Assembly (NCBI GenBank): GCA_965263035.1
Contig: OZ253580.1
Span: 3,360,001-3,424,000, forward strand
Origin: Acidobacteriota bacterium
Lineage (GTDB): Bacteria; Acidobacteriota; UBA6911; RPQK01; JAJDTT01
DNA: 64,000 bases
Direction: 5' to 3'
Shown here: in pieces, positions 1 to 64,000 of the stretch
Layout of the letters: every line of letters starts with the position of its first letter
How positions within the stretch are numbered: position 1 is the first letter of the stretch
Notes under the pieces: model-generated
Database searches by the model: none
Seen by the model: the letters and a program-made list of their open reading frames with translations, nothing else
Told to the model about the DNA's origin: nothing
Made by a program: the position numbers and the translations under genes

Positions 1-1018
1 GGCGAACGACAAGGGTGTGTTTGCCGGAGCGCCGGGTCACGGGGGCGACCCCGCACAGACAACGCAAGGCGGCGTAATCTCTGCGGCGCAACGGATCGGA
101 GGCTTCCGAGAGCAGGGTGGCGAGGACGATTCGGCCGACCCCGGGCAGGGAGGCGAGGATCGCCACATCCCGCCTCGGTCCTGGGGACCCCGGCGCCGAC
201 TCGCACCGCTGGTCCCAAGCCCGGATCAGACGCTCGACCTGACGACCGGTGTCCTTGAGCTGGCTCTGCACCAGGGCGAGGCGCTCCGCGAGGCTGGCGA
301 CGTGAGCCACCGCCACCTCGGTGGTGCCGGCGGCGACGGGGAAGGCCGGAACCCGCAAGCGACGCAGGACTTCGCGGGCGTCGATTCGCCGGATCCGATG
401 GTCTTTCAACACCTTGGCGACCCGGCTCGGGCGCAGCTTCTGGGCGTCGTCCGGCGTCGGGGCCAGCTTCCACACTTGCAGCACCCAGGGCTCGGCGAGA
501 TTCTCGCTGAGGTCCAGGAACTGCGGATAGTAGCGCCAGAGTTGATCGCGGAGGCGGTTGAGAAGCCGGGTCCGCTCGCGGGTCAACTGCTCACCCAGTC
601 GTGAGGACTCGCGCAGCTGGATCACCTCAGAAGCGACGGGTTTGAGACGGCGCAAGCGATGGCCGTCGGTTCTCAGCGCGTCGGCCAGCACCCGGGCATC
701 GCGGCGGTCATCCTTGGCTCCGGCCGGCGAGAAGCGGTCGCGGAATCGATCCAGCTGCGTCGGATTGATGGCATAGACGGCAAAACGCCGCTCCATCAGG
801 AAATCCACCACCGGACCGTGGTTCACTTCAATCGCCACCGAGACGGCCTGTGCACTCGTTCCCGTCTGCTGCAGAATCCAGTCGGCCATCTGGGCCAGGC
901 CCGAACCGCTGTGCGGGAAGCTCCGCTGTCCCCGACAGGTGCCTTGCGCGTCCAGCACGCAGACTTGGTGCGCCTGGGACGCCCAATCGACTCCCACAAA
1001 CCATTGACTCTGTTTCAT
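1..1018 (-). CDS. IS110-family DEDD recombinase/transposase (3' end runs off the window)
   Basis: Not in the ORF track; translated by hand from the ATG at 1018 (GGAGG RBS upstream): MKQSQWFVGVDWASQAHQV...AIEVNHG...AKDDRRDA (DEDD RuvC-like), then ILASLPGVGRIV...CGVAPVTRRSGK (Tnp_20 domain with SG motif). Frame consistent at both ends, open to the window edge. Confidence 0.95.
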   Translation of the reverse strand, partial: MKQSQWFVGVDWASQAHQVCVLDAQGTCRGQRSFPHSGSGLAQMADWILQQTGTSAQAVSVAIEVNHGPVVDFLMERRFAVYAINPTQLDRFRDRFSPAGAKDDRRDARVLADALRTDGHRLRRLKPVASEVIQLRESSRLGEQLTRERTRLLNRLRDQLWRYYPQFLDLSENLAEPWVLQVWKLAPTPDDAQKLRPSRVAKVLKDHRIRRIDAREVLRRLRVPAFPVAAGTTEVAVAHVASLAERLALVQSQLKDTGRQVERLIRAWDQRCESAPGSPGPRRDVAILASLPGVGRIVLATLLSEASDPLRRRDYAALRCLCGVAPVTRRSGKHTLVVR

Positions 1019-1044
1019 CCCGACCCTCCCAGTGTTTAAATGGA

Positions 1045-1225
1045 CGTCGGGCCGCCGCGATTCGGATCGGTTCCTGTACTGGTGCTCAGAGGCGCCAACT
1101 TCCCACCGGGTCTCCATCGCGGCTACCGGCCGGGGCACGAATCCCCTCCAGGTGCTCCGAGGGCACAGGGACATTAGGGTCGCTCCCGGCCAGGTGGCCC
1201 TCTTCACCCACCGTGGGTGAAGTCC
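1045..1225 (-). ncRNA. Putative IS110 bridge RNA (5' hairpin, target-binding loop, donor-binding loop)
   Basis: Minus strand: hairpin CTTCACCCA-CGG-TGGGTGAAG (1202-1222). Stem GGCCGGG/CCCGGCC encloses an internal loop AATGTCCC...GTGC/GCAC...GGAGGG. Stem GCCGCGAT/ATCGCGGC (1116-1123/1054-1061) encloses an internal loop GGGAAGT...GTACAGG. Ends are approximate. Confidence 0.8.
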
Positions 1226-1251
1226 CTTAAAGGGTGCTCGTGAAGGGTACA

Positions 1252-1325
1252 GGGACATTTTTGTCCCCCATTCTTTCTTGCCCAAACGTCAATGGGAGTT
1301 CGGCGGTTAGAAATCGCCGCTCCCA
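1252..1325. repeat. Inverted REP doublet; the left REP is truncated by the IS110 insertion
   Basis: GGGACA-TTTT-TGTCCC at 1252-1267 resembles the intact REP at 47754-47776 but lacks its GGAG. An inverted GGGAGCGGCGATTTCTAACCGCCG lies at 1301-1324. Confidence 0.7.
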
Positions 1326-1404
1326 ACTCGAAGGGCTCGGGGCAGACGTCTGGAACGGTACTTGGCGTTTCCGATAGACTACCCGCTGAACCCAGGCGCC
1401 TCCC

Positions 1405-2229
1405 ATGCCGGCTCCGAAACTCGAATTCAGGAAAGTGACCGGTCATTGCGGCGCCGAAGTGCACGGCATCGACCTTGCCCGGCCGCTCGGCGCGGAGGTG
1501 GTGGACGTTCTCTCCAACGCACTGGCCGAACACTGCGTCCTCTTCTTCCACGAACAGTCCATGACTCCGGCCCAGCAGAAGGCGCTGGGCCGCCATTTCG
1601 GTGAATTGCACATTCATCCGGCGTGGCCCCGGTTGGTCGACGGCCATCCGGAAGTCATGGAAATCTACGCCGACGAGAACACCCGCCGGATCGCCGGGGA
1701 AGACTGGCATTCGGATGTCTCCTGCGACCGGGAGCCGCCGCTGGGGACGATCCTGCAGATGCTGGAGGTGCCGCCGGTAGGGGGCGATACCCTGTTCGCC
1801 AACATGTACGCGGCCTACGAGTCACTGTCGACGCCGATGCGGCGTTTGCTGGACGGAATGACCGCGATCCACGATGGAGAGTATGTCTACCGGGGCCGTT
1901 ACGATGGCGCCGACGATGAGGGGAAGACCTTCCCCAGATCGGAGCATCCCGTCGGCCGGACCCATCCGGTGAGCGGACGCAAGGCGCTCTTCGTCAACCG
2001 CCTCTTCACGACCCGTATCGTTCAGCTCTCGAAGCGGGAGAGCGACGCGGTCCTCGGTTTTTTGGTGGAGCACGCCGCGAGCCCCATGTTCCAGTGCCGG
2101 TTCCGCTGGCGTCCCGGATCGGTGGCGTTCTGGGACAACCGCTGCGCCCAGCACTACGCCCTGTGGGACTATTATCCGAACCGGCGCCGCGGGTTGCGCG
2201 TCACCATCAAGGGCGATCGGCCGCGTTAA
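1405..2229 (+). CDS. tauD: TauD/TfdA family Fe(II)/2-oxoglutarate dioxygenase (taurine dioxygenase-like)
   Basis: GAEVHGIDL, WHSD (HxD), GGDTLFANMYAAYE, HPVSGRKALFVN, FWDNRCAQHYA. Confidence 0.88.
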   Translation: MPAPKLEFRKVTGHCGAEVHGIDLARPLGAEVVDVLSNALAEHCVLFFHEQSMTPAQQKALGRHFGELHIHPAWPRLVDGHPEVMEIYADENTRRIAGEDWHSDVSCDREPPLGTILQMLEVPPVGGDTLFANMYAAYESLSTPMRRLLDGMTAIHDGEYVYRGRYDGADDEGKTFPRSEHPVGRTHPVSGRKALFVNRLFTTRIVQLSKRESDAVLGFLVEHAASPMFQCRFRWRPGSVAFWDNRCAQHYALWDYYPNRRRGLRVTIKGDRPR

Positions 2230-2235
2230 GGCGGT

Positions 2236-3876
2236 TCAATACTTGATCCGGAGTTGCACGCCGCAGAGAGTTGCCCCGTCGCGACCCACGTTTGCGTCTT
2301 CCGGGAGCGAGACCTCCAGCGTGTTCTCTCCGGTCCTCAGGGGCGGAGCGCTCAGCGCATAGGCGACCGGGTACTTGCACTCGCCATCATGCGGACTCTC
2401 CACTGACCCTTTCTCCAAAGACACGCCGTTGAGACGCAGCCGTAGTGGATCGTCTGCCGTGGGTCTTTGCAGCCTCAACTCCAGTCGGATCTCGGCCGGC
2501 GCCCCCGCCGGGGCGTTCGGGGCCAACTCATCGGCCACGGCCAGCGTGAACTCATGGGAGGTGCCTCTCTGGACCAAGCGCGGCAGAGGCGTCGGACTGG
2601 ACACGAACGCGTAGTGTTCGAAGGCCTGGGCGTCGAGGCCGTAGAGCTTTGTCTTTCCCGCCAGTGTCTCCGGCTCGCCGATCTCGTCGAGAGCCGCGTG
2701 CCGTTGATCCTTCACCTCTTGGGGACCGAACATGTTCCAGAGGTAGCTTCCGTCGGCTCCGGCTCGGCGCCAATTGGCCGCCAACGCCCTCATCTGTTCC
2801 ACTATGGAGCCCCTCAACCGGGTTCCCGTGTTGAAGCAGGGATAGACCAGCACGCCGTGCTTCTGAGCCGCCCGGGCGAATTCGGCCACGTCCAGCGAAT
2901 TCGGAGCGTACCCCCCGCCTGCGATCAGGATGTCCACCAATCCCTCCCGCGCCCACTGCTCCAGGTCCAGCCCGATTCCCCTGGAAAGATGGAAGCTGTC
3001 CGGGACCCGAGCGGCCAGAAGCAGGGGACGCCCGCGGCGAGTGGCGATCTCATCCATTGAGCGGCGAATGCGGCGCAGGAAGCCGGTCATGACGGCAACC
3101 TCTCCGTCGCCGACCGGCACTCCCCGCATCGATGAGCTGAAGTACACGGGCTGGCGGATGAAGTCCAGCTCGATTCCGTCGATGTCGTATCGTTGGCACA
3201 CCTCTTCGATGATCTCGAGCTTGCGCCGACGAACCTCCTGGTGGACGAAGTCCTGGGCCGTGACGTACAACTTCCGCTCGGGCAACATCCCGGTCCGGTC
3301 CACCAGGAACTGGGGGTGGTTCCTCTTCCAGTGGGTGATCCAGCGGTACCACATGCTGTCGTGCACGTCGTTCATGCGCAACGACGCGAATGCCTCCATC
3401 CCGTTAGCGTGGCAGAAGTCCACCACTACTTGCAGGGGACAGTGTCCGGCCTCGATCAGCGATTTGAGATTCGAGATCATGGGACCCATACGCGGGGCCG
3501 GATGGGCGTGGGCGGGGCCGAAGACCGGCTGGACGCTGCTGTCGTAGTTGGGCGCGTCCCCCTTGGTGATGGACCAGGCGACGGTATCGACCTGGGTGCC
3601 GGCCAGCCGTTTCAAACGAATTCCCAGGAACCCCTCCGGCGTGCTCGAATCCGCGTCGTGCAGGTCGCCGCCATCGTCATTGAAGATGATGCGCCGTGGC
3701 TTGGCGGCGGCCTCTTTGCGTGCTCGAACGACCTCCACCGCTACTACGGTACCCGCTGGGTCGGAGCTGTCGGCGGGCGCCTCAGGAGCCGGGGACTGGG
3801 TAGTGCAGGCCAGCGGCAACAGGACCAGAAGAAGACAACAGCCGGTCGAACGCGTGTACATAAGTGGCAACCTCAA
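2236..3876 (-). CDS. Secreted/lipoprotein glycoside hydrolase-like protein (GHL10-type TIM barrel); start may be 3861
   Basis: Hydrophobic signal ending LPLAC; RRIIFNDDG, FASLRMNDVH, RYDIDGIELDF motifs. Confidence 0.7.
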   Translation of the reverse strand: MRLPLMYTRSTGCCLLLVLLPLACTTQSPAPEAPADSSDPAGTVVAVEVVRARKEAAAKPRRIIFNDDGGDLHDADSSTPEGFLGIRLKRLAGTQVDTVAWSITKGDAPNYDSSVQPVFGPAHAHPAPRMGPMISNLKSLIEAGHCPLQVVVDFCHANGMEAFASLRMNDVHDSMWYRWITHWKRNHPQFLVDRTGMLPERKLYVTAQDFVHQEVRRRKLEIIEEVCQRYDIDGIELDFIRQPVYFSSSMRGVPVGDGEVAVMTGFLRRIRRSMDEIATRRGRPLLLAARVPDSFHLSRGIGLDLEQWAREGLVDILIAGGGYAPNSLDVAEFARAAQKHGVLVYPCFNTGTRLRGSIVEQMRALAANWRRAGADGSYLWNMFGPQEVKDQRHAALDEIGEPETLAGKTKLYGLDAQAFEHYAFVSSPTPLPRLVQRGTSHEFTLAVADELAPNAPAGAPAEIRLELRLQRPTADDPLRLRLNGVSLEKGSVESPHDGECKYPVAYALSAPPLRTGENTLEVSLPEDANVGRDGATLCGVQLRIKY

Positions 3877-3942
3877 AGGATATCGGGGGAAACGGGAGGC
3901 CTGCCGGCGCGGGTTCCCGGGTGCCCACTGGTTCCCGAGCCG

Positions 3943-5223
3943 TCAGGGCAGATTCTCCAACCGCCAGAACCGGCCCCGGAGGATCTTGTCCCGCTTGTAG
4001 GCGCCGAAGGTCAGGAACCGGTTCTTGGAGACTTCGATGGTCGCCGGCACCGAGGCGCTGTAGTGGTCCACCTTGCCCACGTCCCGGAACGCCGGAAACA
4101 CCGCGAACTTCTTGGCCTTCGCCGGTAACTTGGTGCCCTCTTCGGTGCCGTCGAGCCAGGTCTTCCCTCCGTTCAGACTGATTCGGAGCACGTGGTCGCC
4201 CTTAGAATCATCAGGTTGTCCCGGGTCCTGACCCGCGTGGCTGGCCAGGACCAGCCAGTCGTCCTTGGTCCAGACCATGGACCAGCGGTAGCTGGCAAAT
4301 CCGAACAAGCCGCCGGGCACTTCCCGGAAGGATCGGCCGCCGTCGGTCGATTCCAGCAGGATGCCGTTCTTGTAGGCCCAGTCGGGCATGTAGTTGGGCG
4401 GCGTCATGTCCATGGCGCTCAGCTTCCGGATCGTCTGAAGATCCTCCCCCGGCAGGGCTTTCCTCTGGATTCGGGTGGCCGCGAAGATGTGGTCCGGGTC
4501 GTTGGGATCCACGGCGTAGGCGGTCTCGGTGGCGTGCTGGTGGACGATGGTGGGATCTCCCCAGGTCTGTCCCCCGTCCCGGGCGCGAACCATCACGTCG
4601 CGGATGCCGGGCCGGGATTGATCCTCCTGATGCCAGTCCGCCCAGTCGTCGTAGCGCATGCTGAGGGAAAAGAAGATGGTCCCGTCGGGCCGCTCCACGA
4701 AGTTGGGGTGGCACCAGGCGGTCTCCATCATCGTATAGGGGTCCGTCTCGGGGTCGGGAGCGAAGCGGCCGTAGTCGATCTCCCGGGTCTCCCAGGTCCG
4801 GCCGCCGTCCGTGGATTTCGAGAAAAAGACCCTCCGGTCTTTGTATTCCATGGACTTGCCGTCGACAGTGTGGGTCGGGGGGGCCTGATGGAGCAGCCAG
4901 AGACTGCCGTCCCGGGCGACATGAAAGCCTGCCGTATGCTGGCCGGGAGGGGCCTGGGGGAGTTCGACCGGAATCGTCTCCCAGGTGCGGCCCTGATCCT
5001 TGCTTCGGAAGAGGCCCGGCTTGGGTTCACCGGTATTGAGCCAGATGGCTCCGTCCGGTCCGCGAACCACGTTATAGGCATCCAGGTCGGCGCTCGCCGG
5101 CGCGAGGATCACCTCGTCTTCGATGAAGAGCTGGACGTCCGCCAGGCTTCCTCCGGCCCACACGGGCACGGCGGCCAAACTGAAGACGAACAATGCGATC
5201 ATTGAGTTGATTTGTTTCGGCAT
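3943..5223 (-). CDS. Secreted BNR/Asp-box (sialidase-like) beta-propeller, copy A
   Basis: Signal peptide; Asp-boxes SKDQGRTW, STDGGRTW, ARDGGQTW, STDGGRSF, SLNGGKTW. Confidence 0.85.
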   Translation of the reverse strand: MPKQINSMIALFVFSLAAVPVWAGGSLADVQLFIEDEVILAPASADLDAYNVVRGPDGAIWLNTGEPKPGLFRSKDQGRTWETIPVELPQAPPGQHTAGFHVARDGSLWLLHQAPPTHTVDGKSMEYKDRRVFFSKSTDGGRTWETREIDYGRFAPDPETDPYTMMETAWCHPNFVERPDGTIFFSLSMRYDDWADWHQEDQSRPGIRDVMVRARDGGQTWGDPTIVHQHATETAYAVDPNDPDHIFAATRIQRKALPGEDLQTIRKLSAMDMTPPNYMPDWAYKNGILLESTDGGRSFREVPGGLFGFASYRWSMVWTKDDWLVLASHAGQDPGQPDDSKGDHVLRISLNGGKTWLDGTEEGTKLPAKAKKFAVFPAFRDVGKVDHYSASVPATIEVSKNRFLTFGAYKRDKILRGRFWRLENLP

Positions 5224-5236
5224 GAGTTGTCCTCCG

Positions 5237-6514
5237 TCAGGGCAGGTTCTCCAAGCGCCAGAACCGGCCTCGCAGGATCTTGTCCCGCTTGTAGGCGCCG
5301 AAGGTCAGGAACCGGTTCTTGGAGACTTCGACGGTCGCCGGCACCGAGGCGCTGTAGTGGTCCACCTTGCCCAGGTTCCGGAACGCCGGAAACACCGCGA
5401 ACTTCTTGGCCTTCGCTGGTGAGGAGGTGCCCTCTTCGGTGCCGTCGAGCCAGGTCTTCCCTCCGTTCAGACTAATTCGCAGCACGTGGTCGCCATAATT
5501 CTCTCGTTGTCCCGGGTCCTGACCCGCGTGGCTGGCCAGGACCAGCCAGTCATCCTTGGTCCAGACCATGGACCAGCGGTAGCTGGCAAATCCGAACAAG
5601 CCGCCGGGCACTTCCCGGAAGGATCGGCCGCCGTCGGTCGATTCCAGCAGGATGCCGTTCTTGTAGGCCCCGTCGGGCATGTAGTTGGGCGGCGTCATGT
5701 CCATGGCGGTCAGCTTCCGGATCGCCTGAAGGTCCTCGCCCGGCAGGGCTCTCCTCTGGATTCGGGTGGCCGCGAAGATGTGATCCGGGTCGTTGGGATC
5801 CACGGCGTAGGCGGTCTCGGTGGCGTGCTGGTGGACGATGGTGGGATCTCCCCAGGTCTGTCCCCCGTCCCGGGTGCGAACCATCACGTCGCGGATGCCG
5901 GGCCGGAATTGATCCTCCTGATGCCAGTCCGCCCAGTCGTCGTAGCGCATGCTGAGGGAGAAGAAGACGGTTCCATCCGGCCGTTCTACGAAGTTGGGGT
6001 GGCACCAGGCGGTCTCCATCATCGTATAGGGGTCCGCCTCGGGGTCGGGAGCGAAGCGGCCGTAGTCGATCTCCCGGGTCTCCCAGGTCCGGCCGCCGTC
6101 CGTGGATTTCGAGAAAAAGACCCTCCGGTCTTTGTATTCCATGGACTTGCCGTCGACAGTGTGGGTCGGGGGGGCCTGATGGAGCAACCAGAGACTGCCG
6201 TCCCGGGCGACATGAAAGCCTGCCAGATGCTGGCCGGGAGGGGCCTGGGGGAGTTCGACCGGAATCGTCTCCCAGGTGCGGCCCTGATCCTTGCTTCGGA
6301 AGAGGCCCGGCTTGGGTTCACCGGTATTGAGCCAGATGGCTCCGTCCGGTCCGCGAACGACGTTATAGGCATCCAGGTCGGCGCTCGCCGGCGCGAGGAT
6401 CACCTCGTCTTCGATGAAAAGCTGGACGTCCGCCAGGCTTCCTCCCTCCGGAGCAGCGCAGCCCGTCAGGGCGAAGGCCAAGATCATGCTCTTGGGGTCG
6501 AGTCGTCTTGTCAT
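5237..6514 (-). CDS. BNR/Asp-box (sialidase-like) lipoprotein, copy B (start corrected to 6514)
   Basis: MTRRLDPKSMILAFALTGC lipobox; mature region nearly identical to copy A; upstream 24 nt shared with copy C. Confidence 0.85.
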   Translation of the reverse strand: MTRRLDPKSMILAFALTGCAAPEGGSLADVQLFIEDEVILAPASADLDAYNVVRGPDGAIWLNTGEPKPGLFRSKDQGRTWETIPVELPQAPPGQHLAGFHVARDGSLWLLHQAPPTHTVDGKSMEYKDRRVFFSKSTDGGRTWETREIDYGRFAPDPEADPYTMMETAWCHPNFVERPDGTVFFSLSMRYDDWADWHQEDQFRPGIRDVMVRTRDGGQTWGDPTIVHQHATETAYAVDPNDPDHIFAATRIQRRALPGEDLQAIRKLTAMDMTPPNYMPDGAYKNGILLESTDGGRSFREVPGGLFGFASYRWSMVWTKDDWLVLASHAGQDPGQRENYGDHVLRISLNGGKTWLDGTEEGTSSPAKAKKFAVFPAFRNLGKVDHYSASVPATVEVSKNRFLTFGAYKRDKILRGRFWRLENLP

Positions 6515-6543
6515 GAGCTGTCTTCCCCTGTTTCGTCTGAAGA

Positions 6544-6625
6544 GGGCGGCCACAAGGGCCGCCCCTACGGTCCCTATCCGGCTCATCGTGGCGGCAACGG
6601 TAGGGGCACCTCTTGTGGGTGCCCT
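6544..6625. repeat. Pair of GTAG-type REP palindromes in inverted arrangement
   Basis: GGGCGGCCACAAGGGCCGCCCCTAC ... GTAGGGGCACCTCTTGTGGGTGCCC; relative at 32138-32162. Confidence 0.75.
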
Positions 6626-6703
6626 CGTTGACAATCTGGCGGGATCTCCCATACCACATGGGGCCGGGGTGCTCGGATCAGCGTCATGCAGTTCGCCCCG
6701 CCA

Positions 6704-7981
6704 TCAGGGCAAATTCTCCAGGCGCCAGAACCGGCCCCGGAGGATCCGGTCCTTCTTGTAGGTGCAGAAGGTCAGGAACCGGTTCTTGGCGATCTGGATG
6801 GTCGCCGGCACCGAGGCGCTGTAGTGGTCCGCCTTGCCCACGTCCCGGTACCCCGGAACCACCGCGAACTTCTTGGCCTTCGCCGGTGAGGAGGTGCCCT
6901 CTTCGGTGCCGTCGATCCAAGTCTTCCCTCCGTTCAGACTGATTCGGAGCACTTGGTCGCCATGACTCTTTCGTTGTCCCGGATCCTGACCCGCGGTGCC
7001 GGCCAGGATCAACCAGTCCTCCTCCGTCCAGACCATGGACCAGCGGTAGCTGCCGAACCCGAACAGGCCGCCGGGCACTTCCCGGAAGGATCGGCCGCCG
7101 TCGGTCGATTCCAGCAGGATGCCATTCTTGTAGGCCCAGTCGGGCATGTAGTTGGGCGGCGTCATGTCCATGGCGCTTAGCTTCCGGATCGCCTGAAGAT
7201 CCTCCCCCGGCAGGGCTTTCCTCTGGATTCGGGTGGCCGCGAAGATGTGGTCCGGGTCGTTGGGATCCACGGCGTAGGCGGTCTCGGTGGCGTGCTGGTG
7301 GACGATGGTGGGATCTCCCCAGGTCCGGCCTCCGTCCTGCGTGCGAACCATCACGTCACGGACACCCGGGCGCGTCTGATCCGTCTGGGAGTAATCCTCC
7401 CAATCGTCGTAGCGCATGCTGAGGGAGAAGAAGGCGCTCCCGTCGGGCCGTTCCACGAAATTGGGGTGGCACCAGGCGATATCGATGGACGTATAGGGGT
7501 CCGCCTCGGGGTCGGGAGCAAAACGGCCCTGGTCGAGATCCTGCGTCTCCCAGGTCCGGCCACCGTCCGTGGAGATGGAAAAGAAGCCCCGCCTGTCGGT
7601 GGACTTGATCGACTCGCCGTCGACAATTCGGTAGGGGGCGGCCTGGTGGACCAGCCAGAGACTGCCGTCCCGGGCGGCGTGAAAACCTCCCAGATGCTGT
7701 CCGGGCGGGACATCGGAGAGCGTCACGGGAAGGGTCTCCCAGGTGCGGCCCTGATCCGTGCTTCGAAAGAGGCCCGGTTCGGGTTCGCCGGTGTTGAGCC
7801 AGATGGCGCCGTCCGGTCCCCGAACCACGTTCTGGGCGCTTAGACGGGCGCTAGCCGAAGCGAGGATCACTTCGTCTTCGATGAAGAGCTGGACGTCCGC
7901 CAGGCTTCCCCCCTCCGGAGCAGCGCAGCCCGTCAGGGCGAAGGCCAAGAGTATGATCATGGAGTCGAGTCGTCTTGACAT
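6704..7981 (-). CDS. BNR/Asp-box (sialidase-like) lipoprotein, copy C
   Basis: LAFALTGC lipobox; same five Asp-boxes; more divergent N-terminal half. Confidence 0.85.
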   Translation of the reverse strand: MSRRLDSMIILLAFALTGCAAPEGGSLADVQLFIEDEVILASASARLSAQNVVRGPDGAIWLNTGEPEPGLFRSTDQGRTWETLPVTLSDVPPGQHLGGFHAARDGSLWLVHQAAPYRIVDGESIKSTDRRGFFSISTDGGRTWETQDLDQGRFAPDPEADPYTSIDIAWCHPNFVERPDGSAFFSLSMRYDDWEDYSQTDQTRPGVRDVMVRTQDGGRTWGDPTIVHQHATETAYAVDPNDPDHIFAATRIQRKALPGEDLQAIRKLSAMDMTPPNYMPDWAYKNGILLESTDGGRSFREVPGGLFGFGSYRWSMVWTEEDWLILAGTAGQDPGQRKSHGDQVLRISLNGGKTWIDGTEEGTSSPAKAKKFAVVPGYRDVGKADHYSASVPATIQIAKNRFLTFCTYKKDRILRGRFWRLENLP

Positions 7982-8101
7982 GAGCTGTCTTCCCCTGTTT
8001 CGAATCGGTACCGGGTCTGCCGCCGTCGGCGAGTTTCCTCTATGATGAGGGCAATTGTCTGGACGTATTTCTCTCGTTTAAAGTTGATTGAGGAGATTCT
8101 G

Positions 8102-9637
8102 ATGCAATTGCCGCGGAAAACCAAATCCGGGATCATCCTGCTGGGATGCGTTCTCGCCGGCTGGGTCACGGCTGCGGCCGGATCCGAGCTGGACGTGGGG
8201 CAGAGCCGGCAACTGTTCATCGACGACTACATCATCGAGTCTTTGGACGGTGTCACCAAGACACTGAACCAGCCGGTCAAGTACGGGGCCAACCCGGTGC
8301 TGCCCATGGTTCCCGAGGGCGATCCGTCCTGGGAAGCGGGAATGCACTTCTGCTTCACCACCATCCTCTTCGACGAGGCGGACGGGCTCTACAAGATGTG
8401 GTACAGCCTCTGGGGGGAGAAAGACCAGTCGATGATTCTGGCCTACGCCCACAGCCGGGACGGAATTCGATGGGTGAAGCCCTCCCTCGGCATCGTCGAG
8501 CATCGGGGCAGCCGGGACAACAACATCATCATGGATCGGGACGGGCTGGAAACCGGCGTCTTCATCGATCCCCGCGAGACCGATCCTGCCAGACGGTTCA
8601 AGATGCTCTACCAGGGTATCCGGGCCGCCTATTCGGCGGACGGCCTCCATTGGACGGACTACAACGGCGGGGAAAAAGTCATCTTCCACGCGCCGGGGCA
8701 CGACAGCCAGCCGGTGCCCTACTGGGACGGCCGGCTGGGCAAGTACGTGGCCATCATCCGGGACCGCACCGGCATGATCAAAGAGGTGCGCAAGAAGATG
8801 GTCACCGATCCCTGGGCTCGCCGGGTCTACGCCCAGCTCTGGGGAGGGCTCAAGAAGGACCGGGTTCCCGAGAACCACAGCCTGCGCCGGGTCGGCCAGG
8901 TGGAGAGCGACGACTTCGTCCACTGGTCTCCCATGCGAACGGTGGTGGGGGCCGACGACCGGGACCCGATGCACCGGGACCAGTTCTACAACATGCAGGT
9001 CATGCTCCACGACGAGTTGCGGATCGGCTTGATGACCGTGTTCAGCTACGGTTACGAGCGTCCCCGGGGACCGGTCCAGTTGACCTACAGCCGCGACGGC
9101 CTGAACTGGCATCGAGGCGGCGGCCGGGAGGTCTTCCTGCCCACCTCCGAGCGGCCGGGCGACTTCGACTGGGGGTTCATCTGGCCGGTGCAGGGGCCGC
9201 TGGTCCGGGATGACGAGATCTGGATCTACTACGTGGGGTGGGGCGCCGACCACAATTCAGTGCCCCCGGACGGTTTTTCGGGGTTCAAGAGCGGCGTCGC
9301 GCTGTCGAAGTTGCGCCTGGACGGTTTCGTCTCCGTCGACGCCGGAGCCGGGGGAGGCGTCCTGACCACCAAGCCCTTCCGCTTTCGGGGAGGGGAACTG
9401 CTGATCAATGCCGATGCGGGGTCGGGCCGGGTCCAGGTCGAGATTCTCTCCGCGGACGGCAGTGCGCTGGAAAATTTCGGCAAGGATAATTGCGACGCTC
9501 TGGAATCGGACGCCGTCCGCCACCGGGTGACCTGGAACGGGCAGGGCAATCTGAAGGACCTGGAGGGCCAGCCGGTCCGACTGAAGTTCCATCTACGGAA
9601 CGCCAAGCTTTTCTCGTTCGGTTTTCGAGATCGATAG
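8102..9637 (+). CDS. Secreted five-bladed beta-propeller glycosidase-like protein (GH32/43/130-like fold)
   Basis: GAGGAG RBS before ATG 8102; RQLFIDD, YKMWY, AYAHSRDGIRW, SRDGLNW, LRLDGFVS; paralogue at 32209. Confidence 0.65.
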   Translation: MQLPRKTKSGIILLGCVLAGWVTAAAGSELDVGQSRQLFIDDYIIESLDGVTKTLNQPVKYGANPVLPMVPEGDPSWEAGMHFCFTTILFDEADGLYKMWYSLWGEKDQSMILAYAHSRDGIRWVKPSLGIVEHRGSRDNNIIMDRDGLETGVFIDPRETDPARRFKMLYQGIRAAYSADGLHWTDYNGGEKVIFHAPGHDSQPVPYWDGRLGKYVAIIRDRTGMIKEVRKKMVTDPWARRVYAQLWGGLKKDRVPENHSLRRVGQVESDDFVHWSPMRTVVGADDRDPMHRDQFYNMQVMLHDELRIGLMTVFSYGYERPRGPVQLTYSRDGLNWHRGGGREVFLPTSERPGDFDWGFIWPVQGPLVRDDEIWIYYVGWGADHNSVPPDGFSGFKSGVALSKLRLDGFVSVDAGAGGGVLTTKPFRFRGGELLINADAGSGRVQVEILSADGSALENFGKDNCDALESDAVRHRVTWNGQGNLKDLEGQPVRLKFHLRNAKLFSFGFRDR

Positions 9638-9651
9638 TGGAGGGTTGGACG

Positions 9652-10863
9652 ATGACACGGAAACTGGAATGGATTGGGGTCGTCGTTTTGGCGTGGGGCG
9701 CCTCCTGCGCTCCGACTGAATTCGCTCCCCGAGCGAAGGTCGAGATCGAGGCGGAGGTAATGGTGGACCCCGTAGAATCGGGACTGGAACGTTCCATGCT
9801 GGGCATGGTCACCCACCCGGACGGGAGCATCTACCTGAACACCCAAACCCAGCAGAGGCTCTACAAGAGCACCGATCAGGGGAGAAGCTGGACCCGGTTG
9901 CCGGTAAATCTTCCGGAGGCGCCTCCCGATCAGGTTCAACACGGACTCTTTGTCAGCCGCGATGGCCGTCTCTGGCTGATGCATCAGTCTCCTGGCGGCA
10001 AGGACCTGTTCGTCTCCGTCTCGAGCGACTCGGGGAGCACCTGGAAGACCACGTCCATCGAATTCGGACAGTTCTCACCGGGCGGATCCGAGGACCCCTA
10101 TGTCCTCTGCGCAAACGACTACAACACCTTCTTCCAGGAGGCGGACGGCACCGTGGTGCTGGGGGTGGGGCTGCGCTACGCGGACCATAGAGACTACCAG
10201 CAGGAGGACCGGTCGCGGCCGGGATTCCACGAGACTCTGATCCGTTCCCGAGACGAAGGAGCGAGCTGGGGCGATCCCACCGAAGTCCACCAGCACGTCG
10301 CCGAAACCGGCTACGCCGTGGACCCCGACGACTCGATGCGCGTCCTGGCCATGACGCGGATCCAGAGGCCTCCGTTTCCGGGAGAAGACGTGGCGGCGAT
10401 GTCGAAGCGTAGCGGAGCTCCTCCGGGGGCCACGGCCATCTACAAACAGGGAATACTCCTCGAATCCAGCGACGGCGGACGGACCTTCCAGGAGGTGCCG
10501 GGAAGCCTGAATGAATACTACGGGCACCGGGGGACCATCCTCTGGACCCCGGGCAACGTGGTCGTGATCACCCACCAGGGAGGGGTCCCTGGCAAGAGCG
10601 CCCCCGACGGCACGCTGCTGGCTCGGATCAGCCTGGACGGGGGACGGACCTGGTTGGACGGAACCGAGTCGGGAACACCCTCCATGGCCGACTCCACCCG
10701 CTTCCTGCTGGTGCCCCGTCCTCCCGGCCACTCCTATACGGCTCCGACGGTGGAACTGGAGCCGGACCACTTCCTGACCGTCTACAACACCCAGCATCCG
10801 GGCTGGGAGAGCCGGGCCGTCAACGGCGTCTTCTGGCGCCTGGTCCGGTCGTCGGCGAAATGA
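9652..10863 (+). CDS. BNR/Asp-box (sialidase-like) lipoprotein, divergent fourth paralogue
   Basis: GASC lipobox; STDQGRSW, SRDEGASW, SSDGGRTF, SLDGGRTW; shares WGDPTxVHQHxxETxYAVDP with copies A-C. Confidence 0.8.
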   Translation: MTRKLEWIGVVVLAWGASCAPTEFAPRAKVEIEAEVMVDPVESGLERSMLGMVTHPDGSIYLNTQTQQRLYKSTDQGRSWTRLPVNLPEAPPDQVQHGLFVSRDGRLWLMHQSPGGKDLFVSVSSDSGSTWKTTSIEFGQFSPGGSEDPYVLCANDYNTFFQEADGTVVLGVGLRYADHRDYQQEDRSRPGFHETLIRSRDEGASWGDPTEVHQHVAETGYAVDPDDSMRVLAMTRIQRPPFPGEDVAAMSKRSGAPPGATAIYKQGILLESSDGGRTFQEVPGSLNEYYGHRGTILWTPGNVVVITHQGGVPGKSAPDGTLLARISLDGGRTWLDGTESGTPSMADSTRFLLVPRPPGHSYTAPTVELEPDHFLTVYNTQHPGWESRAVNGVFWRLVRSSAK

Positions 10864-10890
10864 ACGGAGAACCGGGCAACGAGCCGTGAA

Positions 10891-13800
10891 CTAAGGCTTC
10901 TTCCCGACAGGCTCTTGCACCACAAGCAGGCGCCCGGCCGGGACGTTCTCCAGGATCTGTTCGGCGCCGCCGGGCCAGCGGATCTCCAGACGGTCTACGC
11001 GGGTCGAGTCGCCCAGGCCGAAGGTCAGACGGGGGTCGCTCTGGGAGAGGTAGCTGGAGCCGGTTCGTCGATAGCGCCGTTGGGTTGTGGAGCCTGTCTT
11101 CACCGTGACCAGCGTCCCCACACCGTCCCGGTTGGAGGTCTTTCCGACGAGCCGGATCTGGATCCAGTGGTTTCGGTTTCCCCCCTGGTTGCGTAGTAGA
11201 TGCGCCGGGCCTGCGTTTTCCGTCACGACCAGATCCAGGTCCCCGTCGTTGTCATAGTCGATGGCAGCGGCGCCGCGGCCGGCATAGGCTTGATCCAGAG
11301 CCGGACCCGCCTCCCCTCCCATGGGCAGGAAGCGACCGTCCGTCTGGTTGCGGAACAGGAGCGGCCGCTGCCGGTAGGTCAGCCGGGTCTGAACCGTCTC
11401 CACCAGGTCATCGATATGACCGTTGACCGCCAGCAGGTCCTGCCAGCCGTCCAGGTCATAGTCCAGGAAAAGGAGTCCGAAGCCCAGGGAGAATAGGCTG
11501 GGCTGTCCGATGCCGGCCGGGACGGCCTGATCGGTGAAGGCCAGGCCGCTGCTGAAGCGGTAATATCCGATCCCCTCGAAGGAGAAGTTGGTGACGGCCA
11601 CCGCCCCTCGGCCGTTGTTGTCGGCGTCGGCCACGTCGACTCCCATGCCGGCCCGGGCCTGGCCCGCTTCGGAGAAGCCGAACCCGCTGCGCGTCCCCAC
11701 CTCCTCGAAGCGGAACCCGCCCCGGTTCAGGTAGATCTTGTCGGGCTGGGTATCCTCGGCCACCACCAGATCCAGCAGTCCGTTCCCGTCGAAATCCCAA
11801 AGAGCCACTCCCAATGCCTTGCCCGACGGGTTGAACAGCCCCGACTCCGGGGTAACGTCCCGGAAACGCCCCTCGCCCAGGTTGCGAAAGAGGCGGGAGG
11901 TGTCGCCGGCAAAGATCTCGGGAGTGCAGTAGTGCTTGGCCCCGGGTCCGTAGCCGCACCACTGATCCTGGGAGGGGCTCCAGCGGACGTAGTTGGTCAC
12001 GAAGAGGTCGAGCTTGCCGTCGTTGTCCGCGTCCAGCCAGGCGGCGCTGGCCCCCCAGGAGGGATCTCCCACGCCGGCCTCAACCGTGACATTGGAAAAA
12101 GTCCCGTCGCCGTTGTTCCGGTAGAGCCGGTTCACACCCAAAATCGTCACGTAGAGGTCCGGAAAGCCGTCGTTGTCATAGTCTCCGGCAGCCGCCCCCA
12201 TGCCGTAGGCGTGAATTCCCAGTCCGGCCTCCCGGGTCACGTCGGCGAAGGTGCCGTCGCCCCGGTTGCGGTAGAGGACGGAGCCGACCCCCTCGGGCGT
12301 CCCGCCTTCCAGGCGCCACCCGTTGACGAAAAAGAGGTCCATCCACCCGTCCTGATCGAAGTCGAAGACCGCCAATCCCGATCCCATGGTCTCGGGCAGG
12401 TACCGCTTTCCCGTCTCCCCCTTGAAATGCCGGAAGCGAATGCCCGCCTCTTCGGTCACGTCGTCGAACCGGACGGGAGCGGGTTCGGCGTGAGCCAGGG
12501 CGGTCGCCGGCACCCTGAGCCACCCCAGGATGGGGGCTCTGGTTCTCACCCGGAATGCGGAGATCACACCGTACAATCCTTGCCGCAGCCATCCAAGGAG
12601 TCTGTTGCTCAGCAGTCCGTGGTGAAAGTCGCGCGAGCACCGAGACCGTTCCTGCGCCCGCCGGACAAGGCGCGATGAGGGAGCATACCGGGAGTATGTG
12701 ACCGAGTCGCAACGCACGGCAAAGGCAGGACGCAGGGACGGTCGAATGCCGTGACGACTTTTGCCACGGGCTGTCAGGCCGACCCTCTTTTCCTCGCCGA
12801 GTGCGGCGGACGGATCTCCTCGGCCCCGATCCCGGACGAAGACGTCGACGGTTCCATTGTCATCACGAGGCACCAGGTTGAAGGCCTCCGACTCGAAGGC
12901 CACAAAGCGGCCGCCGGAGCTGATGGTGGGATCCAGGCTCGGGCCGTTGGTTTCCCGGCCTCCTTCGGTCAGGCTGGCCCGGGTGGTCGTTCCCGTTTTC
13001 CGGTCGTGAACGAAGATGTCCAGTGATCCGTTGTTGTCGCCCTCCACCAGGTTGGACGCAAAGGAGTGAAAGGCGATCCACCGGCCGTCGGCGCTGATGG
13101 CGGGGATTCCGCTGCTCCCGTTGGCCTCCCGGCCCTGGCTGTCGACGCTGATCCGGGTGGTCCCCCCCGTCTGGCGGTCATGCACGAAGACGTCGATGTC
13201 CTGGTTGGTGTCTCCGTCCACCAGGTTGGACGCATACGAGCCGAAAGCGACAAAGCGGCCGTCGGCGCTGAGACTGGGTGCCGAGTTGCCACCGTTGGCT
13301 TGACGGCCCCGGCTGTCGACGCTGATCCGGGTGGTCCCCCCCGTCTGGTGGTCATGCACGAAGACGTCCGACACCCGGTTGGTGTCGTCGTCCACCAGGT
13401 TGGAGGCGAGCGACTCGAAGGCCACGTACCGGCCCATGCTGCCCATGCTGGACCCGGCGCTGGAGCCGTTGGCCTGCCGGCCTTGGCTGTCGACGCTCAC
13501 CCGGGTGGTCTCCAGAGTCTGCCGGTCGTGGACGAAAACGTCTGTGGATTCGTTGCTGTCTCCGGCCACGAGATTGGAGGCGAGCGACTCGAAGCCCACG
13601 AATCGTCCGCCGGAACTGGGGCAGGGAACACCGCTGGCGCTATTGCCCTGGGCGCCGTCAGCGGCCAGGCTGACCCGCGTGGTCTTCCCCGATTGCCGGT
13701 CGCGGACGAAAACGTCCAGTGCTCCGTTGGTGTCTCCGGGCACCAAGTTGGATGCCATGGACTCAAAGGCGACGAAGCGGCCGTGGGCGCTGATTCTTGG

Positions 13801-14133
13801 AAACTGACTCAGACTGTTGCCCTGATTCCCCGCGCCGTCGATGCTGGCCCGGGTGGTTTCCCCCGTCTGGCGGTCATGCACGAAGACGTCCGACACCCAG
13901 TTGGTGTCGCCGTCCACCAGGTTGGAGGCGGTCGAACTGTAGACGGCGAAGCGGCCGGAGGCGCTGATGTGAGCGTGTTGACTGGGACCGTTTCCCCGGT
14001 TGGGTCCGTGGACGCTGACTCGGGTGGTGGTCTGCGCGGAAAGATCGGGGGCCAGCAGGATCAGTGGGAAGAGCAGCGAGAGATTGGTGAAAACGCCTGC
14101 CGTTTTCCGTGAGCGCCGTCCCGGTCTTCTCAC
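10891..14133 (-). CDS. TolB/PD40-like repeat propeller fused to a CRTAC1/ASPIC-UnbV (FG-GAP) domain, with an in-frame MITE in the linker
   Basis: N-terminal ~58-aa repeats (SADGRFVAFxSxAxNLVxGDTN..DVFVHDR); C-terminal RFDDVT, ETMGSG, DYDNDG, SSYLSQSDPRLTFGLG. Confidence 0.8.
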   Translation of the reverse strand: MRRPGRRSRKTAGVFTNLSLLFPLILLAPDLSAQTTTRVSVHGPNRGNGPSQHAHISASGRFAVYSSTASNLVDGDTNWVSDVFVHDRQTGETTRASIDGAGNQGNSLSQFPRISAHGRFVAFESMASNLVPGDTNGALDVFVRDRQSGKTTRVSLAADGAQGNSASGVPCPSSGGRFVGFESLASNLVAGDSNESTDVFVHDRQTLETTRVSVDSQGRQANGSSAGSSMGSMGRYVAFESLASNLVDDDTNRVSDVFVHDHQTGGTTRISVDSRGRQANGGNSAPSLSADGRFVAFGSYASNLVDGDTNQDIDVFVHDRQTGGTTRISVDSQGREANGSSGIPAISADGRWIAFHSFASNLVEGDNNGSLDIFVHDRKTGTTTRASLTEGGRETNGPSLDPTISSGGRFVAFESEAFNLVPRDDNGTVDVFVRDRGRGDPSAALGEEKRVGLTARGKSRHGIRPSLRPAFAVRCDSVTYSRYAPSSRLVRRAQERSRCSRDFHHGLLSNRLLGWLRQGLYGVISAFRVRTRAPILGWLRVPATALAHAEPAPVRFDDVTEEAGIRFRHFKGETGKRYLPETMGSGLAVFDFDQDGWMDLFFVNGWRLEGGTPEGVGSVLYRNRGDGTFADVTREAGLGIHAYGMGAAAGDYDNDGFPDLYVTILGVNRLYRNNGDGTFSNVTVEAGVGDPSWGASAAWLDADNDGKLDLFVTNYVRWSPSQDQWCGYGPGAKHYCTPEIFAGDTSRLFRNLGEGRFRDVTPESGLFNPSGKALGVALWDFDGNGLLDLVVAEDTQPDKIYLNRGGFRFEEVGTRSGFGFSEAGQARAGMGVDVADADNNGRGAVAVTNFSFEGIGYYRFSSGLAFTDQAVPAGIGQPSLFSLGFGLLFLDYDLDGWQDLLAVNGHIDDLVETVQTRLTYRQRPLLFRNQTDGRFLPMGGEAGPALDQAYAGRGAAAIDYDNDGDLDLVVTENAGPAHLLRNQGGNRNHWIQIRLVGKTSNRDGVGTLVTVKTGSTTQRRYRRTGSSYLSQSDPRLTFGLGDSTRVDRLEIRWPGGAEQILENVPAGRLLVVQEPVGKKP
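12613..12773 (-). mobile_element. MITE copy 1 (161 bp, ~18-bp imperfect TIRs, TCAG target duplication)
   Basis: Ends CAGTCCGTGGTGAAAGTC / GACTTTTGCCACGGGCTG; TCAG at 12609-12612 and 12774-12777; second copy at 21237-21391. Confidence 0.85.
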
Positions 14134-14143
14134 GATTCCGCCA

Positions 14144-14614
14144 TCATCCGCCCCGACGGAGATTCCGGATCGATCGAGACTTCACCCTGTCGATGAACTG
14201 TTTCCAGACCGGATAGTCCGCAGGATTCCAAATCGAAGCGATATGTGCACGGGCGTCTTCCCAGGACCAGTCCAGGTCTTGCATGGCATGGAGAGCGTAG
14301 AAAGCGCTGACCCGGTAGTTTGCCGCGCAATGGATCAGAATCTTCTTGTCCCCGGCGTTCTCCATGACGCGTCTGAAGAGGCGGAAGTCCGCTTCCGCCG
14401 GGTTCCCGAAGTCTACTGGAATGTAATGGTATTCCAACCCCTGAGCCTCGATAATTTCACATTCGTTGGGGACCGCCACCTCGGATGAGTCCGGCAACAG
14501 GTTGACCACCGCATCGAATCCATCCGCCCTGAGACGGCGGAGGCGGTCTTCGGACACCGATCCGGCGGTCGCGATGCGCTCGCTGATCTCGTGGTAGTTG
14601 ACGGCGCCTTCCAT
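14144..14614 (-). CDS. Protein-tyrosine-phosphatase superfamily protein (DUF442/Blh-like)
   Basis: IATAG, AVVNL, HIPV-like YIPVDF, LIHCAANYRVS (CX5R-like P-loop). Confidence 0.8.
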   Translation of the reverse strand: MEGAVNYHEISERIATAGSVSEDRLRRLRADGFDAVVNLLPDSSEVAVPNECEIIEAQGLEYHYIPVDFGNPAEADFRLFRRVMENAGDKKILIHCAANYRVSAFYALHAMQDLDWSWEDARAHIASIWNPADYPVWKQFIDRVKSRSIRNLRRGG

Positions 14615-14864
14615 TCCCAGGGTTTCTCCTCAATTCGGATGCTGGTAGTCTCGAATCAGAGTCATTCCGACCGAGGAGCCTGCGCGGCAGAAATTGATCT
14701 ACTGCGAAAGCGGTAGAATCGGTCCATATTTCCTCGATTTCTCGGCGAATAGAACAACTATGCACCTCCAAATCGAGAAAATCTGGCCTCGATTCCCCAC
14801 TTTCTCGCTACGATCATTTCTACCGCGCAGACTCCGAGCCTGCAGAAAAGAAACGGAGCGTGAG

Positions 14865-17800
14865 ATGGAAGAGTGGAAGATCCTGGGTGTGGATCCGCTG
14901 CCGGTGGTGGGCCGCCCAGCCGCGGACCTGTCCCACCCCCATCGCTGGATCGAGGTGGAGACGGCGGACCCGGGGGTTCCGTTTCCGTCCGGACTGAGGC
15001 TCGAAACGACGGCGGGAGGCGTGACCCTGAGCTGTCCCGCCGAGCCCTGCCGGGAAGAAGGCAGGCTGTCGTTCCTGGCGGTGGCGAGGGACGTCTCCGG
15101 CACCGCCCGTGCATCGATCCGGCTGCTTGCCGGGGAACGGGTTCTGGCGACGGCCAAATTCGAGACCGGGCCGGTCCCCCTCTTCGAATATCACTTGATG
15201 CCTTCGTCCCATCTCTGTTTCGGATACTTTACCGGCCTTCCCGAGCACTGGGAGGCCTTTCGCTCCCTGCGCGACGCCGTCCGCCTGATCTCGGAGGATG
15301 ACAACTATACCTATAACGTAGAGTTCCTCTATGGACTCAAGAACCTGTTATGGAAGCGCCCGCAGTTGTTGGAGAGGGTGGAACGCTTCATCCGGGAGGG
15401 GAGGCTGGACATCAGCCCCACCTTCACGCCCAGTTACGCCGACTTCTATGAGGGCGAATCCTACATCCGCCAATTCGCCGAAAGCCAGTGGTGGCTCCGC
15501 CGCCGTCTGGGGGCGCAGGGCCGCGTGCTCTACTCCTGTGACAGTCCCGGGTTCGACCCGCAGATGCCTCAGATCCTGGACAAGTGCGGGATTTCCTTCT
15601 TCTGGCGCGGGCGCTACGGGGGCATCTATCCCCGGCCGGCGGGCAGTCCGTTGCTCGACGTCGAGGGCGCGGACGGCACCCTCCATCCCAGCTTCGTTCC
15701 GCAGGAGGGGGTCCTGGCCGGATACACGTCGCCCACCATCTCCGCCCTCTGGCGGACCGACGAACTGCTGGAGGGAAGTTTCGCCTCCCGGAGCCAGGTG
15801 GTGCGCCAGACGGCAGCCTCCATTCGTGCAGTGCTGGCGGCTTGGGGCGCCCCCTACGTCGGTCACGCCGCGGCCCGGGACCAGGCCGAATCCAGACGGG
15901 CCCTGATCGACCGCGTGGCGGCCTGGAACCGCAGCTTCGTCACCCCCCGGGCACGGTTCGATACCCTAAGCCGGTTCTCGGACCAGGTTGCCGCCGACTC
16001 CCGGGTCCGGCGGGACCGCCACCAGGGCTACCTGCCCCACTTCGCGCTCAACGCCCATGGGATGTATCCCATCATGGAGCAGTCCCATCGAGCAGGCTAT
16101 GCCCTGGCGGCGGCCGAGAAGGCCGCCGCTCTGGACTATTGCGTCACCGGCTCCCTCTATCCCCGGGATCTGCTGTCGGCGCTCTGGTCCGACCTGCTCT
16201 TCACCCAGCAGCACGAGCAGATCGGCTGGGCCGGCGACGAGACCATCCAGCACACCCGGGACGTGTTGAGGCGGGTCCAGGGAGCAGCCGACGACGTGGC
16301 GGTCTCGGCCGCTCACCGGATCGCCTCCAAGATCGCCTTCCGGCGGAAGGACACGGCCGTCGTGGTCTTCAACCTGATGAATTGGGAGCGCCGGGACGTG
16401 GTTCGACTGCCGCTTCCCGGCTCGGTCGACACCGACGGGCTGGTACTCACCGATTCCGCCGGTTCCCCGGTGCCTCACGAGCTGGGACCGGAGGGAACGC
16501 TGCGTTTCAGGGGCCGGGTCCCCGCAATGGGATATGAGACCTACTACCTGACCGGGAACGGCAAACCGGAAGAGACCGATTGTCCCCTCAAAACGGGTCG
16601 GTATTCCATCGAAAACGAGTTCTATCGGATCCGGATGAACCCGGCGACCGGTTTCTGCGAGAGCCTCTACGACAAGACGCTGGGAGTCGAGCTGGTGGAC
16701 GGCTCGGCTCCTTTCGGAGCAGGTGAGCTACTCGTCGAGGAGGACAGCGGCCGGAGCTGCATCGACTTCGATCCGAGCGGACGGGAGTATCGCAGCCGCG
16801 ATCATGGAGCGGCGGAAATCCGGGTGGAGGGGGGAGCCGTTTCGGCGAGCATCGAGGTGCGGCGCTCCCTCTTGACTCCGAAGGACGGCCCCGCCTTTTT
16901 CGGAGGCTACTGGAGCCAACGCTGCGTCCTCTACGCGGGCCTGCGGCGCGTGGACTTTTTCTTCCGCTGGCACTGGGACAACCGTCCGATGCACGGGTTG
17001 CGCTGGTTCCTTCCGCTGAACCTGGAAGACCCGGCGATCGCTTTCGACACGCTGTTCGCCACCCAGGAGCACGAACGGCACCTGACCGACCGGCTGGGAG
17101 CGGACGAGGTGTGGTTGGCCGGTGAGAAGGCAAAGGCCGACCGGGACGCCCGCATGACGGGGCGTTTCCTCAGCGTCCGGGACCGCCGGCGCGGCTTCTG
17201 CGTCACCGTCACTCCTCCCAAGAGCATGATGCGGTTCGACCGGGGAGTCCTCTGTGCCCAACTCTCCAGCAACGCCAGCATCTATGCGCCCACCTTCAAC
17301 TTCTTCCCGGGAGAACAGGAGGCTCAGCTTTCACTGACCTCCCACGCCGGGGACTGGAAGAGCAGTATGGACTGGCGGTTCGGGTGGGAGCACCTGGGGG
17401 GATGGAACCGTCTCTTGCCGATCGTTCCGGACCGCCGCTACGACATCCTGCCGGAGAAGGCGAGCCTGATGGCCGTGGGCCCGGACAACGTGGTGCTCTC
17501 GGCGTTGAAGCTGTCCCAGGAAGGAGAGGATCTGGTGGCCCGGGTTTACGAGGCGGAGGGCCGCCCGGTGAACATGACCTGCGAGCTCCTGGCTCCGTTC
17601 GTCACCTTCCGTCCTTACGAATTGGCCCTGCACCGGCGCGGAGGGGCGCCGTTGATCCCCCGCAAATTCGTTCCGCTGCCGGTGATCGAGGCCTGGGAGA
17701 CCAATCTTCTGGAGGACAACCTGAAACGGCTCGACCGGGAGGCGCCGGCCCGCGGGTTGCCCCTGTCCGCCGGTGAGATCAAGACCCTCAGGCTGGTCCT

Positions 17801-17948
17801 TCCCGAAGTCAGGCGCGGAGACGTGAGCGCGGAGTTGGGAGAGCGGACGGTCTACCGGCTCGAAAAGGCGTCTCCCGAACCGGAGGGCAGTGGAGGCGGG
17901 CCGGAAGAACCCATTACCGGCACCTCTCAATATCTGGGGGTCGGATAG
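14865..17948 (+). CDS. Glycoside hydrolase family 38-like (alpha-mannosidase fold)
   Basis: SHL..Y, EGESYIRQF, CDSPGFDPQMPQIL, QQHE, VVFNLMNWER, IENEFYRI, LSALKLS..LVARVYE; start placed at MEEWK. Confidence 0.75.
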   Translation: MEEWKILGVDPLPVVGRPAADLSHPHRWIEVETADPGVPFPSGLRLETTAGGVTLSCPAEPCREEGRLSFLAVARDVSGTARASIRLLAGERVLATAKFETGPVPLFEYHLMPSSHLCFGYFTGLPEHWEAFRSLRDAVRLISEDDNYTYNVEFLYGLKNLLWKRPQLLERVERFIREGRLDISPTFTPSYADFYEGESYIRQFAESQWWLRRRLGAQGRVLYSCDSPGFDPQMPQILDKCGISFFWRGRYGGIYPRPAGSPLLDVEGADGTLHPSFVPQEGVLAGYTSPTISALWRTDELLEGSFASRSQVVRQTAASIRAVLAAWGAPYVGHAAARDQAESRRALIDRVAAWNRSFVTPRARFDTLSRFSDQVAADSRVRRDRHQGYLPHFALNAHGMYPIMEQSHRAGYALAAAEKAAALDYCVTGSLYPRDLLSALWSDLLFTQQHEQIGWAGDETIQHTRDVLRRVQGAADDVAVSAAHRIASKIAFRRKDTAVVVFNLMNWERRDVVRLPLPGSVDTDGLVLTDSAGSPVPHELGPEGTLRFRGRVPAMGYETYYLTGNGKPEETDCPLKTGRYSIENEFYRIRMNPATGFCESLYDKTLGVELVDGSAPFGAGELLVEEDSGRSCIDFDPSGREYRSRDHGAAEIRVEGGAVSASIEVRRSLLTPKDGPAFFGGYWSQRCVLYAGLRRVDFFFRWHWDNRPMHGLRWFLPLNLEDPAIAFDTLFATQEHERHLTDRLGADEVWLAGEKAKADRDARMTGRFLSVRDRRRGFCVTVTPPKSMMRFDRGVLCAQLSSNASIYAPTFNFFPGEQEAQLSLTSHAGDWKSSMDWRFGWEHLGGWNRLLPIVPDRRYDILPEKASLMAVGPDNVVLSALKLSQEGEDLVARVYEAEGRPVNMTCELLAPFVTFRPYELALHRRGGAPLIPRKFVPLPVIEAWETNLLEDNLKRLDREAPARGLPLSAGEIKTLRLVLPEVRRGDVSAELGERTVYRLEKASPEPEGSGGGPEEPITGTSQYLGVG

Positions 17949-17950
17949 GC

Positions 17951-18004
17951 GGGAGCGGCGACTTTCTTGTCGCCGACTGGGAGCGGCGGCTTTCTTGCCG
18001 CCGA
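17951..18004 (+). repeat. Tandem pair of GGAG-type REP hairpins (28-bp period)
   Basis: GGGAG-CGGCGAC-TTTCTT-GTCGCCG then GGGAG-CGGCGGC-TTTCTT-GCCGCCG; compensatory A-T/G-C change in the stem. Confidence 0.8.
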
Positions 18005-18034
18005 ACTCCGGAGGAGTTGCGGGGTAAAACGACT

Positions 18035-20512
18035 ATGGGACCTGGGAGTTTTAGATTCGGTGCTTGCCGCGCAGCGGCTCTCCTCGTCCTGATGGGCCTT
18101 GGGGACTCTCCCGTCTCCGGGGAGGACCATGCCCGGCTCCTGAGGGAACGGAGCGTCCATGTCTTGCGCCAAGCGCTGGAGGAAGAGAAAGGATGGGTCC
18201 GGATACGGGCCGCCGAAGCCCTGCTCTGGAACAACTACGGCAAGGGGGTGAAGGAGGTTTTCTCCCGCGAGGCGGTGGAGCCCGGTTCGACCCATGAGAT
18301 CGGCGTCTGGCAGATTCTGGCTCAGGCGACGCTCCGAAAGAGCCAACATGATTTGGAGCGGCAGCAGTACGAGGACCGGATCCTCCAAGCCTTCCTGTCG
18401 AGTAAAGACGAACGGGGAAGCCGGGCGGCGGAGGCCCTGGTCAAGCTGGGCTTCGCAGACCGGCCGAAGGAGTTGCTCCGGTTGGCTCGGGAGGGTCGGG
18501 GAGTCCGGCAAGTAGACGCCCTCTGGCTGCTGGCGGCTCCCGGGCAGGACGAGGAGCACGCGGCGCTCGCGTCGCGGTTGGATTCTCCTGACCCCGCTGT
18601 CCGCGCTCGGGCCGCATACGCAATCCGCCGCTTGGAGAGCATCGGTCCTGAGATTCGCGCCGGTCTGGAGCGGACCCTGTCCAACGAGGCCGCCGGTTCA
18701 AGTGCCCGGGTCTACCTCCTGAGCGCGCTTTATGTGCACGGCGGCGAGGAAGCCGGCCCGCCGGGCCGGTCCGAACTGCTCGCCTACGTCAGAAACGGCA
18801 CTCGGGAACAACGGTTGGAGGCCATCGAGACCCTGGCTCAGGCTGGACACAAGGACCAGGTCCCGCTGTTGGAACCGCTTCCGGTTCGCCAGGGGACCGC
18901 ACCGGAGATCCGTGTCGCCGCCGCCAATGCGCTGCTCAGGATCGAGCGGAGGGACTTCCGGGGCCTGGGGTGGGTGGACTGGCTCGTGGTCGCCGTCTAC
19001 GGCGCCTTCATGCTGGGCGTGGGTTGGTACTACTCTCGCCGCCAGACCAACACCGAGGAGTATTTCCTGGGCAGCCGCAGCCTGGGTTCGTTCGTCATCG
19101 GGATTTCGCTCTACGCCACGCTGCTGAGCACGATTTCCTATCTGGCGGTTCCCGGGGAGCTGGTCAAGCACGGGCCGGGCATCCTGGTCTGGGGACTGTT
19201 GGGGACACCGCTGATCATCGTCTGTTGCGGTTTCTTCCTCATACCCGTTTTCATGAAGCTCCCCATCACCAGCGCCTACGAGCTTCTGGAGGGCCGTCTG
19301 GGAATCGGGGTCCGGCTGACGGCGGCGGTGATCTTCATCCTGACGCGCCTGGTCTGGATGGCTCTGCTCATCTATCTGGCGGCCAAGGCCGTAGTGGTCA
19401 TGGTGGGTTGGCCCGAGTCGACGACGCCGATGGTGGTGATGGTAGCCGGGGCGGTCGCGGTGCTCTACACCGCCCTCGGGGGTCTGCGGGCCGTCGTGAT
19501 CACGGACGTCATTCAGTTCGTCATCCTCTTTGCCGGAGGCCTGATCACGATGGCGATGGTCACCATGGACATCGGTCTCGGGGGTTGGATCCCGACTTCC
19601 TGGGCGCCCCATTGGGACCAAGTCCCGGTTTTTGACTGGAACCCGACCGTCCGAGTGACGGTGATCGGGTCGATCCTCTCCGGGGCGGTGTGGACCATCT
19701 TCACCTACGGATCGGATCAGGTGGCCATTCAGCGTTACTTGGCGACGCAGGACACCAAGGCCGCCCGGCGCGCCCTGTACATCAACATCGGAGCCGGCGT
19801 CGCCGTCTCCGTGCTGCTCGCGGGGCTGGGCTTCTCGGTCCTGGGTTTCTTCCAGACCCATCCCCACGCCATCGCCGACGGCAAGGACCTGCTGGCGGAC
19901 GCCGATTTTCTGTTTCCCCACTTCATCGCCAACTATCTGCCGCACGGGCTGGCCGGCCTGGTCATCGCGGCCATGTTCGCCGCCGCCATGTCGAGCCTGG
20001 ACTCGGGCATCAATTCCATCGTGACCGTCTTCCACGTCGATTTCCTGGGCCGTTTCCGGCGGCGGAAACTGCGGAAGGAACACAGCCTCAAACTGGCCCG
20101 GGCCCTGGTGCTGGGCATCGGTATCGCCGTGGTCCTCCTCAGTGCGCCGGTGGGCAACGTCCCCGGCAACATCACCGAGGTGACGAACAAGACCAACGGG
20201 CTGTTCGTCGCTCCCCTGTTCGGACTTTTCTTCATGTGCTTGTTCGTACCGTTCTCGACTCCGTTCGGCGCCATCGTGGGAGCCGCCTACGGTTTTTCCT
20301 TCGCCTTCCTGTGGGCCTTCTGGGACCTGTTGACCGGCGGCCCGAGTCTCAGCTTCCAATGGATCTATCTGCTTCCATTCCTGGTCCACGTACTGGTGGG
20401 TTCGGCAGCGAGTCTGCTGCCGACGCGAGGCCGATCCTGGCGGTTCCTCCTTCCCTGCAGTCTTGCGGCCATGGCTCCGATCGCGATCGTCTTCCTGCTG
20501 TTGAGTTCCTGA
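18035..20512 (+). CDS. HEAT-repeat domain fused to a sodium:solute symporter (SSS)
   Basis: N-terminal signal and HEAT repeats (WVRIRAAEAL, VRARAAYAI, IRVAAANALL); then EEYFLGSRS, YTALGGLRAVVITD, DQVAIQRYL, AAAMSSLDSGINS. Confidence 0.85.
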   Translation: MGPGSFRFGACRAAALLVLMGLGDSPVSGEDHARLLRERSVHVLRQALEEEKGWVRIRAAEALLWNNYGKGVKEVFSREAVEPGSTHEIGVWQILAQATLRKSQHDLERQQYEDRILQAFLSSKDERGSRAAEALVKLGFADRPKELLRLAREGRGVRQVDALWLLAAPGQDEEHAALASRLDSPDPAVRARAAYAIRRLESIGPEIRAGLERTLSNEAAGSSARVYLLSALYVHGGEEAGPPGRSELLAYVRNGTREQRLEAIETLAQAGHKDQVPLLEPLPVRQGTAPEIRVAAANALLRIERRDFRGLGWVDWLVVAVYGAFMLGVGWYYSRRQTNTEEYFLGSRSLGSFVIGISLYATLLSTISYLAVPGELVKHGPGILVWGLLGTPLIIVCCGFFLIPVFMKLPITSAYELLEGRLGIGVRLTAAVIFILTRLVWMALLIYLAAKAVVVMVGWPESTTPMVVMVAGAVAVLYTALGGLRAVVITDVIQFVILFAGGLITMAMVTMDIGLGGWIPTSWAPHWDQVPVFDWNPTVRVTVIGSILSGAVWTIFTYGSDQVAIQRYLATQDTKAARRALYINIGAGVAVSVLLAGLGFSVLGFFQTHPHAIADGKDLLADADFLFPHFIANYLPHGLAGLVIAAMFAAAMSSLDSGINSIVTVFHVDFLGRFRRRKLRKEHSLKLARALVLGIGIAVVLLSAPVGNVPGNITEVTNKTNGLFVAPLFGLFFMCLFVPFSTPFGAIVGAAYGFSFAFLWAFWDLLTGGPSLSFQWIYLLPFLVHVLVGSAASLLPTRGRSWRFLLPCSLAAMAPIAIVFLLLSS

Positions 20513-20658
20513 TTCTGGGAGTCCGTAGTGACCCTTGCCGTAGACGGATCTGAAACCGAAAGGGAAACTTTGGTTCCGCGTGACGGAAATGGAAGGCGGG
20601 GTGTAGCTATCGGCGGCCGGGAATCGGGGTTGGTACGGTCCCATCACCCCCGGTCAAT

Positions 20659-20696
20659 TTGCATTTTCCATTTATCTTGTATGACAACGTCATTCA
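20659..20696 (+). promoter_or_regulatory. Probable promoter and autorepression operator of the TA operon
   Basis: TTGCAT at 20659; imperfect palindrome TGTATGAC-AAC-GTCATTCA (20678-20696) upstream of the AAGGAG RBS. Confidence 0.5.
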
Positions 20697-20718
20697 CACA
20701 ACCAAAGGAGAATCGACC

Positions 20719-20982
20719 ATGGCTGCGAATCGACTCGTCCAAGCCCGCATCGACGGGGCCGTGAAGGAAGAAGCGGCCGCCGTGCTGGCCGCAATGGGCC
20801 TGACTGTGTCCGATGCCGTGCGGCTGCTGCTGACAAGGGTTGCGCGGGAAAAGGCCCTGCCGTTCGCGCCACTGATCCCAAACGCGGTCACCATCAAGGC
20901 GATGAAGGAGGCCCGAAAGGGTGGCCTTCCGCAGTTCGACAGCGTCCAGGACCTCATGGACGATCTGCGTGCGCAAGATTGA
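20719..20982 (+). CDS. dinJ: RelB/DinJ family antitoxin
   Basis: MAANRLVQARID..KEEAAAVLAAMGLTVSDAVRLLLTRVAREKALPF..PNAVTIKAM. Confidence 0.9.
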   Translation: MAANRLVQARIDGAVKEEAAAVLAAMGLTVSDAVRLLLTRVAREKALPFAPLIPNAVTIKAMKEARKGGLPQFDSVQDLMDDLRAQD

Positions 20983-21103
20983 GCGCACGAGCCAGTTCAA
21001 GCGCGATTACAAGCGGGAGGCCAGGGGCCGGCACCGAACGTCACCCGACGCCGACACGTTGCGGCTTGTTCGTCTCGGGTCGCATTCGGAATTCGCGCTT
21101 TGA
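20969..21103 (+). pseudogene. yafQ: YafQ toxin with a large internal deletion (44 aa)
   Basis: GTG overlaps the antitoxin end. N-terminus MRKIERTSQFKRDYKRE joins directly to C-terminus DTLRLVRLGSHSEF; the central ~45-50 aa of a ~90-aa YafQ is missing. Confidence 0.85.
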
Positions 21104-21236
21104 CTTCCTCGACAGCCAACGGTATCACTTCACCCGCTTCGATCAGGCAGTGTGAATCCGCCCACTCCTGGTAGGGCCTCTCCAGGAGTCAGAACTTGCC
21201 GGCGAGTTCGCCTTTTTCACCGGCGTAGCGTCATAC

Positions 21237-21391
21237 CAGCCCGTGGCAAGAGTCGTCATGGCCGACCGTCCCTGCATCCCGGCGGACTGCGTTGCGATTC
21301 GGTCACATACTCCCGGTATGCTCCCTCATCGCGCCTTGTCCGGCGGGCGTAGGAACGGTCTCGGTGCTCGCGGGACTTTCACCACGGACTG
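21237..21391 (+). mobile_element. MITE copy 2 (155 bp, intergenic)
   Basis: CAGCCCGTGGCAAGAGTC ... GACTTTCACCACGGACTG; roughly 90% like the reverse complement of 12613-12773; no clear target duplication. Confidence 0.85.
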
Positions 21392-21455
21392 TCAACCTTT
21401 GAGCAGGTGGCTATGTGAAGTATGGGATGCGGGGTCCGGACCGGAGAGTCTCCGG

Positions 21456-24233
21456 TTACTCGGATCGCAACTCGATGCTCACCCGGTCCAGGATCGGGTA
21501 GCTGTCTCCGTTTTCGGACTCGAAGACGGCCTGGTACTGGAGGACACGGTCTCCGCTCTCCAGTAGAAAGCGGTCCCCCCTCACTCGGCGCCAGGGCTGC
21601 TGCTCCAGTCCGGACGGATCGGCTCCGGAACGGAGGCGGAAGGTCAACCGGCTGTGGGCCGGCGTTTCGGCTGCGGCCGTGAGCCGGCCTCTGACGCGGT
21701 CGCCGTCCCAGTGAAACAGGGACGACTCGTAGGTCTGGCGCCAGCTCCGGTCGTAGATGTGGCCGACGTCGGTCAGATAGATGGTGTGTCCGCCCAGGGT
21801 CGGGAGCCCCACCGTCCTGGGTGCGGTGAAGCGATTCCCGTCGTTGTAGAATACCTTGGAGTCGATGCGGTGGTCCCCGTGGCGCGTGTGGCAGACGACC
21901 GCCAGGTCGAGAAGACCGTCCTGATCGAAATCTCCGGCCATGGCGTCACTGGCGCTGTCGCATACGAGCCGGGTCTTGTTCTCGGGGCGCAGGCCCTCCC
22001 GGCTCCCCCAGAACAGGTAGGAGGGCATGGACTCGCGGACCCCGGTGCCGTGATAGGAGGGCGCGAACAGGTCCAGGAAGCCGTCCCGGTCGAAGTCGGC
22101 CACCGCCGGGGCCAGCTGGCCCATGCCGGGCAGCCACTGGGCGTTCCAGGGAGTGAAGCCCTCCTCCGATCCCCAGAAGATGAAGACCCCGACGTCGAAG
22201 AAGCCGGTGGTGGGATCGGCGTAGCCGCCCACGATCAGGTCCAGGTGTCCATCGGCGTTGAGATCAGCAGTTTCCTGGTTGCCCGCCCAAGGCACGTACC
22301 CGATGGGGTCCAGTTCGCGGCTCGGGCCATCGGGGCCGCCCCACAAGATGCCCACCTCTCCGTTCGACGAGCTTCCCGACAGGTCCAACCAGCCGTCCCG
22401 GTTGAAGTCGGCCAGGGTCAGCACCGAGGGGAGGACCAGGCGCCGGGTCCGGCGGTAGCCGGTCGCAGAGCCGTAGTAGATGATGGTTTGGGCGGGATCG
22501 AATCCGTTCAGGACCAGGTCCAGGTAACCGTCCCGGTCCAGGTCGGCGACGTTGCCGGACGAGAGATGGTTCTCCGAGAGGATGGTTCGGTGTTCTTCCA
22601 GGTCGAATCCCCGGGGCGTGCCCCAGAAGATGTGGGCTCCCACGTCGGGGTCGACCTGACCGCCGTGTCCCGAGTTCATGGCCACCAAATCGGTGAAGCC
22701 GTCCGCGTTCAGATCGGCGCCGACGGCTCCGTAACCGCCGCTGAAGGGGATGGCCCAGCGACGTTCCGGGTCGAAGCCGCCCTTGGCGCCCCAGTAGACG
22801 TAAAGAGGAACCCGCTCGTCCAGGGCGCCGCCCTGGCTGTTGCAGACGACGACCCGGGCCGGCAAGTCTCCCTCCGCCGGGACCGCCAGGACGCCGGAGG
22901 CTCCGGAGGAGGGGATTCCACGGCTCGCCCGTTGAAAGGAGCGGTCCTGGTTTCCGAAGAAGACCGCGGACTCGGCGCTGAAGCTCGACGGACCCTGGTA
23001 GACGGCTGCCGCCAGATCGGCCCTCCCGTCGCCATCCAGATCACCGATGGCCGAGGCCGAAGGGTGATCCACCGCCAGACTCAGTGAGCGGGCGGGGTCG
23101 TAGTTTCCCGCTTCTCCCCAGAGGACCCGAATCCTGCCGGGACGATCGGCCGCACCCCGCTCGCCACCCGACGCATGCCGGAGGCCGAACTTCGTCAGCG
23201 CCAGGTCGGCGTGTCCATCCCCGTCCAGATCGCCGATGGAGACGTGGGAAGCCGGGGTGGCCCGTCCTCGGACTGGCTGGTTCCAGTTGCGCCGGGCGCC
23301 GGCGGTGACGGTGTAGAGGGTTCCCTGTGAGGTACCCGCCACCAGGTCGGCCAGTCCGTCCCCATCCACGTCCCCGGCTGCCAGGCAGGCGGCCTGGGGG
23401 CCGGACAGAGAGATGCCGGTGGAATTCAAGCTCACCGGCGCGGCTGAAGGCACCAGAGAAGCCCAGAAGACCCGGATCTCGTTTTCGGCGGTCAGCACCG
23501 CGACGTCCCGGGCTCCGTCGGCGTCGAAGTCGGCCGCCTTCATGTCGACCGAGACGGGGAGCTCGTGGACTTGACGCCGCCCCAGGTAGAAGCCCAGCCG
23601 ACTGCCCCAGAACACCTTCATCACCATGCTCTCGACCGGTTTCCCGCCCGGCTGTCTCCGGGGCGCCTGGGCCAGGACCACGATGTCGGGCCACCCGTCG
23701 CGGTTCAGATCGGCGATGGCCACGGCTCGCGGGTCCCACGCCGGCAGGACGCCGCTGATCCGGTTGGAGCTCCAGCCTTCCGCGGCCCCCCAGGCGATGG
23801 AGATGAATCTGCGGGGGTGTTGAATGCCGTCGGGGTTGGGACAGAAGACCAGGTCGGTGAAACCGTCCCGGTTCAGGTCTCCCGCAACCGCCCCGAGACT
23901 CCCCAGAACCGCCAGCGTAGAGTGGGTGAGCGTCCGGGCGGCATCGAAGCCGGCCCAGGTCGCATCGACGTAGGTGATGCTGTCATGCGTATTGTTGAAG
24001 ATCAGATCCAGGTAGCCGTCCTGATTCAGATCGAAGCGATGGACGGTGCGCACGGTTCCGTTGCGAGACACGTAGAGGTTCTGGCCGGAAGCGTCCAGCC
24101 GCCCGTCGGCAAAGTCCTCGAAGCTGTCTTCGTTCCAGCTTTGAGCCCTCGTCGCGGGGAAACCCGCGCCCAACCAGAGGGCCATTAGAAAGAAGATCAG
24201 GGAAGTCCTGTGACCTGAAATCTGCATTGTCAA
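21456..24233 (-). CDS. Secreted FG-GAP/VCBS repeat protein
   Basis: Signal peptide; many DLNxDGxxDL repeats followed by IxWG. Confidence 0.85.
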   Translation of the reverse strand: MTMQISGHRTSLIFFLMALWLGAGFPATRAQSWNEDSFEDFADGRLDASGQNLYVSRNGTVRTVHRFDLNQDGYLDLIFNNTHDSITYVDATWAGFDAARTLTHSTLAVLGSLGAVAGDLNRDGFTDLVFCPNPDGIQHPRRFISIAWGAAEGWSSNRISGVLPAWDPRAVAIADLNRDGWPDIVVLAQAPRRQPGGKPVESMVMKVFWGSRLGFYLGRRQVHELPVSVDMKAADFDADGARDVAVLTAENEIRVFWASLVPSAAPVSLNSTGISLSGPQAACLAAGDVDGDGLADLVAGTSQGTLYTVTAGARRNWNQPVRGRATPASHVSIGDLDGDGHADLALTKFGLRHASGGERGAADRPGRIRVLWGEAGNYDPARSLSLAVDHPSASAIGDLDGDGRADLAAAVYQGPSSFSAESAVFFGNQDRSFQRASRGIPSSGASGVLAVPAEGDLPARVVVCNSQGGALDERVPLYVYWGAKGGFDPERRWAIPFSGGYGAVGADLNADGFTDLVAMNSGHGGQVDPDVGAHIFWGTPRGFDLEEHRTILSENHLSSGNVADLDRDGYLDLVLNGFDPAQTIIYYGSATGYRRTRRLVLPSVLTLADFNRDGWLDLSGSSSNGEVGILWGGPDGPSRELDPIGYVPWAGNQETADLNADGHLDLIVGGYADPTTGFFDVGVFIFWGSEEGFTPWNAQWLPGMGQLAPAVADFDRDGFLDLFAPSYHGTGVRESMPSYLFWGSREGLRPENKTRLVCDSASDAMAGDFDQDGLLDLAVVCHTRHGDHRIDSKVFYNDGNRFTAPRTVGLPTLGGHTIYLTDVGHIYDRSWRQTYESSLFHWDGDRVRGRLTAAAETPAHSRLTFRLRSGADPSGLEQQPWRRVRGDRFLLESGDRVLQYQAVFESENGDSYPILDRVSIELRSE

Positions 24234-24359
24234 TCTCCTATCCCGAGTCGGATCCGGTTCGCGCGGAAGATTTCGCCTCGACGGACGAGGGCGCAGTGCC
24301 CTTCCGCTGGGCCTCGACCGAGGGGAACAACCCGCCGGGGAGCCAAGGTCCGGAAGTCC

Positions 24360-25136
24360 CTACTCCGGGAGGGGCAGCTTGCTCATCATTCCGCCGTCGA
24401 CGTTGATGGCGGTCCCCGTGACGTATGCGGAGAGAGGGGAGGCCAGAAAGAGGGCCACGTTGGCGATGTCCTCCGGCAGTCCCACCCGCCCCAGGGGCAG
24501 GGAGGCCACCAGCCTCTCCATGTAGGCGTCCCGATCCTCATTGCTGGTGAAGGAGCGGTCCAGCATGGGGGTCTGGATGCAACCGGGACAGATGGCGTTG
24601 ACCCGGATGTCGTACTTGCCCAGGTCGCGGGCCATGTCTCGTGTCATGGCCAGGATGCCCCCCTTGGCGGCGGCGTAGGGTGCAATCTGTCCAGTAGTGG
24701 CCAGGGCCTGCACCGAGGCGGTGTTGACGATGCTGCCGCCCCCGTTCCGGATCATGGAGGGAATGGCCCTCCGGCTGCAGAAGAACACACTCTTCAGGTT
24801 GACGGCGATCTGGCGGTCGAACTCCTGGTCCGTAAATTCCAGGAATTCCTGGTAGTGCTCGATGCCGGCGACGTTCACCAGGACGTCGACGGTCCCGAAG
24901 TCGGCCAGGATCTTTTCGAAAGCGGCGTCGGTGCTGCTCTCCTCGCCGACGTCGGCCTGAACCGCCAGTGCTTCTCCCCCGCACTGCCGGATCTCACGGG
25001 CCGTCTCGCGAGCCGTGTCGAAGTTGATATCGACCGCCGCCACCCTGGCGCCATGCTCGGCGAACTTCATGGCGCCCCCCCGGCCGATGCCGGCGCCGGC
25101 CCCGGTGACGACTGCCGTCTTGCCGCTCATGTTCAT
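24360..25136 (-). CDS. Short-chain dehydrogenase/reductase
   Basis: TGAGAGIG, LVNVAG, YAAAK, NAICPG. Confidence 0.92.
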   Translation of the reverse strand: MNMSGKTAVVTGAGAGIGRGGAMKFAEHGARVAAVDINFDTARETAREIRQCGGEALAVQADVGEESSTDAAFEKILADFGTVDVLVNVAGIEHYQEFLEFTDQEFDRQIAVNLKSVFFCSRRAIPSMIRNGGGSIVNTASVQALATTGQIAPYAAAKGGILAMTRDMARDLGKYDIRVNAICPGCIQTPMLDRSFTSNEDRDAYMERLVASLPLGRVGLPEDIANVALFLASPLSAYVTGTAINVDGGMMSKLPLPE

Positions 25137-25328
25137 CCGATTCCGTCCTCCTTCTTCCCGAGACTCGGCTCCCTGAGCGGCCCATGCGAGCGCCTGCGGA
25201 GATACGCCGGCGACGTTCCGGACTGGCCGGGCGGGAGTGAAAGTGTCCTGTATTCGGAGATGCTACCCGGCGAATATTTCTCTGTCCATTTCCGGCAACC
25301 GGTGCAGCCACGGGTGTTCTCACGTAAA

Positions 25329-25378
25329 TGACGATGTAAAATAAATTCTTGACGATGTTGGATCGTGCATGGTAAAAA
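25329..25378 (+). promoter_or_regulatory. Putative sigma70 promoter with a direct-repeat regulator site upstream of the TonB-dependent receptor
   Basis: TGACGATGT at 25329 and 25350 (21 bp apart); TTGACG-18 nt-TAAAAA in an AT-rich patch. Confidence 0.45.
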
Positions 25379-25585
25379 TATCAACAGCGTTGGGGGCCCA
25401 ATCCCAGGGGGCTTAATCTCTCGCGTTCTTGGCCGGGAAAACCGGGAACCAGTTTGGTAGCTTCTATCCCATCTAGACGATCCCCAGCCGATCCAGGCTG
25501 CAGACCGGGTTTCGATTCCGACTCCACCGAGTGCATTCCCAGGCGCTCCCTTCGTTCCACTCATCTCAGAGTTTAAGGAGACGTC

Positions 25586-28500
25586 ATGATCAACAAGCGA
25601 TTTTTGTGCGTTCTACTGGTTCCGGCAATGTGTGCGTTTCTGCTCACGCCGGTGCAGGCTCAGACCACCGCCGCTACCGTGCTGGGCACGGTCACCGACA
25701 TCGCCAGAGCGGTCGTCCCGGGTGTGACGGTGACGCTCACCAACCAGGACACCGGCTTCATTCGCGAGACCATCAGCGATGATCGAGGCGATTTCGAGTT
25801 TGCGGTGGTGCAGGCTCCGAACACCTACACCCTCAGCGCGGAGCTGCCCGGTTTCAAGAAGTACGTCAATGTTGACAACTATCTGGCCACCCGGGTCATC
25901 CAGCGGTTCGACGTCAAACTGGAAGTGGGTGAGGTGGCCGAGCAGGTGACGGTGCAGAGCGAGGTTCCGGTGATCAACACCGACACGCCCCAATGGAGCG
26001 AGACCCGGACCGACCGGCTCATCAACGCGGGACCGCGCGGGACCATGGTCATGGGTCGTTTCGGGCACGGCACCCGGCCCCTGAGCCTGGCCTTCGTCAA
26101 CGCCGACGTGGCCGACAGCTACAAGAGCAACGGCTCGCGAACCAGCATGACCCAGACTTCGGTGGACGGGACTCCCATGAACGGCGAGCAGGTGGGGCCT
26201 CCCTTCTCGGCCATCGCCGAGGAGAAGACGGTTGCCTTGAACGCCGCCGCCGAATTCCGGCACCCGCTGACCGTCGACGCCGTCACCAAGCGCGGTGAGA
26301 ACCGGCCCCACGGCATGTTCACGCTGAACATGCGCCACCCCCGGCTGGCTGCCCTCTGGCCCGGACCTCCCGGTGCGAGGCGGAATCCCGACGCGGTGTG
26401 GGCATTTCGATACAATTTCACCGGGGGCGGTCCCATCTACATTCCGAAAATCTACGACGGCCGCGACAAGAGTTGGCTCTTTATTTCATTCGAGCAGAAT
26501 CCGAACACCAACATCACCTTCGGGCAGGGAACCTGGCTCAACACCCCCACCCAGGCCATGCGCAGGGGCGACCTTTCCGCGTATCTGGCCAAGATCCGTC
26601 CCCAATTGGGGGAGTTGAAGGATCCCATCACCGGGGAGACCTTCGCCGGGAACATCATTCCCCGGTCCCGTTGGAACCCCGTCGCCATCAATATGATCGA
26701 CAAGTGGCTCCTGGAGCCCACCGGATCCAACATCGGCGACCCCGATATCCCGGAGCAGAATTTGCAGTATATCGGAAGCCAGCAGGGGGCCAACAAGCAG
26801 TGGATCTATCGCTTCGACCAGAGCATCCTCAACCGGAACACCTTCGGCATCATGCACACCCAGAGGGACGCTTGGGAGACTTGCCATTGCGGGGGTTCCA
26901 CCTTTTTCGGCCAGCGCCATCCCGCCACCGGACAGGACTGGACCGGCAGCCTGAATGACGTCATCAACGTCTTCGATACCCACATCTTCACTCCCGGCCT
27001 CATCAACGAGTTCCGTTTCGGCCTGTTCCGCCGGGACAACTACCGCCGGACCGAGCATCCCGCTTCCCTCTTCATCGACTCGCTGGGCATCGACCTGGGC
27101 GACGACGCCGCCACCCGCAAGTCGTTCAACACGCTCCCCCACATCCGTGTCGACAACCTCCACACCATCGGCACTCGGCTGGGCGCCAGCAACGAGACGG
27201 TGAGCAACTACTACAGCCTCCGCAACAACCTCAGCTATCGCACCGGAATCCACAGTTGGAAGCTGGGCTACGACCACGCCATCCGGCGCATCTCCGACCT
27301 CCGGGCCCTCAGGTCGGTGGCGGGCGACTGGAATCACACCGGTTTCTTTACCGGCGATCCCTTCGCCGACTTCCTGCTGGGACTTCCCACTCAGACCGGG
27401 CGCCACACCCCACGGCCGGCCGTGGAGGGGCGCTACAGCGAGTTCGGGATGTTCGTGCAGGACGACGTTCAGGTCAGTTCCAGGTTGAAGCTGAACATCG
27501 GGTTCCGCTACGACCGGATCTCCCCGCGCACGGACGCCAACGGCGCTTGGTACAACTTCAACATGGCCACCGGCGCCCTGGTGGTGCCGGAAGCCGGACG
27601 GGGTTTGATCGCCCCCGCCTTCCATCCCGCTATCCCCATCGAGACGGCGGACGAGGCCCGCTTTCCCAGCCATCTGATCAATTCGTTGACCAAGTGGTCA
27701 CCGCGTCTGGGCTTTGCCTACCGGCTCGACGACAAGACCGTCCTGCGGGCCGGTTACGGCATGTTCATGCACGACTCCGGGAGCACCAACAACTACTTCG
27801 CGACGCTGCTCACGGGCGGGCCTTTCGCTCTGGACGAGACCTTTCGGAATACCATCACCGACGGCGTCCCCCTGGTCACCACCGACCGGCCCTTTCCCCG
27901 GGCGACCGTCGGAGGCTCGGCTCCGGCCACCTTCAACATCCAGGGCGTGAACCCCGAGATCAAGGAGCCCTACCTGCAGCAGTGGAACCTGACCTTGGAG
28001 CGGCAGTTGGGACGCGAAACCTCCTTCCGCTTCGCCTACGTCGGCTCCTCGGCTACGAGCCTCTGGTACTCCAGGGACGTCAACATTCCTCCGGCGAGTC
28101 TGACTCCCTTTACCGAAGAGCGGCTCAACTACCCCCACAACCCGGGTTTTGACGACATCATCTACCTGGACAGCGGCGGCCACATGAGCCATCACCAGTT
28201 CCAGTGGCAGTTCACTCGGCGCATGTCCCGGACTCCTATCGGCGGGCTCATGTTCGACGGAATATTCCAGTGGCTCAAAGAGATCGAGGACGTGGACGAC
28301 ACTACGGCGTTCGCGTCCGCCTACGGGCGGGGCATAGCGCCGCGCCTCGGAGGCTATGCCGGGATCGAGGATCCCTACGACCGGAACCGGGATCGGGCCG
28401 ACGCCTATCTGAACCCGGCCTCAATCCGCATCAACTTCATCTGGGAGCTCCCGTGGGGTCCGGATCAGCCTTACCTGTCGCACCTGAGGAAAGGCTCGAT

Positions 28501-29005
28501 CCTGAGCGCCCTGGTGGGTGGCTGGGAATTCGCGGGCATCTTCGATGCCGGTACTGGACGTCCTTACCACCAGTACTACAGCGGTTTCGATCCCACCAAC
28601 ACCGGCCGCTTCAGCGGCCGGGCCAGCATGTCCAAGGCTGGCTGCAACCCGCAGATCCGCCCCCACAGCTATACGCGGCCGACGACCGTCGACATCAACT
28701 GCTTCAAGGTCCCGGATCCGGGCACCTACGGTACGACTCCGCGCGACGCCGTGAGCCGGCTGGCGGGCTGGGCCTTTGACGCGACGTTCTACAAATTCCT
28801 CCCCATCCGGATGCTCCATGAAGACATTAGAGCCCGGCTCTCCGTGACCTTCGTCAACCCATTCCACCACGTGGTGGCGTCGAGAGACCGCGGCCTCTAC
28901 GTCAACAGGCCGGCTCGCTTCGGAATCCCTTCACGGGGCGGAGGCCTGCTGCGGTTCGGGTCGGCTCCCCGTAGCGCCAACTTCCAGTTCCAGATCGTCT
29001 GGTAG
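25586..29005 (+). CDS. Acidobacteria-type TonB-dependent outer-membrane receptor with carboxypeptidase-regulatory-like N-domain
   Basis: AAGGAG RBS; signal peptide; GTVTD..AVVPGVTVTLTN; GGPIYIPKIYDGRDK; FVQDD..LNIGFRYD; SPRLGFAY; QQWNLTLERQ; C-terminal aromatic residue. Confidence 0.9.
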   Translation: MINKRFLCVLLVPAMCAFLLTPVQAQTTAATVLGTVTDIARAVVPGVTVTLTNQDTGFIRETISDDRGDFEFAVVQAPNTYTLSAELPGFKKYVNVDNYLATRVIQRFDVKLEVGEVAEQVTVQSEVPVINTDTPQWSETRTDRLINAGPRGTMVMGRFGHGTRPLSLAFVNADVADSYKSNGSRTSMTQTSVDGTPMNGEQVGPPFSAIAEEKTVALNAAAEFRHPLTVDAVTKRGENRPHGMFTLNMRHPRLAALWPGPPGARRNPDAVWAFRYNFTGGGPIYIPKIYDGRDKSWLFISFEQNPNTNITFGQGTWLNTPTQAMRRGDLSAYLAKIRPQLGELKDPITGETFAGNIIPRSRWNPVAINMIDKWLLEPTGSNIGDPDIPEQNLQYIGSQQGANKQWIYRFDQSILNRNTFGIMHTQRDAWETCHCGGSTFFGQRHPATGQDWTGSLNDVINVFDTHIFTPGLINEFRFGLFRRDNYRRTEHPASLFIDSLGIDLGDDAATRKSFNTLPHIRVDNLHTIGTRLGASNETVSNYYSLRNNLSYRTGIHSWKLGYDHAIRRISDLRALRSVAGDWNHTGFFTGDPFADFLLGLPTQTGRHTPRPAVEGRYSEFGMFVQDDVQVSSRLKLNIGFRYDRISPRTDANGAWYNFNMATGALVVPEAGRGLIAPAFHPAIPIETADEARFPSHLINSLTKWSPRLGFAYRLDDKTVLRAGYGMFMHDSGSTNNYFATLLTGGPFALDETFRNTITDGVPLVTTDRPFPRATVGGSAPATFNIQGVNPEIKEPYLQQWNLTLERQLGRETSFRFAYVGSSATSLWYSRDVNIPPASLTPFTEERLNYPHNPGFDDIIYLDSGGHMSHHQFQWQFTRRMSRTPIGGLMFDGIFQWLKEIEDVDDTTAFASAYGRGIAPRLGGYAGIEDPYDRNRDRADAYLNPASIRINFIWELPWGPDQPYLSHLRKGSILSALVGGWEFAGIFDAGTGRPYHQYYSGFDPTNTGRFSGRASMSKAGCNPQIRPHSYTRPTTVDINCFKVPDPGTYGTTPRDAVSRLAGWAFDATFYKFLPIRMLHEDIRARLSVTFVNPFHHVVASRDRGLYVNRPARFGIPSRGGGLLRFGSAPRSANFQFQIVW

Positions 29006-29037
29006 GGGGTCCCAAGCCAAGAAAGGTTGATTTGACA

Positions 29038-29075
29038 GGGGGGAAGGGAAGCAGTTCCCTTCCCCCCATTTTGTT
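29038..29075 (+). terminator. Intrinsic terminator
   Basis: GGGGGGAAGGGAA-GCAG-TTCCCTTCCCCCC followed by ATTTTGTT. Confidence 0.8.
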
Positions 29076-29088
29076 ACGAGGTGCGGAT

Positions 29089-30120
29089 ATGAACAAAACG
29101 AGTCACCGCCTTTGGTTTGCATTGGTAGCCTTCTTCCTGCTGGCCCCGAGCCGGGCCGACGCCCAGGTCCACCGAGGTACACTCCAAGGTCAGGTCAAGG
29201 ACCAAGAGGGCAACCCCCTCAAAGACATCGTGGTCAGGATCGAGGGGCTCAACGGCAAGCAAACGTACGAGCTCAAGACCGACAAGAGAGGACGATACTT
29301 TCATATCGCCGTCGACCCCTACCTGGCGTATCGCATCGTTGTCATCAAGGAGGGCTACTGGACCGAGGAGTCGGTGGGAGTCCGGGCCTCTCGGAAACAG
29401 AGCGGCGGCATCAACAACTTCACCATGCGGCCCGGCCGTTCCACCGCCGCCGAAATGACGCAAGCGGCGAGAGACGCCCTGGTTCGAGAGCTGAAGCAGG
29501 CGGATGAGGTGAAGCGAAAAGTGAAAGCCATCGACGAGAGCCATAAGGTGGCGATGCGAATGATCGGTGAAGGTCGATACGCGGAAGCGGAAAAAGCCTT
29601 CCGCAGGGTGGTGGAACTGCAACCGACTCTGGCGCCGACGTGGGGCAACCTGGGGCACGTCTACACCAAGCTGAACAGGCCATCGGATGCAGTGGCCGCC
29701 TACCGGAAGGCCATCGAGCTCGATCCTGAGAACGCTACCTTCTACCAGGACCTGGGCCACGTCTACTCGGACATGGGGGAGGCCGGGAAGGCCAGGGAGC
29801 TGTACCGTAAGGGAGCCGAGTTGACCGGAAGCCAGGACCCCAAGGAAGCGGCCCAATCCCAGTACATTATCGCCGTGGACCACCTCAACTCGGGGAGGGA
29901 ATCGGAAGCCATGGAGGCTCTGCGGCAGACTCTCGCCGCCGACCCCGAACACGCCGACGCTCACTACTACGTGGGAGTTCTGCTGATCCGGGAGAACCGG
30001 ATGAAGGAAGCACTGGACCATTTGGGCAGACACCTGGAAATGTCGCCCGAGAGTCCCACCGCCGCCGATGCCCGGGCGCTCCTGGAGGCGCTGAGGCAAA
30101 CGCCGGAGGCTGCCGAATAG
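29089..30120 (+). CDS. Secreted carboxypeptidase-regulatory-like domain plus TPR protein
   Basis: Signal ADAQ; GQVKDQEGNPL; TPRs (AVAAYRKAIELDP, AHYYVG). Confidence 0.85.
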   Translation: MNKTSHRLWFALVAFFLLAPSRADAQVHRGTLQGQVKDQEGNPLKDIVVRIEGLNGKQTYELKTDKRGRYFHIAVDPYLAYRIVVIKEGYWTEESVGVRASRKQSGGINNFTMRPGRSTAAEMTQAARDALVRELKQADEVKRKVKAIDESHKVAMRMIGEGRYAEAEKAFRRVVELQPTLAPTWGNLGHVYTKLNRPSDAVAAYRKAIELDPENATFYQDLGHVYSDMGEAGKARELYRKGAELTGSQDPKEAAQSQYIIAVDHLNSGRESEAMEALRQTLAADPEHADAHYYVGVLLIRENRMKEALDHLGRHLEMSPESPTAADARALLEALRQTPEAAE

Positions 30121-30174
30121 CAGTCGTCCGTGAGGGAATAGGGCCGGATCTCGGATCCGCTATCGAGTTTGGGA

Positions 30175-31839
30175 TCAGGGCCGGAAAACCTGGGCTTGGC
30201 TGGCATCTCCACCGGCCTTCACGATAGTGAACTCTTCGTTGCGGCTGGTGTTGTTTCCCCCGATCCGGTCCGCGATCTGAGCCCTGAGCGTATACTTCCC
30301 CGGCTTCAGTCGGGCCAGGGGAAACTGTTGCAGCAACATGGTGCGGCGATTGGAAGAGAAATAGACCGACTTGCCCAAAGAGTCATGGATCTCGAAGACG
30401 ATCTGACCGTCTTTCAGGATGAAGTAGTCCGCCTTGATGGACGGTTCACTGGATGCTGCATCCAGTTCCAATCCATAGATTTCCAGGTATGCCCATAGTG
30501 GGTATTCGCCGTCGAAGTTTCTTGAGACGCTGGGGCGGACCACCAGGTCGCCCATGACGAACATCTCGTATTGCTCAGGGACGTAACCCAACTGCCTCAC
30601 GTGATCCGACAGCAGCAGGGTGCTGGCGCCCAGACCTTCGTCCCGGGGTCGAAAGGGATTGATGGCCAGGGTCTTGCTGCCCACCTTTCCGCTCTCCATG
30701 TCCTGCAGAAACAGTTCCAGCTTGTAGCGCTGCCCTCGGCCCAGGGCAATGACCACCTGATGCAGGGAGACGTCGGTCAACCCTCGCGCCAGCTCGTTTG
30801 CGGGCACGTGGACGGCGATCTCCTGGTCGATCTCGGCCACATGCTGGTTGGTCATGTTGGTCACCAGCCCATACAGGTCCAGCGTGGCCGTAGCCACGGC
30901 CGCGCCGCCCGGTTTGAAGTTGAGCTCCTTCTTGGGCACTTCCAGCGTCAGCAGCACCAGAACTTCCTCGCCATTCAGCTCCAACTGGTCGTTCCTGAGC
31001 CGAAAGGGAAGCGGCTCATACGAGACACGGGTCCTCACGAACTTCTTCAGGTCGTCGTACTTGCCCTTGGTCTGGCCCATGGTGGCGGTAGTGACGCGGA
31101 GCCGGTCGAAATACTTCTGCACCTGGAGCCAGTCGCCGGCGCCGCTCATGTCCATCATGGGGCGTCCGTGCCTGAGCCAGCGGTCCGACCTGTCGGTGTA
31201 CCCTTGTATCTCGGCCCACTTCATGCCCCCGAATCCCTTGTCGTCCATCAGGTCCTTTTCGTCGGGGTGGTAGGCGAGCTTGAAATCTCCGGTGAAGGTC
31301 TGGTCGACGAACTCGATGATGATGTTCGATCCGATGCCCTCCAGGTTCCGGTAGCGCCAGCGCTCAAAGGGAAAGACGATGGTGGTGCCGAGTCCTTCAT
31401 CCAGGGTCCGGTCGTAGCGGCCGCCGGCAGGAAAGCTCTCGATGTCGGCGGGGGCCCCGTGCATGATGTAGATCCGGCCCCGATCCGTATTCCGGCCCGC
31501 GAGGCCACTGGAGAAGTGGTCGTCGGCATAGGCGATCCGGCGGTAGTGCTCCTCCTTGAACTCGTTGATCATGGTGCGCGGGTCGGAATCCCGGCGGCGC
31601 CAGAACTGCTCGATGAAGTTCTCCTTCTCTTCGGGACTGGTCAGCTTCTCGAAGACCGCCCGTTCATCATGGGCGATGATGTGAACGACCGTATCATTCA
31701 GCCATTTTTCGTAATAGTCGACGGCCTCTTCGCGAGAGGCGTCCTTTTTCTCGGGTCCGGCCCAGGTCATCGCGGGGGTCAGTGTCAGGACAAGGACCAG
31801 AGACGCTGCTGAACTCAATTTGGAATAGAAGGAGAACAT
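30175..31839 (-). CDS. GWxTD domain protein (motif variant GRNTD)
   Basis: YEKWL..V..II..ER..F..L; FIEQFWRRRD; NEFKEEHYRRIAYA; GRNTDRGRIYI; PFERWRY. Confidence 0.9.
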   Translation of the reverse strand: MFSFYSKLSSAASLVLVLTLTPAMTWAGPEKKDASREEAVDYYEKWLNDTVVHIIAHDERAVFEKLTSPEEKENFIEQFWRRRDSDPRTMINEFKEEHYRRIAYADDHFSSGLAGRNTDRGRIYIMHGAPADIESFPAGGRYDRTLDEGLGTTIVFPFERWRYRNLEGIGSNIIIEFVDQTFTGDFKLAYHPDEKDLMDDKGFGGMKWAEIQGYTDRSDRWLRHGRPMMDMSGAGDWLQVQKYFDRLRVTTATMGQTKGKYDDLKKFVRTRVSYEPLPFRLRNDQLELNGEEVLVLLTLEVPKKELNFKPGGAAVATATLDLYGLVTNMTNQHVAEIDQEIAVHVPANELARGLTDVSLHQVVIALGRGQRYKLELFLQDMESGKVGSKTLAINPFRPRDEGLGASTLLLSDHVRQLGYVPEQYEMFVMGDLVVRPSVSRNFDGEYPLWAYLEIYGLELDAASSEPSIKADYFILKDGQIVFEIHDSLGKSVYFSSNRRTMLLQQFPLARLKPGKYTLRAQIADRIGGNNTSRNEEFTIVKAGGDASQAQVFRP

Positions 31840-32137
31840 TCCGATTCCAAGTAGTTTAGGTCCGAACCGGAGACGAGGTCAAGCCGGGAATGGGAGTAAC
31901 GGAGTCGTGGTCTTCACCCGACAGACTCGCGGTCAGGCCAAGCTCGCCACGTGCATGATCCGGTCCGACAGGTAGGGGTGTCCCCGCAAGACTGCCTGGC
32001 ACGCATCCGAGTTGCCTCACCAAGGAAATCCACCCGAAACAGGTAAACAGCCCGAGGCAGAAGTCGTCGCGGCTTTCGATCCACCCTGTGACCCAGTGGA
32101 CGGCGTCGTCGCTACGTCACATAATTCGATTGGGAAC

Positions 32138-32162
32138 GGGCAGCCACAAGGGCTGCCCCTAC
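32138..32162 (-). repeat. GTAG-type REP palindrome
   Basis: GGGCAGCCACAAGGGCTGCCCCTAC; compensatory variant of 6544-6568. Confidence 0.7.
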
Positions 32163-32208
32163 TCCTCTCCAAGTGACGCAACTGGCGAGATTGCCATCTC
32201 CATTCAAA

Positions 32209-33822
32209 ATGGGGAAACTCTTGCAGATGGTTCTCCGATTCGCCGCGTGTCTTTTCTGCGGCGCAGTGGCCTTCGCTCCGGCCTGCGGTGTCGCGCCGGC
32301 GCCCCAACGGCATCAGGACATCGTTCTGCTCGCCATCGACGACCACCTGCTCCCCTTCCGGCGGAACCTCTGCTACTACCTGTCCCGGCCGCGGGTCCGA
32401 AAGGAGCCGGTACTGGTGCCCAGTCGCGACGACGCCAATGCGGCCGACCAGTTGGCGGCCCATTTCTACGGTACCGTGATCGTGGACGAGGGCAGATTCC
32501 GCATGTGGTACTACCCGGTCCGCTTCGGCGCCCGGACTTCCGAAATGGATATCGGTCCCGCCGGCTACGCCGAGAGCGAGGATGGCATTCATTGGATCAA
32601 GCCGTCGCTGAGGCAGGTCTCCATCAAGGGAAATCTGGAAAACAACGCCATCGATTTGGCCGACGATCGAGTCATGGGGGTCACCGTCATCAAGGACGAG
32701 GAGGAGACCGATCCCGAACGACGTTACAAGATGGTCTACAATCCCATCGCGGTGAGGGAACGCTGGGCCGAACCCAAGCTGAACGGGGCGGCCCGATCCA
32801 CCCTGCGAACTGCCACCAGTCGCGACGGGTTGACCTGGACTGCGAGGCCCGACCTGCCGCTCGACGTTTTCGTCGAGCTCTCCTCCTTCTACAAGCACGA
32901 CGGGCTCTTCGTGGCTCACGGCCAGGGAAAGCTGTTCGGGGAGGGTGGAGAGCTGCACGGGCGCCGGGGCTACGCCTGGGTGTCCACCGATTTCGAGCAC
33001 TGGCTGGCGGGCCAGGCCGAGACCTTCGGATTGCCGGAGCCCGGGACCCTGGGTCCAAGGGGAGCCGCCGGGGAGTACGATCAGGTCCACCTGGGCGTCG
33101 GGGGGGCCAGCTACGGCTCGGTGGTGGTGGGACTCTACGGAATCTGGCGCCAAGGCGGCACGGGAGTCGGCGGAACCACCTGCGATCTGGGCTTGGTGGT
33201 GAGCAACGACGGGATCCATTTTCGCGAGCCGGTGAAGAAACACGTCTACATCTCGCGGCACGATTCTCCGGTCACGCCGGTAGCCGGTAAGGACTATCCC
33301 ACGATCCTGTGCCAAGCCAACGGTATTCTGAACGTGGACGACGAGACCTGGATCTATCACGGGCGCTGGCGGAACGCGCCGGTGGGACCCGAATATTATG
33401 GAGAGGTGGCCCTTGCCACCTTGCCTCGTGATCGATGGGGCGCCGTGGGGCTGATTCGGGGAGTCTCCGAGGGCTGGGTCTGGTCGGCGCCCCTCCGCTG
33501 GCCGGAAGGGGGCGCCCAGGTCTACCTGAACGCCGATTTTGCGCCTCAGATGCGGGTCGAGGTGTCCGACGTCGATTTCAATCTGCTTCCCGACTTTTCC
33601 GATGCCAACGCCGGCACGGTTTCCTGTTCCGACGGCACGGGGCGGTTCCGGGAGCGGAACGGGGGGCTCGACTGTTCCGTCGTCTGGCCCGGGGCTCAGC
33701 TTTCAGACTTGGCGGGTCGGCAGGTTCGGCTTCGCGTCCAACTCACGTCGGCGGGAGGCGATCCCAGGCTCTACGCAGTGTATGTGCGCGAGAGCGGGCT
33801 GGTGGAGAAACCCTCCGGATGA
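32209..33822 (+). CDS. Secreted beta-propeller glycosidase-like protein (start uncertain)
   Basis: LAIDD, FRMWY, YAESEDGIHW, SRDGLTW, SNDGIHF; same architecture as 8102-9637. Confidence 0.65.
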   Translation: MGKLLQMVLRFAACLFCGAVAFAPACGVAPAPQRHQDIVLLAIDDHLLPFRRNLCYYLSRPRVRKEPVLVPSRDDANAADQLAAHFYGTVIVDEGRFRMWYYPVRFGARTSEMDIGPAGYAESEDGIHWIKPSLRQVSIKGNLENNAIDLADDRVMGVTVIKDEEETDPERRYKMVYNPIAVRERWAEPKLNGAARSTLRTATSRDGLTWTARPDLPLDVFVELSSFYKHDGLFVAHGQGKLFGEGGELHGRRGYAWVSTDFEHWLAGQAETFGLPEPGTLGPRGAAGEYDQVHLGVGGASYGSVVVGLYGIWRQGGTGVGGTTCDLGLVVSNDGIHFREPVKKHVYISRHDSPVTPVAGKDYPTILCQANGILNVDDETWIYHGRWRNAPVGPEYYGEVALATLPRDRWGAVGLIRGVSEGWVWSAPLRWPEGGAQVYLNADFAPQMRVEVSDVDFNLLPDFSDANAGTVSCSDGTGRFRERNGGLDCSVVWPGAQLSDLAGRQVRLRVQLTSAGGDPRLYAVYVRESGLVEKPSG

Positions 33823-36695
33823 GCACCCGGCCTCGGCCGGTTTCGACGGCTAAAGTTGTGCAATTATCCATGGCCATCGGGACGGTGGGAGTGCGGATCT
33901 CCAAATACGTGTTTCTTTTCTTGAGCGTCGCGCTGCCGCTGCTCGTCTTTGCCAGTCTCCAGTCCAGCGTCGCCTCATCTCCGAGTCGGCAGGTGCGGCG
34001 CATCCTCAAGGAGAACTGTCTGGGCTGTCATGGTCCGACTCAAATGGCGGGACTGGATCTGCGGGACAGGGAGACGATTCTCAAGGGAGGCACTCGAGGT
34101 CCGGCTCTGATCCCGGGTGACTCCGGGACCAGTCTGCTCTATCAGGCCGTTGCACACCTGGGGGATCTGCGGATGCCGCCGAATCAGGATCCCCTTTCAG
34201 CGGGAGACGTCGAGACGCTCAGACGTTGGATCGATGCCGGGGCGGACTGGGATCCCGATGCCGCCAGTGAGGAGGCCGGCGGCCCTTGGTGGTTTTTTCG
34301 CAAACCCGAACTCTCGCCGGCACCCGGCACGGAAGACCCAGCTTGGACTCATAACCCGATCGACGCCATCGTGCTGGCCAGGCTGGAGGAACACGGTCTG
34401 ACCCCGGCCCCGGAGGCTCCCAGGTTGACCCTGCTGCGGAGAGCGAAATTCGACCTTCATGGTCTGCCGCCGACAATAGATGAGATCGAGGAATTCCTTT
34501 CGGACACGGCCCCGGGAGCCTTCGCCCGGCTGGTCGATCGCCTGCTGGCCTCTCCCCGATACGGTGAGCGATGGGGGAGGCATTGGCTGGACGTCGCTCG
34601 CTATGCCGACTCGACCGGGCTGGATGAGGATCTGTACCTTCCGGAAGCCTGGCGCTACCGGGATTACGTGATCGACGCGTTCAACGCCGACGTGCCCTAC
34701 GACCGGTTCATCGTCGAGCAGGTAGCGGGCGATCTGCTCGCGCCTGCGACTGCCCATGAGGCCGGCGGCCGGGAGATCGTGGCCACCGGTTTTCTGGCCC
34801 TGGGACCCAAACCGGTGGCTCAACAGGACAAGCTGAGGATGGTCTACGACGTTCTGGACGAACAGATCGACACCCTCACCAAGGCCTTTTTGGGCCTGAC
34901 GGTTGCCTGCGCCCGCTGCCACGACCACAAGTTCGATCCCATAACCACCCGGGACTACTACTCATTGGTCTCCATATTCGCCAGCACCAAGAATTTCGTG
35001 GACGTGGAGCCCAAGGTTTCCGAGATCTACTTTGCGCCACTGGTCTCCCGGGACGAGTATCAACGGTACCGAAGGAGCCGGCGCGCCATCGAAGTCAAGC
35101 AGAAACTGCTCGAGGCGACGGAAGAAATCGCCGTGGCCGCCTTTGTGCGTGACCAACTGCTGCCCCGTTTCGCCGTTTACATGGTGGCGGCCCGGAGGCT
35201 CTTCCAGGGAGGGGAAGACCTGGAAAAGGTGGCCCGGGAGCAGGCCCTGAACCCAGGCATTCTCGGGAGATGGGTGGACTATCTCAACCCGCGCGGTGAT
35301 TTCAGGCCCTATCTGGAGGACTGGCGCCGGGTCGATGATGCGGCTGCGAGCAATCTCGCAACGGAGTACCGAGCCATTTACGAGGATGTCCAAACCCGCT
35401 GGACCCAAGAATTGAAGGCGTGGAAGGATGCGGTTGGCCGGGCCGCATTCAAGGGTGAAAAACTCCCGGTCAAGCCGTCACTCGAGGGACCCGAGTCGGT
35501 GTTCAGCGGGGAGGACGACATGGCCCGATTCTTCGCCGAAGTCACCTACCATGGCGACACTCCATTCGGGAAGCCTTCGATCCGGGGTCCCTTTGCTTTC
35601 CCGGATGAAGAGAGGGACTCGCTCTTGCCTCCGGCGGTGGTAGCCAGCCTGTCTGCCCTCAGGAAGGAGATCCAGGATCTGGAGCAGGCTTCTCCTCCGG
35701 CGCCGCCCATGGCCTGTGCCGTGGCGGAAGGCGAGAGAGTGGATCAGCGAGTGTTGCTCCGCGGCAATCCCAGGGGCCTCGGAGACCCGGTTCCGAAGCA
35801 GTTCCCCGTCGTGCTTGCGGGAGACCGGCAGCCGGTCATTGCCCGGGGCAGCGGCCGCAAGGAGTTGGCCGAGTGGTTGACCCGGCCGGACCATGCGCTC
35901 ACCAGCCGGGTCATGGTGAACCGGATCTGGCAGTGGCACTTTGGTGAGGGCCTGGTTCGCACCCCCAACAATTTCGGGACCACCGGGGAGCCGCCCACGC
36001 ACCCGGAACTGCTCGATACCCTGGCCGTCCGATTCGTCAGGACGGGCTGGTCGATCAAGTCAATGCACCGCCTCATCATGTTGTCGAACACCTACCGGAT
36101 GAGCAGCCGGCGCACTCCGCAAGCGCTCGAAAAGGACCCGGACAATCGGCTCCTCAGCCGCTTCGATCGACGCCGGCTCAGTGTGGAGGAGATGCGTGAT
36201 TCTTTTCTGGCCGTTTCCGGCGCCTTGGATTTGACGATGGGGGGCAAGATTGAAACCACGCTCAAGGGCGACGCATACCCTGACCTGGAGCCAGGCAGGA
36301 TTCGACGCCGGAGCGTCTATTTTCCCTTGATTCGAAACAAGCTGCCGAGTGTCTTGAGGCTTTTCGATTTCGTCGACCCCACCGTCAGCACGGCGCGGCG
36401 AACCGAGACCAACATTGCTCCCCAAGCCTTGTTCATGATGAACAGCGACTTCATTCACCATCAGTCCCGAACGCTTGCGGAATTCCTGCTGGCGTCGAAC
36501 TCGGACGACATGGCGCGGATGGAGCAGGCCTACGGGATCACTCTGGGTCGAAAGCCGGGTCCCGACGAGGCGGAAACCATGTTGGCCTATGTTCGTGACT
36601 ATCCGGGGTCCGGGGATTCCGATCACGAGACCAGTGCTTGGCAGAGTCTCTGCCGGCTGATCATGGGGTCGAACGAGTTTCACTACGTCGAGTAA
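33819..36695 (+). CDS. Planctomycete cytochrome c / DUF1549 / DUF1553 (PSD1) protein
   Basis: CLGCH; YGERWGRHWLDVARYADS; CARCHDHKFDP; RVMVNRIWQWHFGEG; PTHPELLD; ATGA overlap with the upstream gene (start uncertain). Confidence 0.92.
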   Translation: MSTRPRPVSTAKVVQLSMAIGTVGVRISKYVFLFLSVALPLLVFASLQSSVASSPSRQVRRILKENCLGCHGPTQMAGLDLRDRETILKGGTRGPALIPGDSGTSLLYQAVAHLGDLRMPPNQDPLSAGDVETLRRWIDAGADWDPDAASEEAGGPWWFFRKPELSPAPGTEDPAWTHNPIDAIVLARLEEHGLTPAPEAPRLTLLRRAKFDLHGLPPTIDEIEEFLSDTAPGAFARLVDRLLASPRYGERWGRHWLDVARYADSTGLDEDLYLPEAWRYRDYVIDAFNADVPYDRFIVEQVAGDLLAPATAHEAGGREIVATGFLALGPKPVAQQDKLRMVYDVLDEQIDTLTKAFLGLTVACARCHDHKFDPITTRDYYSLVSIFASTKNFVDVEPKVSEIYFAPLVSRDEYQRYRRSRRAIEVKQKLLEATEEIAVAAFVRDQLLPRFAVYMVAARRLFQGGEDLEKVAREQALNPGILGRWVDYLNPRGDFRPYLEDWRRVDDAAASNLATEYRAIYEDVQTRWTQELKAWKDAVGRAAFKGEKLPVKPSLEGPESVFSGEDDMARFFAEVTYHGDTPFGKPSIRGPFAFPDEERDSLLPPAVVASLSALRKEIQDLEQASPPAPPMACAVAEGERVDQRVLLRGNPRGLGDPVPKQFPVVLAGDRQPVIARGSGRKELAEWLTRPDHALTSRVMVNRIWQWHFGEGLVRTPNNFGTTGEPPTHPELLDTLAVRFVRTGWSIKSMHRLIMLSNTYRMSSRRTPQALEKDPDNRLLSRFDRRRLSVEEMRDSFLAVSGALDLTMGGKIETTLKGDAYPDLEPGRIRRRSVYFPLIRNKLPSVLRLFDFVDPTVSTARRTETNIAPQALFMMNSDFIHHQSRTLAEFLLASNSDDMARMEQAYGITLGRKPGPDEAETMLAYVRDYPGSGDSDHETSAWQSLCRLIMGSNEFHYVE

Positions 36696-36748
36696 CGGAG
36701 TCTGACGACCGAGACCATCGATCGTCGGAGCGGGGAACCAAAGAAAGA

Positions 36749-38194
36749 ATGGGACCTGCGGCGTCAAGAGCGATTCCACGCCGGGCTTTGCTGCGCCGGG
36801 CGGCGTGCGGATTCGGGGCCCTGAGCCTTTCGGCATTGCTGGCACAAGAAACGAGGCTGTCGGCCACTTCGTCCTCCCACCATCCTCTGGCTCCGAAACC
36901 ACCCCACCTCACTCCTCGCGCCAAGCGGGTGATCTTCCTCTTCATGCACGGCGGACCGTCTCATTTAGATACCTTCGACCCCAAGCCGCGCTTGGAGAAA
37001 GACCACGGGAAGCCGATTCCCTTCAAGCTCTCACTGTCGTTCAACCCGTCCTACAAAGGCGGCCTGATGAAGTCCCCCTGGGGATTCAAGCGTTACGGGC
37101 AAAGCGGCATTCCCGTGAGCGACCTCTTCCCCAGGGTGGGCAAATTGGCGGATGAACTCTGCGTCATCCGTTCCATGGTGAGCGACGGCGTCGACCACGG
37201 CAGCGCCATTCTCCAGATGAACACGGGCACCCTCAACTTCAGCCGCCCGAGCATCGGCTCCTGGGTCCTCTACGGTCTGGGTAGCGAGAATCAGAACCTG
37301 CCGGGATTTATTACCATCAAACCTTCGCTCTATCACGGCGGATCCAAACATTGGGGTTCGGCCTTCCTTCCGGGGGCCTGTCAGGGCATCCCGCTGGGGC
37401 TCGACAAGATACCCTTGCGGGACCTCAGGGACGAGCCCATCGAGCACCTGTTGACCCGGGGAATGACTCGGGAGCAGCAGCGCTACGAATTCGAGATGCT
37501 GCAGAAGATGAACCGGCGACACGCCTTGGAAAGAGATTCCGATCCCAAGCTGGAATCCCGCATCCAGGCCTTCGAGCTGGCCTCACGAATGCAGTTGGAA
37601 GGCCAGGAGGTGTTCGACGTCGACAAGGAATCGGAGGCGACCCGGAAGCTGTATGGTCTCGGCGACAAGACCACCGAAGACTTTGCCTGGCAGTGTCTGT
37701 TGGCTCGGCGGTTGATCGAAAGGGGCGTCCGCTTCGTGCAGTGCTCCCACAGCGCCTACGAGCCCGGCTCGATCCTGTGGGACCAGCACAGCCAGCTCGC
37801 CCGGGTTCACGCCAAGAATGCGCGTGAAGTGGACAAGCCCATCGCCGGGCTGCTGACGGATCTGAAGGCCCGGGGGCTGTTGCAGGACACGCTGGTGTTG
37901 TGGGGCGGCGAGTTCGGCCGCACTCCCTTTGCCGAAGGGGACGGCCGGGACCACAATCCGTACGGATACACCATGTGGATGGCCGGAGGAGGGGTCAAAG
38001 CGGGAACCATCTACGGTGCCACCGACGAGTTTGGCTACCATGCCGTGGAGAACCGGATGCATCTGCACGACCTGCATGCCACCATCCTGCATCTGTTGGG
38101 TCTCGACCACACGAAGCTGACTTACCGGTATGGGGGCCGGGATTTCCGGCTGACCGACGTGCACGGAAGCGTGGCCCACGGAATCATGGCATGA
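36749..38194 (+). CDS. DUF1501 (sulfatase-like) protein with Tat-like signal
   Basis: RRALL; AKRVIFLFMHGGPSHLDTFDPKP; LLARRLIERGVRFVQ; WGGEFGRTP; GRDHNP. Confidence 0.93.
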   Translation: MGPAASRAIPRRALLRRAACGFGALSLSALLAQETRLSATSSSHHPLAPKPPHLTPRAKRVIFLFMHGGPSHLDTFDPKPRLEKDHGKPIPFKLSLSFNPSYKGGLMKSPWGFKRYGQSGIPVSDLFPRVGKLADELCVIRSMVSDGVDHGSAILQMNTGTLNFSRPSIGSWVLYGLGSENQNLPGFITIKPSLYHGGSKHWGSAFLPGACQGIPLGLDKIPLRDLRDEPIEHLLTRGMTREQQRYEFEMLQKMNRRHALERDSDPKLESRIQAFELASRMQLEGQEVFDVDKESEATRKLYGLGDKTTEDFAWQCLLARRLIERGVRFVQCSHSAYEPGSILWDQHSQLARVHAKNAREVDKPIAGLLTDLKARGLLQDTLVLWGGEFGRTPFAEGDGRDHNPYGYTMWMAGGGVKAGTIYGATDEFGYHAVENRMHLHDLHATILHLLGLDHTKLTYRYGGRDFRLTDVHGSVAHGIMA

Positions 38195-38264
38195 AGTGAT
38201 TCCGATTCGAACTGTCCGTCTTTGTTGAGATGAAGTCAAAGCGATAGAACATGGGAGATTGAGC

Positions 38265-39707
38265 ATGTCGAATGTCCTCTATGCGGGCGCCGCCCGAAGA
38301 ATCATCAACCCGAAGCTCGGAACGAAGCGTCCCGGCCTCCGCTTGTTCGCCGACCCGCTCCAGGCCGTCGAATCGGATCTGTCGGCGACCGCCGTGGTGC
38401 TTTCCAATCAGGCCAGCAAGGTCGTCATCGTCGGCATCGACATCTGCGTCATCTATTTGCCCCTCGCCCTCGACATCCGGCGCCGCATCGGCGAGGCGGT
38501 GGGGACGCCGGCGTCCCATGTCCTGATCAATTTCAATCATACCCACAGCGGTCCGGCACTGCCCGATTTCCTGCCCGACTCGCCCGGGCAAATGAAAATT
38601 CAACGTGCCTATCTGGAGAGGCTCATCGACTGGCTGGTGGAAGCCGCCGTGGATGCCGACCGGTCGTTGCAACCGGCGCGGATCGGGGCGGGCTGGGGTG
38701 AAGCCGATATCGGCATCTACCGGCGGGAGACGGGTCCCGATGGGCGGGACGTGTTGGGGGAGGATCCCAGCGTCCCTATCGATTCGGCCGTCGGCGTCCT
38801 CCGAATCGACGATCTGGAGGGTCGGACCATCGCCACCTGTTTCAGTTACGGCTGCCACACTGTGACCATGGGACCCCGCTCGTCGGTGGTCTCCTCCGAC
38901 TTTCCCGGTCCGGCGCGCGATCTGGTCGAAGACAGTCTGGGCGGGCTGTCCGTCTTCCTGCAGGCCTGCGGCGGAAACGTCAATCCCGTCCACGGAATCG
39001 GCTACGAGGTGGATTGCCGGGACACCAAGAATCGGACCGGACTGATTCTGGGTGCGGAAGTGGTCAAGGTGGCCGCCAACATCCGCACCAACGTCCAGCG
39101 CGCGAAACAGAGGCGGCCCATGGGGGTGATTCCCAATATCCTGTTCTGGCCGTGGGAGCCGGTCGAGGGCGACACGTCGACCTGCCTGGGCGCCGTCGAA
39201 GAGATCATCCAGCTGGAATTCATGGATCTGCCGCCGCTGGCGGAAGCCGAGGCCATCCTTGATGAATGGAGGCGGAAGTTGGCCGACGCCCGGGCCAGCG
39301 ACGCCAGGACATGGGAGATCAGCGTGGCGATGCGCTTTACCGACTGGGCCGAAAAACTGGTCGAGGCCGTGCAAAAGGGGAATCCGCCGTTGGACGCGCT
39401 TATCCAGGCAATTCGCATCAACGACTTCGTTGTGGCCAGCGTCAGTGCTGAAGCCTTCTTTCAAACCGGACAGGAAGTGAAGGCCCGATCGCCCTTCGAG
39501 CATACCCAGTTCCTGGGCTTTTCAAACGGCAGCGTGGCCTACCTGCCCCGTGCCGACGACTATCCCGAGGGCGGCTGGAGTGTTCAGGAGCGCTACCATG
39601 TTCCCGATCTGTTGGCGCAGAGCTACTCGCTGCCGGTGGCTTTCCGCCCGGAAGCCGAGCAGTTCGTTGTGGAGAAGGTGTCCAACTTGATCCGGCAACT
39701 CTCCTGA
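38265..39707 (+). CDS. Neutral/alkaline ceramidase N-terminal domain-like hydrolase
   Basis: GAARRIINP, NHTHSGP, YGCHTV, SSDFPG, QACGGNVNP. Confidence 0.7.
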   Translation: MSNVLYAGAARRIINPKLGTKRPGLRLFADPLQAVESDLSATAVVLSNQASKVVIVGIDICVIYLPLALDIRRRIGEAVGTPASHVLINFNHTHSGPALPDFLPDSPGQMKIQRAYLERLIDWLVEAAVDADRSLQPARIGAGWGEADIGIYRRETGPDGRDVLGEDPSVPIDSAVGVLRIDDLEGRTIATCFSYGCHTVTMGPRSSVVSSDFPGPARDLVEDSLGGLSVFLQACGGNVNPVHGIGYEVDCRDTKNRTGLILGAEVVKVAANIRTNVQRAKQRRPMGVIPNILFWPWEPVEGDTSTCLGAVEEIIQLEFMDLPPLAEAEAILDEWRRKLADARASDARTWEISVAMRFTDWAEKLVEAVQKGNPPLDALIQAIRINDFVVASVSAEAFFQTGQEVKARSPFEHTQFLGFSNGSVAYLPRADDYPEGGWSVQERYHVPDLLAQSYSLPVAFRPEAEQFVVEKVSNLIRQLS

Positions 39708-39791
39708 AAGGGATCGAAGGAGTATCTGGCGCTCACTTTCGAAGCGGTGCCGGTTGAGTGAGATGTTCGGTTCAACCGGAGGAAGGCAAGA

Positions 39792-40538
39792 ATGAACGGA
39801 AGACTGGCCGGCAAGGTCGTGTTGATCACAGGCGCCGCGGGCGGAATCGGGACGGCCATTGCCCGGGCCGTCACCGCTGAGACCGCTTCGGTGGTGCTCT
39901 GCGACATCAATCTCGAGGGCGCCCGCCGGCTGGCGAGCGAGTTGACGGGGGAAGGGAGGTCGGCGGCCGCCTATGCCCTCGACATCTCCCGGCCCCCGGA
40001 GATCGCCGCCGTGATCGAGGAAGTCGTGAAGCGGCACCAACGCATCGACGTGCTGGTCAACAACGCGGCCATCTGCCCTCGGATCCCATTGGAGGAGGTG
40101 ACCGAGGCGGACTTCGATCGGATCGTCGGAATCAACCTCAAGGGGACCTTCTTCGTGTCACAGGCGGTGTCTCCGGTAATGAGCCGGCAGGGTTCGGGGA
40201 GGATCGTGAACATCAGTTCCGTCGGCGCCCGGACCGGCGGCGTGGCTGCCTCCTCCGTCTATGCCGCCACCAAAGCGGGCATCATCGCCATCACCAAATC
40301 CTATGCCCGGACACTGGCCCCCGGAGTCACCGTGAATGCGATTGCACCCGGAGTCGTCGATACGGACATGATGCGGATTCCGTCGGAGCAGGTAGCGGCC
40401 ATCGTCGACCAGATTCCCCTGGGGAGGCTGGCCGACCCGGAAGAGATCGCCTCCGTCGTCGTCTTCCTGGCCTCGGAACAAGCGTCCTATTTCACCGGAG
40501 CCACCCTCGACGTCAACGGCGGCTGGTTCATGTACTAG
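39792..40538 (+). CDS. Short-chain dehydrogenase/reductase (FabG-like)
   Basis: TGAAGGIG, LVNNAA, YAATK, NAIAPG, DVNGG; its stop codon is the IS630 target site. Confidence 0.92.
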   Translation: MNGRLAGKVVLITGAAGGIGTAIARAVTAETASVVLCDINLEGARRLASELTGEGRSAAAYALDISRPPEIAAVIEEVVKRHQRIDVLVNNAAICPRIPLEEVTEADFDRIVGINLKGTFFVSQAVSPVMSRQGSGRIVNISSVGARTGGVAASSVYAATKAGIIAITKSYARTLAPGVTVNAIAPGVVDTDMMRIPSEQVAAIVDQIPLGRLADPEEIASVVVFLASEQASYFTGATLDVNGGWFMY

Positions 40539-41756
40539 TACCCCGTAACACTTAAAGTTGTGGATACAGGCTCTTCAGCTTGATCCGTGCATCCTCCGTC
40601 TTGAACTGCCAGTCGATCTCGGTTTGCCGTTGGTTCCGATCCGCAACCCAAGCCCCGATCTCACGTTGCATCCCGGCCAGGCTTGGAATCCGGCGGTCCA
40701 GGCATTGTCCGCACAGCGCGCTCAATTCGATTTCTGCAATGTTGAGCCAACTGCCGTGCTTAGGCGTGTAGTGGATTTCCAGTCGTTGTGCCAGTTGGCG
40801 AGCGTGTCGAGGCTCGTAGGTCGCGTACAGCGATTCGATTCCGTGCGGGTTCAGGTTGTCCAAGACCAGGACCACCCGCTCGGCCTCCGGGTATCGCCTC
40901 TCCAACATGCCCTCGATCCACCGGGCCCAATCCTGTCGCGTGCGCCGCTCGCCCGCCTCCACATGGCAGCGGCCGGTCAGTGGCTCCACCTCCAGGAAGA
41001 TCTGCGCGACCCCGTTGCGCACATACTCATGCTCGACTCGCTCCGGCTGGCCGGGCGCGACCGGCAAAGGCTCCCGCACTTCTCCGATCAACTGCTTGTT
41101 GGTCTCGTCCATGCAGACCACCGGACGACGGGGGTCGTACGGACGGGCATAGACTTCTAAAACGTCCTCCATGCAGGCTACGAATGCGGCGCTGCCCCGG
41201 GGCGGGATCCGCCAATACTTCTTCCGATGAGGCTGCAGTTGGTTTTTTTTAGCGTCCGCTGCACCGTCATCACCGACACCCGCTCGACCCAGCCCAGTTC
41301 CACTACTTTCTCCGCCAGCAGGCGCAGGGTCCAGCGCTTCCGTCCTGGCGGGGCCGGGGAGCAGGCCAAGGCGACCAAGCGAGCCTCGAACGCGCCGTCG
41401 AAGATCACTTTCCGCGGCGGCTGCACCCGCCGCTTGCGCTCCAAGGCGAACTCCAAACCCTGCTCCACAAACCGCCGTTTCAAGTGCTCGATCGTGCGGG
41501 CCGAGACGCCCAGCGCCTCGGCCACCCGGGCCACGGTCCATCCCGGCCCTTCCGGCCCGCGGTCGCACAACAACAGCGCCCGCGCGTACAGGAACCGCTT
41601 GCCGGTGGTCTTGGTCGCGGCCCGGGTCAAGGCCTTCAATTCTGAGCGCTCTTCCACAGTGAGCGTGACACGATAGCGTGGTGCCATGAGAACTCCTCGT
41701 TCCGAGTCCTCCAGCCTCCCACCATAGTATACGAACAATTACATGTTATTGGGTAC
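40538..41756 (-). mobile_element. IS630-family element, copy 1 (1219 bp)
   Basis: TIRs GTACCCCGTAACA / TGTTATTGGGTAC; TA duplicated within CTAG (40535-40538, 41756-41759). Confidence 0.95.
40552..41687 (-). CDS. IS630 transposase (orfA+orfB joined by a -1 frameshift at A8C, 41243-41250)
   Basis: HTH orfA MAPRYRVTLT..RWTLRLLA..RTLKK; orfB NQLQPH..VCMDE..VLDNL..HYTPKHGSWLNIAEIE (DDE). Confidence 0.93.
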
Positions 41757-41764
41757 TAGTAGGG

Positions 41765-41872
41765 GGGAGGGGCGGTTTCCAACCGCCCCCAGGAACGGCT
41801 GTTTCCAACTGCCGATCTCCAGAGTGACATTTTAGTAACGAAGAATGGGCGACTGGAAATCGCCCCTCCTAG
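41765..41872. repeat. Inverted GGAG-type REP doublet between the IS630 and the racemase gene end
   Basis: GGAGGGGCGGTTTCCAACCGCCCC ... GGGCGACTGGAAATCGCCCCTCC; close relatives at 54733-54779. Confidence 0.75.
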
Positions 41873-42996
41873 AACGCGTACTTCTCGACCACGGACTGGT
41901 CCACCGTCACCCCCAGGCCCGGGCTTTCCCGGACCTCGATATACCCGTCCTCCTGGACCCAGGGATCGCTCACCAGTTCATGCTGCATGGGGGAGGTGTG
42001 GGGCTTGAAGTCCATGGCCGCCCCGTGGGTCGAGTTGGCCAGGAGATGGACGCTCGCCGCCGTATTCAAGGCGCTGCTCCAAGTATGGGCGGAGAACTGA
42101 ATGTTCTGGGCCTCGATCAGCGGAACGACTTTGGCGCAGCCGGTGATCCCCAGACACCGTCCCGGGTCCATCTGCACCACATCCACGGCGCCGTGCTTCA
42201 AGAGGCGCCGGTAGCCCTCCGGATTCCATTCCTGTTCGCCGGTGCCGATGGGGGTCTGGGTCCCGGCGCGGAGGAGCCGGTGGGCCGCATAGTCCTGAGG
42301 CGGCAGGGGCTCTTCGATCCAGCGTAGCCGGTAGGCTTCGAAGTCCCGAACCCGGCGAATCGCCTCCTGGGCGCTCCATTTCACCCGGCCTCCCAGCACG
42401 TCGAACACGATGTCGCAGTCGGGGCCGACGATCTCGCGGACGTCTCGAACCAGCGCCAGGTCCTTGGCATGGTCCAGCCCGAACACGGCGTCCGGCTGGC
42501 TGCCCCAGCCACCCTTGACGATCCGATATCCCTGATCCTTGAAGGTCTGGAACTCATTCAGGGTCCAGTCCAGGTCCACCATGTCCAGGTGGATGGACGC
42601 CATCGCCACGACACGCGGCACGACCCGTCCTCCCATCAGGCGGCATACCGGCTGGTTCAGCAGGTGTCCCTTCAGGTCCCAAAGAGCCATGTCCACGGCG
42701 CTCACGGCGAATCCCGCGATGCCCTGGGGGCCGTACCACCAGATGTGATTCAGAAGTTTGTGCCACAGGCGTTCCACGTCGAGGGCGTTCTCCCCGGTGA
42801 GCATGGGAGCGTATCCGCGTTCGATGACGGTCTTGACGGCCGCGGCCGACTCGGGGAACTGGCTGATGCATTCGCCCCAGCCCACAGCTCCCCCCTCCGC
42901 TTCCACCCGTGCCAGGGTGATGTAACGGATGTTGTTGTGGTCGTGAGGCTCCGGATAGCGCAAGGGATATGCGTCGACACGGCGAATTTTCGTCAT
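41869..42996 (-). CDS. Mandelate racemase/muconate lactonizing enzyme family
   Basis: GWGEC, SAVDMALWDLKG, WIEEP, TGEQE, QMDPGRCLGIT, PGLGV; start placed at MTKIRR. Confidence 0.92.
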   Translation of the reverse strand: MTKIRRVDAYPLRYPEPHDHNNIRYITLARVEAEGGAVGWGECISQFPESAAAVKTVIERGYAPMLTGENALDVERLWHKLLNHIWWYGPQGIAGFAVSAVDMALWDLKGHLLNQPVCRLMGGRVVPRVVAMASIHLDMVDLDWTLNEFQTFKDQGYRIVKGGWGSQPDAVFGLDHAKDLALVRDVREIVGPDCDIVFDVLGGRVKWSAQEAIRRVRDFEAYRLRWIEEPLPPQDYAAHRLLRAGTQTPIGTGEQEWNPEGYRRLLKHGAVDVVQMDPGRCLGITGCAKVVPLIEAQNIQFSAHTWSSALNTAASVHLLANSTHGAAMDFKPHTSPMQHELVSDPWVQEDGYIEVRESPGLGVTVDQSVVEKYAF

Positions 42997-43040
42997 GGTC
43001 TCGACCTTATCGGCGTGAGGGGACGGAGGATTGCGGAGGA

Positions 43041-46000
43041 TCAGCGCACATAGATGAACTCCGGCGCGTTGAACAGCGCGTGAGCTGCATCCTTCCAAAC
43101 TTGCGCCGATTGCATCATGGGAACCCGCCCTTCCTCGGTCGGCGCCTCCCGCTCGTGCAGTGCGGCGATGTCGTTGACGGCTTCAGACCAGCGAGTCAAT
43201 TCCTCGGCCTCGGGGTTCCGGTTGAAGGCTCGTTTGAACATGTAGGCCAGCCGGTCGCGAGGCGATTCGTGGGGTGTTGCCACCAGCTCACGGGCCCAGA
43301 ATTCAGCCTGTCCCGCGACGAAGGGGTCGTTCAGCAGTGCCAAGGCCTGAGCGGGAACGTTGGTGACGTCCCGGCGTCCGATGGGAATCTTGGGTTTCGG
43401 CTGGTTGAAAGTCGCTAGCAGTTTGGAAGGCTCCATGACGGTCATCTTGAGATAGATGGAGCGGCGCCCGTCGCCGTCGAGGGGTCCGGAGAAGAGGCGT
43501 TTGGTCGCATCCTCCATCTTGCGATAGGGGTTGAGGGGTTCGCCGAAGAGACTCCGGTCCAACCGCCCCGAGACGGCCAGCAGCGTATCGCGAATCGACT
43601 CGGCATCCAGGCGCCGGAGGGACATGTGATGCCAGAGGCGGTTGAAGGGATCCGTCTCCATGGCTCGTGCACTGGCCTGCCCGGATTGCCTGAAGGTCTC
43701 GCTCAAGACCAGGTTCCGAATCAACTGCTTCAAGGACCAGCCGTTTCGAACGAAGTCGTCCGCCAGGTAGTCCAGCAGTTGCGGGTGTGTGGGTTGATCT
43801 CCCAGGTGGCCGAAATCGTTGGGGGTGGAGACGATCCCGCTCCCGAACACCCATTGCCAGACTCGGTTGACGAACACGCGGGCCGTCAGAGGGTTCTCGG
43901 GGCTGGTCACCAGGTTGGCCAATTCCAGCCGGCCGCTGCCCTCCGGACGGCCATCGTGGCCCGCCCTCAGGACCCGAACGTGCCCCCGGGGAATCAGGTC
44001 TCCCAGGTCTTCGTACACTCCCCGGATATTGACGCGGTAGTCCCGACCCGGGTCCAAGTCGACCATGCCGTTGATGGTCTGGGGTTCCAGAAGCCGTTTC
44101 TCCACCGTGCGGTAGGAGGAGACCAGCTCTCGGACCGGCTCCCGGTCCTCCAGGCTGTTGGGCAACAGCTTCCGGTTGAGCATCCAATTGATCAAGAGGA
44201 CGTCATCCTCGTCCGCGCGATCGTTACCCCAGTCTTCGAGGGAAGCGGTCAGCCATCGCCCATACCGCGCCGCGGCTTCCGGCCGGCTGGATGGAGGATC
44301 GCCGGAGAAGAGAGGCTCGAATCGGGACAACTCGTCCGCCGGCGACTCGACGCAATCGAAGATCGCGCCGTAGTTCGTGACCTTGCCTTTATTGACGAGG
44401 TACGCCCGGGTGATGCCGAACCAGCTCTTCGGGTCGTGCGACCCGCAGTCGTCCTTCTTGATTTCTTCCTCTTTACATCCGCCCAGCCCATACCGCGGTG
44501 GAAAGTAGGGGTTGGAGGTCTTGGTCGTGAACTCGAGATAGTTCCGGGTTTCCGCTGCCTCGACGGCTGATTTCGGCCAGGCACTCTTGTCGGCCGCGTT
44601 CTGGGTGTGGCACACCCAATGCAACTCGTCGTCGTCCATGTATCCCCACTCACGCTCGGTCAGGAACCCGTTGTCCACCACGAGCCGGCGGGTGCTCAAG
44701 TCGCCGCCGTTCATTTCCAGGCTGACGACCCGGGGACTGGTTGGATCCAGGAAAGGGCTGCGGAGGGCGCCGTTGAGCCGCGGCGAGATCGCGTGGGTGA
44801 ACAGCCCCGCCGGAAGCAGCATGTCCACCGCGTCGGTTCCCTCCAGCGCCACCGTGAAGTCGCCGTTGGAGACGGTACCGTCGCGCAGTCCGACCCCATC
44901 CACCGACCAGCCTTCCGGAACCCCCTCCCGGAAATCGGCCATCAGGGGGAAATTCTGGGCATTGGTCTGCGAACGCTCCTGTTGGGCGGTTCCATATTCC
45001 TGGGCCAGATCTGACCAGCGGCCGTCGATGCTGCCGCCCTGTTTCGCCGATTCGTGCAACTGCAGCCAGGGATAGAGAATATCCTCCAGTGCAGGCTTGT
45101 CTTCCGCCTCCTCCTCTTCGGACTCTTTCTCGGCCGCTTCCCTTTCCTCGGCTTCTTCAGCCTTCTTTTCGCTTTCGGCCGGCTCCTCGACCGGTTCGAA
45201 CCGGAGCGCCTTCTCCCAGGCCTGCAGCCGCTCGGGCTTCAAGCCTTGAGCCAGTTGGTCCGCAGCTTCATCCCCGTCGATACGTGCCTGTGCGGCCTGG
45301 ATATAGGCCGGTATGTCTTCGGACGCCTCCAGCCACCAGTCCGCCAGCGGTTCCCGCATGCTCTGCTTGACGGCCGATAGTTCCTGGATGACTTGTTTGT
45401 TGCGATCGGGCAGATCCAGCGTGTTGGTCCCCCAGCGGGAGCTCATTAGCACGCCGGCCAGCGCGTAGTAGTCCTTCTGGGCGACGGCGTCCAGTTTGTG
45501 GTCGTGGCAGCGTGCGCAAGCGACGGTCATGGCCTGAAACGCCTTGGAGAAGGCGTCGATCTTGTCGTCCACCATCTCCTGGTGGATGCCGTTGAAGATC
45601 ACGCTGTCCCCGTGACGCTTCTCGCCCATCATGTAGAACATGGGGCCGATGAGCGACTCGTTGATCTGTTGCGAATTGTTGATTCTCGGAGTCTCCACCA
45701 GGTCGCCGGCGATCTGCTCGCGTACCAGACGATCGAAAGGCAGGTCGTCGTTGAAGGCGCGGATCAGGTAGTCTCGAAATCGCCAGGCGCCCTTGGCCGG
45801 GATGTCCCACTCGTAGCCGTAGGTATCGCTGTACCGAACGACGTCCATCCAGTGACGCGCCCAGCGCTCACCGAAATGGGGGGTGTCGAGCAGGCTGTCC
45901 ACCAGGCGAGCGTAGGCGCCCTCGTCCGAATCGCGGACGAAGGCCTCGACCTGCTCTGCGGTCGGCGGCAGGCCGGTCAGCACCAGGCTCAGGCGCCGGA

Positions 46001-46637
46001 CCAACGTGCTCCGGTCCGCCCGGGGAGCCGGCTCCAGCCCATTCTTCTCCAGTTGGGCGAGGATGAAGCGGTCCATGGGGAGATCCGACCAGCGCTCGTT
46101 CTCGACCTGAGGCAGCGGCGGACGGACGATCGGTTGAAGACTCCACCACTGGCTCCGTTCCTTGAAGACTTCTTCCCATGAATCGTCCGCCACATACGCC
46201 GTTTTGGCTGCGGGGGGCGCGTCGCGTGGGTCGGGTGCTCCCAGGAGGATCCATTGTTCGAAGTCATCGATGGTCTCGGCCGCCAGTTGAGCTCCACCCA
46301 GGGGCATCGGGGTTCCAGAACCGTCGTGCCGGATGGCTCGAATCAGGGGACTCTGGTCCGGATTGCCCGGGATCAGCGCCGGTCCCGACTGGCCGCCTTC
46401 CTGCCACCCGCCCCGATGGTCGAGACGCAGGCCGCCCATGGCCTGGGTCTCGCTGTGACAGCTGTGACAGCTCTCGACCAGGACGGGACGGATTCGCTTT
46501 TCGAAGAATTCCAGCTCGGCCGGGCTGACCCCCTTCTCGGCAGGCTCCGCCGCCCCTCCGAGCGCCCAGGTGCAGACCACCGTCCAGGCGGCGACTCGCA
46601 AGAAGTGTTTCGGTATCCCAACTGCGAAGCTATTCAT
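43041..46637 (-). CDS. Planctomycete cytochrome c / DUF1549 / DUF1553 (PSD1) protein, second copy
   Basis: FFEKRIRPVL..CHSCH; FGERWARHWMDVVRY; CARCHDHK; NPLTARVFVNRVW; PTHPQLLD. Confidence 0.92.
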   Translation of the reverse strand: MNSFAVGIPKHFLRVAAWTVVCTWALGGAAEPAEKGVSPAELEFFEKRIRPVLVESCHSCHSETQAMGGLRLDHRGGWQEGGQSGPALIPGNPDQSPLIRAIRHDGSGTPMPLGGAQLAAETIDDFEQWILLGAPDPRDAPPAAKTAYVADDSWEEVFKERSQWWSLQPIVRPPLPQVENERWSDLPMDRFILAQLEKNGLEPAPRADRSTLVRRLSLVLTGLPPTAEQVEAFVRDSDEGAYARLVDSLLDTPHFGERWARHWMDVVRYSDTYGYEWDIPAKGAWRFRDYLIRAFNDDLPFDRLVREQIAGDLVETPRINNSQQINESLIGPMFYMMGEKRHGDSVIFNGIHQEMVDDKIDAFSKAFQAMTVACARCHDHKLDAVAQKDYYALAGVLMSSRWGTNTLDLPDRNKQVIQELSAVKQSMREPLADWWLEASEDIPAYIQAAQARIDGDEAADQLAQGLKPERLQAWEKALRFEPVEEPAESEKKAEEAEEREAAEKESEEEEAEDKPALEDILYPWLQLHESAKQGGSIDGRWSDLAQEYGTAQQERSQTNAQNFPLMADFREGVPEGWSVDGVGLRDGTVSNGDFTVALEGTDAVDMLLPAGLFTHAISPRLNGALRSPFLDPTSPRVVSLEMNGGDLSTRRLVVDNGFLTEREWGYMDDDELHWVCHTQNAADKSAWPKSAVEAAETRNYLEFTTKTSNPYFPPRYGLGGCKEEEIKKDDCGSHDPKSWFGITRAYLVNKGKVTNYGAIFDCVESPADELSRFEPLFSGDPPSSRPEAAARYGRWLTASLEDWGNDRADEDDVLLINWMLNRKLLPNSLEDREPVRELVSSYRTVEKRLLEPQTINGMVDLDPGRDYRVNIRGVYEDLGDLIPRGHVRVLRAGHDGRPEGSGRLELANLVTSPENPLTARVFVNRVWQWVFGSGIVSTPNDFGHLGDQPTHPQLLDYLADDFVRNGWSLKQLIRNLVLSETFRQSGQASARAMETDPFNRLWHHMSLRRLDAESIRDTLLAVSGRLDRSLFGEPLNPYRKMEDATKRLFSGPLDGDGRRSIYLKMTVMEPSKLLATFNQPKPKIPIGRRDVTNVPAQALALLNDPFVAGQAEFWARELVATPHESPRDRLAYMFKRAFNRNPEAEELTRWSEAVNDIAALHEREAPTEEGRVPMMQSAQVWKDAAHALFNAPEFIYVR

Positions 46638-46677
46638 CGTCGAGACAGCCCTCCAAGTCACGAGCAACCTTGTCGCT

Positions 46678-47676
46678 TCAAAATATCGCGATTGGATTCA
46701 TGGGAGAACCCGTCGCCCCCTCCACCGGAATCGGAGCCGTGCTCAGGAGAAACTCCCAGCGTTGGCGTTCCGCCGCCGCCTGGCTCACGGCCTCCAGGTC
46801 GCAACTGTCGAAGATATGAACTCCCATCGCGATCAGGACCAGCTGATGGATCGGATGGGTGATCCCTTCCACCAGGGAAGGATGGACGTCGCTGGCGGCT
46901 TCACTTCCCAGCATCGCCACGTCCCGCTCCTTCAGCCACTTGGCGCAGGAGGCGTGGAGGCCGGACGAGGCCTTCGTCACGTCCCAGGGACCGAGCGCCT
47001 CCCGCCGGGCCCAGCGGCCGGTCCGGATAAAGACGACGTCCCCACTCGAAACCCTGAATCCCGCCTTCTTCTCCCAAGCTTCCAGGTCTTCGGGAAAGAT
47101 GGGAGTCCCGGGTTCCAGGTAGGGCACTCCCTTCAGTTTCGGGATGTCGAACAGGACACCGCGCGTGAAGATGCCGTTCTTGAGCTTGTGAATGTCCAGT
47201 TGCCGGGCGCCTTCCCCGGTCACCTCCTCTTGGGAGTAACCGTTGTACATCTTGCCCTGGTAGAACATGTGGCACAGGGCATCCAGATGAGTGTGCGCGT
47301 AACCGTGGAAGGAAACCGAAAGTGTATCGACGGCGTACTGGGCGTCTTCGTCGAGCCCGGTCATGGTCATGACATGCTGATAGGGAGAGGAATTATCGAT
47401 GGATTTCTCCTTGGCAGCGTCCCGCGACAAGGACACGGTGAAGCCGTCCTTGACCAGAGCGGCCGCCTGCCTCCGCTTTTCAGGAGTAATCAGGTTGAGG
47501 GCGCCCAACTGATCGTCCGGGCCCCAGCGGCCCCAGTTGGAAAGCTCCTTCATCCAGCGGTCGACGTCTTCGTTGGTGCGGGGATATCTTGGTTGAGCCT
47601 GAGGCTCCGGGGACAGACAGTGGATTAGGAACGGAAGCAGAATACCGGCAAGAAGAATGACTCGGAACGTAGGCAC
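46678..47676 (-). CDS. Secreted cyclase family (kynurenine formamidase-like) metal hydrolase
   Basis: SNWGRWGPDDQLGALN; HTHLDALCH; RGVLFD; GATGSPMNPIA; GTG start with GAGGGG RBS. Confidence 0.88.
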   Translation of the reverse strand: MPTFRVILLAGILLPFLIHCLSPEPQAQPRYPRTNEDVDRWMKELSNWGRWGPDDQLGALNLITPEKRRQAAALVKDGFTVSLSRDAAKEKSIDNSSPYQHVMTMTGLDEDAQYAVDTLSVSFHGYAHTHLDALCHMFYQGKMYNGYSQEEVTGEGARQLDIHKLKNGIFTRGVLFDIPKLKGVPYLEPGTPIFPEDLEAWEKKAGFRVSSGDVVFIRTGRWARREALGPWDVTKASSGLHASCAKWLKERDVAMLGSEAASDVHPSLVEGITHPIHQLVLIAMGVHIFDSCDLEAVSQAAAERQRWEFLLSTAPIPVEGATGSPMNPIAIF

Positions 47677-47752
47677 GGTGTTCCCCTCGGACTCGGAATC
47701 AGACGATGGACACATTATTACTCCCAGAACCGTCCGGTTCAAACCGGTCGAC

Positions 47753-47776
47753 AGGAGGGGACATTCTTGTCCCCCA
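47753..47776 (+). repeat. GGAG-type REP; unoccupied predicted IS110 target
   Basis: AGGAG-GGGACA-TTCT-TGTCCC-CCA; minus strand 47765-47754 reads AATGTC-CC-CTCC. Confidence 0.75.
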
Positions 47777-47835
47777 CTCTCCCAAGAATCAAGGCGCTTG
47801 GTGGTTTACGCGACGTGTTCCAATTGCGTTGCGGG

Positions 47836-48888
47836 CTACGCCAGCGTATTGGTCCAACCGATCAGAAACATGGCCGCAGACAAAATCAGGATAGAGATCC
47901 CCATCACGGCCATGGACTTCCTCGAGGCGCCGGTCCACTCGCCACTCAACGACCCCCAGACGGTGGCGGCGATGATCGACATGGCCGAGGCCATGGGCCA
48001 GCCGATGACTTCTCGAAGGTCACCCAGCATGGAGCCTCCAATGCCGTACGTGACGACGCCGGAGACCCAAAGTATCCCCATGGCCGCACCCACGCCGTAG
48101 TGAAACGGCTGCCCCCGGAAAATGTGCCAGCTCCTCCCCTTGAAGATCAGGTAGACGCAGTAGCCCGCGTTCACCAGGAAACCTGCGGACAAGGCCACGA
48201 CCCAGATGACGTTCGAGGCCATCGAGGGCGAAGTCCCAAGCAGGACGGCCTGATCGGCCAGCTTGATCCCATAGGCGAAGCTCAGATTCAGCATGGGTGA
48301 GAGTATCCCCGACAGGGCGGCCACCAGCAGTCCCAGGAACAACGGCGCCGACCCCGTGGATTCTTTGGCCGGGGTCTCGGAAATCTCCTCCGGATTCCGG
48401 GCGCGTCCGGGGGATTCTTCTCTCAACTTTCCCGCCCAGGCGGAGAGCAGGACACCGACGACGACCAGCAGGACTCCGGCGCAGATCACCATGCCCTTGA
48501 CCGTCAGAAATTCGTCCCAGTGGAGCAGAACGAACGGCGCCATCGTGCCGACGGCCGCGGTCAGGCCCATGACGATGGCGTAGCTCAGCGCCAAGCCGAC
48601 CATCTTTAGTGCCAATCCGTAGAGGACGGACCCCACTCCCCACCCCATGCCGAACAGGAAGACCAGAAGCAGGTCGCGGACTTCGGCCGCCGCCAGGACG
48701 GCAAACAGAGACTCGATGGTGAGAAAACCGAGGAGCCAGGGAATCAAAATCATTGCAGTCACGGAAAAAAGAAGCCAGATATGCTCCCATTTCCAGCTGC
48801 GCGTGAACTTGAGTCCCAATCCAAAGGCGGAATTGGCCGTAGATCCCGTCAGGATCACCAGAATTCCGAGGCCGAAACCGGTTTCCAT
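47836..48888 (-). CDS. L-rhamnose/proton symporter RhaT family transporter
   Basis: About 10 TM helices; RSWKWEHIW, GMGWGVGSVLYG, AGFLVNAGYC, IGWP, WGSLSGEW. Confidence 0.85.
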   Translation of the reverse strand: METGFGLGILVILTGSTANSAFGLGLKFTRSWKWEHIWLLFSVTAMILIPWLLGFLTIESLFAVLAAAEVRDLLLVFLFGMGWGVGSVLYGLALKMVGLALSYAIVMGLTAAVGTMAPFVLLHWDEFLTVKGMVICAGVLLVVVGVLLSAWAGKLREESPGRARNPEEISETPAKESTGSAPLFLGLLVAALSGILSPMLNLSFAYGIKLADQAVLLGTSPSMASNVIWVVALSAGFLVNAGYCVYLIFKGRSWHIFRGQPFHYGVGAAMGILWVSGVVTYGIGGSMLGDLREVIGWPMASAMSIIAATVWGSLSGEWTGASRKSMAVMGISILILSAAMFLIGWTNTLA

Positions 48889-49078
48889 GGGCAAGTCTCC
48901 CTTCCGGAAACTACATATCCCAAATCACAATTTAAAGAGGCGAGAGGTTGCGAAATCCTAACACGCGCGCAGGGGGACGACGGCATGTCGATACCCTCAA
49001 GGGCCGACTACGATAGTGGACAATCCAGCCGCCGTTGCCGGATCATGGGTCGTCCCGTCGGGTTTGACTGGAGGTGAC

Positions 49079-50263
49079 ATGGAGACCATCAAATTGCCGA
49101 AGCTGGCCATCACCATGGAAGAAGGGATCGTCGTGCGTTGGCTCAAGCAGGAAGGCGAGCCCGTTGCCAAGGGTGAACCCGTGGTCGAGATCGAGACCGA
49201 GAAGGCCAATGCCGAGATCGAATCCACCTGTGCCGGCTACCTCAAGAGAATCACCGTCAAGGAAAGTGAAACCGTGCCGGTGGAAGCCGTGCTGGCATAT
49301 ATCGCCAGCGATGAAGCGGAATTGAAGGCTCCCTTCGAACCCGCCGCAGGGCGCGTGTCCCAGCCGAGGGCAGAAACTGAGCCGGTTTCCACGAAACCAT
49401 CTCTCAAGACCGCACCACGCACCGCCCAGCGCCCCGTGTCCAGACTGAAAGGCCCTGTGCGCGCCGCTCCGGCGGCCCGCCGGTTGGCCCGGGAACTGGG
49501 CCTGGATCTGGCATCCATCCCGGGGACCGGTCCCGGGGGACGCATCCTGCCGGCGGACGTTCGCCGGGCGCAGGCCGCTGCCACCGAGACCCGGGAAGAC
49601 CCGCTCCAAAAGCGAAAGCCGATCATCGCCACCCTGACCAAGTCCATCCAGTCGATTCCCCACATCTACATCTGCAGGGAACTGCCCGCGGATGGGTTGA
49701 TCGCCCTGAAGCAACGCGCCCGGGACGTTACCTACACGGAGATCCTGCTCAAGGCCCTGGCGCTGGCGGTCGAGGAATTTCCCGCGTTCAAGACTTCCCT
49801 GGTGGGTGACCGGCTTTACCAGCCGGAGACGACCAGGCTGGGGTTCGTCGTCGACGTGGACGACGCCCTGGTGATCCCGACCATCGAAGACCCGGCAAGC
49901 AAGTCGATCCAGGACCTGGCTGCCGAGGTTCGCGGTCTGACCCGCCGGGCCCGGCAGGGGGGACTCCAGCACGCCGACGTGAGCGGCGCAACCGTGAGCC
50001 TGAGCAATCTTGGAATGCACGAAGTCGACCTCTTCACCGCCGTCATCCCGTACGGCCAGGTCGCCGTGCTGACCACCGGCCGTATCCGATATCAGCCGAC
50101 CATCCAGGAGGGAACGCTCGTGGAAGTCCCCCGGCTGTGGGCGAACCTGACCGTAGACCATCGCTTGATCGACGGCGTCGCCGCTGCCAAATTCCTGAAA
50201 ACTCTGGCCAATCTGCTCCGTGATGGGAGCGGCGGCTTTCTTGCCGCCGACTGGGGAGGTTAG
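49079..50263 (+). CDS. 2-oxoacid dehydrogenase E2 (dihydrolipoamide acyltransferase)
   Basis: Lipoyl domain EIETEKAN; E3-binding APAARRLARELG..GTGPGGRI; catalytic DHRLIDG. Confidence 0.92.
   Translation: METIKLPKLAITMEEGIVVRWLKQEGEPVAKGEPVVEIETEKANAEIESTCAGYLKRITVKESETVPVEAVLAYIASDEAELKAPFEPAAGRVSQPRAETEPVSTKPSLKTAPRTAQRPVSRLKGPVRAAPAARRLARELGLDLASIPGTGPGGRILPADVRRAQAAATETREDPLQKRKPIIATLTKSIQSIPHIYICRELPADGLIALKQRARDVTYTEILLKALALAVEEFPAFKTSLVGDRLYQPETTRLGFVVDVDDALVIPTIEDPASKSIQDLAAEVRGLTRRARQGGLQHADVSGATVSLSNLGMHEVDLFTAVIPYGQVAVLTTGRIRYQPTIQEGTLVEVPRLWANLTVDHRLIDGVAAAKFLKTLANLLRDGSGGFLAADWGG
50225..50255 (+). repeat. GGAG-type REP inside the last codons of the E2 gene
   Basis: GGGAGCGGCGGCTTTCTTGCCGCCGA is identical to 17979-18004; encodes GSGGFLAAD. 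Confidence 0.75.
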
Positions 50264-50377
50264 GGGGGACCGCAGTCCCCCCTCTTGTCCCTCTGCCAAA
50301 ACGGGTATGTCCGGACCCCTCCCATATTCTTTACTGACGCTCGGGACGCAAGCTAGAATGACCCGACCTCTGGTCCC

Positions 50378-51583
50378 ATGAGACTTTATGAGTTCGAGTC
50401 GAAACAGCTTCTGGCCCGGAGCGGGATCAGGGTTCCCCGATCTCAACTGATCACTTCAACTTCTTCCACTCCCCCGTCCGAAGACCTCCTGCCCGGAATC
50501 GTCAAAGTCCAGACCCTGAGTGGAAAGCGGGCCCTCCGGGGCGGTGTCCAGCCGGTCGACGATGTCGACGCCGTCAGAGACTTTGCCCAGCGCTTCCTGA
50601 AACAGGGCTTCGGGGACGAACCGGTGGACCGCATTCTCCTGGAAGAACGGATCGACTTCACCGCGGAATACTTCCTGGGCATCACCTACGACAACCGCGC
50701 ACGGAAACCCCTCCTGCTCTTCTCCCGGCACGGCGGCGCCAATATCGAAGAGACGGCCCGGTCCAGTCCGGACCTGGTCAAGACTCAATTGCTGCCGACG
50801 GGCGGAGACGTTCGTACCTACCAGGCCATCGAATGGCTTTCCGCATGGGGTTTTTCCGGAAAGCTGCTGCTGCGTCTGGCGGTGCTGGTTCGAAAGATGG
50901 CTCTCTTGTTTCACCGCTACGACGCCCTGCTGCTGGAGTTCAACCCGCTGGCGAGCACGGACTGGCAGGATCTCGTGGTACTGGACTGTCACATGGACAT
51001 CGACGACGATGCGCTGAAGCGCCAGTCGCTGGACTTCGAGGGGCTGTCGAGCCGGATGGAAGGCGCGCGGCAGCCGACGGAATTCGAGCAGAAAGCCCGC
51101 GAGATCGACCAGCTCGACTATCGCGGCGTCGCCGGCAGGATGATCGAGTTCGACGGCAATCTGGGACTCCTTATCGGAGGCGGAGGCGCCAGTCTCACCG
51201 CCTTCGATGCGGTGCGGAACTCGGGAGGGTCTCCCGCCAACTACTGTGAAATCGGGGGAAATCCGACGGTCAGGAAGGTGCAGGAATTGACGAAGCTCCT
51301 GGTCAGCCGGCCGGGAGTGGAGAAACTGGCCGTGATCATGAACGTGGTCAGCAACACCCGGTCCGATTTGGTGGCCCGGGGTGTGATCAAGGGGATGGTC
51401 GAGGCGGGCAGAGACCCGGAGCAGACAATTGCCGTGTTTCGCCTTCCGGGTGCCGGCGAAGAAGAGTGCAAGAAGATACTCAAGCACTACGGCGTTCCCT
51501 TTTGCGGCCGGGAAGTGTCCATTGACGAGGCCGCCGCCCTGGCGGTCGAGCGGGCGGGAAACGAAACCGAACATCGGGCCTGA
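50378..51583 (+). CDS. ADP-forming succinyl-CoA synthetase-like beta subunit (divergent)
   Basis: MRLYEFESKQLL; VKVQ..GKR..GGV; LEFNPL; IGGGGAS; PANYCEIGGNP. Confidence 0.88.
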   Translation: MRLYEFESKQLLARSGIRVPRSQLITSTSSTPPSEDLLPGIVKVQTLSGKRALRGGVQPVDDVDAVRDFAQRFLKQGFGDEPVDRILLEERIDFTAEYFLGITYDNRARKPLLLFSRHGGANIEETARSSPDLVKTQLLPTGGDVRTYQAIEWLSAWGFSGKLLLRLAVLVRKMALLFHRYDALLLEFNPLASTDWQDLVVLDCHMDIDDDALKRQSLDFEGLSSRMEGARQPTEFEQKAREIDQLDYRGVAGRMIEFDGNLGLLIGGGGASLTAFDAVRNSGGSPANYCEIGGNPTVRKVQELTKLLVSRPGVEKLAVIMNVVSNTRSDLVARGVIKGMVEAGRDPEQTIAVFRLPGAGEEECKKILKHYGVPFCGREVSIDEAAALAVERAGNETEHRA

Positions 51584-52494
51584 TGGGAATACTGATCGAT
51601 CACGGCACCACCATTCTGGTTCAGGGGATCACCGGGCGTGAAGCCAGTTTCTTCACGCGCGAATCTCTCGATTACGGGGCCCGGGTCGTGGCCGGAGTGA
51701 CGCCCGGAAAGGGAGGCCAGGAGGTCTACGGAATCCCCGTCTACGACTGTGTGAAGAACGCCCTTCGCAACCACCGTATCGACGCCAGCGTCGTCTCGGT
51801 CCCTCCCTTCGCGGTTCGGGACGCGGCCCTGGAAGCCGTCGAAAACGGGATCCGCCTGCTGGTCATCCTGACGGAGCGCGTCCCCCGGCGGGATGTCGCC
51901 ACCCTTTTGGACATTGCGCGGGAAAATGGCACCCGGGTCATCGGTCCCAACAGCCTGGGGATCATTTCTCCCGGCGAGTCCAAGCTGGGAGCCGTGGGCG
52001 GCAACGTGGAGAATACGTTGCGGACCTTCACCCAGGGACCCGTGGGAGTCATGTCGCGCAGCGGCGGGATGACGAGCGAGATCGCCAATCTCCTGGGCCA
52101 GGAAGGGCTGGGCCAGTCCACTTGCGTCAGCATCGGAGGCGATCCCGTGATCGGCTCCACCTTTCAGGACCTGTTCCCGTTGTTCGAAGACGATGACCAG
52201 ACCCGGGCGGTCGCCCTCTTCTGCGAACCCGGCGGGATCATGGAGGAGGAATTCGCCCGGTTCTACTCCACCCGCACGAATCCGAAACCGGTGGTAGCCT
52301 TCATCGCGGGAAGATTCGCCGACCAGATGCCGGGAACCCGATTCGGCCATGCTGCCGTGATCGTGGAAGGAGACCGCGGCAGCACCAGGAAGAAGAGAGA
52401 GCTCATGAAGAAAGCCGGGGTCCACGTGGCCGACAAGCTGTCGGATGTCCCGAGAATCATAAGGGGGCTGTTGAACCATGGGCATGTTCATTGA
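51583..52494 (+). CDS. Succinyl-CoA synthetase-like alpha subunit
   Basis: VQGITG, GVTPGKGG, IGPNSLG, SRSGG, SIGGDP, phospho-His motif FGHA. Confidence 0.92.
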   Translation: MGILIDHGTTILVQGITGREASFFTRESLDYGARVVAGVTPGKGGQEVYGIPVYDCVKNALRNHRIDASVVSVPPFAVRDAALEAVENGIRLLVILTERVPRRDVATLLDIARENGTRVIGPNSLGIISPGESKLGAVGGNVENTLRTFTQGPVGVMSRSGGMTSEIANLLGQEGLGQSTCVSIGGDPVIGSTFQDLFPLFEDDDQTRAVALFCEPGGIMEEEFARFYSTRTNPKPVVAFIAGRFADQMPGTRFGHAAVIVEGDRGSTRKKRELMKKAGVHVADKLSDVPRIIRGLLNHGHVH

Positions 52495-52711
52495 GGTCGC
52501 GGTTCGGGACCCGGGCTTTCTCAAGACCGAGGAATCCCGCAAGCTGACGGCAGCCTGCGCCGTGAACATTTTCGAGCCGGCGGCGCGAGGAGTCGCCGTC
52601 AATCGCGATCAGGAGGACGAATGTACGCTGTGCGGCCGCTGCCTGGAGATCGGAGGCGACCGGCTGGAGATCGTGAAGCTCTACGAGAAGGCTGGAAGAT
52701 CGACGGGATAG
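52484..52711 (+). CDS. Small 4Fe-4S ferredoxin-like protein
   Basis: ACAVNIF and DECTLCGRC; overlaps the alpha-subunit stop. Confidence 0.75.
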   Translation: MFIEVAVRDPGFLKTEESRKLTAACAVNIFEPAARGVAVNRDQEDECTLCGRCLEIGGDRLEIVKLYEKAGRSTG

Positions 52712-52751
52712 AGGCTTTCCTCCTGTGCTGGAGCGGGGGAGAGGGAAGAAC

Positions 52752-53729
52752 ATGAGAGAGATCACCTACTCACAGGCCATCAACGAAGCGATTCGGGAGG
52801 AAATGCGCCGCGACTCCGACATCGTCCTGTTGGGTCAGGATATCGGTGTGTACGGCGGGACCTTCGGGGTCTACCGGGGACTCTGCGACGAGTTCGGCGA
52901 GGACCGGGTCCGGGACGGGCCGCTTTCGGAAGCCGCCACCGCGGGCTTTGGAATCGGTCTCGCCGTGGCCGGCATGCGGGCGATCGTGGAGATCGAGTTC
53001 ATGGACTTCTCGCCCCTGATCCTGGACGCGGTGGCCAATCAAGCCTCCAAGATGCGCTATTTCTTCGGGGGCAAGGTCAAGGTCCCCCTGGTGCTGCGGA
53101 TGCCCAGCGCCAGCAAGTTGGGACTGGGCGCCCAACATTCACAGAGCCTCGAGGCTTGGTTCATGCACACCCCGGGGCTGCTGATCGCGATGCCGGCGAC
53201 CCCCTACGACGCCAAAGGGCTGCTGAAGACCGCGCTGCGCCAGGACAATCCGGTCATCTTCATCGAACATGTCCGGCTCTACGCCACCAAGGGAGAGGTG
53301 CCCGAGGAGGAGTACAGCCTGCCCTTCGGCAGCGCCCGGATCGTCCGGGAGGGTTCGGACGTCACTGTCGTGGCCATCGCCATGATGGTTCAAGAGGCGA
53401 TCGAGGCCGCCAACGAGTTGGAGAAGGAGGGGATCAGCGTGGAGATCATCGATCCCCGCACCCTGGCGCCCCTGGATGGGGAGACCATCGTCGAATCGGT
53501 AAAGAAGACCGGTCGCCTGCTGGTGACCCATGAGGCCTACCGGACCGCGGGCGTCGGGGCCGAGATCGGACAGGTCGCCCAGGAGGGCGCCTTCGATTAC
53601 CTGGTGGCCCCCATCCGCCGCGTCGCCGGCAAGCACCAGCCGATCCCCAGCGGACCGTTGCAGGACGAGGTCTTTCCGGACCGCAACAAGTTGGCCGCGG
53701 CGATCAGGGATCTCATGGAGGAGGGATAG
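52752..53729 (+). CDS. 2-oxoacid/acetoin dehydrogenase E1 beta subunit
   Basis: AIREEMRRD, PLSE, EIEFMDF, AQHSQS, DAKGLLK, IDPRTL. Confidence 0.93.
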   Translation: MREITYSQAINEAIREEMRRDSDIVLLGQDIGVYGGTFGVYRGLCDEFGEDRVRDGPLSEAATAGFGIGLAVAGMRAIVEIEFMDFSPLILDAVANQASKMRYFFGGKVKVPLVLRMPSASKLGLGAQHSQSLEAWFMHTPGLLIAMPATPYDAKGLLKTALRQDNPVIFIEHVRLYATKGEVPEEEYSLPFGSARIVREGSDVTVVAIAMMVQEAIEAANELEKEGISVEIIDPRTLAPLDGETIVESVKKTGRLLVTHEAYRTAGVGAEIGQVAQEGAFDYLVAPIRRVAGKHQPIPSGPLQDEVFPDRNKLAAAIRDLMEEG

Positions 53730-53734
53730 GAGAC

Positions 53735-54718
53735 ATGACAGAGCAGGCCGAAAGCGCTACGGCAGTCAGCTCGGACCAGGCTCTGGGCTGGTACCGCCAG
53801 ATGGTCCACATCCGGAAGTTCGAGGAGAAGGTGGTGGAACTCTCCGGCAGGGGACTGGTCAGCGGTTCCACCCACCCCTGCATCGCTCAGGAGGCGGTCT
53901 CCGTGGGCTGTATTTCCGCCTTGACCGAGGAGGATCTGGTATTGGCCACCTACCGTGGCCACGGCGCCTTCCTCGCCCGGGGCGGGGACCCCAAGGCTGC
54001 TATGGCCGAGATCCTCTGCCGGGAGACCGGTTGCTGCAAGGGCAAAGGGGGGTCCATGCACCTGTGCGACCCCGACATCGGCTTCCTGGGAACCAACGCC
54101 ATCGTGGCGGCTCACATCCCCATCGCTTCGGGGGTCGCCTTGGCCAACCAACTGAAGAAGACGAATCGGGTCACCCTCTGCCTGTTCGGCGACGGGGCTT
54201 CCTGTGAAGGCGCCTTCTACGAGACCTTGAACATGGTCGCCCTCTGGAAGATTCCCGTGGTGCTGGTCTGCGAGAACAACGGATACGCGATTTCGGTTCC
54301 GGTCAAGAAATCGTTGAGCGTTTCCCAGATCGCGACCCGGGCACAAGGGTTCGACATGCCCGGTATCTCCATTGACGGGAACGACATTGCCGAGGTCTAC
54401 GAGACCACGAGGCAGGCGGTGGAACGGGCGCGTGAGGGCGGCGGGCCGACGCTGATCGAGTGCAGGACCGTCCGCTGGGAACGCCACAGCGCTCTCTCGG
54501 CCGGATTCTATGAGTCACGCGAGGAGAGAAAGCGCTGGCAGGTGGTGGATCCCATCCCGCGGTTCCGGACCGTCCTCACCGAGGAGATGTCCATCCCGGC
54601 ATCGGTGCTGGAAGGGATCGAGCAGAACGCGGCCGAGGCCGCCGATGAAGCCGCGGAGTTCGCCATCCAGAGCCCGTTTACGGGGACGTCGCAGCTGGAA
54701 CAGGACATTTTCGCCTGA
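53735..54718 (+). CDS. 2-oxoacid/acetoin dehydrogenase E1 alpha subunit (TPP)
   Basis: YRGHG, GKGGSMH, GDGA...ENN TPP motif; atypical RWERHS loop. Confidence 0.93.
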   Translation: MTEQAESATAVSSDQALGWYRQMVHIRKFEEKVVELSGRGLVSGSTHPCIAQEAVSVGCISALTEEDLVLATYRGHGAFLARGGDPKAAMAEILCRETGCCKGKGGSMHLCDPDIGFLGTNAIVAAHIPIASGVALANQLKKTNRVTLCLFGDGASCEGAFYETLNMVALWKIPVVLVCENNGYAISVPVKKSLSVSQIATRAQGFDMPGISIDGNDIAEVYETTRQAVERAREGGGPTLIECRTVRWERHSALSAGFYESREERKRWQVVDPIPRFRTVLTEEMSIPASVLEGIEQNAAEAADEAAEFAIQSPFTGTSQLEQDIFA

Positions 54719-54732
54719 CCGCCGAATGGGAG

Positions 54733-54779
54733 GGGAGCGGCGGTTTCCAACCGCCGGGAGGGGCGATTTCCAGTCGCCC
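54733..54779 (+). repeat. Two tandem GGAG-type REP hairpins
   Basis: GGGAGCGGCGGTTTCCAACCGCCG followed by GGAGGGGCGATTTCCAGTCGCCC. Confidence 0.75.
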
Positions 54780-54854
54780 TCCCCGCGGAGGAAGAGGAGG
54801 CCAAGAAGGTCCCCCTCCCATTGGGTTGTTTCTTAGTCAAAAGGAGAACCTGAC

Positions 54855-55916
54855 ATGAGTGCCCCGGAATCCTCCGGTCCGAGAGTGATTCTCTGCGGTG
54901 TCGGAGGCGTCGGTCGCCGAGTGACCCGTCTGTTGAGCGTCCGGCCCGGCTATCGGGTCGTGGCGGCCTACACCAGGAACCGGGACTTGGCCGGTCAGGA
55001 CCTGGGTAGTTTGGCTGGTATCGAACCCAATGGAGTCATTGTCACAACCGACCGGGATGCCGCCCTGCGGCAGCCGGCCGACATCGTGATCGTCGCCACC
55101 ACCTCGTTTTTGAGAGCGGTGGCGCCGGAACTGCGGGCGGCGGTGGAACACAACCTCAACGCCATCACCACGGCCGAGCAAGCGGCCTTCCCCTGGCTGA
55201 CCGACGAGGCTCTGACCGATGAACTGGATCAGCTGGCCCAGGAGCGGGGCGTCTCGATCCTGGGCGTGGGACTGAACCCCGGGTTCATTTTCGACGCCTT
55301 GTTGCTGACGGCCACCGGGCCGGCCTGGGACGCGCGCAGGATTCGGATCAGGCGGGTCGTGGACGTCTCGCGGTTCAGTGCGACCATCCAGCGGCGGTTG
55401 GGCATCGGTTTCTCGAAAGAGAGGTTCGAGGCGGGGGTCCAAGCCGGAACCATCTTCGGCCACATCGGGTTTCCTCAATCCTTTCATCTGGCCGCAAAAT
55501 GTCTGGGCCGGACGTTGGACGATTACAGGAAGTCGTTCGAGCCGGTGATCGCCGAGCGCCCCTTTTCCAATGACTTTCTTGCGGTCCAGCCGGGTCAGAC
55601 CGTGGCCTTCATCCAGCGGGACGAGGGGATCATCGACGGAGAGCCTTGGATCGATTCCGAGTTCGTCGCCTTCATCGATCCGTCCGCGGGAGACTTCGTG
55701 GCACAGGACTCGATTTCGATCCAGGGATACAACCCACTGAATCTGACCATCAGGCCGGGCTGCCAGCCACAACTGGGATCGGCGGCCATGGTGGCCAATT
55801 CCATCCCCAAGGTAATTGCGGCGGAGCCCGGGTTTCGGACCGTGGCCGATCTCCCGCCCCTCTGCCCGCCGCCAACGGATAGCGGCCGGCTGGCGGAAGC
55901 CGCCCGGAAGTGGTGA
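54855..55916 (+). CDS. NAD(P)-dependent amine dehydrogenase / 2,4-diaminopentanoate dehydrogenase (Ord)-like
   Basis: GVGGVG Rossmann motif; GxDLGxLAG; GVGLNPGFIFD; GHIGF; NSIPKVIAAEPG. Confidence 0.75.
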   Translation: MSAPESSGPRVILCGVGGVGRRVTRLLSVRPGYRVVAAYTRNRDLAGQDLGSLAGIEPNGVIVTTDRDAALRQPADIVIVATTSFLRAVAPELRAAVEHNLNAITTAEQAAFPWLTDEALTDELDQLAQERGVSILGVGLNPGFIFDALLLTATGPAWDARRIRIRRVVDVSRFSATIQRRLGIGFSKERFEAGVQAGTIFGHIGFPQSFHLAAKCLGRTLDDYRKSFEPVIAERPFSNDFLAVQPGQTVAFIQRDEGIIDGEPWIDSEFVAFIDPSAGDFVAQDSISIQGYNPLNLTIRPGCQPQLGSAAMVANSIPKVIAAEPGFRTVADLPPLCPPPTDSGRLAEAARKW

Positions 55917-55998
55917 TCCTGAGGGCTCGTCGGGTGCTTGGCTCGGGGCGGCGAGCTGTGAACTGAGAGCGCCCTGTCAAGCGAAGGTTCCATCGACC

Positions 55999-57141
55999 AT
56001 GGACAAGATACGAACGATCCAAGTCATCCCCCTCATCCGGCGATTGGACCGGGTCTTCAGCGGAAGCACCTACCAGATCGTTTCGCGGAACACGATCTAC
56101 GCTCGAATCGAGACCGAGGGGGGGATCGTGGGCGAGGCTTTCGGAGGGGACGAGGACATCCACCAGGAGAAGGTGGTCCAGGTTGCCAACGATAGTCTGG
56201 CGCCGGGTCTGATCGGCGCCGAGATCTGGCCGGTGGAACCGCTCTGGCGCAAGATGTTCTCCACCCCCGACCTCCCGCTGCACAACCGCGGCATCCACAC
56301 CCTGGACATGATCAACCACGCCATCCTGATGCAGGCCATAGCCATCATCGACATGGCGATCTGGGACGCCGTCGGAAAGTCCTTCGGTAAACCCTTGTGG
56401 CAATTGCTGGGCGGGTTCCGAAACCGAGTCCCCGTCGTTGGCATTGGCGGTTATTACAAACCTGGAGCTATGGAGGAGCTGGGCGAGGAGATTCAACTCT
56501 GCATGGATCTCGGCTTGGCCGGGATCAAGCTGAAGGTCGGGAAAGCCTCGGTCGACGAGGACATCCGCCGAGTGGAATACATTCGGAAGCACTTTGCCGA
56601 CACCTTCGTGCTCGCCTGTGACGCGAACCAGGCCTGGACCTACGAACAGGCTCTCCGGTTCGCTCAAGGTGTCGCGGACCTGAACCTGGAGTGGCTGGAG
56701 GAACCCGTCCGCTGGTACGACCAGTTGGAGGGGTTGAAGCGGTTGAGGAGTTCGACCGCCATTCCCCTCGTCGCCGGGCAAGGGGAGATCTCCAAATGGG
56801 GGTGCCGCGACCTCATCCTGGGCGGTTGCGTCGACACGCTCAACGTCGACGCCACCATCGCCGCCGGCATCACCGAGTGGATGAGGATCGCCTCCTTCGC
56901 CGAAACCATGGACGTCAAGATGGGCCACCATGAGGAGCCCCAGGTTGCGCTGCATATGTTGGGAGCCATCCCCAACTCCACCTATGTCGAGATCTTCCAT
57001 CAGCGGGAACGGGACCCCATGTGGTACGAATTGGTGGCTGATCTGCCCCGCATCTCCGGTGGCTTCATGTATCCCAACGACGCCCCCGGACTGGGCTGGC
57101 ACTACAATGTCGAAGTCATCGACCGATACGGCCAGCCGTGA
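55999..57141 (+). CDS. Mandelate racemase/muconate lactonizing enzyme family (acid-sugar dehydratase-like)
   Basis: IDMAIWDAVGK, KLKVG, DANQ, WLEEP, AGQGE, PGLG. Confidence 0.92.
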   Translation: MDKIRTIQVIPLIRRLDRVFSGSTYQIVSRNTIYARIETEGGIVGEAFGGDEDIHQEKVVQVANDSLAPGLIGAEIWPVEPLWRKMFSTPDLPLHNRGIHTLDMINHAILMQAIAIIDMAIWDAVGKSFGKPLWQLLGGFRNRVPVVGIGGYYKPGAMEELGEEIQLCMDLGLAGIKLKVGKASVDEDIRRVEYIRKHFADTFVLACDANQAWTYEQALRFAQGVADLNLEWLEEPVRWYDQLEGLKRLRSSTAIPLVAGQGEISKWGCRDLILGGCVDTLNVDATIAAGITEWMRIASFAETMDVKMGHHEEPQVALHMLGAIPNSTYVEIFHQRERDPMWYELVADLPRISGGFMYPNDAPGLGWHYNVEVIDRYGQP

Positions 57142-57207
57142 CCGGCATTTGTCGCCGACCCGACCGGCCACCTGCTCGTTGGTTCGAAGAGCATCCCGAT
57201 CTCGTCT

Positions 57208-57969
57208 ATGACTGAGGAGCAATTCCACGGGATATTGGTCTGGACGATCTTCCTGACTGCCGTTGTGAGCTTCGCGAGCCTATTGGTTCTAGCTGCTCCC
57301 TACGGCCGGCATTACTCCGGAAAGGGCTGGGGACCGCACATTTCCAACCGGACCAGTTGGGTCCTCATGGAGCTTCCGTCGGTGGTTCTCTTCCTGTTCG
57401 TTTATTTCGCTGGAGCAGCCGCATTCCAGACTGTTCCGCTGGTCCTTCTCGGAGTCTGGCAGTGCCACTATCTCAACCGGACGTTCGTCTATCCTCTGCG
57501 CATTCGAACCGCCGGCAAGAAGATGGCTTTTCTGGTGATGGCTTGCGGCTTCACTTTCAACTCGATCAACGCATACGTCAACGCCCGTTTCATCTCCGAA
57601 TTCGGTGAGTACGGGTCGGAATGGCTGGCCGACCCGCGATTCCCGGCCGGTCTCGCCATCTTTCTGGCCGGTCTGGCCCTGAACGTCCACTCTGACAACA
57701 TCCTTTTGAACCTGCGAAAAACCGGGGAGTCCGGGTATGCGATTCCTCAGGGCGGCGCCTTCCGTTACGTCTCGTGCCCGAACTACCTCGGGGAAATAAT
57801 GGAATGGGCGGGCTGGGCGCTGGCGACATGGTCGCCGGCTGGACTGGCCTTCTTCGTATACACCGCGGCAAACCTGATCCCGAGAGCGCGCAGCCACCAT
57901 CAGTGGTACCGGGCGCGGTTTCCTGACTATCCCGCCAACCGAAAATCCCTGATTCCGGGCCTGATCTGA
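57208..57969 (+). CDS. 3-oxo-5-alpha-steroid 4-dehydrogenase (steroid 5-alpha-reductase) family
   Basis: APYGRH, WVLMELP, HYLNR, HSDNILLNLR, YAIPQGG.FRYVSCPNYLGEIMEW, HHQWY, RKSLIP. Confidence 0.92.
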   Translation: MTEEQFHGILVWTIFLTAVVSFASLLVLAAPYGRHYSGKGWGPHISNRTSWVLMELPSVVLFLFVYFAGAAAFQTVPLVLLGVWQCHYLNRTFVYPLRIRTAGKKMAFLVMACGFTFNSINAYVNARFISEFGEYGSEWLADPRFPAGLAIFLAGLALNVHSDNILLNLRKTGESGYAIPQGGAFRYVSCPNYLGEIMEWAGWALATWSPAGLAFFVYTAANLIPRARSHHQWYRARFPDYPANRKSLIPGLI

Positions 57970-57997
57970 CCGTCGCCAGCACAACTCGAAGAAATGA

Positions 57998-58050
57998 TTG
58001 ACAGTGGCCACCAGAACTCTGTATTGTAGAGTAACTCTGTATTACAGAGT
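57998..58050 (+). promoter_or_regulatory. Sigma70 promoter overlapped by two tandem palindromic operators
   Basis: TTGACA (57998)-18 nt-TATTGT (58022); ACTCTGTA-T-TGTAGAGT (58016-58032) and the perfect ACTCTGTA-T-TACAGAGT (58034-58050). Confidence 0.8.
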
Positions 58051-58081
58051 AATATGGTGACCCTGTACTGAGGAGGAATCC

Positions 58082-58651
58082 ATGACCGACAACACGCAAC
58101 TCAAGGAAGACATCGCATATGTTCGCGCCGTCGCCGAACGATCGAGGACGAAGCCTGTACGTCCAATTTATCTTCTGTGGGCGATGATCGGACTATGTGG
58201 ATTCGTGCTGGTCGACTTCGTCGACGACAAGAAGTGGATTAGCATCTACTGGCTCTTCGCTGCACCGATCGGATTCGCGCTGTCGTTCTGGCTCGGTTTC
58301 CGGGCGGGTCGCAACCAGGGCGCCACCAGTCGAGAGACGGGAATTCGCCAAAGTCTTCACTGGCTGGCGTTCATGACTGCTGGCGTGCTTGGTTTGGCGC
58401 TGGTCCATGCAGGACAGTTGACGTGGCAAGGATTCGGATCCCTGTGGGTTCTGCTTCTGGCGTTGACCTATTTTCAACTCGGGCTGCATTTGGAGCGGCG
58501 ATTGTTGCCTATCGGAGTTCTGATGGGGGCCGGGTATCTGGTCACGGTCTGGGTGCCGAAATTCGGCTGGACCGCCACCGGAGTCGTGCTTGCCATCGCG
58601 CTCGTGACCGGAGCCTATCTCGGAGCACCGAAGAGTGAAACCGCCGGCTGA
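58082..58651 (+). CDS. Six-TM membrane protein of unknown function
   Basis: GAGGAGG RBS; LKEDIAYVR N-terminal helix then hydrophobic segments; coupled to the HTH regulator. Confidence 0.8.
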   Translation: MTDNTQLKEDIAYVRAVAERSRTKPVRPIYLLWAMIGLCGFVLVDFVDDKKWISIYWLFAAPIGFALSFWLGFRAGRNQGATSRETGIRQSLHWLAFMTAGVLGLALVHAGQLTWQGFGSLWVLLLALTYFQLGLHLERRLLPIGVLMGAGYLVTVWVPKFGWTATGVVLAIALVTGAYLGAPKSETAG

Positions 58652-58964
58652 TCCCGATCTGCCCGCACTGGATGAGCTGGAAATGCTCAGCGGGCTCCTC
58701 GAGCATCGCGTGCGGCTGGCGATTTGCGTCCTGCTCTCCAAGTACGACGCCATGTCGTTCACTCGCCTCAAGCAGGTGCTCGGCGAGACGGACGGGAGTC
58801 TCGGCGCTCATCTCCGCAAGCTGGAGAGTTCCGGCTATCTGGACGTGGAGAAGGCCTACCGCAACCGGAGACCGGTCACCTGGTACCGGCTCAGCGCCGT
58901 CGGGCGGACCAACCTGAAACGGCACCTTGCCGTCCTGACCCAACTGATCGATCGAGCGGAATAG
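58635..58964 (+). CDS. Winged-helix transcriptional regulator (HTH_34, MarR/ArsR-like)
   Basis: LEHRVRLAI..L; SFTRLK..L.ETDGSLGAHLRKLE..GYL; RPVTWYRLS..GR. Confidence 0.9.
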   Translation: MKPPADPDLPALDELEMLSGLLEHRVRLAICVLLSKYDAMSFTRLKQVLGETDGSLGAHLRKLESSGYLDVEKAYRNRRPVTWYRLSAVGRTNLKRHLAVLTQLIDRAE

Positions 58965-59399
58965 CCGCGGCTGACACCCCATACCGGGCCAGGCGACTCC
59001 GTCGATTTCTGTGTGTTAGCTGCGACAGCACCGGGACAGCCCCGGAATGATCCTTCGAGAGGAGGAGAGCATCAATGGAATAGGAGGGAATCAATGAAAC
59101 CTGTTTCCACCATCCTGTCTGTCTTCATGATCTTGTCGTCCAGTCTCCATTCGGGCCCCGTCCCGGACGTGGCTCACTTGGTGTCGATTGAGGATCTGAG
59201 AGCCGAGATCTCGGACAGAAATGTCAAACGTGCAGGCAACATTCGTGAAATCCAATCTCTGCTCCGGCATCCGGAGGTCCAAAAACTTGGCCACCTTTTC
59301 GATGGGGATTATATACGAAAGTGCCGAAAAAGTTGCCCGTAGGGGTTGATAATGCCGGTACTTTCCTATAGAATATGTCTTGTAAGTCAGGAGGATGCA

Positions 59400-60350
59400 A
59401 TGAGTTACGAGACACGGAACAAGGCACCCGGAAAGGCGTTCCGAGAGGGACTTTCACTTCGCGGATTCTTCAAGAGATTTCCCGACGATAAAGCCGCTGA
59501 GGAATGGTTCATAAAGCAGCGGTGGCCGGAGGAAGTCTGTTGCGTCCATTGCGGCTCCACCAACGTCCAGACCGGAGCCAAGCATCCTTCCATGCCGTAT
59601 CGTTGCCGCGATTGCGGCAAGCGGTTCAGCGTCCGGGTCGGGACGGTTATGCAGTCCTCCAAACTCGGCTATCAGACTTGGTTGCTTGCGACCTACCTCC
59701 TTACTACCAGCCTCAAGAGCGTTTCCTCCATGAAGCTGCATCGTGACCTGGACGTAACACAGAAGACGGCTTGGCACCTTGCTCACCGGATACGGAAAGG
59801 TCTGAACCTGACTGGAATGGCCCTGTTCTCCGGCCCGGTCGAGGCTGACGAGGCGTATCTCGGCGGAAAGCGGAAGCATATGCCGAAGGCCAAACGCGCC
59901 AAACTGGAGGGACGTGGAGCCGTTGGAAAGACGGCCGTGGCTGCCGTCAAAGATCGCCCCTCCAACCAAGTGTCGGCCCGAGTCGTCCCTGACACCAAGT
60001 CTGAAACCCTCTCCCGTTTCGTCTTGGAGCACGTGGGAGAAGATGCCAAGATCTACACGGACGATTCAACCTCTTACGGCCGGCTTGTCCATCACGAGAC
60101 GGTCAGGCATTCTCTTCAGGAGTACGTCAAAGGCAACTGCCACACCAACGGAGCCGAATCATTCTGGTCCATGTTGAAGCGGAGTTACCACGGAACCTTT
60201 CACCACTTCTCGGAACAGCACACCGACCGATACGTTGGAGAGTTTGCCGCACGTCACAACCTAAGGCGCATGGACACGTTGGATCAAATGGCCCTGGTCG
60301 CTGACCGGATGGTGGGAAAGCGGCTGCGTTACAAGGATTTGGTGGGTTGA
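59400..60350 (+). CDS. IS1595 transposase
   Basis: Zn ribbon CVHC..CRDC; VEADEAYLGG; IYTDD; HTNGAESFWSMLKR. Confidence 0.95.
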   Translation: MSYETRNKAPGKAFREGLSLRGFFKRFPDDKAAEEWFIKQRWPEEVCCVHCGSTNVQTGAKHPSMPYRCRDCGKRFSVRVGTVMQSSKLGYQTWLLATYLLTTSLKSVSSMKLHRDLDVTQKTAWHLAHRIRKGLNLTGMALFSGPVEADEAYLGGKRKHMPKAKRAKLEGRGAVGKTAVAAVKDRPSNQVSARVVPDTKSETLSRFVLEHVGEDAKIYTDDSTSYGRLVHHETVRHSLQEYVKGNCHTNGAESFWSMLKRSYHGTFHHFSEQHTDRYVGEFAARHNLRRMDTLDQMALVADRMVGKRLRYKDLVG

Positions 60351-60852
60351 ACGAAAATCGACTGAGCTTTGGAGACAACCTTGAAGTCATGCGGGAGGAT
60401 GTCCCGGATGAATCCGTTGGGAACACACCCAATACATTGGCCTTCCCCATACCATCACACACGCTCAGGAGCTTGCCGGCATCGATAAATTCCGGTTTGA
60501 GAGGTGGGCTGCTGCTCTGGTGGACGGTATGGAGCCGAACCGAATCCAGAGACGGGATGGCGGAATTGACGGCGTGGGACGGCTCCCGATCCGCAAGGGC
60601 CGGTTCATTGACATCGTTTCTCAGGTCAAAGGCGGCTCTACCAATCCCGGACACGTCCAAGCCTTCAACGGCGCACGTCAACAGGCCGGAGCTGATCTCG
60701 GCATCTTCACCTGCTTTCGAGACAGAGTGACCAACGGCATGAGAAATGCCGCCGTCAACGCCGGACGCTTCATGGACCTGCCCAAGATTCAAATCTACAC
60801 GCCGGAAGACTACTTTGAGGGGAAGCAACCTAGGATGCCGAGGGCCGCATGA
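60347..60852 (+). pseudogene. Internally deleted DNA methyltransferase / Mrr-like endonuclease fusion (IS cargo)
   Basis: MTase-like start NRLSFGDNLEVMREDVPDESV breaks at ~60420, before the DPPF motif. Another frame continues IGLP..AQELA..DKFRFERWA..DGGIDG..IVSQVKGG (Mrr D..QxK). Confidence 0.75.
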
Positions 60853-61031
60853 AGAAACCCAGACACAATCCCCAACATCCCACCATCGAACTGGTCAAGG
60901 ATTCCTACCAACCGACCAAGGCCGAACTGGAACAGGATATGCGCGTGGAAGCAGACTTCGAGGAGCTGGCCCGTGCATTGGTCCAGCCCGTGAATATCAG
61001 ATGGATAGACCGGCCACGGAACCGGCGTTAA
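60849..61031 (+). CDS. 60-aa hypothetical protein at the right end of IS1595
   Basis: ATGA overlap with the cargo gene; ELVKDSYQPTKAELEQD; ends 8 bp before the TIR. Confidence 0.65.
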   Translation: MKKPRHNPQHPTIELVKDSYQPTKAELEQDMRVEADFEELARALVQPVNIRWIDRPRNRR

Positions 61032-61369
61032 TGCTCAGGTTTCGGCACTTTCGTATATAATCCCCTTTTCGATCTGGAGAAAATCGAAATTGGAATCCCA
61101 AAACTGGACGACGCCACCTTGGCCAAGCTGGCCGATGAAAGCGCTCGGATGAACGAGCAATTTCAGGCTGGCCACCTGTGCGGTCCGAATTGGACGGCAA
61201 TAGTAGCCGTGGTGGCTACCATGGCCATGATAATTTTAGTGGTTCTAATAACTACGAAATAGGAAGGGTAGATTGAGCTGGTCTACGGAGCTCAATCGGG
61301 CCGTCCGGATTGGAGTGTCATCGCACGTGGAATGTGGTTTCCGTCATAAACAGAGATAGGCGACAGCCG

Positions 61370-61735
61370 TCACCTGCCACGAATCCAGGTCTGCGACCAG
61401 AACAGCATGACAGTGAAGAAGCCCACGGCGAGACCCAGCAACGCCGACCCCGAAATGTTCGTCTGAGCAAGCGGACGAATTGCCTCCAAACCAGACGTCG
61501 CGTCGTTCCACCAGATTGTCATGAGAGCCGCGATGGTGCTGGCGACAAGAATCTCAGACCATGTTTGAATCGTTGCGAGCTTCGACTGTCTCCGATTGTA
61601 CGCAGCGATTCTTGCCATCAGCAGGACGAATTCACGGCTGGGGACCCGGTCGCGTTGCGCTGCGACCTCGCTCTCGAAGGTCGCCCGAAGGAGAGCCTCC
61701 AATTCATCGTCACGCCGATTCCGCAGCTCAGTCAT
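61370..61735 (-). CDS. Putative membrane anti-sigma factor
   Basis: Coupled to the ECF sigma (TAATG overlap); DDELEALLR N-terminus and two TM segments. Confidence 0.6.
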   Translation of the reverse strand: MTELRNRRDDELEALLRATFESEVAAQRDRVPSREFVLLMARIAAYNRRQSKLATIQTWSEILVASTIAALMTIWWNDATSGLEAIRPLAQTNISGSALLGLAVGFFTVMLFWSQTWIRGR

Positions 61736-62256
61736 TAGCCCGCTCCATCCGCAGTTGGGTCAGTCCGGGTCAGGTAAACGGAAAGCTTCTTCCGGGCCCG
61801 AAACGCCAGCACTCGAACGCTTCTCCGCCTGAGGTTCATGATCCCTGCGACCTCCTTGTGGGAGAAGCCCTCTGCGTACAACAACCAAAGCATCTGCTGC
61901 TCGCGCTTTGATAGCGTGCGGAGCCCCTCGCGCAAGGCAAGAATTTCGGCAACGCTCGTAGTTGGCTCAGTTGCCACGACTTGATGTTCCGGTCCCTCCA
62001 GTCTGTTGCGCTTTTGCAAACTGCGGCCGTGATCCGCGATAACGTTTGAAGCGATACGGTACAGATACGCTCGCGTCTCAGGTGCGTCTGGAGTCGTCCC
62101 CATCCGGCTCTCCAAGAATTTGACATAGGTGATCTGGAAAAGGTCGTCGACCGAGTCCCGATCGCTGCAATGGCGGAGAATATAGGCGCGGATAGCCGCT
62201 GCGGTGGCGTCGTAGAACCGTCCGAACGCATCGTCGTTCGAGCCGGACTGCTCCAT
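61735..62256 (-). CDS. ECF RNA polymerase sigma factor
   Basis: DDLFQITY, AYLYRIASNVIADH, LSKREQQML.L...EGFSHKEVA..M; start placed at MEQSG. Confidence 0.9.
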   Translation of the reverse strand: MEQSGSNDDAFGRFYDATAAAIRAYILRHCSDRDSVDDLFQITYVKFLESRMGTTPDAPETRAYLYRIASNVIADHGRSLQKRNRLEGPEHQVVATEPTTSVAEILALREGLRTLSKREQQMLWLLYAEGFSHKEVAGIMNLRRRSVRVLAFRARKKLSVYLTRTDPTADGAG

Positions 62257-62742
62257 CACTCCCAGACTTGTGCCGCGGGACTCGCTAAGGGCTGTCCACG
62301 TCTGCGGAAACGCGCATGTTTCCACGTCCGTTTGCATTGGCGCCGCCGCTTTCTTCACCGTCACGCTCTTCGGCGCGCCACATGACGTAGGTGGACACCG
62401 CAAGGGCAACACCGACTGCCCCTATGATTACAGCAGGGATCAGGAAATCCTCGTCCCGCACAAGTGCCAGGACAGAGAATCCGATACCCATAAACGTCAG
62501 AATCGAAGCCGGGACGAACAGTCCCTTCCATTTCTTGGAGGGTTTTTCACTCTCCAACGCGAGCGCGCTGGCGAGTTTTGATCCCACGGGTCCTTGGATC
62601 GCCTGGGCGAAGGCTTCACCCGTCGAGAACTTCTCGATCATCCGGCGGATAATCTCCGCCCGTTGCTCCTGCGCCCTCCTTCGAGTCACATGGCTGAACC
62701 AAAGAATAAGTACCACCATGGCAAAGACGCCAAGTGGAACTA

Positions 62743-63961
62743 GTACCCAATAACATGTAATTGTTCGTATACTATGGTGGGAGGCTGGAGGACTCGGAAG
62801 GAGGAGTTCTCATGGCACCACGCTATCGTGTCACGCTCACTGTGGAAGAGCGCTCAGAATTGAAGGCCTTGACCCGGGCCGCGACCAAGACCACCGGCAA
62901 GCGGTTCCTGTACGCGCGGGCGCTGTTGTTGTGCGACCGCGGGCCGGAAGGGCCGGGATGGACCGTGGCCCGGGTGGCCGAGGCGCTGGGCGTCTCGGCC
63001 CGCACGATCGAGCACTTGAAACGGCGGTTTGTGGAGCAGGGTTTGGAGTTCGCCTTGGAGCGCAAGCGGCGGGTGCAGCCGCCGCGGAAAGTGATCTTCG
63101 ACGGCGCGTTCGAGGCTCGCTTGGTCGCCTTGGCCTGCTCCCCGGCCCCGCCAGGACGGAAGCGCTGGACCCTGCGCCTGCTGGCGGAGAAAGTAGTGGA
63201 ACTGGGCTGGGTCGAGCGGGTGTCGGTGATGACGGTGCAGCGGACGCTAAAAAAAACCAACTGCAGCCTCATCGGAAGAAGTATTGGCGGATCCCGCCCC
63301 GGGGCAGCGCCGCATTCGTAGCCTGCATGGAGGACGTTTTAGAAGTCTATGCCCGTCCGTACGACCCCCGTCGTCCGGTGGTCTGCATGGACGAGACCAA
63401 CAAGCAGTTGATCGGAGAAGTGCGGGAGCCTTTGCCGGTCGCGCCCGGCCAGCCGGAGCGAGTCGAGCATGAGTATGTGCGCAACGGGGTCGCGCAGATC
63501 TTCCTGGAGGTGGAGCCACTGACCGGCCGCTGCCATGTGGAGGCGACCGAGCGGCGCACGCGACAGGATTGGGCCCGGTGGATCGAGGGCATGTTGGAGA
63601 GGCGATACCCGGAGGCCGAGCGGGTGGTCCTGGTCTTGGACAACCTGAACCCGCACGGAATCGAATCGCTGTACGCGACCTACGAGCCTCGACACGCTCG
63701 CCAACTGGCACAACGACTGGAAATCCACTACACGCCGAAGCACGGCAGTTGGCTCAACATTGCAGAAATCGAATTGAGCGCGCTGTGCGGACAATGCCTG
63801 GACCGCCGGATTCCAAGCCTGGCCGGGATGCAACGTGAGATCGGGGCTTGGGTTGCGGATCGGAACCAACGGCAAACCGAGATCGACTGGCAGTTCAAGA
63901 CGGAGGATGCACGGATCAAGCTGAAGAGCCTGTATCCACAACTTTAAGTGTTATGGGGTAC
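62743..63961 (+). mobile_element. IS630-family element, copy 2 (1219 bp)
   Basis: Same TIRs, CTAG at both ends; differs from copy 1 at only ~5 positions seen by eye. Confidence 0.95.
62812..63947 (+). CDS. IS630 transposase (-1 frameshift at A8C, 63249-63256)
   Basis: Same as copy 1 apart from EATERR versus EAGERR. Confidence 0.93.
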
Positions 63962-64000
63962 TAGTATGTTTTGCAACGGAAACATATTCCTACCTCCTTT

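Follow-up and report, generated by a model that had tools for sequence, protein, structure and literature searches.

Can the target of an RNA-guided recombinase be read from raw sequence, and is the non-coding DNA at 1251-1019 on the minus strand of our window (64,000 nucleotides of an Acidobacteriota genome) a case in point? A first-pass annotation, made from the letters alone, had read the region as an IS110 bridge RNA whose loops carry guides to the flanking DNA and to the element's own ends. The motifs behind that reading are where it placed them on the minus strand: AATGTCCC at 1175-1168 and again at 1259-1252, GGAGGG at 1149-1144, GTACAGG at 1079-1073 and GGGAAGT at 1104-1098. We consider it very probable that 1251-1019 is the LE of an IS110-group insertion sequence and encodes a bridge RNA guided to a target and to the element's own ends. 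The assignment to IS110 is borne out by three protein-family matches and by covariation of both the guides with their flanks and the stems of the RNA.

The protein settles the family. The recombinase gene, earlier listed as missing, is present: on the minus strand it starts with an ATG at 1018-1016, preceded by an RBS-like GGGAGGG (1030-1024), and runs down to position 1 and on past the left edge of the window, with 339 of its 415 codons inside. Its product matches PF01548 (N-terminal DEDD, RuvC-like; residues 8-165, E 2.1e-36), PF02371 (C-terminal transposase domain; E 5.3e-11) and, at 188.5 bits where 140 would suffice, the model NF033542 ('IS110 family RNA-guided transposase'). Residues D11, E64, D104, D107 and S331 align with the catalytic positions of IS621, the serine lying in ...TRRSGKH opposite that of ...YESGSS; the IS621 counterparts of the four acidic residues would be D11, E60, D102 and D105. 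Overall, the protein is distant from IS621 (E 1.3e-7, over two short stretches), so the rules worked out for IS621 may not hold here in detail; against the ISCro4 chain the value is E 2.2e-7.

The boundaries of the element are demonstrated by its other copies. Four of four aligned full copies in the genome agree in sequence between TGTAC and GGGAAGT, ends included, and diverge beyond these limits, which delimits a minus-strand element of about 1.72 kb. Its non-coding LE measures 233 nt and opens at 1251 with TGTAC (1251-1247), the right donor (RD), overlapped by ACCCTT (1248-1243), one arm of a 6-bp subterminal inverted repeat whose partner AAGGGT lies in the RE. The non-coding RE, from the stop codon to GGGAAGT, is about 240 nt long, contains a 19-bp hairpin and terminates in ...AAAGGGTGGGAAGT. 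The long LE and short RE of the IS110 group are thus not seen at this element. That pattern describes what is usual in the group and is no mechanistic requirement.

Outside the LE stands the left half-target, a REP-like hairpin, GGGGGACAAAAATGTC (1269-1254, minus strand), of a family repeated throughout the genome. Its 3' arm, which includes the 7-nt left target (LT) AAATGTC at 1260-1254, runs on into a CC dinucleotide at 1253-1252, and the flank ends in CC before TGTAC in all four full copies. The second CC adjoins the RE beyond the window, where the far junction was found to read TTGACA-N13-GGGAAGT-CC-CCTCC. This junction had been predicted blind. GGGAAG, CC as one of the two core options named, and a TTGAC-like -35 nearby turned out as foreseen, the bases after the core being CCTCC rather than CTCC. 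The same amendment applies to the right half of the target: the guide read as GGAGGG is real, its full form is the 7-nt GGAGGGG, and it covers the core plus 5 nt instead of ending at CTCC.

Which two bases are the core is decided by an empty site. A near-identical relative, L013 (100% flank identity across query positions 72-1047), carries the same hairpin uninterrupted, as ...AAAAATGTCCCCCTCCTAGG, with five Cs followed by TCC. The occupied site has three Cs at the LE junction and four at the RE junction, so that two nucleotides, CC, were duplicated, and only one position for them is possible; the CT, TC and shifted CC registers were enumerated against the empty site and a single solution fits. 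The empty site is the left flank, CC and the right flank, that is, a scarless site, with a short core duplicated and no terminal inverted repeats. This gives AAATGTC-CC-CCTCC as the target and GGGAAGT-CC-TGTAC as the donor. A CT core as in IS621, with target AATGTCC-CT-CC and donor ...GTCCC-CT-GTACC, draws on the fact that each junction holds a CT readable as a duplicated core, and the first-pass annotation, which had proposed CC, had left this register open. With such a core, however, the empty site would have to hold three Cs, ATGTCCCTCC, whereas L013 has five, and the reading would escape only if the L013 site had changed length after divergence. Across the family, moreover, CC follows the RE in all 47 loci in which its end was located (by means of the left donor guide, among 62), and GG closes all 12 classes of right target guide. 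A CT core is thereby excluded in all practical respects; we give it next to no credence, and the CC core stands.

The CC-core target and donor are matched by four guides inside the LE. The left target guide (LTG), AAUGUC + CC, is the copy of AATGTCCC at 1175-1168 and is identical to the flank. Being of the same sense as the left flank, it would pair with the bottom strand. The right target guide (RTG), GGAGG + GG (1149-1143), is the reverse complement of CC-CCTCC. On the donor side, the left donor guide (LDG), GGUGGGAAGU (1107-1098), equals the last 10 nt of the RE, and the right donor guide (RDG), GUACA + GG (1079-1073), is the reverse complement of CC-TGTAC at 1253-1247; its TACAGG is invariant across an alignment of 62 family sequences. 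All four match their DNA partners with one exception: the LDG is adjoined by UG rather than CC, so the core would be read there by one U-G wobble at best. Next to the RTG, AU at 1142-1141 (alignment columns 110-111; AC in 4 of 11 close copies) is a candidate handshake guide by the rule described for IS621, since it could pair with T and G at donor positions 7 and 6. In the donor loop the RDG core is followed by an A, which could pair with the donor's own T7; this position is A in the genus and G in most of the family.

Matches of this size call for a sceptical reading, in which the region is merely the structured 5' leader of the transposase mRNA, controlling translation or stability, and the agreement of loops and flanks is a coincidence of GC-rich, repeat-rich sequence. 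Single 7- and 8-mers are indeed not rare in the window. AATGTCCC occurs three times against 2.49 expected, a count reached in 42 of 100 shuffles and not significant in itself, and CCTGTAC occurs seven times against 2.61 expected (2 of 100 shuffles reach seven). What lifts the guides above chance is the position of these words at the boundaries, together with covariation, and not the word counts.

That covariation was asked for at the outset, and it is visible at two depths. Among 12 LE copies from four genomes there are six LTG versions, each agreeing with the left flank of its copy at 7-9 of 9 positions; the match was read by eye from the alignment, and three versions were scored (8, 9 and 7 of 9). 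In the nine copies with an RE found, CCCCTCC follows it directly every time. The sibling copies carry LTG and RTG sequences such as AAAGCCGC and ACAGUCCCC. One RTG variant, GGAGCGG, lies within a repeat family whose units end CC-GCTCC; since G004_a and G007_a are truncated, with no RE in the extended flanking DNA, this guide can be checked against neighbouring repeat units only. A leader with fortuitous matches would hardly have loop words that vary with the flanks in this way.

The wider set comprises 80 loci with 62 distinct upstream sequences, from homologues of about 60% identity in several phyla (Acidobacteriota, Vicinamibacterales, Bryobacterales, Rhodothermales, Longimicrobiales and some Proteobacteria). 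In 8 of 12 guide classes the five bases that follow the RE, core excluded, are exactly those predicted by the reverse complement of the RTG, and the other four classes match imperfectly, one of them at 0 of 5. The mean is 4.17 of 5, compared with 1.94 +/- 0.38 for shuffled pairings; for the LTG and left flank it is 7.64 of 9, compared with 5.58 +/- 0.24. In neither test did any of 10,000 shuffles score as high, a result that overstates independence because the homologues are related to one another. The RTG test left aside 18 of the 62 sequences (no recognisable RTG, or no RE inside the locus) and two IS-IS junctions, and the LTG test 20 of 62, whose aligned LE does not start with TGTAC.

The structure of the RNA bears on the same question. 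The unremarkable fold energy suits a plain leader: a single-sequence fold of the region is not above chance (z -1.32; 20 of 200 shuffles fold equally well) and pairs parts of the guides with one another. An Rfam search of positions 1-3000 at permissive thresholds gave five chance-level matches and none in 1019-1251. An RNAalifold model of 11 close copies was set aside, with its partly different inner structure and little covariation. Because neither fold was of help, we drew a bridge-RNA-like structure by hand and counted its pairs. It has the layout first proposed, a 5' hairpin and two stems with internal loops, and this layout is kept in the 11 close copies and in the 62 family sequences. 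The 5' stem-loop, CUUCACCC-ACGGU-GGGUGAAG (1222-1202), has eight pairs, all formed in nine of nine distinct close copies; in the wider family it is poorly aligned, with 64.6% of cells paired. The target-binding stem-loop (TBL; 1193-1126) has a basal stem of 1193-1185 with 1134-1126, a distal hairpin at 1166-1152 and the target guides in its internal loop. The donor-binding stem-loop (DBL; 1123-1054) has a basal stem of 1123-1116 with 1061-1054, followed by an inner stem, the internal loop that bears the donor guides and a distal hairpin.

With this structure, 93.7% of cells pair in the close copies (35.8-45.7% with slid partners) and 84.3% in the 62 family sequences (36.9-49.1% with slid partners). 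Compensatory changes are seen in 28 of 46 pairs across the 62 sequences, a level that 1 of 500 shuffles attains; these are counts of covariation and not probabilities. TBL helix 4 is paired in 87.7% of cells, with compensatory change in 8 of its 13 pairs, and DBL helices 6, 7 and 8 in 95.1%, 90.9% and 97.4%, with such change in 5 of 8, 2 of 4 and 3 of 4 pairs, respectively. The outer stem is weak in the wide alignment (54.5% of cells paired). Stems that are fixed or changed by compensation, guides that follow their flanks in both family tests and a far junction predicted blind all speak against a mere 5' leader, which we regard as very improbable. The bridge RNA therefore remains the reading we adopt.

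Given a readable guide, how selective is it among the repeats of one genome? Counts of the hairpin's variants suggest an answer: 2 of 4 sites with five Cs are occupied, compared with 0 of 22 with six Cs and 0 of 7 with four. On this comparison, the target would be one length variant of the repeated hairpin, with exactly five Cs before TCC, and there is an apparent specificity of one nucleotide within the C-run. The element also seems to have moved not long ago. Two copies in the genome (A and B) occupy different sites, share 99% identity and each have an unbroken frame of 415 aa; this and the site left empty in a near-identical genome point to recent movement.

How the RNA would be made is suggested by the two ends of the element. 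A -10-like TACCCT (1249-1244, minus strand) sits inside the element's first bases, and the anticipated TTGAC-like -35 exists at the far end as TTGACA, which once a circle is joined would stand 17 nt from TACCCT. The arrangement recurs in the family: in 45 of 47 loci the RE end is preceded, at a distance of exactly 13 nt, by TTGNNN or TTTACA, and of the 42 family LEs beginning with TGTAC, 37 have TACNNT at positions 3-8. A consensus promoter scan called no promoter in the integrated state and none at the natural IS-IS junction of homologue L094. In the sequence of homologue L051, which has an IS-IS junction as well, it made a single match (TTGACG, 17 nt, AATAAT). TACCCT agrees with the -10 consensus at 3 of 6 positions, and for this reason the circle promoter would likewise fail the scan's rule.

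Contigs from RNA libraries cover 1059-1283 exactly, although contigs as such cannot show transcription. Coverage extends into the flank by 32 nt, contrary to what a promoter at the junction would lead one to expect. Position 1059 is the start of two contigs, from separate studies; this may hint, weakly at most, at an RNA 3' end and could equally well reflect a branch point in the assembly graph between IS copies. Four RNA-library runs gave no contig at 600-940, in the recombinase gene, a gap that proves nothing.

Taken together, these features suggest the following course of events. In a circular form of the element, TTGACA from the RE and TACCCT from the LE would switch on both the RNA and the recombinase. 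The RNA, of about 190 nt if we infer its ends correctly, would consist of the 5' hairpin and the two stem-loops, each with an internal loop. The DBL internal loop would pair with the joined ends of the circle, GGUGGGAAGU recognising the end of the RE and GUACA-GG recognising CC-TGTAC. Bound to this RNA, the DEDD/Ser recombinase, whose gene follows directly downstream, would hold the circle against the target and carry out strand exchange at the CC common to both, leaving CC on either side of the inserted element.

Is this machinery still in working order? The RNA might be readable and the lineage nevertheless crippled or weakly active, its copies being relics or moved in trans by a sibling element. 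The donor loop does read the core poorly, with UG after the LDG in place of CC. The A at the DBL handshake, G in most of the family, may lock the loop onto its own donor, and in IS621 the equivalent change, G166A, is reported to have cut recombination strongly (PMC11208160; PMC11208158). Decayed copies exist as well, namely the truncated G007_a and G004_a and a 162-nt solo LE in G000. Copies A and B, on the other hand, combine near-identity and intact frames with different sites, a genome with a 100% identical flank lacks the element at the window site, and three copies in G001 with the same handshake A occupy three different sites. We therefore think a crippled lineage improbable, if less so than a mere leader or a CT core, and prefer a bridge recombinase that is probably still active.

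What would such a recombinase add? An IS110 bridge RNA was readable here from raw sequence, and the reading could be tested blind, with the far junction and the empty site as predicted. The element contributes a well-documented natural CC-core example with 7-nt right guides, sibling copies in one genus whose target loops have drifted after different variants of a repeated hairpin, and the apparent one-nucleotide specificity within a C-run. These are starting points for bridge recombinases with other core preferences and leave the known mechanism unchanged. More tentatively, and with the balance somewhat against it, the element may represent a widespread clade of experimentally untouched bridge recombinases with a CC core and rules unlike those of IS621: 7-nt right guides in both loops, a donor left guide that reads the core by wobble or not at all, LTG registers shifted by ±1 nt between siblings, and single-nucleotide discrimination within a C-run. 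Were that so, it would supply a CC-core system from nature and let one genus serve as a ready-made test of how guides are redirected from one repeat variant to another.

Among the papers searched, none names both IS110 and a CC core; the supplements of Durrant et al. 2024, with thousands of orthologues, may include the clade. One large comparative preprint says nothing of core diversity in the part available. Among known systems, the IS1111 group, whose guide RNA is also named seekRNA, shares the recombinase family and subterminal inverted repeats. Membership of that group was rejected: its RNA lies in the RE and its repeats measure 7-17 bp, whereas here the RNA lies in the LE and the repeat is 6 bp, longer than the 2-3 bp that IS110-group elements are reported to have. 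In Pseudomonas putida, ISPpu10 (bioRxiv 10.64898/2026.03.19.712850) and ISPpu9 (PMC12288879) are likewise IS110 elements that target many copies of one intergenic repeat, which makes a GC-rich stem-loop beside or over the guided sequence. Here, by contrast, the 3' arm of the hairpin is itself the left target plus core, and the host belongs to an Acidobacteriota lineage. IS622/ISCro4 (bioRxiv 10.1101/2025.05.14.653916) resembles our element in its 14-nt target and donor recognition and its handshake guides; it differs in being a close relative of IS621 with a CT (or engineered GT) core, at E 2.2e-7 from the protein described here.

The closest parallel in design is IS621 of E. coli with its bridge RNA (Durrant et al. 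2024, PMC11208160; Hiraizumi et al. 2024, PMC11208158). The two systems share a DEDD + Ser recombinase, a bridge RNA in the LE upstream of the gene, and the order of its parts, with the 5' stem-loop first, then the TBL and last the DBL. In each loop the left guide has the sense of the top strand and the right guide is complementary, with a 7 + 2 + 5 layout of target and donor and the core within the guides. Also common to both are a TBL handshake dinucleotide that starts with A and is complementary to donor position 7 (a candidate here), a promoter split over the RE-LE junction (a predicted arrangement here) and a target in a repeated palindromic element. IS621 is set apart by its CT core against CC here, its 4-nt natural RTG against 7 nt, an LDG that here lacks the core, and a DBL handshake base that is G there and A here. 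The RE, short in IS621, is here about 240 nt with its 19-bp hairpin, and the protein has 415 aa. The mechanism is the published one, known since 2024, to which the CC core, the 7-nt RTG and the natural retargeting are useful details.

The genome (G000, in which the window is C1:3360001-3424000) carries four full copies of the element and one fragment of its left end (LE). Copy A, in the window, is the reference; copy B is 99% identical to it, and copies C and D are 87% and 86% identical. When these four copies are aligned with their flanks, likeness starts at TGTAC in 4/4 and stops at GGGAAGT, and the flanks outside are unrelated apart from a left-hand ...CC and a right-hand CCCCTCC. Nine loci were scanned for an empty site, and the anchor was present in three: the window's own locus, L013 and L014. 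In L013, a locus of the same-genus genome G007 whose flank is 100% identical over query positions 72-1047, the insertion site is uninterrupted (...GGGGGACAAAAATGTCCCCCTCCTAGGAAAG...); L014 holds another hairpin variant without the insertion sequence. Five Cs stand in the empty site, against three at the occupied LE junction (ATGTCCC|TGTAC) and four at the occupied right-end (RE) junction (GAAGT|CCCCTCC), so exactly two bases were duplicated. Every register of a 2-nt core (three for CC, plus CT and TC) was enumerated against both junctions, and only one fits both: target AAATGTC-CC-CCTCC and donor GGGAAGT-CC-TGTAC, with the element spanning TGTAC to GGGAAGT (1,721 nt). The CC core proposed by the first-pass annotation is thus the only one matching the empty site and both junctions, and the CT register that it had left open fails to reproduce them given a five-C site (5 versus 3 + 4) and is therefore excluded.

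The recombinase is encoded on the minus strand in an open frame that starts at an ATG at 1018-1016 and leaves the window at its left edge; the whole genome gives a full protein of 415 aa. It contains both Pfam domains of IS110 transposases (PF01548, 2.1e-36; PF02371, 5.3e-11) and scores 188.5 bits against NCBIfam NF033542 'IS110 family RNA-guided transposase' (cut-off 140). Its sole matches among solved structures are IS621 (E 1.3e-7) and ISCro4 (E 2.2e-7). This similarity is confined to two short stretches, with D11, E64, D104, D107 and S331 aligning with catalytic positions, and the protein is therefore a distant rather than a close relative of the characterised enzymes.

In the published bridge-RNA layout, left guides share the top strand's sense and right guides are complementary to it, core included (PMC11208160, in part). 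Given the element boundaries, the four words seen in the first pass match this layout (all on the minus strand). In the target-binding loop (TBL), the left target guide (LTG) AAUGUC-CC (1175-1168) reads the flank 1259-1252, and the right target guide (RTG) GGAGG-GG (1149-1143) is the reverse complement of CC-CCTCC. In the donor-binding loop (DBL), the left donor guide (LDG) GGUGGGAAGU (1107-1098) reads the last ten bases of the RE, and the right donor guide (RDG) GUACA-GG (1079-1073) is the reverse complement of CC-TGTAC. The 3' sides of the loops share one build (GCACC-U-[7 nt]-A and GCACC-A-[7 nt]-A). The far junction had been predicted blind, and the RE indeed ends CTTGACAAAGGGTGGGAAGT, then CC-CCTCC; the predicted target held overall but was one C short, CTCC being given where CCTCC is found. 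Taken singly, neither guide words nor fold go beyond chance (AATGTCCC occurs three times in the window against 2.49 expected, CCTGTAC seven times against 2.61, and the single-sequence fold energy of the LE RNA has z -1.32), and the weight comes from covariation.

Such covariation is already visible among 12 LE copies from four genomes of the genus (5 + 3 + 3 + 1), which carry six LTG versions, each behind a matching left flank: AAUGUCCC behind AATGTC-CC (two copies), ACAGUCCCC behind ACAGTCC-CC (three), AAAGUCCCC behind AAAGTCC-CC and, with one mismatch, AAAGTCG-CC (one each), AAAGCCGC behind AAAGCCG-CC (two) and AAAGTCG-CC (one), AAAGUCGC behind AAAGTCG-CC (one) and AAACCGC behind AAACCG-CC (one). 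The AAACCGC copy, without its own RE, has the RTG GGAGCGG, and adjoining repeat units end CC-GCTCC. CCCCTCC follows the RE in 9/9 close copies with an RE in the fetched DNA, in agreement with their common RTG. Truncated and rearranged copies are common: two G007 copies (L023/L027) lack 13 nt (LE positions 9-21) between two ACCCTT repeats, and the RE is absent from one of these (G007_a) and from the copy in G004, another genome of the genus.

Relatives were sought in one genome per species, giving 297 encoding stretches. The best 80 of these 297 loci (protein identity 58-82%) carry the MAG labels Acidobacteriota, Vicinamibacterales, Bryobacterales, Rhodothermales, Longimicrobiales, Gemmatimonadaceae, Paracoccaceae and others, and yield 61 distinct upstream sequences, 62 with the window's own. 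A recognisable RTG and RE end were present in 44; two were dropped (RE followed by CC-TGTAC, another IS copy) and the rest form 12 guide classes. In 8/12 classes the RTG reverse complement equals the five non-core bases after the RE (e.g. CCACAGG, CCATTTG, CCTTGTC, CCTTTTC, CCCTTCC and CCCTCCC), and one class scores 0/5 and another 2/5. The mean agreement is 4.17/5 against 1.94 +/- 0.38 for shuffled pairings. For the LTG, the best 9-nt window was scored in 42 sequences whose LE starts TGTAC (22 loop classes), giving 7.64/9 against 5.58 +/- 0.24. In both tests 0/10,000 shuffles are as high, although homologues are kin, so that independence is overstated and collapsing to guide classes corrects for this only in part. 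Across homologues, then, both target guides track their flanks. CC follows every RE found in the family and GG ends every RTG, so the CC core is a trait of the whole clade. In two homologues (L051, L094) the RE runs directly into CC-TGTAC downstream of the CDS; the chromosome itself thus contains an RE-CC-LE junction of the donor type, formed by tandem copies or by insertion of one copy at another's end.

The drawn RNA structure consists of a 5' hairpin, an outer stem, and the TBL and DBL, each with a basal stem, an inner stem and a distal hairpin. Among 11 close copies, 93.7% of cells pair (35.8-45.7% with slid partners), with double changes in only 4/49 pairs because the copies are 91% identical. 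In the 62-sequence alignment, 84.3% pair (36.9-49.1% slid), 28/46 pairs show compensatory change, a count reached by 1/500 shuffles, and the covariation score is 0.245 versus 0.121. Support comes from the TBL basal and inner stems (87.7% of cells paired; compensatory changes in 8/13 pairs), the DBL basal stem (95.1%; 5/8) and the DBL distal hairpin (97.4%; 3/4). In this alignment the outer stem (54.5%; 2/5) and the poorly aligned 5' hairpin (64.6%; 6/7) are without family-wide support.

The element targets the 3' arm of a REP-like hairpin, of which the genome has many variants. The five-C target word occurs four times in G000, two of them occupied (copies A and B). The six-C (22 occurrences) and four-C (seven) words are never occupied, since the genome has only five LE starts; of the exact C/D-type sites, two are empty and two occupied. 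This pattern is as expected if LTG and RTG jointly fix the length of the C-run, on small numbers. The genome is rich in short hairpin units, often in head-to-tail arrays: one type reads GGCG[G/A]CAAGAAAG[C/T]CGCC, then GCTCC, CCTCC or TGTCC, another GGGGGACAAGAATGTCCCCC(C)TCC, and the variant targeted differs between IS copies. The window's third AATGTCCC (47758-47765, minus strand) is a four-C variant, not a predicted target. At 1252-1267 (plus strand), the target hairpin followed by CCATTCTTTC scores terminator-like, which means that the IS may occupy the terminator of the neighbouring plus-strand gene on its left. The solo LE fragment (G000:C1:2558570-2558731, plus strand; in L005/L032) comprises positions 1-162, ends ...CAGTGT-CC and runs directly into CCTCCCAAT; an intact copy has ...CAGTGT-CC-AAGAAC there. 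It looks like an aberrant guided excision that deleted the stretch from a pseudo-donor 'GT-CC' within the DBL hairpin to the RE junction of the element itself (AAGT-CC-CCTCC). Its LTG (AAAGUCGC) agrees with its flank, and the genome contains 33 exact, empty sites of that type.

In the circle, TTGACA would sit 17 nt (13 + CC + TG) from TACCCT. A promoter scan of the integrated state found none, which fits a promoter existing only in the circle, but TACCCT, with only 3/6 consensus positions, would fail the scan rule regardless. Conservation of position argues better for a split promoter: in 45/47 loci the RE end is preceded, at a distance of 13 nt, by a TTG-type hexamer, and TACNNT occupies LE positions 3-8 in 37/42. 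Four public RNA-library runs were compared over 600-1500 as contigs only, which carry no strand, ends or level and possibly include DNA. Exact contigs cover 1059-1140 and 1111-1224 (X1), 1059-1283 (X2) and 1112-1335 (X3, whose RNA label is guessed). Those of X2 and X3 span the LE junction into the flank, showing that the occupied site exists in the sampled material; possible DNA included, the contigs hint only weakly at RNA over the LE, and not at a start in the predicted place. Contigs of X1 and X2, which come from different studies, share an exact start at 1059, within the 3' side of the DBL basal stem; the position may mark the 3' end of an RNA, or else a branch point where IS copies part in the assembly.

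Altogether, the bridge-RNA words and layout noted in the first pass are confirmed, and their reading as an IS110 bridge RNA is supported with the CT alternative removed and one target base corrected. The mechanism is the already published one, and the element offers a clean natural case whose variants are informative, rather than a surprise. No mention of a 'CC core' in connection with IS110 was found; the figures or supplements of the large 2024 survey may already contain the clade.

Against IS621, as described in part of PMC11208158, we infer several departures. The RE is ~240 nt long, with a perfect hairpin of 19 bp shortly before the -35, and a 6-bp inverted repeat (AAGGGT/ACCCTT) flanks GGGAAGT-CC-TGT. 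The RE (L001 1029-1275, minus strand, left of window position 1) folds with z -4.79 (0/200 shuffles as good); its hairpin stops ~10 nt before the -35 TTGACA and may insulate the junction promoter from recombinase-gene read-through. The spacer that separates the distal stem from the core-reading end of the LTG differs across the 22 loop classes: 1 nt in 11, including the window copy, 0 nt in five, including sibling types in G000 and the same-genus G001, 2 nt in four and 3 nt in two. The two bases that follow the LDG are UG in this element and UU in most family members; on that side the core can thus be read by wobble at most. The RDG core is followed by A in this genus and G in most of the family; the A can pair with the donor's own T7, and its IS621 counterpart, G166A, lowered activity (PMC11208158, in part). 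Finally, the RTG core is followed by AU here and by AC in 4/11 close copies and most of the family. This dinucleotide is complementary to T and G at donor positions 7 and 6, in keeping with what the IS621 handshake model in that account requires (PMC11208158).

What the first reader, a model, noticed from the sequence alone, without database searches (positions are those of the whole stretch)
47753..47776. Empty IS110 target in the same window: the element is aimed at one host REP subfamily
Seen: GGAG-GGGACATTCTTGTCCCCCA at 47754 is the intact form of the sequence abutting the IS110 (GGGACATTTTTGTCCCCCA, 1252-1270), and its 12 nt match both target guides exactly. The insertion point separates GGAG from the hairpin. 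Other GGAG REPs here (e.g. GGAGGGGCGATTTCC) fit the right guide but not the left. Established: IS621 targets E. coli REPs. Inference: an independent case of safe-harbour REP targeting in a distant phylum.
Basis: partly seen in the sequence, partly recalled or inferred. Interest (0 to 1): 0.75.

Follow-up and report, generated by a model that had tools for sequence, protein, structure and literature searches.

The report
RNA-guided jumping gene targets REP hairpins
An IS110-type insertion sequence in an Acidobacteriota genome uses a bridge RNA to insert at one fixed point in the host's small repeated hairpins (REPs), but the "empty target" flagged at 47754 is one base shorter than the site the element really uses.

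Summary
This is an IS110-family element whose non-coding left end encodes a bridge RNA aimed at a GGAG-headed REP family.

[quoted passage not shown] So do seven related copies or remnants in congeners. The left target guide changes with the flank (six states), and the right guide changes once, with its flank.

The specific claim is not exact. An orthologous empty site in a congener (both flanks 100% identical) reads GGAGGGGGACATT, with five G. The true target is therefore AATGTC|CC|CCTCC, and crossover is at a CC core inside the C-run, not between GGAG and the hairpin. The site at 47754 has four G/C. It is a near-cognate REP: one base deleted, or 3 mismatches without an indel. It is unoccupied here and in five congeners.

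Two exact vacant sites exist elsewhere in the genome, outside the window. A second pair of copies carries a different guide aimed at a different REP subfamily.

REP targeting by bridge-RNA IS110 elements is already established in Proteobacteria. This is a new member of that kind in a new phylum.

The parts
1..1018 (-). IS110-family transposase gene, first 339 of 415 codons. The rest of the element lies beyond the window's left edge (genome copy c1, G000:C1:3359524-3361253).
   Evidence: PF01548 (E 2e-36) and PF02371 (E 5e-11). NF033542 'IS110 family RNA-guided transposase', 188.5 bits against a cut-off of 140. Full ORF of 415 aa.
1019..1251 (-). Non-coding left end (233 nt) encoding the candidate bridge RNA: a 5' stem-loop, a target-binding loop and a donor-binding loop.
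   Evidence: Two-internal-loop consensus fold on 29 diverse relatives. 94.9% of cells paired, 20 of 29 pairs with compensatory changes, 0 of 500 shuffles as high, slid controls 31-46%.
1168..1175 (-). Left target guide (LTG), AATGTCCC. It has the same sense as the left target plus core.
   Evidence: Matches the left flank plus core of c1 and c2 over 8 nt. The homologous columns read AAAGCCGC, AAAGTCGC, ACAGTCCCC, AAAGTCCCC and AAAACCGC in other copies, each like its own flank.
1143..1149 (-). Right target guide (RTG), GGAGGGG. It is the reverse complement of core plus right target, CC+CCTCC.
   Evidence: All 9 complete right junctions in the genus read GGGAAGT|CCCCTCC. The G004 remnant has RTG GGAGCGG and ends ...GT|CCGCTCC. 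Relatives at ~60% identity: 6 of 14 unique pairs match 7/7 and 4 more match 6/7.
1141..1142 (-). Handshake guide, AT (AC in c3/c4). It is complementary to the last two bases (GT) of the element's right end.
   Evidence: Position directly 3' of the RTG, as in IS621. Sequences. Function is inferred.
1098..1104 (-). Left donor guide, GGGAAGT. It is identical to the last 7 nt of the right end.
1073..1080 (-). Right donor guide, AGTACAGG. It is the reverse complement of core plus left-end start (CCTGTAC).
1244..1249 (-). -10-like hexamer TACCCT. It pairs with a -35 (TTGACA) in the right end only when the ends are joined.
   Evidence: A script joined RE+core+LE. It found TTGACA-17 nt-TACCCT in c1-c3 and TTGAAG in c4.
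1252..1253 (.). Core dinucleotide (CC in element orientation), present at both junctions and once in the empty site.
   Evidence: Empty site in G007 compared with the occupied site in G000.
1254..1269 (.). Left part of the disrupted REP hairpin (GACATTTTTGTCCCCC on the + strand). This is the left target t1-t7 plus the REP's 5' arm.
47754..47776 (+). Intact REP hairpin of the same subfamily with a 4-G run. It is a near-cognate, unoccupied site in the 93-nt gap between a RhaT-family gene and a cyclase-family gene.
   Evidence: Orthologous positions in congeners.

Best explanation
The window's left edge cuts through copy c1 of a 1723-bp IS110-family insertion sequence (1721 bp plus one CC core). 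Its 233-nt left end encodes a bridge RNA with two internal loops.

[quoted passage not shown] Together they specify AATGTC|CC|CCTCC. That sequence is the 3' arm and tail of one variant (five C) of a GGAG-headed REP hairpin.

The donor-binding loop (GGGAAGT and AGTACAGG) reads the element's own joined ends. Recombination at the CC core inserts the element precisely, with no duplication beyond the shared core.

The REP at 47754 belongs to the same REP subfamily but has only four C. On it the two guides fall out of register by one base, so it is a near-cognate site and probably a poor target. Sister copies c3/c4 carry a different left guide (AAAGCCG) and sit in a different REP variant. The element family therefore tracks REP subfamilies by guide changes.

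SHOWN: the anatomy, the precise junctions, guide-flank co-variation and RNA scaffold co-variation. INFERRED: that the RNA is made and guides recombination, and that the 4-C site is disfavoured.
For: FAMILY. Pfam PF01548 and PF02371. NF033542 above its cut-off.

COPIES. Four full copies, all with intact 415-aa ORFs. Flanks are unrelated beyond the REP. c1 and c2 are 99.4% identical.

PRECISE TARGET. G007 has both c1 flanks at 100% identity, 7 nt apart. This gives ...TA|GGAGGGG|GACATTTTT..., that is AAAAATGTC-CC-CCTCC-TA in element orientation. It equals left junction plus right junction minus one CC.

GUIDE-FLANK CO-VARIATION IN THE GENUS, 12 ELEMENTS. 10 of 12 have the left guide identical to the flank over t2-t8, and 2 of 12 have one mismatch. 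There are six guide states. The right guide is GGAGGGG with CCCCTCC in 11 elements and GGAGCGG with CCGCTCC in 1.

WIDER FAMILY (~60% aa identity). Own-flank longest common string averages 6.25 nt against 3.37 nt for other elements' flanks, with 37 of 84 parsed. Right-guide prediction of the right flank: 40 of 80 loci parsed and 14 unique pairs. Of these, 6 are perfect and 4 are 6/7. Own R5 matches average 3.7 against 1.8 for mismatched pairs.

RNA SCAFFOLD. 94.9% paired, 20 of 29 pairs compensatory, 0 of 500 shuffles as high, slid controls 31-46%.

JUNCTION PROMOTER. TTGACA-17-TACCCT forms only across joined ends.

HANDSHAKE BASES. AT/AC are complementary to the donor's GT, not to the target.

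REP IDENTITY. 1000 GGAG-headed perfect hairpins against 464 in a reversed-genome control. Exact 23-24-mers recur up to 38 times. A RAYT-like gene is flanked by REP doublets.

SITE CENSUS. Exact 13-mer: 2 vacant plus 2 occupied. The window site is 3 mismatches away without an indel. Five 4-C REP sites and 22 6-C sites are all unoccupied.
Against: (1) In the alignment, the c1/c2 left guide sits one column 5' of where G001, c3/c4 and L115 have theirs. The last core base pairs at column 35 instead of 36. Read in the G001 register, c1/c2 would be in frame for the abundant 6-C REP, yet both insertions are in 5-C sites. I cannot explain this shift.

(2) Only one insertion (c1) has a verified empty site. 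The 5-C state for c2 rests on junction arithmetic. In G007 the intergenic region that corresponds loosely to the c2 locus holds a 4-C REP. Flanks there are only 88% identical and not colinear.

(3) No evidence that the RNA is expressed. Rfam 15 gave no bridge-RNA match.

(4) No circle junction or new insertion was seen. The runs available are contigs.

(5) Guide position t1 is mismatched in c1/c2. The second core position is mismatched in the c3-type left guide.

(6) My family-wide parses missed 47 of 84 and 40 of 80 loci, because the anchors were simple patterns.

(7) That the 4-C site is a poor target is extrapolated from IS621 mismatch data. It was not tested for this element.
Confidence: 0.85

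Rival explanations
1. One reading: the 4-G site at 47754 is the exact intact target, the element inserts between GGAG and the hairpin, and the 12 nt match both guides exactly.
For: Literal string matches exist: AATGTCCC, and the reverse complement of GGAGGGGA, both lie in AATGTCCCCTCC. The 12-mer is enriched, 7 observed against 0.84 expected. G007 has a 4-C REP in the region loosely corresponding to the c2 locus.
Against: The empty site with 100% identical flanks has five G. Junction arithmetic gives 5 for both c1 and c2 (3 C on the left, 4 C on the right, minus the 2-nt core). With the right end ending in GGGAAGT, as fixed by non-homopolymer relatives and by the G004 remnant, a 4-C site cannot give the observed junctions. 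The extra matched A is the handshake position. In IS621, pairing of that position with the cognate target blocks strand exchange. None of the five 4-C REP sites is occupied.
Confidence: 0.06
2. The transposase recognises the REP hairpin by protein-DNA contacts alone. The matching strings in the left end are left-overs of earlier recombination with REPs, not guides.
For: The ISPpu10 preprint reports that the target stem-loop itself adds specificity (abstract and section 7 read). Here too the REP's 5' arm is complementary to the left target.
Against: The guide segments sit at fixed positions in a scaffold whose stems co-vary. They change with the flank in six states for the left guide and two for the right, within one genus. 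They also predict non-repeat right flanks in distant relatives. The family model is NCBI's 'RNA-guided transposase'.
Confidence: 0.04
3. The rare 4-C and 5-C REP variants are by-products of the element itself, for example mis-registered excision within the C-run. On this view 47754 is a footprint rather than a target.
For: The canonical REP of this subfamily has 6 C (22 copies with AATGT). Variants with 3, 4 and 5 C are rare: 3, 7 and 2. The 4-C sites keep a 5-G left arm, so only the 3' arm is shortened. Two remnants have internal deletions ending exactly at GT|CC.
Against: Homopolymer length changes arise readily by replication slippage. The orthologous REP varies in run length between congeners that have no element there. 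There is no direct evidence of excision at any of these sites. IS110 excision is described as scarless.
Confidence: 0.05

Closest known systems
IS621 of Escherichia coli (IS110 family, bridge RNA)
   Same: DEDD plus Tnp-domain recombinase. Bridge RNA in the left end with target- and donor-binding loops. Left guide pairs with the bottom strand and right guide with the top strand. Both include a 2-nt core, and handshake bases lie 3' of the right guide. Natural targets are REP elements (passages read). The geometry found here, 7+2+5, is the same as the 14 numbered target positions of IS621.
   Different: The core is CC rather than CT. The natural right guide is 7 nt (core plus 5) rather than 4. 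The recombinase is 415 aa against 326 aa. The host is Acidobacteriota and the REP family is unrelated (GGAG head). Rfam 15 finds no matching RNA family. Nothing here has been tested biochemically.
ISPpu10 of Pseudomonas putida (IS110 family)
   Same: All insertions fall in copies of one REP sequence whose 5' part folds back on the left target as a stem-loop. Targets are intergenic (abstract and section 7 read). Here the REP's 5' arm GGGGGAC is likewise complementary to the left target plus core, GTCCCCC.
   Different: Different phylum, different core, different REP. A role for the stem-loop in recognition was not tested here.
ISPa11, ISPpu9, ISRm19 (IS110-family elements with 100% REP association; Tobes & Pareja 2006)
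   Same: [quoted passage not shown] These are 'type 1 associations' with ratios 6/6, 7/7 and 4/4 (passages and table text read).
   Different: All are in Proteobacteria, and 'Acidobacteri' has 0 occurrences in that paper. That paper predates bridge RNAs, so it has no guide analysis.

Membership tests
IS110 family, bridge-RNA-guided recombinase | [quoted passage not shown] | tested here: met
   (E 2e-36 and 5e-11). NF033542, 188.5 bits against a cut-off of 140.
IS110 family, bridge-RNA-guided recombinase | Precise insertion at a short core shared by donor and target, with no terminal inverted repeats and no duplication beyond the core | tested here: met
   Empty site (G007) against occupied site (G000) differs by exactly the element plus one CC.
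IS110 family, bridge-RNA-guided recombinase | Structured non-coding RNA in the left end with two internal loops | tested here: met
   29 pairs in 5 helices, 94.9% paired, 20 compensatory, 0 of 500 shuffles as high. The structure was derived from the same alignment, which favours 'cells paired'. The compensatory counts against the slid controls are the stronger measure.
IS110 family, bridge-RNA-guided recombinase | Target-binding loop guides match left and right target and co-vary with them | tested here: met
   (genus: 12 elements, 6 left-guide states, 2 right-guide states). (wider family, partial parses).
IS110 family, bridge-RNA-guided recombinase | Donor-binding loop guides match the element's own joined ends | tested here: met
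   GGGAAGT equals the last 7 nt of the right end. AGTACAGG is the reverse complement of CCTGTAC plus 1. No variation within the genus, so identity only, no co-variation.
IS110 family, bridge-RNA-guided recombinase | Circular intermediate whose junction forms a promoter for the RNA | tested here: inconclusive
   The promoter motif TTGACA-17-TACCCT forms across joined ends. The circle itself was not seen: only contigs were available and no such joint appeared.
IS110 family, bridge-RNA-guided recombinase | The RNA is expressed, binds the recombinase and directs recombination | not testable with these tools
   RNA runs are stored as contigs and none covers the left end.
REP / REPIN-RAYT system | Short imperfect palindrome with a conserved head, present in many copies | tested here: met
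   1000 GGAG-headed perfect hairpins against 464 in a reversed-genome control. Exact 23-24-mers occur 38, 35, 27 and 23 times.
REP / REPIN-RAYT system | Extragenic location | tested here: inconclusive
   Checked only for two sites. 47754 lies between RhaT-family and cyclase-family genes. The c1 site lies 151 nt upstream of a TauD-family gene. No genome-wide gene calls were made.
REP / REPIN-RAYT system | A cognate Y1 (RAYT) transposase gene flanked by REPs | tested here: met
   Y1_Tnp over its cut-off. NF047646 'REP-associated tyrosine transposase', 75.6 bits, just under its cut-off of 80 because the gene is split into two ORFs. REP doublets on both sides.
Exact cognate target of copies c1/c2 (claim for site 47754) | Identity to a verified pre-insertion site | tested here: not met
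   The verified site has 5 C/G and 47754 has 4.
Exact cognate target of copies c1/c2 (claim for site 47754) | Left and right guide strings tile the site with exactly the 2-nt core shared | tested here: not met
   The overlap is 3 nt on the 4-C site, 2 nt on the 5-C site and 1 nt on the 6-C site (from the sequences). Without an indel the window site is 3 mismatches from the 13-mer.

The most novel reading that the evidence does not exclude
Within one Acidobacteriota genus, sister lineages of a single IS110 element have re-tuned their bridge RNAs: six left-guide states and two right-guide states. They thereby divide the host's REP subfamilies among themselves, and each lineage in this genome has filled half of its exact sites (2 of 4). 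In addition, the left guide's register relative to the RNA scaffold differs by one nucleotide between lineages. This would mean the guide-core geometry of bridge RNAs is more flexible than the IS621 model suggests. It would also mean that homopolymer run length in the target acts as a specificity digit.
Probability: 0.3. Interest if true: 0.55.

Novelty: new member of a known kind. Interest (0 to 1): 0.35.

Why it matters
It extends bridge-RNA-guided REP targeting from Proteobacteria to Acidobacteriota. It also gives a compact natural experiment: paralogous, intact elements in one genome whose guides differ and whose insertion sites differ in the same way, with a verified empty site. That is useful as an independent check of the guide rules and as a source of a CC-core recombinase with a 7-nt natural right guide. 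It does not change the current picture of how IS110 elements work.

Tried and rejected
RFAM. A scan of window 1-2000 at E up to 1 gave only a weak Scr2736 hit on the other strand, below its gathering score, and no bridge-RNA family.

READS. One search found 20 runs that hold the c1 locus, all stored as contigs. I laid 4 of them: X5, X9, X14 (DNA) and X15 (RNA). In all three DNA runs, contigs bridge both junctions without differences. No joint skips the element and no circle joint appears. So there is no empty-site allele and no sign of a subpopulation, which contigs could not show anyway. RNA contigs do not cover the left end, so this says nothing about expression.

ORTHOLOGOUS EMPTY SITES FOR C2 AND C3. 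Flanks in five congeners are 77-93% identical, and the intergenic parts are not colinear. No exact empty site could be read. G007 has a 4-C REP near the c2-equivalent place. Congeners have GTCGCCCCTCC-type REPs at the c3-equivalent place.

FIRST MODEL, REJECTED. I first placed the right end at GGGAAGTC with right target CTCC, which would have made the 4-C site cognate. I rejected it after seeing the c3/c4/remnant flanks, the G007 empty site and the non-homopolymer relatives. I also considered and rejected CT and GT as the core, because they do not fit all left junctions.

PATTERN-BASED PARSES OF THE 80 RELATED LOCI. One search parsed 37 of 84 and mis-set several junctions (rows with flank 'C'). 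mis-anchored the right guide in many rows. One search parsed 40 of 80 (23 without a right-guide anchor, 3 without a left-donor-guide anchor, 14 without a right end). For L115 it took the first of two candidate right ends, although the second matches 7/7.

CHANCE ESTIMATE. Both c1/c2 insertions fall in the 5-C class out of 4+5+22 sites, which gives 6/465 = 0.013. The classes were defined after seeing the data, so this is only indicative.

Supplementary files of the papers were not opened. Supplementary Table 1 and Data 2 of the Nature 2024 paper may list related elements or targets.

LITERATURE SEARCH. A search for 'Acidobacteriota' + 'IS110' + 'REP' returned 3 papers, none relevant by title or abstract start. 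I saw the 'half-match recombination' preprint only as a search listing.

Full report
OBSERVATION. Window 47754-47776 is GGAGGGGACATTCTTGTCCCCCA and 1252-1270 is GGGACATTTTTGTCCCCCA. The 12-mer GGAGGGGACATT occurs 7 times in the 6,198,070-bp genome against 0.84 expected from composition. Five of the 7 lie in REP hairpins and 2 do not. The site forms a hairpin. It lies in a 93-nt gap between a RhaT-family permease gene (47839-48894, minus strand) and a cyclase-family gene (46681-47742, minus strand).

THE ELEMENT. The ORF running off the window's left edge has the two IS110 domains. It passes NCBI's model 'IS110 family RNA-guided transposase' at 188.5 bits against a cut-off of 140. The window is G000:C1:3360001-3424000. 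BLAST of the region against the genome finds four full copies and one 173-nt left-end remnant:
- c1, the window copy
- c2, 99.4% identical to c1
- c3, 85% identical
- c4, 84% identical
All four ORFs are intact at 415 aa. In element orientation every copy reads: left flank, CCTGTACCC ... GGGAAGTCCCCTCC, right flank. The flanks are unrelated beyond a REP hairpin on the left. Related copies at 83-86% identity occur in congeners: three in G001, three in G007 and a remnant in G004. The nearest public relatives of the transposase (81-82% aa) are titled Acidobacteriota MAGs.

THE TRUE TARGET. Congener G007 holds both c1 flanks at 100% identity (1025 and 976 nt), only 7 nt apart. The site reads ...ctttccta GGAGGGG gacatttttgtccccca.... 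In element orientation this is AAAAATGTC-CC-CCTCC-TA. The occupied site is AAAAATGTC-CC-TGTACCC...GGGAAGT-CC-CCTCC-TA. Insertion is therefore precise, at a CC core, and adds 1723 bp. The pre-insertion C-run has five C. The same count follows for c2 from its junctions (3 C left, 4 C right, minus 2). The site at 47754 has four. The crossover lies inside the run (GGAGG|GG|GACATT on the + strand), not between GGAG and the hairpin.

THE BRIDGE RNA. The 233-nt left end contains, in order (window coordinates):
- AATGTCCC (1168-1175)
- a small hairpin
- GGAGGGG followed by AT (1143-1149 and 1141-1142)
- GGGAAGT (1098-1104)
- a second small hairpin
- AGTACAGG (1073-1080)
By the published IS621 rules (passages read) these are the left target guide, the right target guide with handshake bases, the left donor guide and the right donor guide.

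Three lines of evidence support this.

(a) Co-variation with flanks inside the genus.

Element(s) | Left guide | Left flank and core
c1/c2 | AATGTCCC | AATGTC|CC
c3/c4 | AAAGCCGC | AAAGCCG|CC
G000 remnant | AAAGTCGC | AAAGTCG|CC
G001, three copies | ACAGTCCCC | ACAGTCC|CC
G007_b | AAAGTCCCC | AAAGTCC|CC
G004 remnant | AAAACCGC | AAACCG|CC

G007_a and G007_c each have one mismatch. In total, 10 of 12 elements are perfect over t2-t8. The right guide is GGAGGGG with right junction CCCCTCC in 11 elements. In the G004 remnant it is GGAGCGG, and that remnant ends ...GT|CCGCTCC.

(b) The same rules hold in relatives at about 60% aa identity from other orders and phyla. Where the right guide was located, it predicts the 7 nt after the right end. 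Examples are CCATTTG, CCCTTCC, CCTTGTC and CCTTTTC. Six of 14 unique pairs are perfect and four more are 6/7, with 40 of 80 loci parsed. Own left flanks share longer strings with the guide than other elements' flanks do: 6.25 against 3.37 nt, with 37 of 84 parsed.

(c) The scaffold co-varies. On 29 non-redundant left ends, five helices give two internal loops, each with an inner hairpin. 94.9% of cells are paired, against 31-46% when partners are slid. 20 of 29 pairs have compensatory changes, and 0 of 500 shuffles reach the observed values.

Two further points fit. Joining the right end, core and left end creates TTGACA-17 nt-TACCCT, with the -35 in the right end and the -10 in the left end. 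This is as described for the IS621 junction promoter. The handshake bases (AT or AC) are complementary to the last two bases of the right end (GT) and not to the target. That is the arrangement that favours strand exchange in IS621.

WHAT THE SITE AT 47754 IS. It is an intact REP of the same subfamily, but one base short. On the five-C site, the left-guide string (AATGTCCC) and the reverse complement of the right guide (CCCCTCC) share exactly the two core bases. On the four-C site they share three, and on the common six-C REP they share one. Without an indel, the window site is 3 mismatches from the 13-mer AATGTCCCCCTCC. In IS621, pairing of that position with the cognate target locks the complex before strand exchange. 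In IS621, single mismatches already reduce recombination strongly. I therefore expect 47754 to be a poor target, but this is an inference.

Empirical counts point the same way. None of the five 4-C REP sites and none of the 22 6-C sites is occupied, while 2 of the 4 five-C sites are. At the orthologous position, none of five congeners has the element. The REP there varies in run length (six G in G007), so the run is labile.

THE REP FAMILY. GGAG-headed perfect hairpins (stem of 6 or more, loop 4-8) number 1000, against 464 in a reversed-genome control. The commonest exact 23-24-mers occur 38, 35, 27 and 23 times. Twelve lie in the window. A Y1-transposase gene at genome 3477778-3478464 is split into two ORFs. 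Its C-terminal part scores 75.6 bits against 'REP-associated tyrosine transposase' (cut-off 80), and it is flanked on both sides by REP doublets. This is the RAYT/REPIN arrangement, so the label REP is justified.

Sites sharing the right half-site CC+CCTCC are dominated by other left halves: GAAATCG 51, AAAGTCG 33, GAAGTCG 22, AATGTCC 22 and GATGTCC 16.

PARTITION AMONG PARALOGUES. The c1/c2 guide has 2 vacant and 2 occupied exact sites. The c3/c4 guide (AAAGCCG) also has 2 vacant and 2 occupied. The remnant's guide (AAAGTCG) matches 33 sites. The c1 site is empty in G007. No element lies at the c2- and c3-equivalent places in G007. c1 and c2 differ by 0.6%, so these insertions are recent and the element is probably active.

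COMPARISON AND NOVELTY. REP targeting by IS110 elements is long known: IS621, ISPa11, ISPpu9, ISPpu10 and ISRm19. It is explained by bridge RNAs, and a 5' stem-loop in the target has been analysed for ISPpu10. All these hosts are Proteobacteria. My one search for Acidobacteriota + IS110 + REP found nothing relevant. This is a new member of a known kind. It has a CC core and a 7-nt natural right guide, and it offers a neat within-genus series of retargeted guides.

OPEN POINTS.
- The c1/c2 left guide sits one alignment column 5' of that of G001, c3/c4 and L115, and I cannot explain this.
- Only one empty site is verified.
- Expression of the RNA, the circle and the behaviour of the 4-C site are untested.
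- The family-wide counts rest on simple pattern anchors that missed about half of the loci.

Noticed in passing
L144 (G005:C1:3444118-3447582), insert at about 547-1500; Rfam hit at 608-831: At the position orthologous to window 47754, congener G005 carries a ~954-nt insert inside the loop of the REP hairpin. The insert begins GTGCG and matches Rfam group II intron D1-D4-6 (167 bits, gathering score 49). The same REP family therefore also serves as a landing site for an apparently ORF-less group II intron.
   Followed up: partly
G000:C1:2558551-2558723 (L005/L025) and L009 (G004 remnant): Two independent left-end remnants have lost the rest of the element by an internal deletion. In each, the deletion's left breakpoint is a GT|CC inside the element (...CAGTGT|CC and ...GGGCGT|CC), and it is joined to the core plus right target. 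This mimics the natural right end, ...GGGAAGT|CC. It could be recombinase-mediated deletion at pseudo-sites, or 4-nt microhomology.
   Followed up: partly
G000:C1:3477687-3478480 (L138): A RAYT-like Y1 transposase gene is split into two ORFs (94 and 127 aa). It is bracketed by two REP doublets, each a GGAG...GGGGACATCC hairpin plus an inverted GGAGCGGGGGTT hairpin. A second Y1 hit at 2482924-2483100 has REPs about 800 nt away.
   Followed up: partly
L022 (G000 c4) compared with L007/L059 (G007_a), left flanks: c4 and G007_a look like the same inherited insertion, since their left flanks are near-identical. The REP stem differs at two paired positions: GGGCGGC...GCCG against GGGCGAC...GTCG. This is a compensatory double change, or conversion from the commoner REP subfamily. 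It leaves G007_a with one mismatch to its guide.
   Followed up: no
Alignment A1, columns 27-38: The left guide's last core-pairing base sits at column 35 in c1/c2, L075, L079 and L082. It sits at column 36 in G001, c3/c4 and L115. This is a one-nucleotide register difference relative to the inner hairpin.
   Followed up: partly
L015/L019 (G007_b, G007_c), left end: These two copies lack 18 nt near the left-end start. The deletion lies between two GTACCCTT repeats, so the left end begins CCTGTACCCTTTAGGGG. The guides and scaffold are intact.
   Followed up: no
Genome-wide, e.g. G000:C1:337156, 2265070, 3656457, 5411627 (listed): A string gcggctttttttagGATGTCCCGCTCCatcc recurs identically at 10 places listed. 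It is probably the end of another multi-copy element.
   Followed up: no
L069-L073, L082-L088, L106-L125 (relatives in Paracoccaceae, Amylibacter and Vicinamibacterales MAGs): Many of the ~60%-identity relatives also abut repeated hairpin-like flanks. One example is CTGCCCCGGTTTCCCC...GGGGAAACCGGGGCAG. REP-like targeting may therefore be common across this clade of IS110 elements.
   Followed up: no
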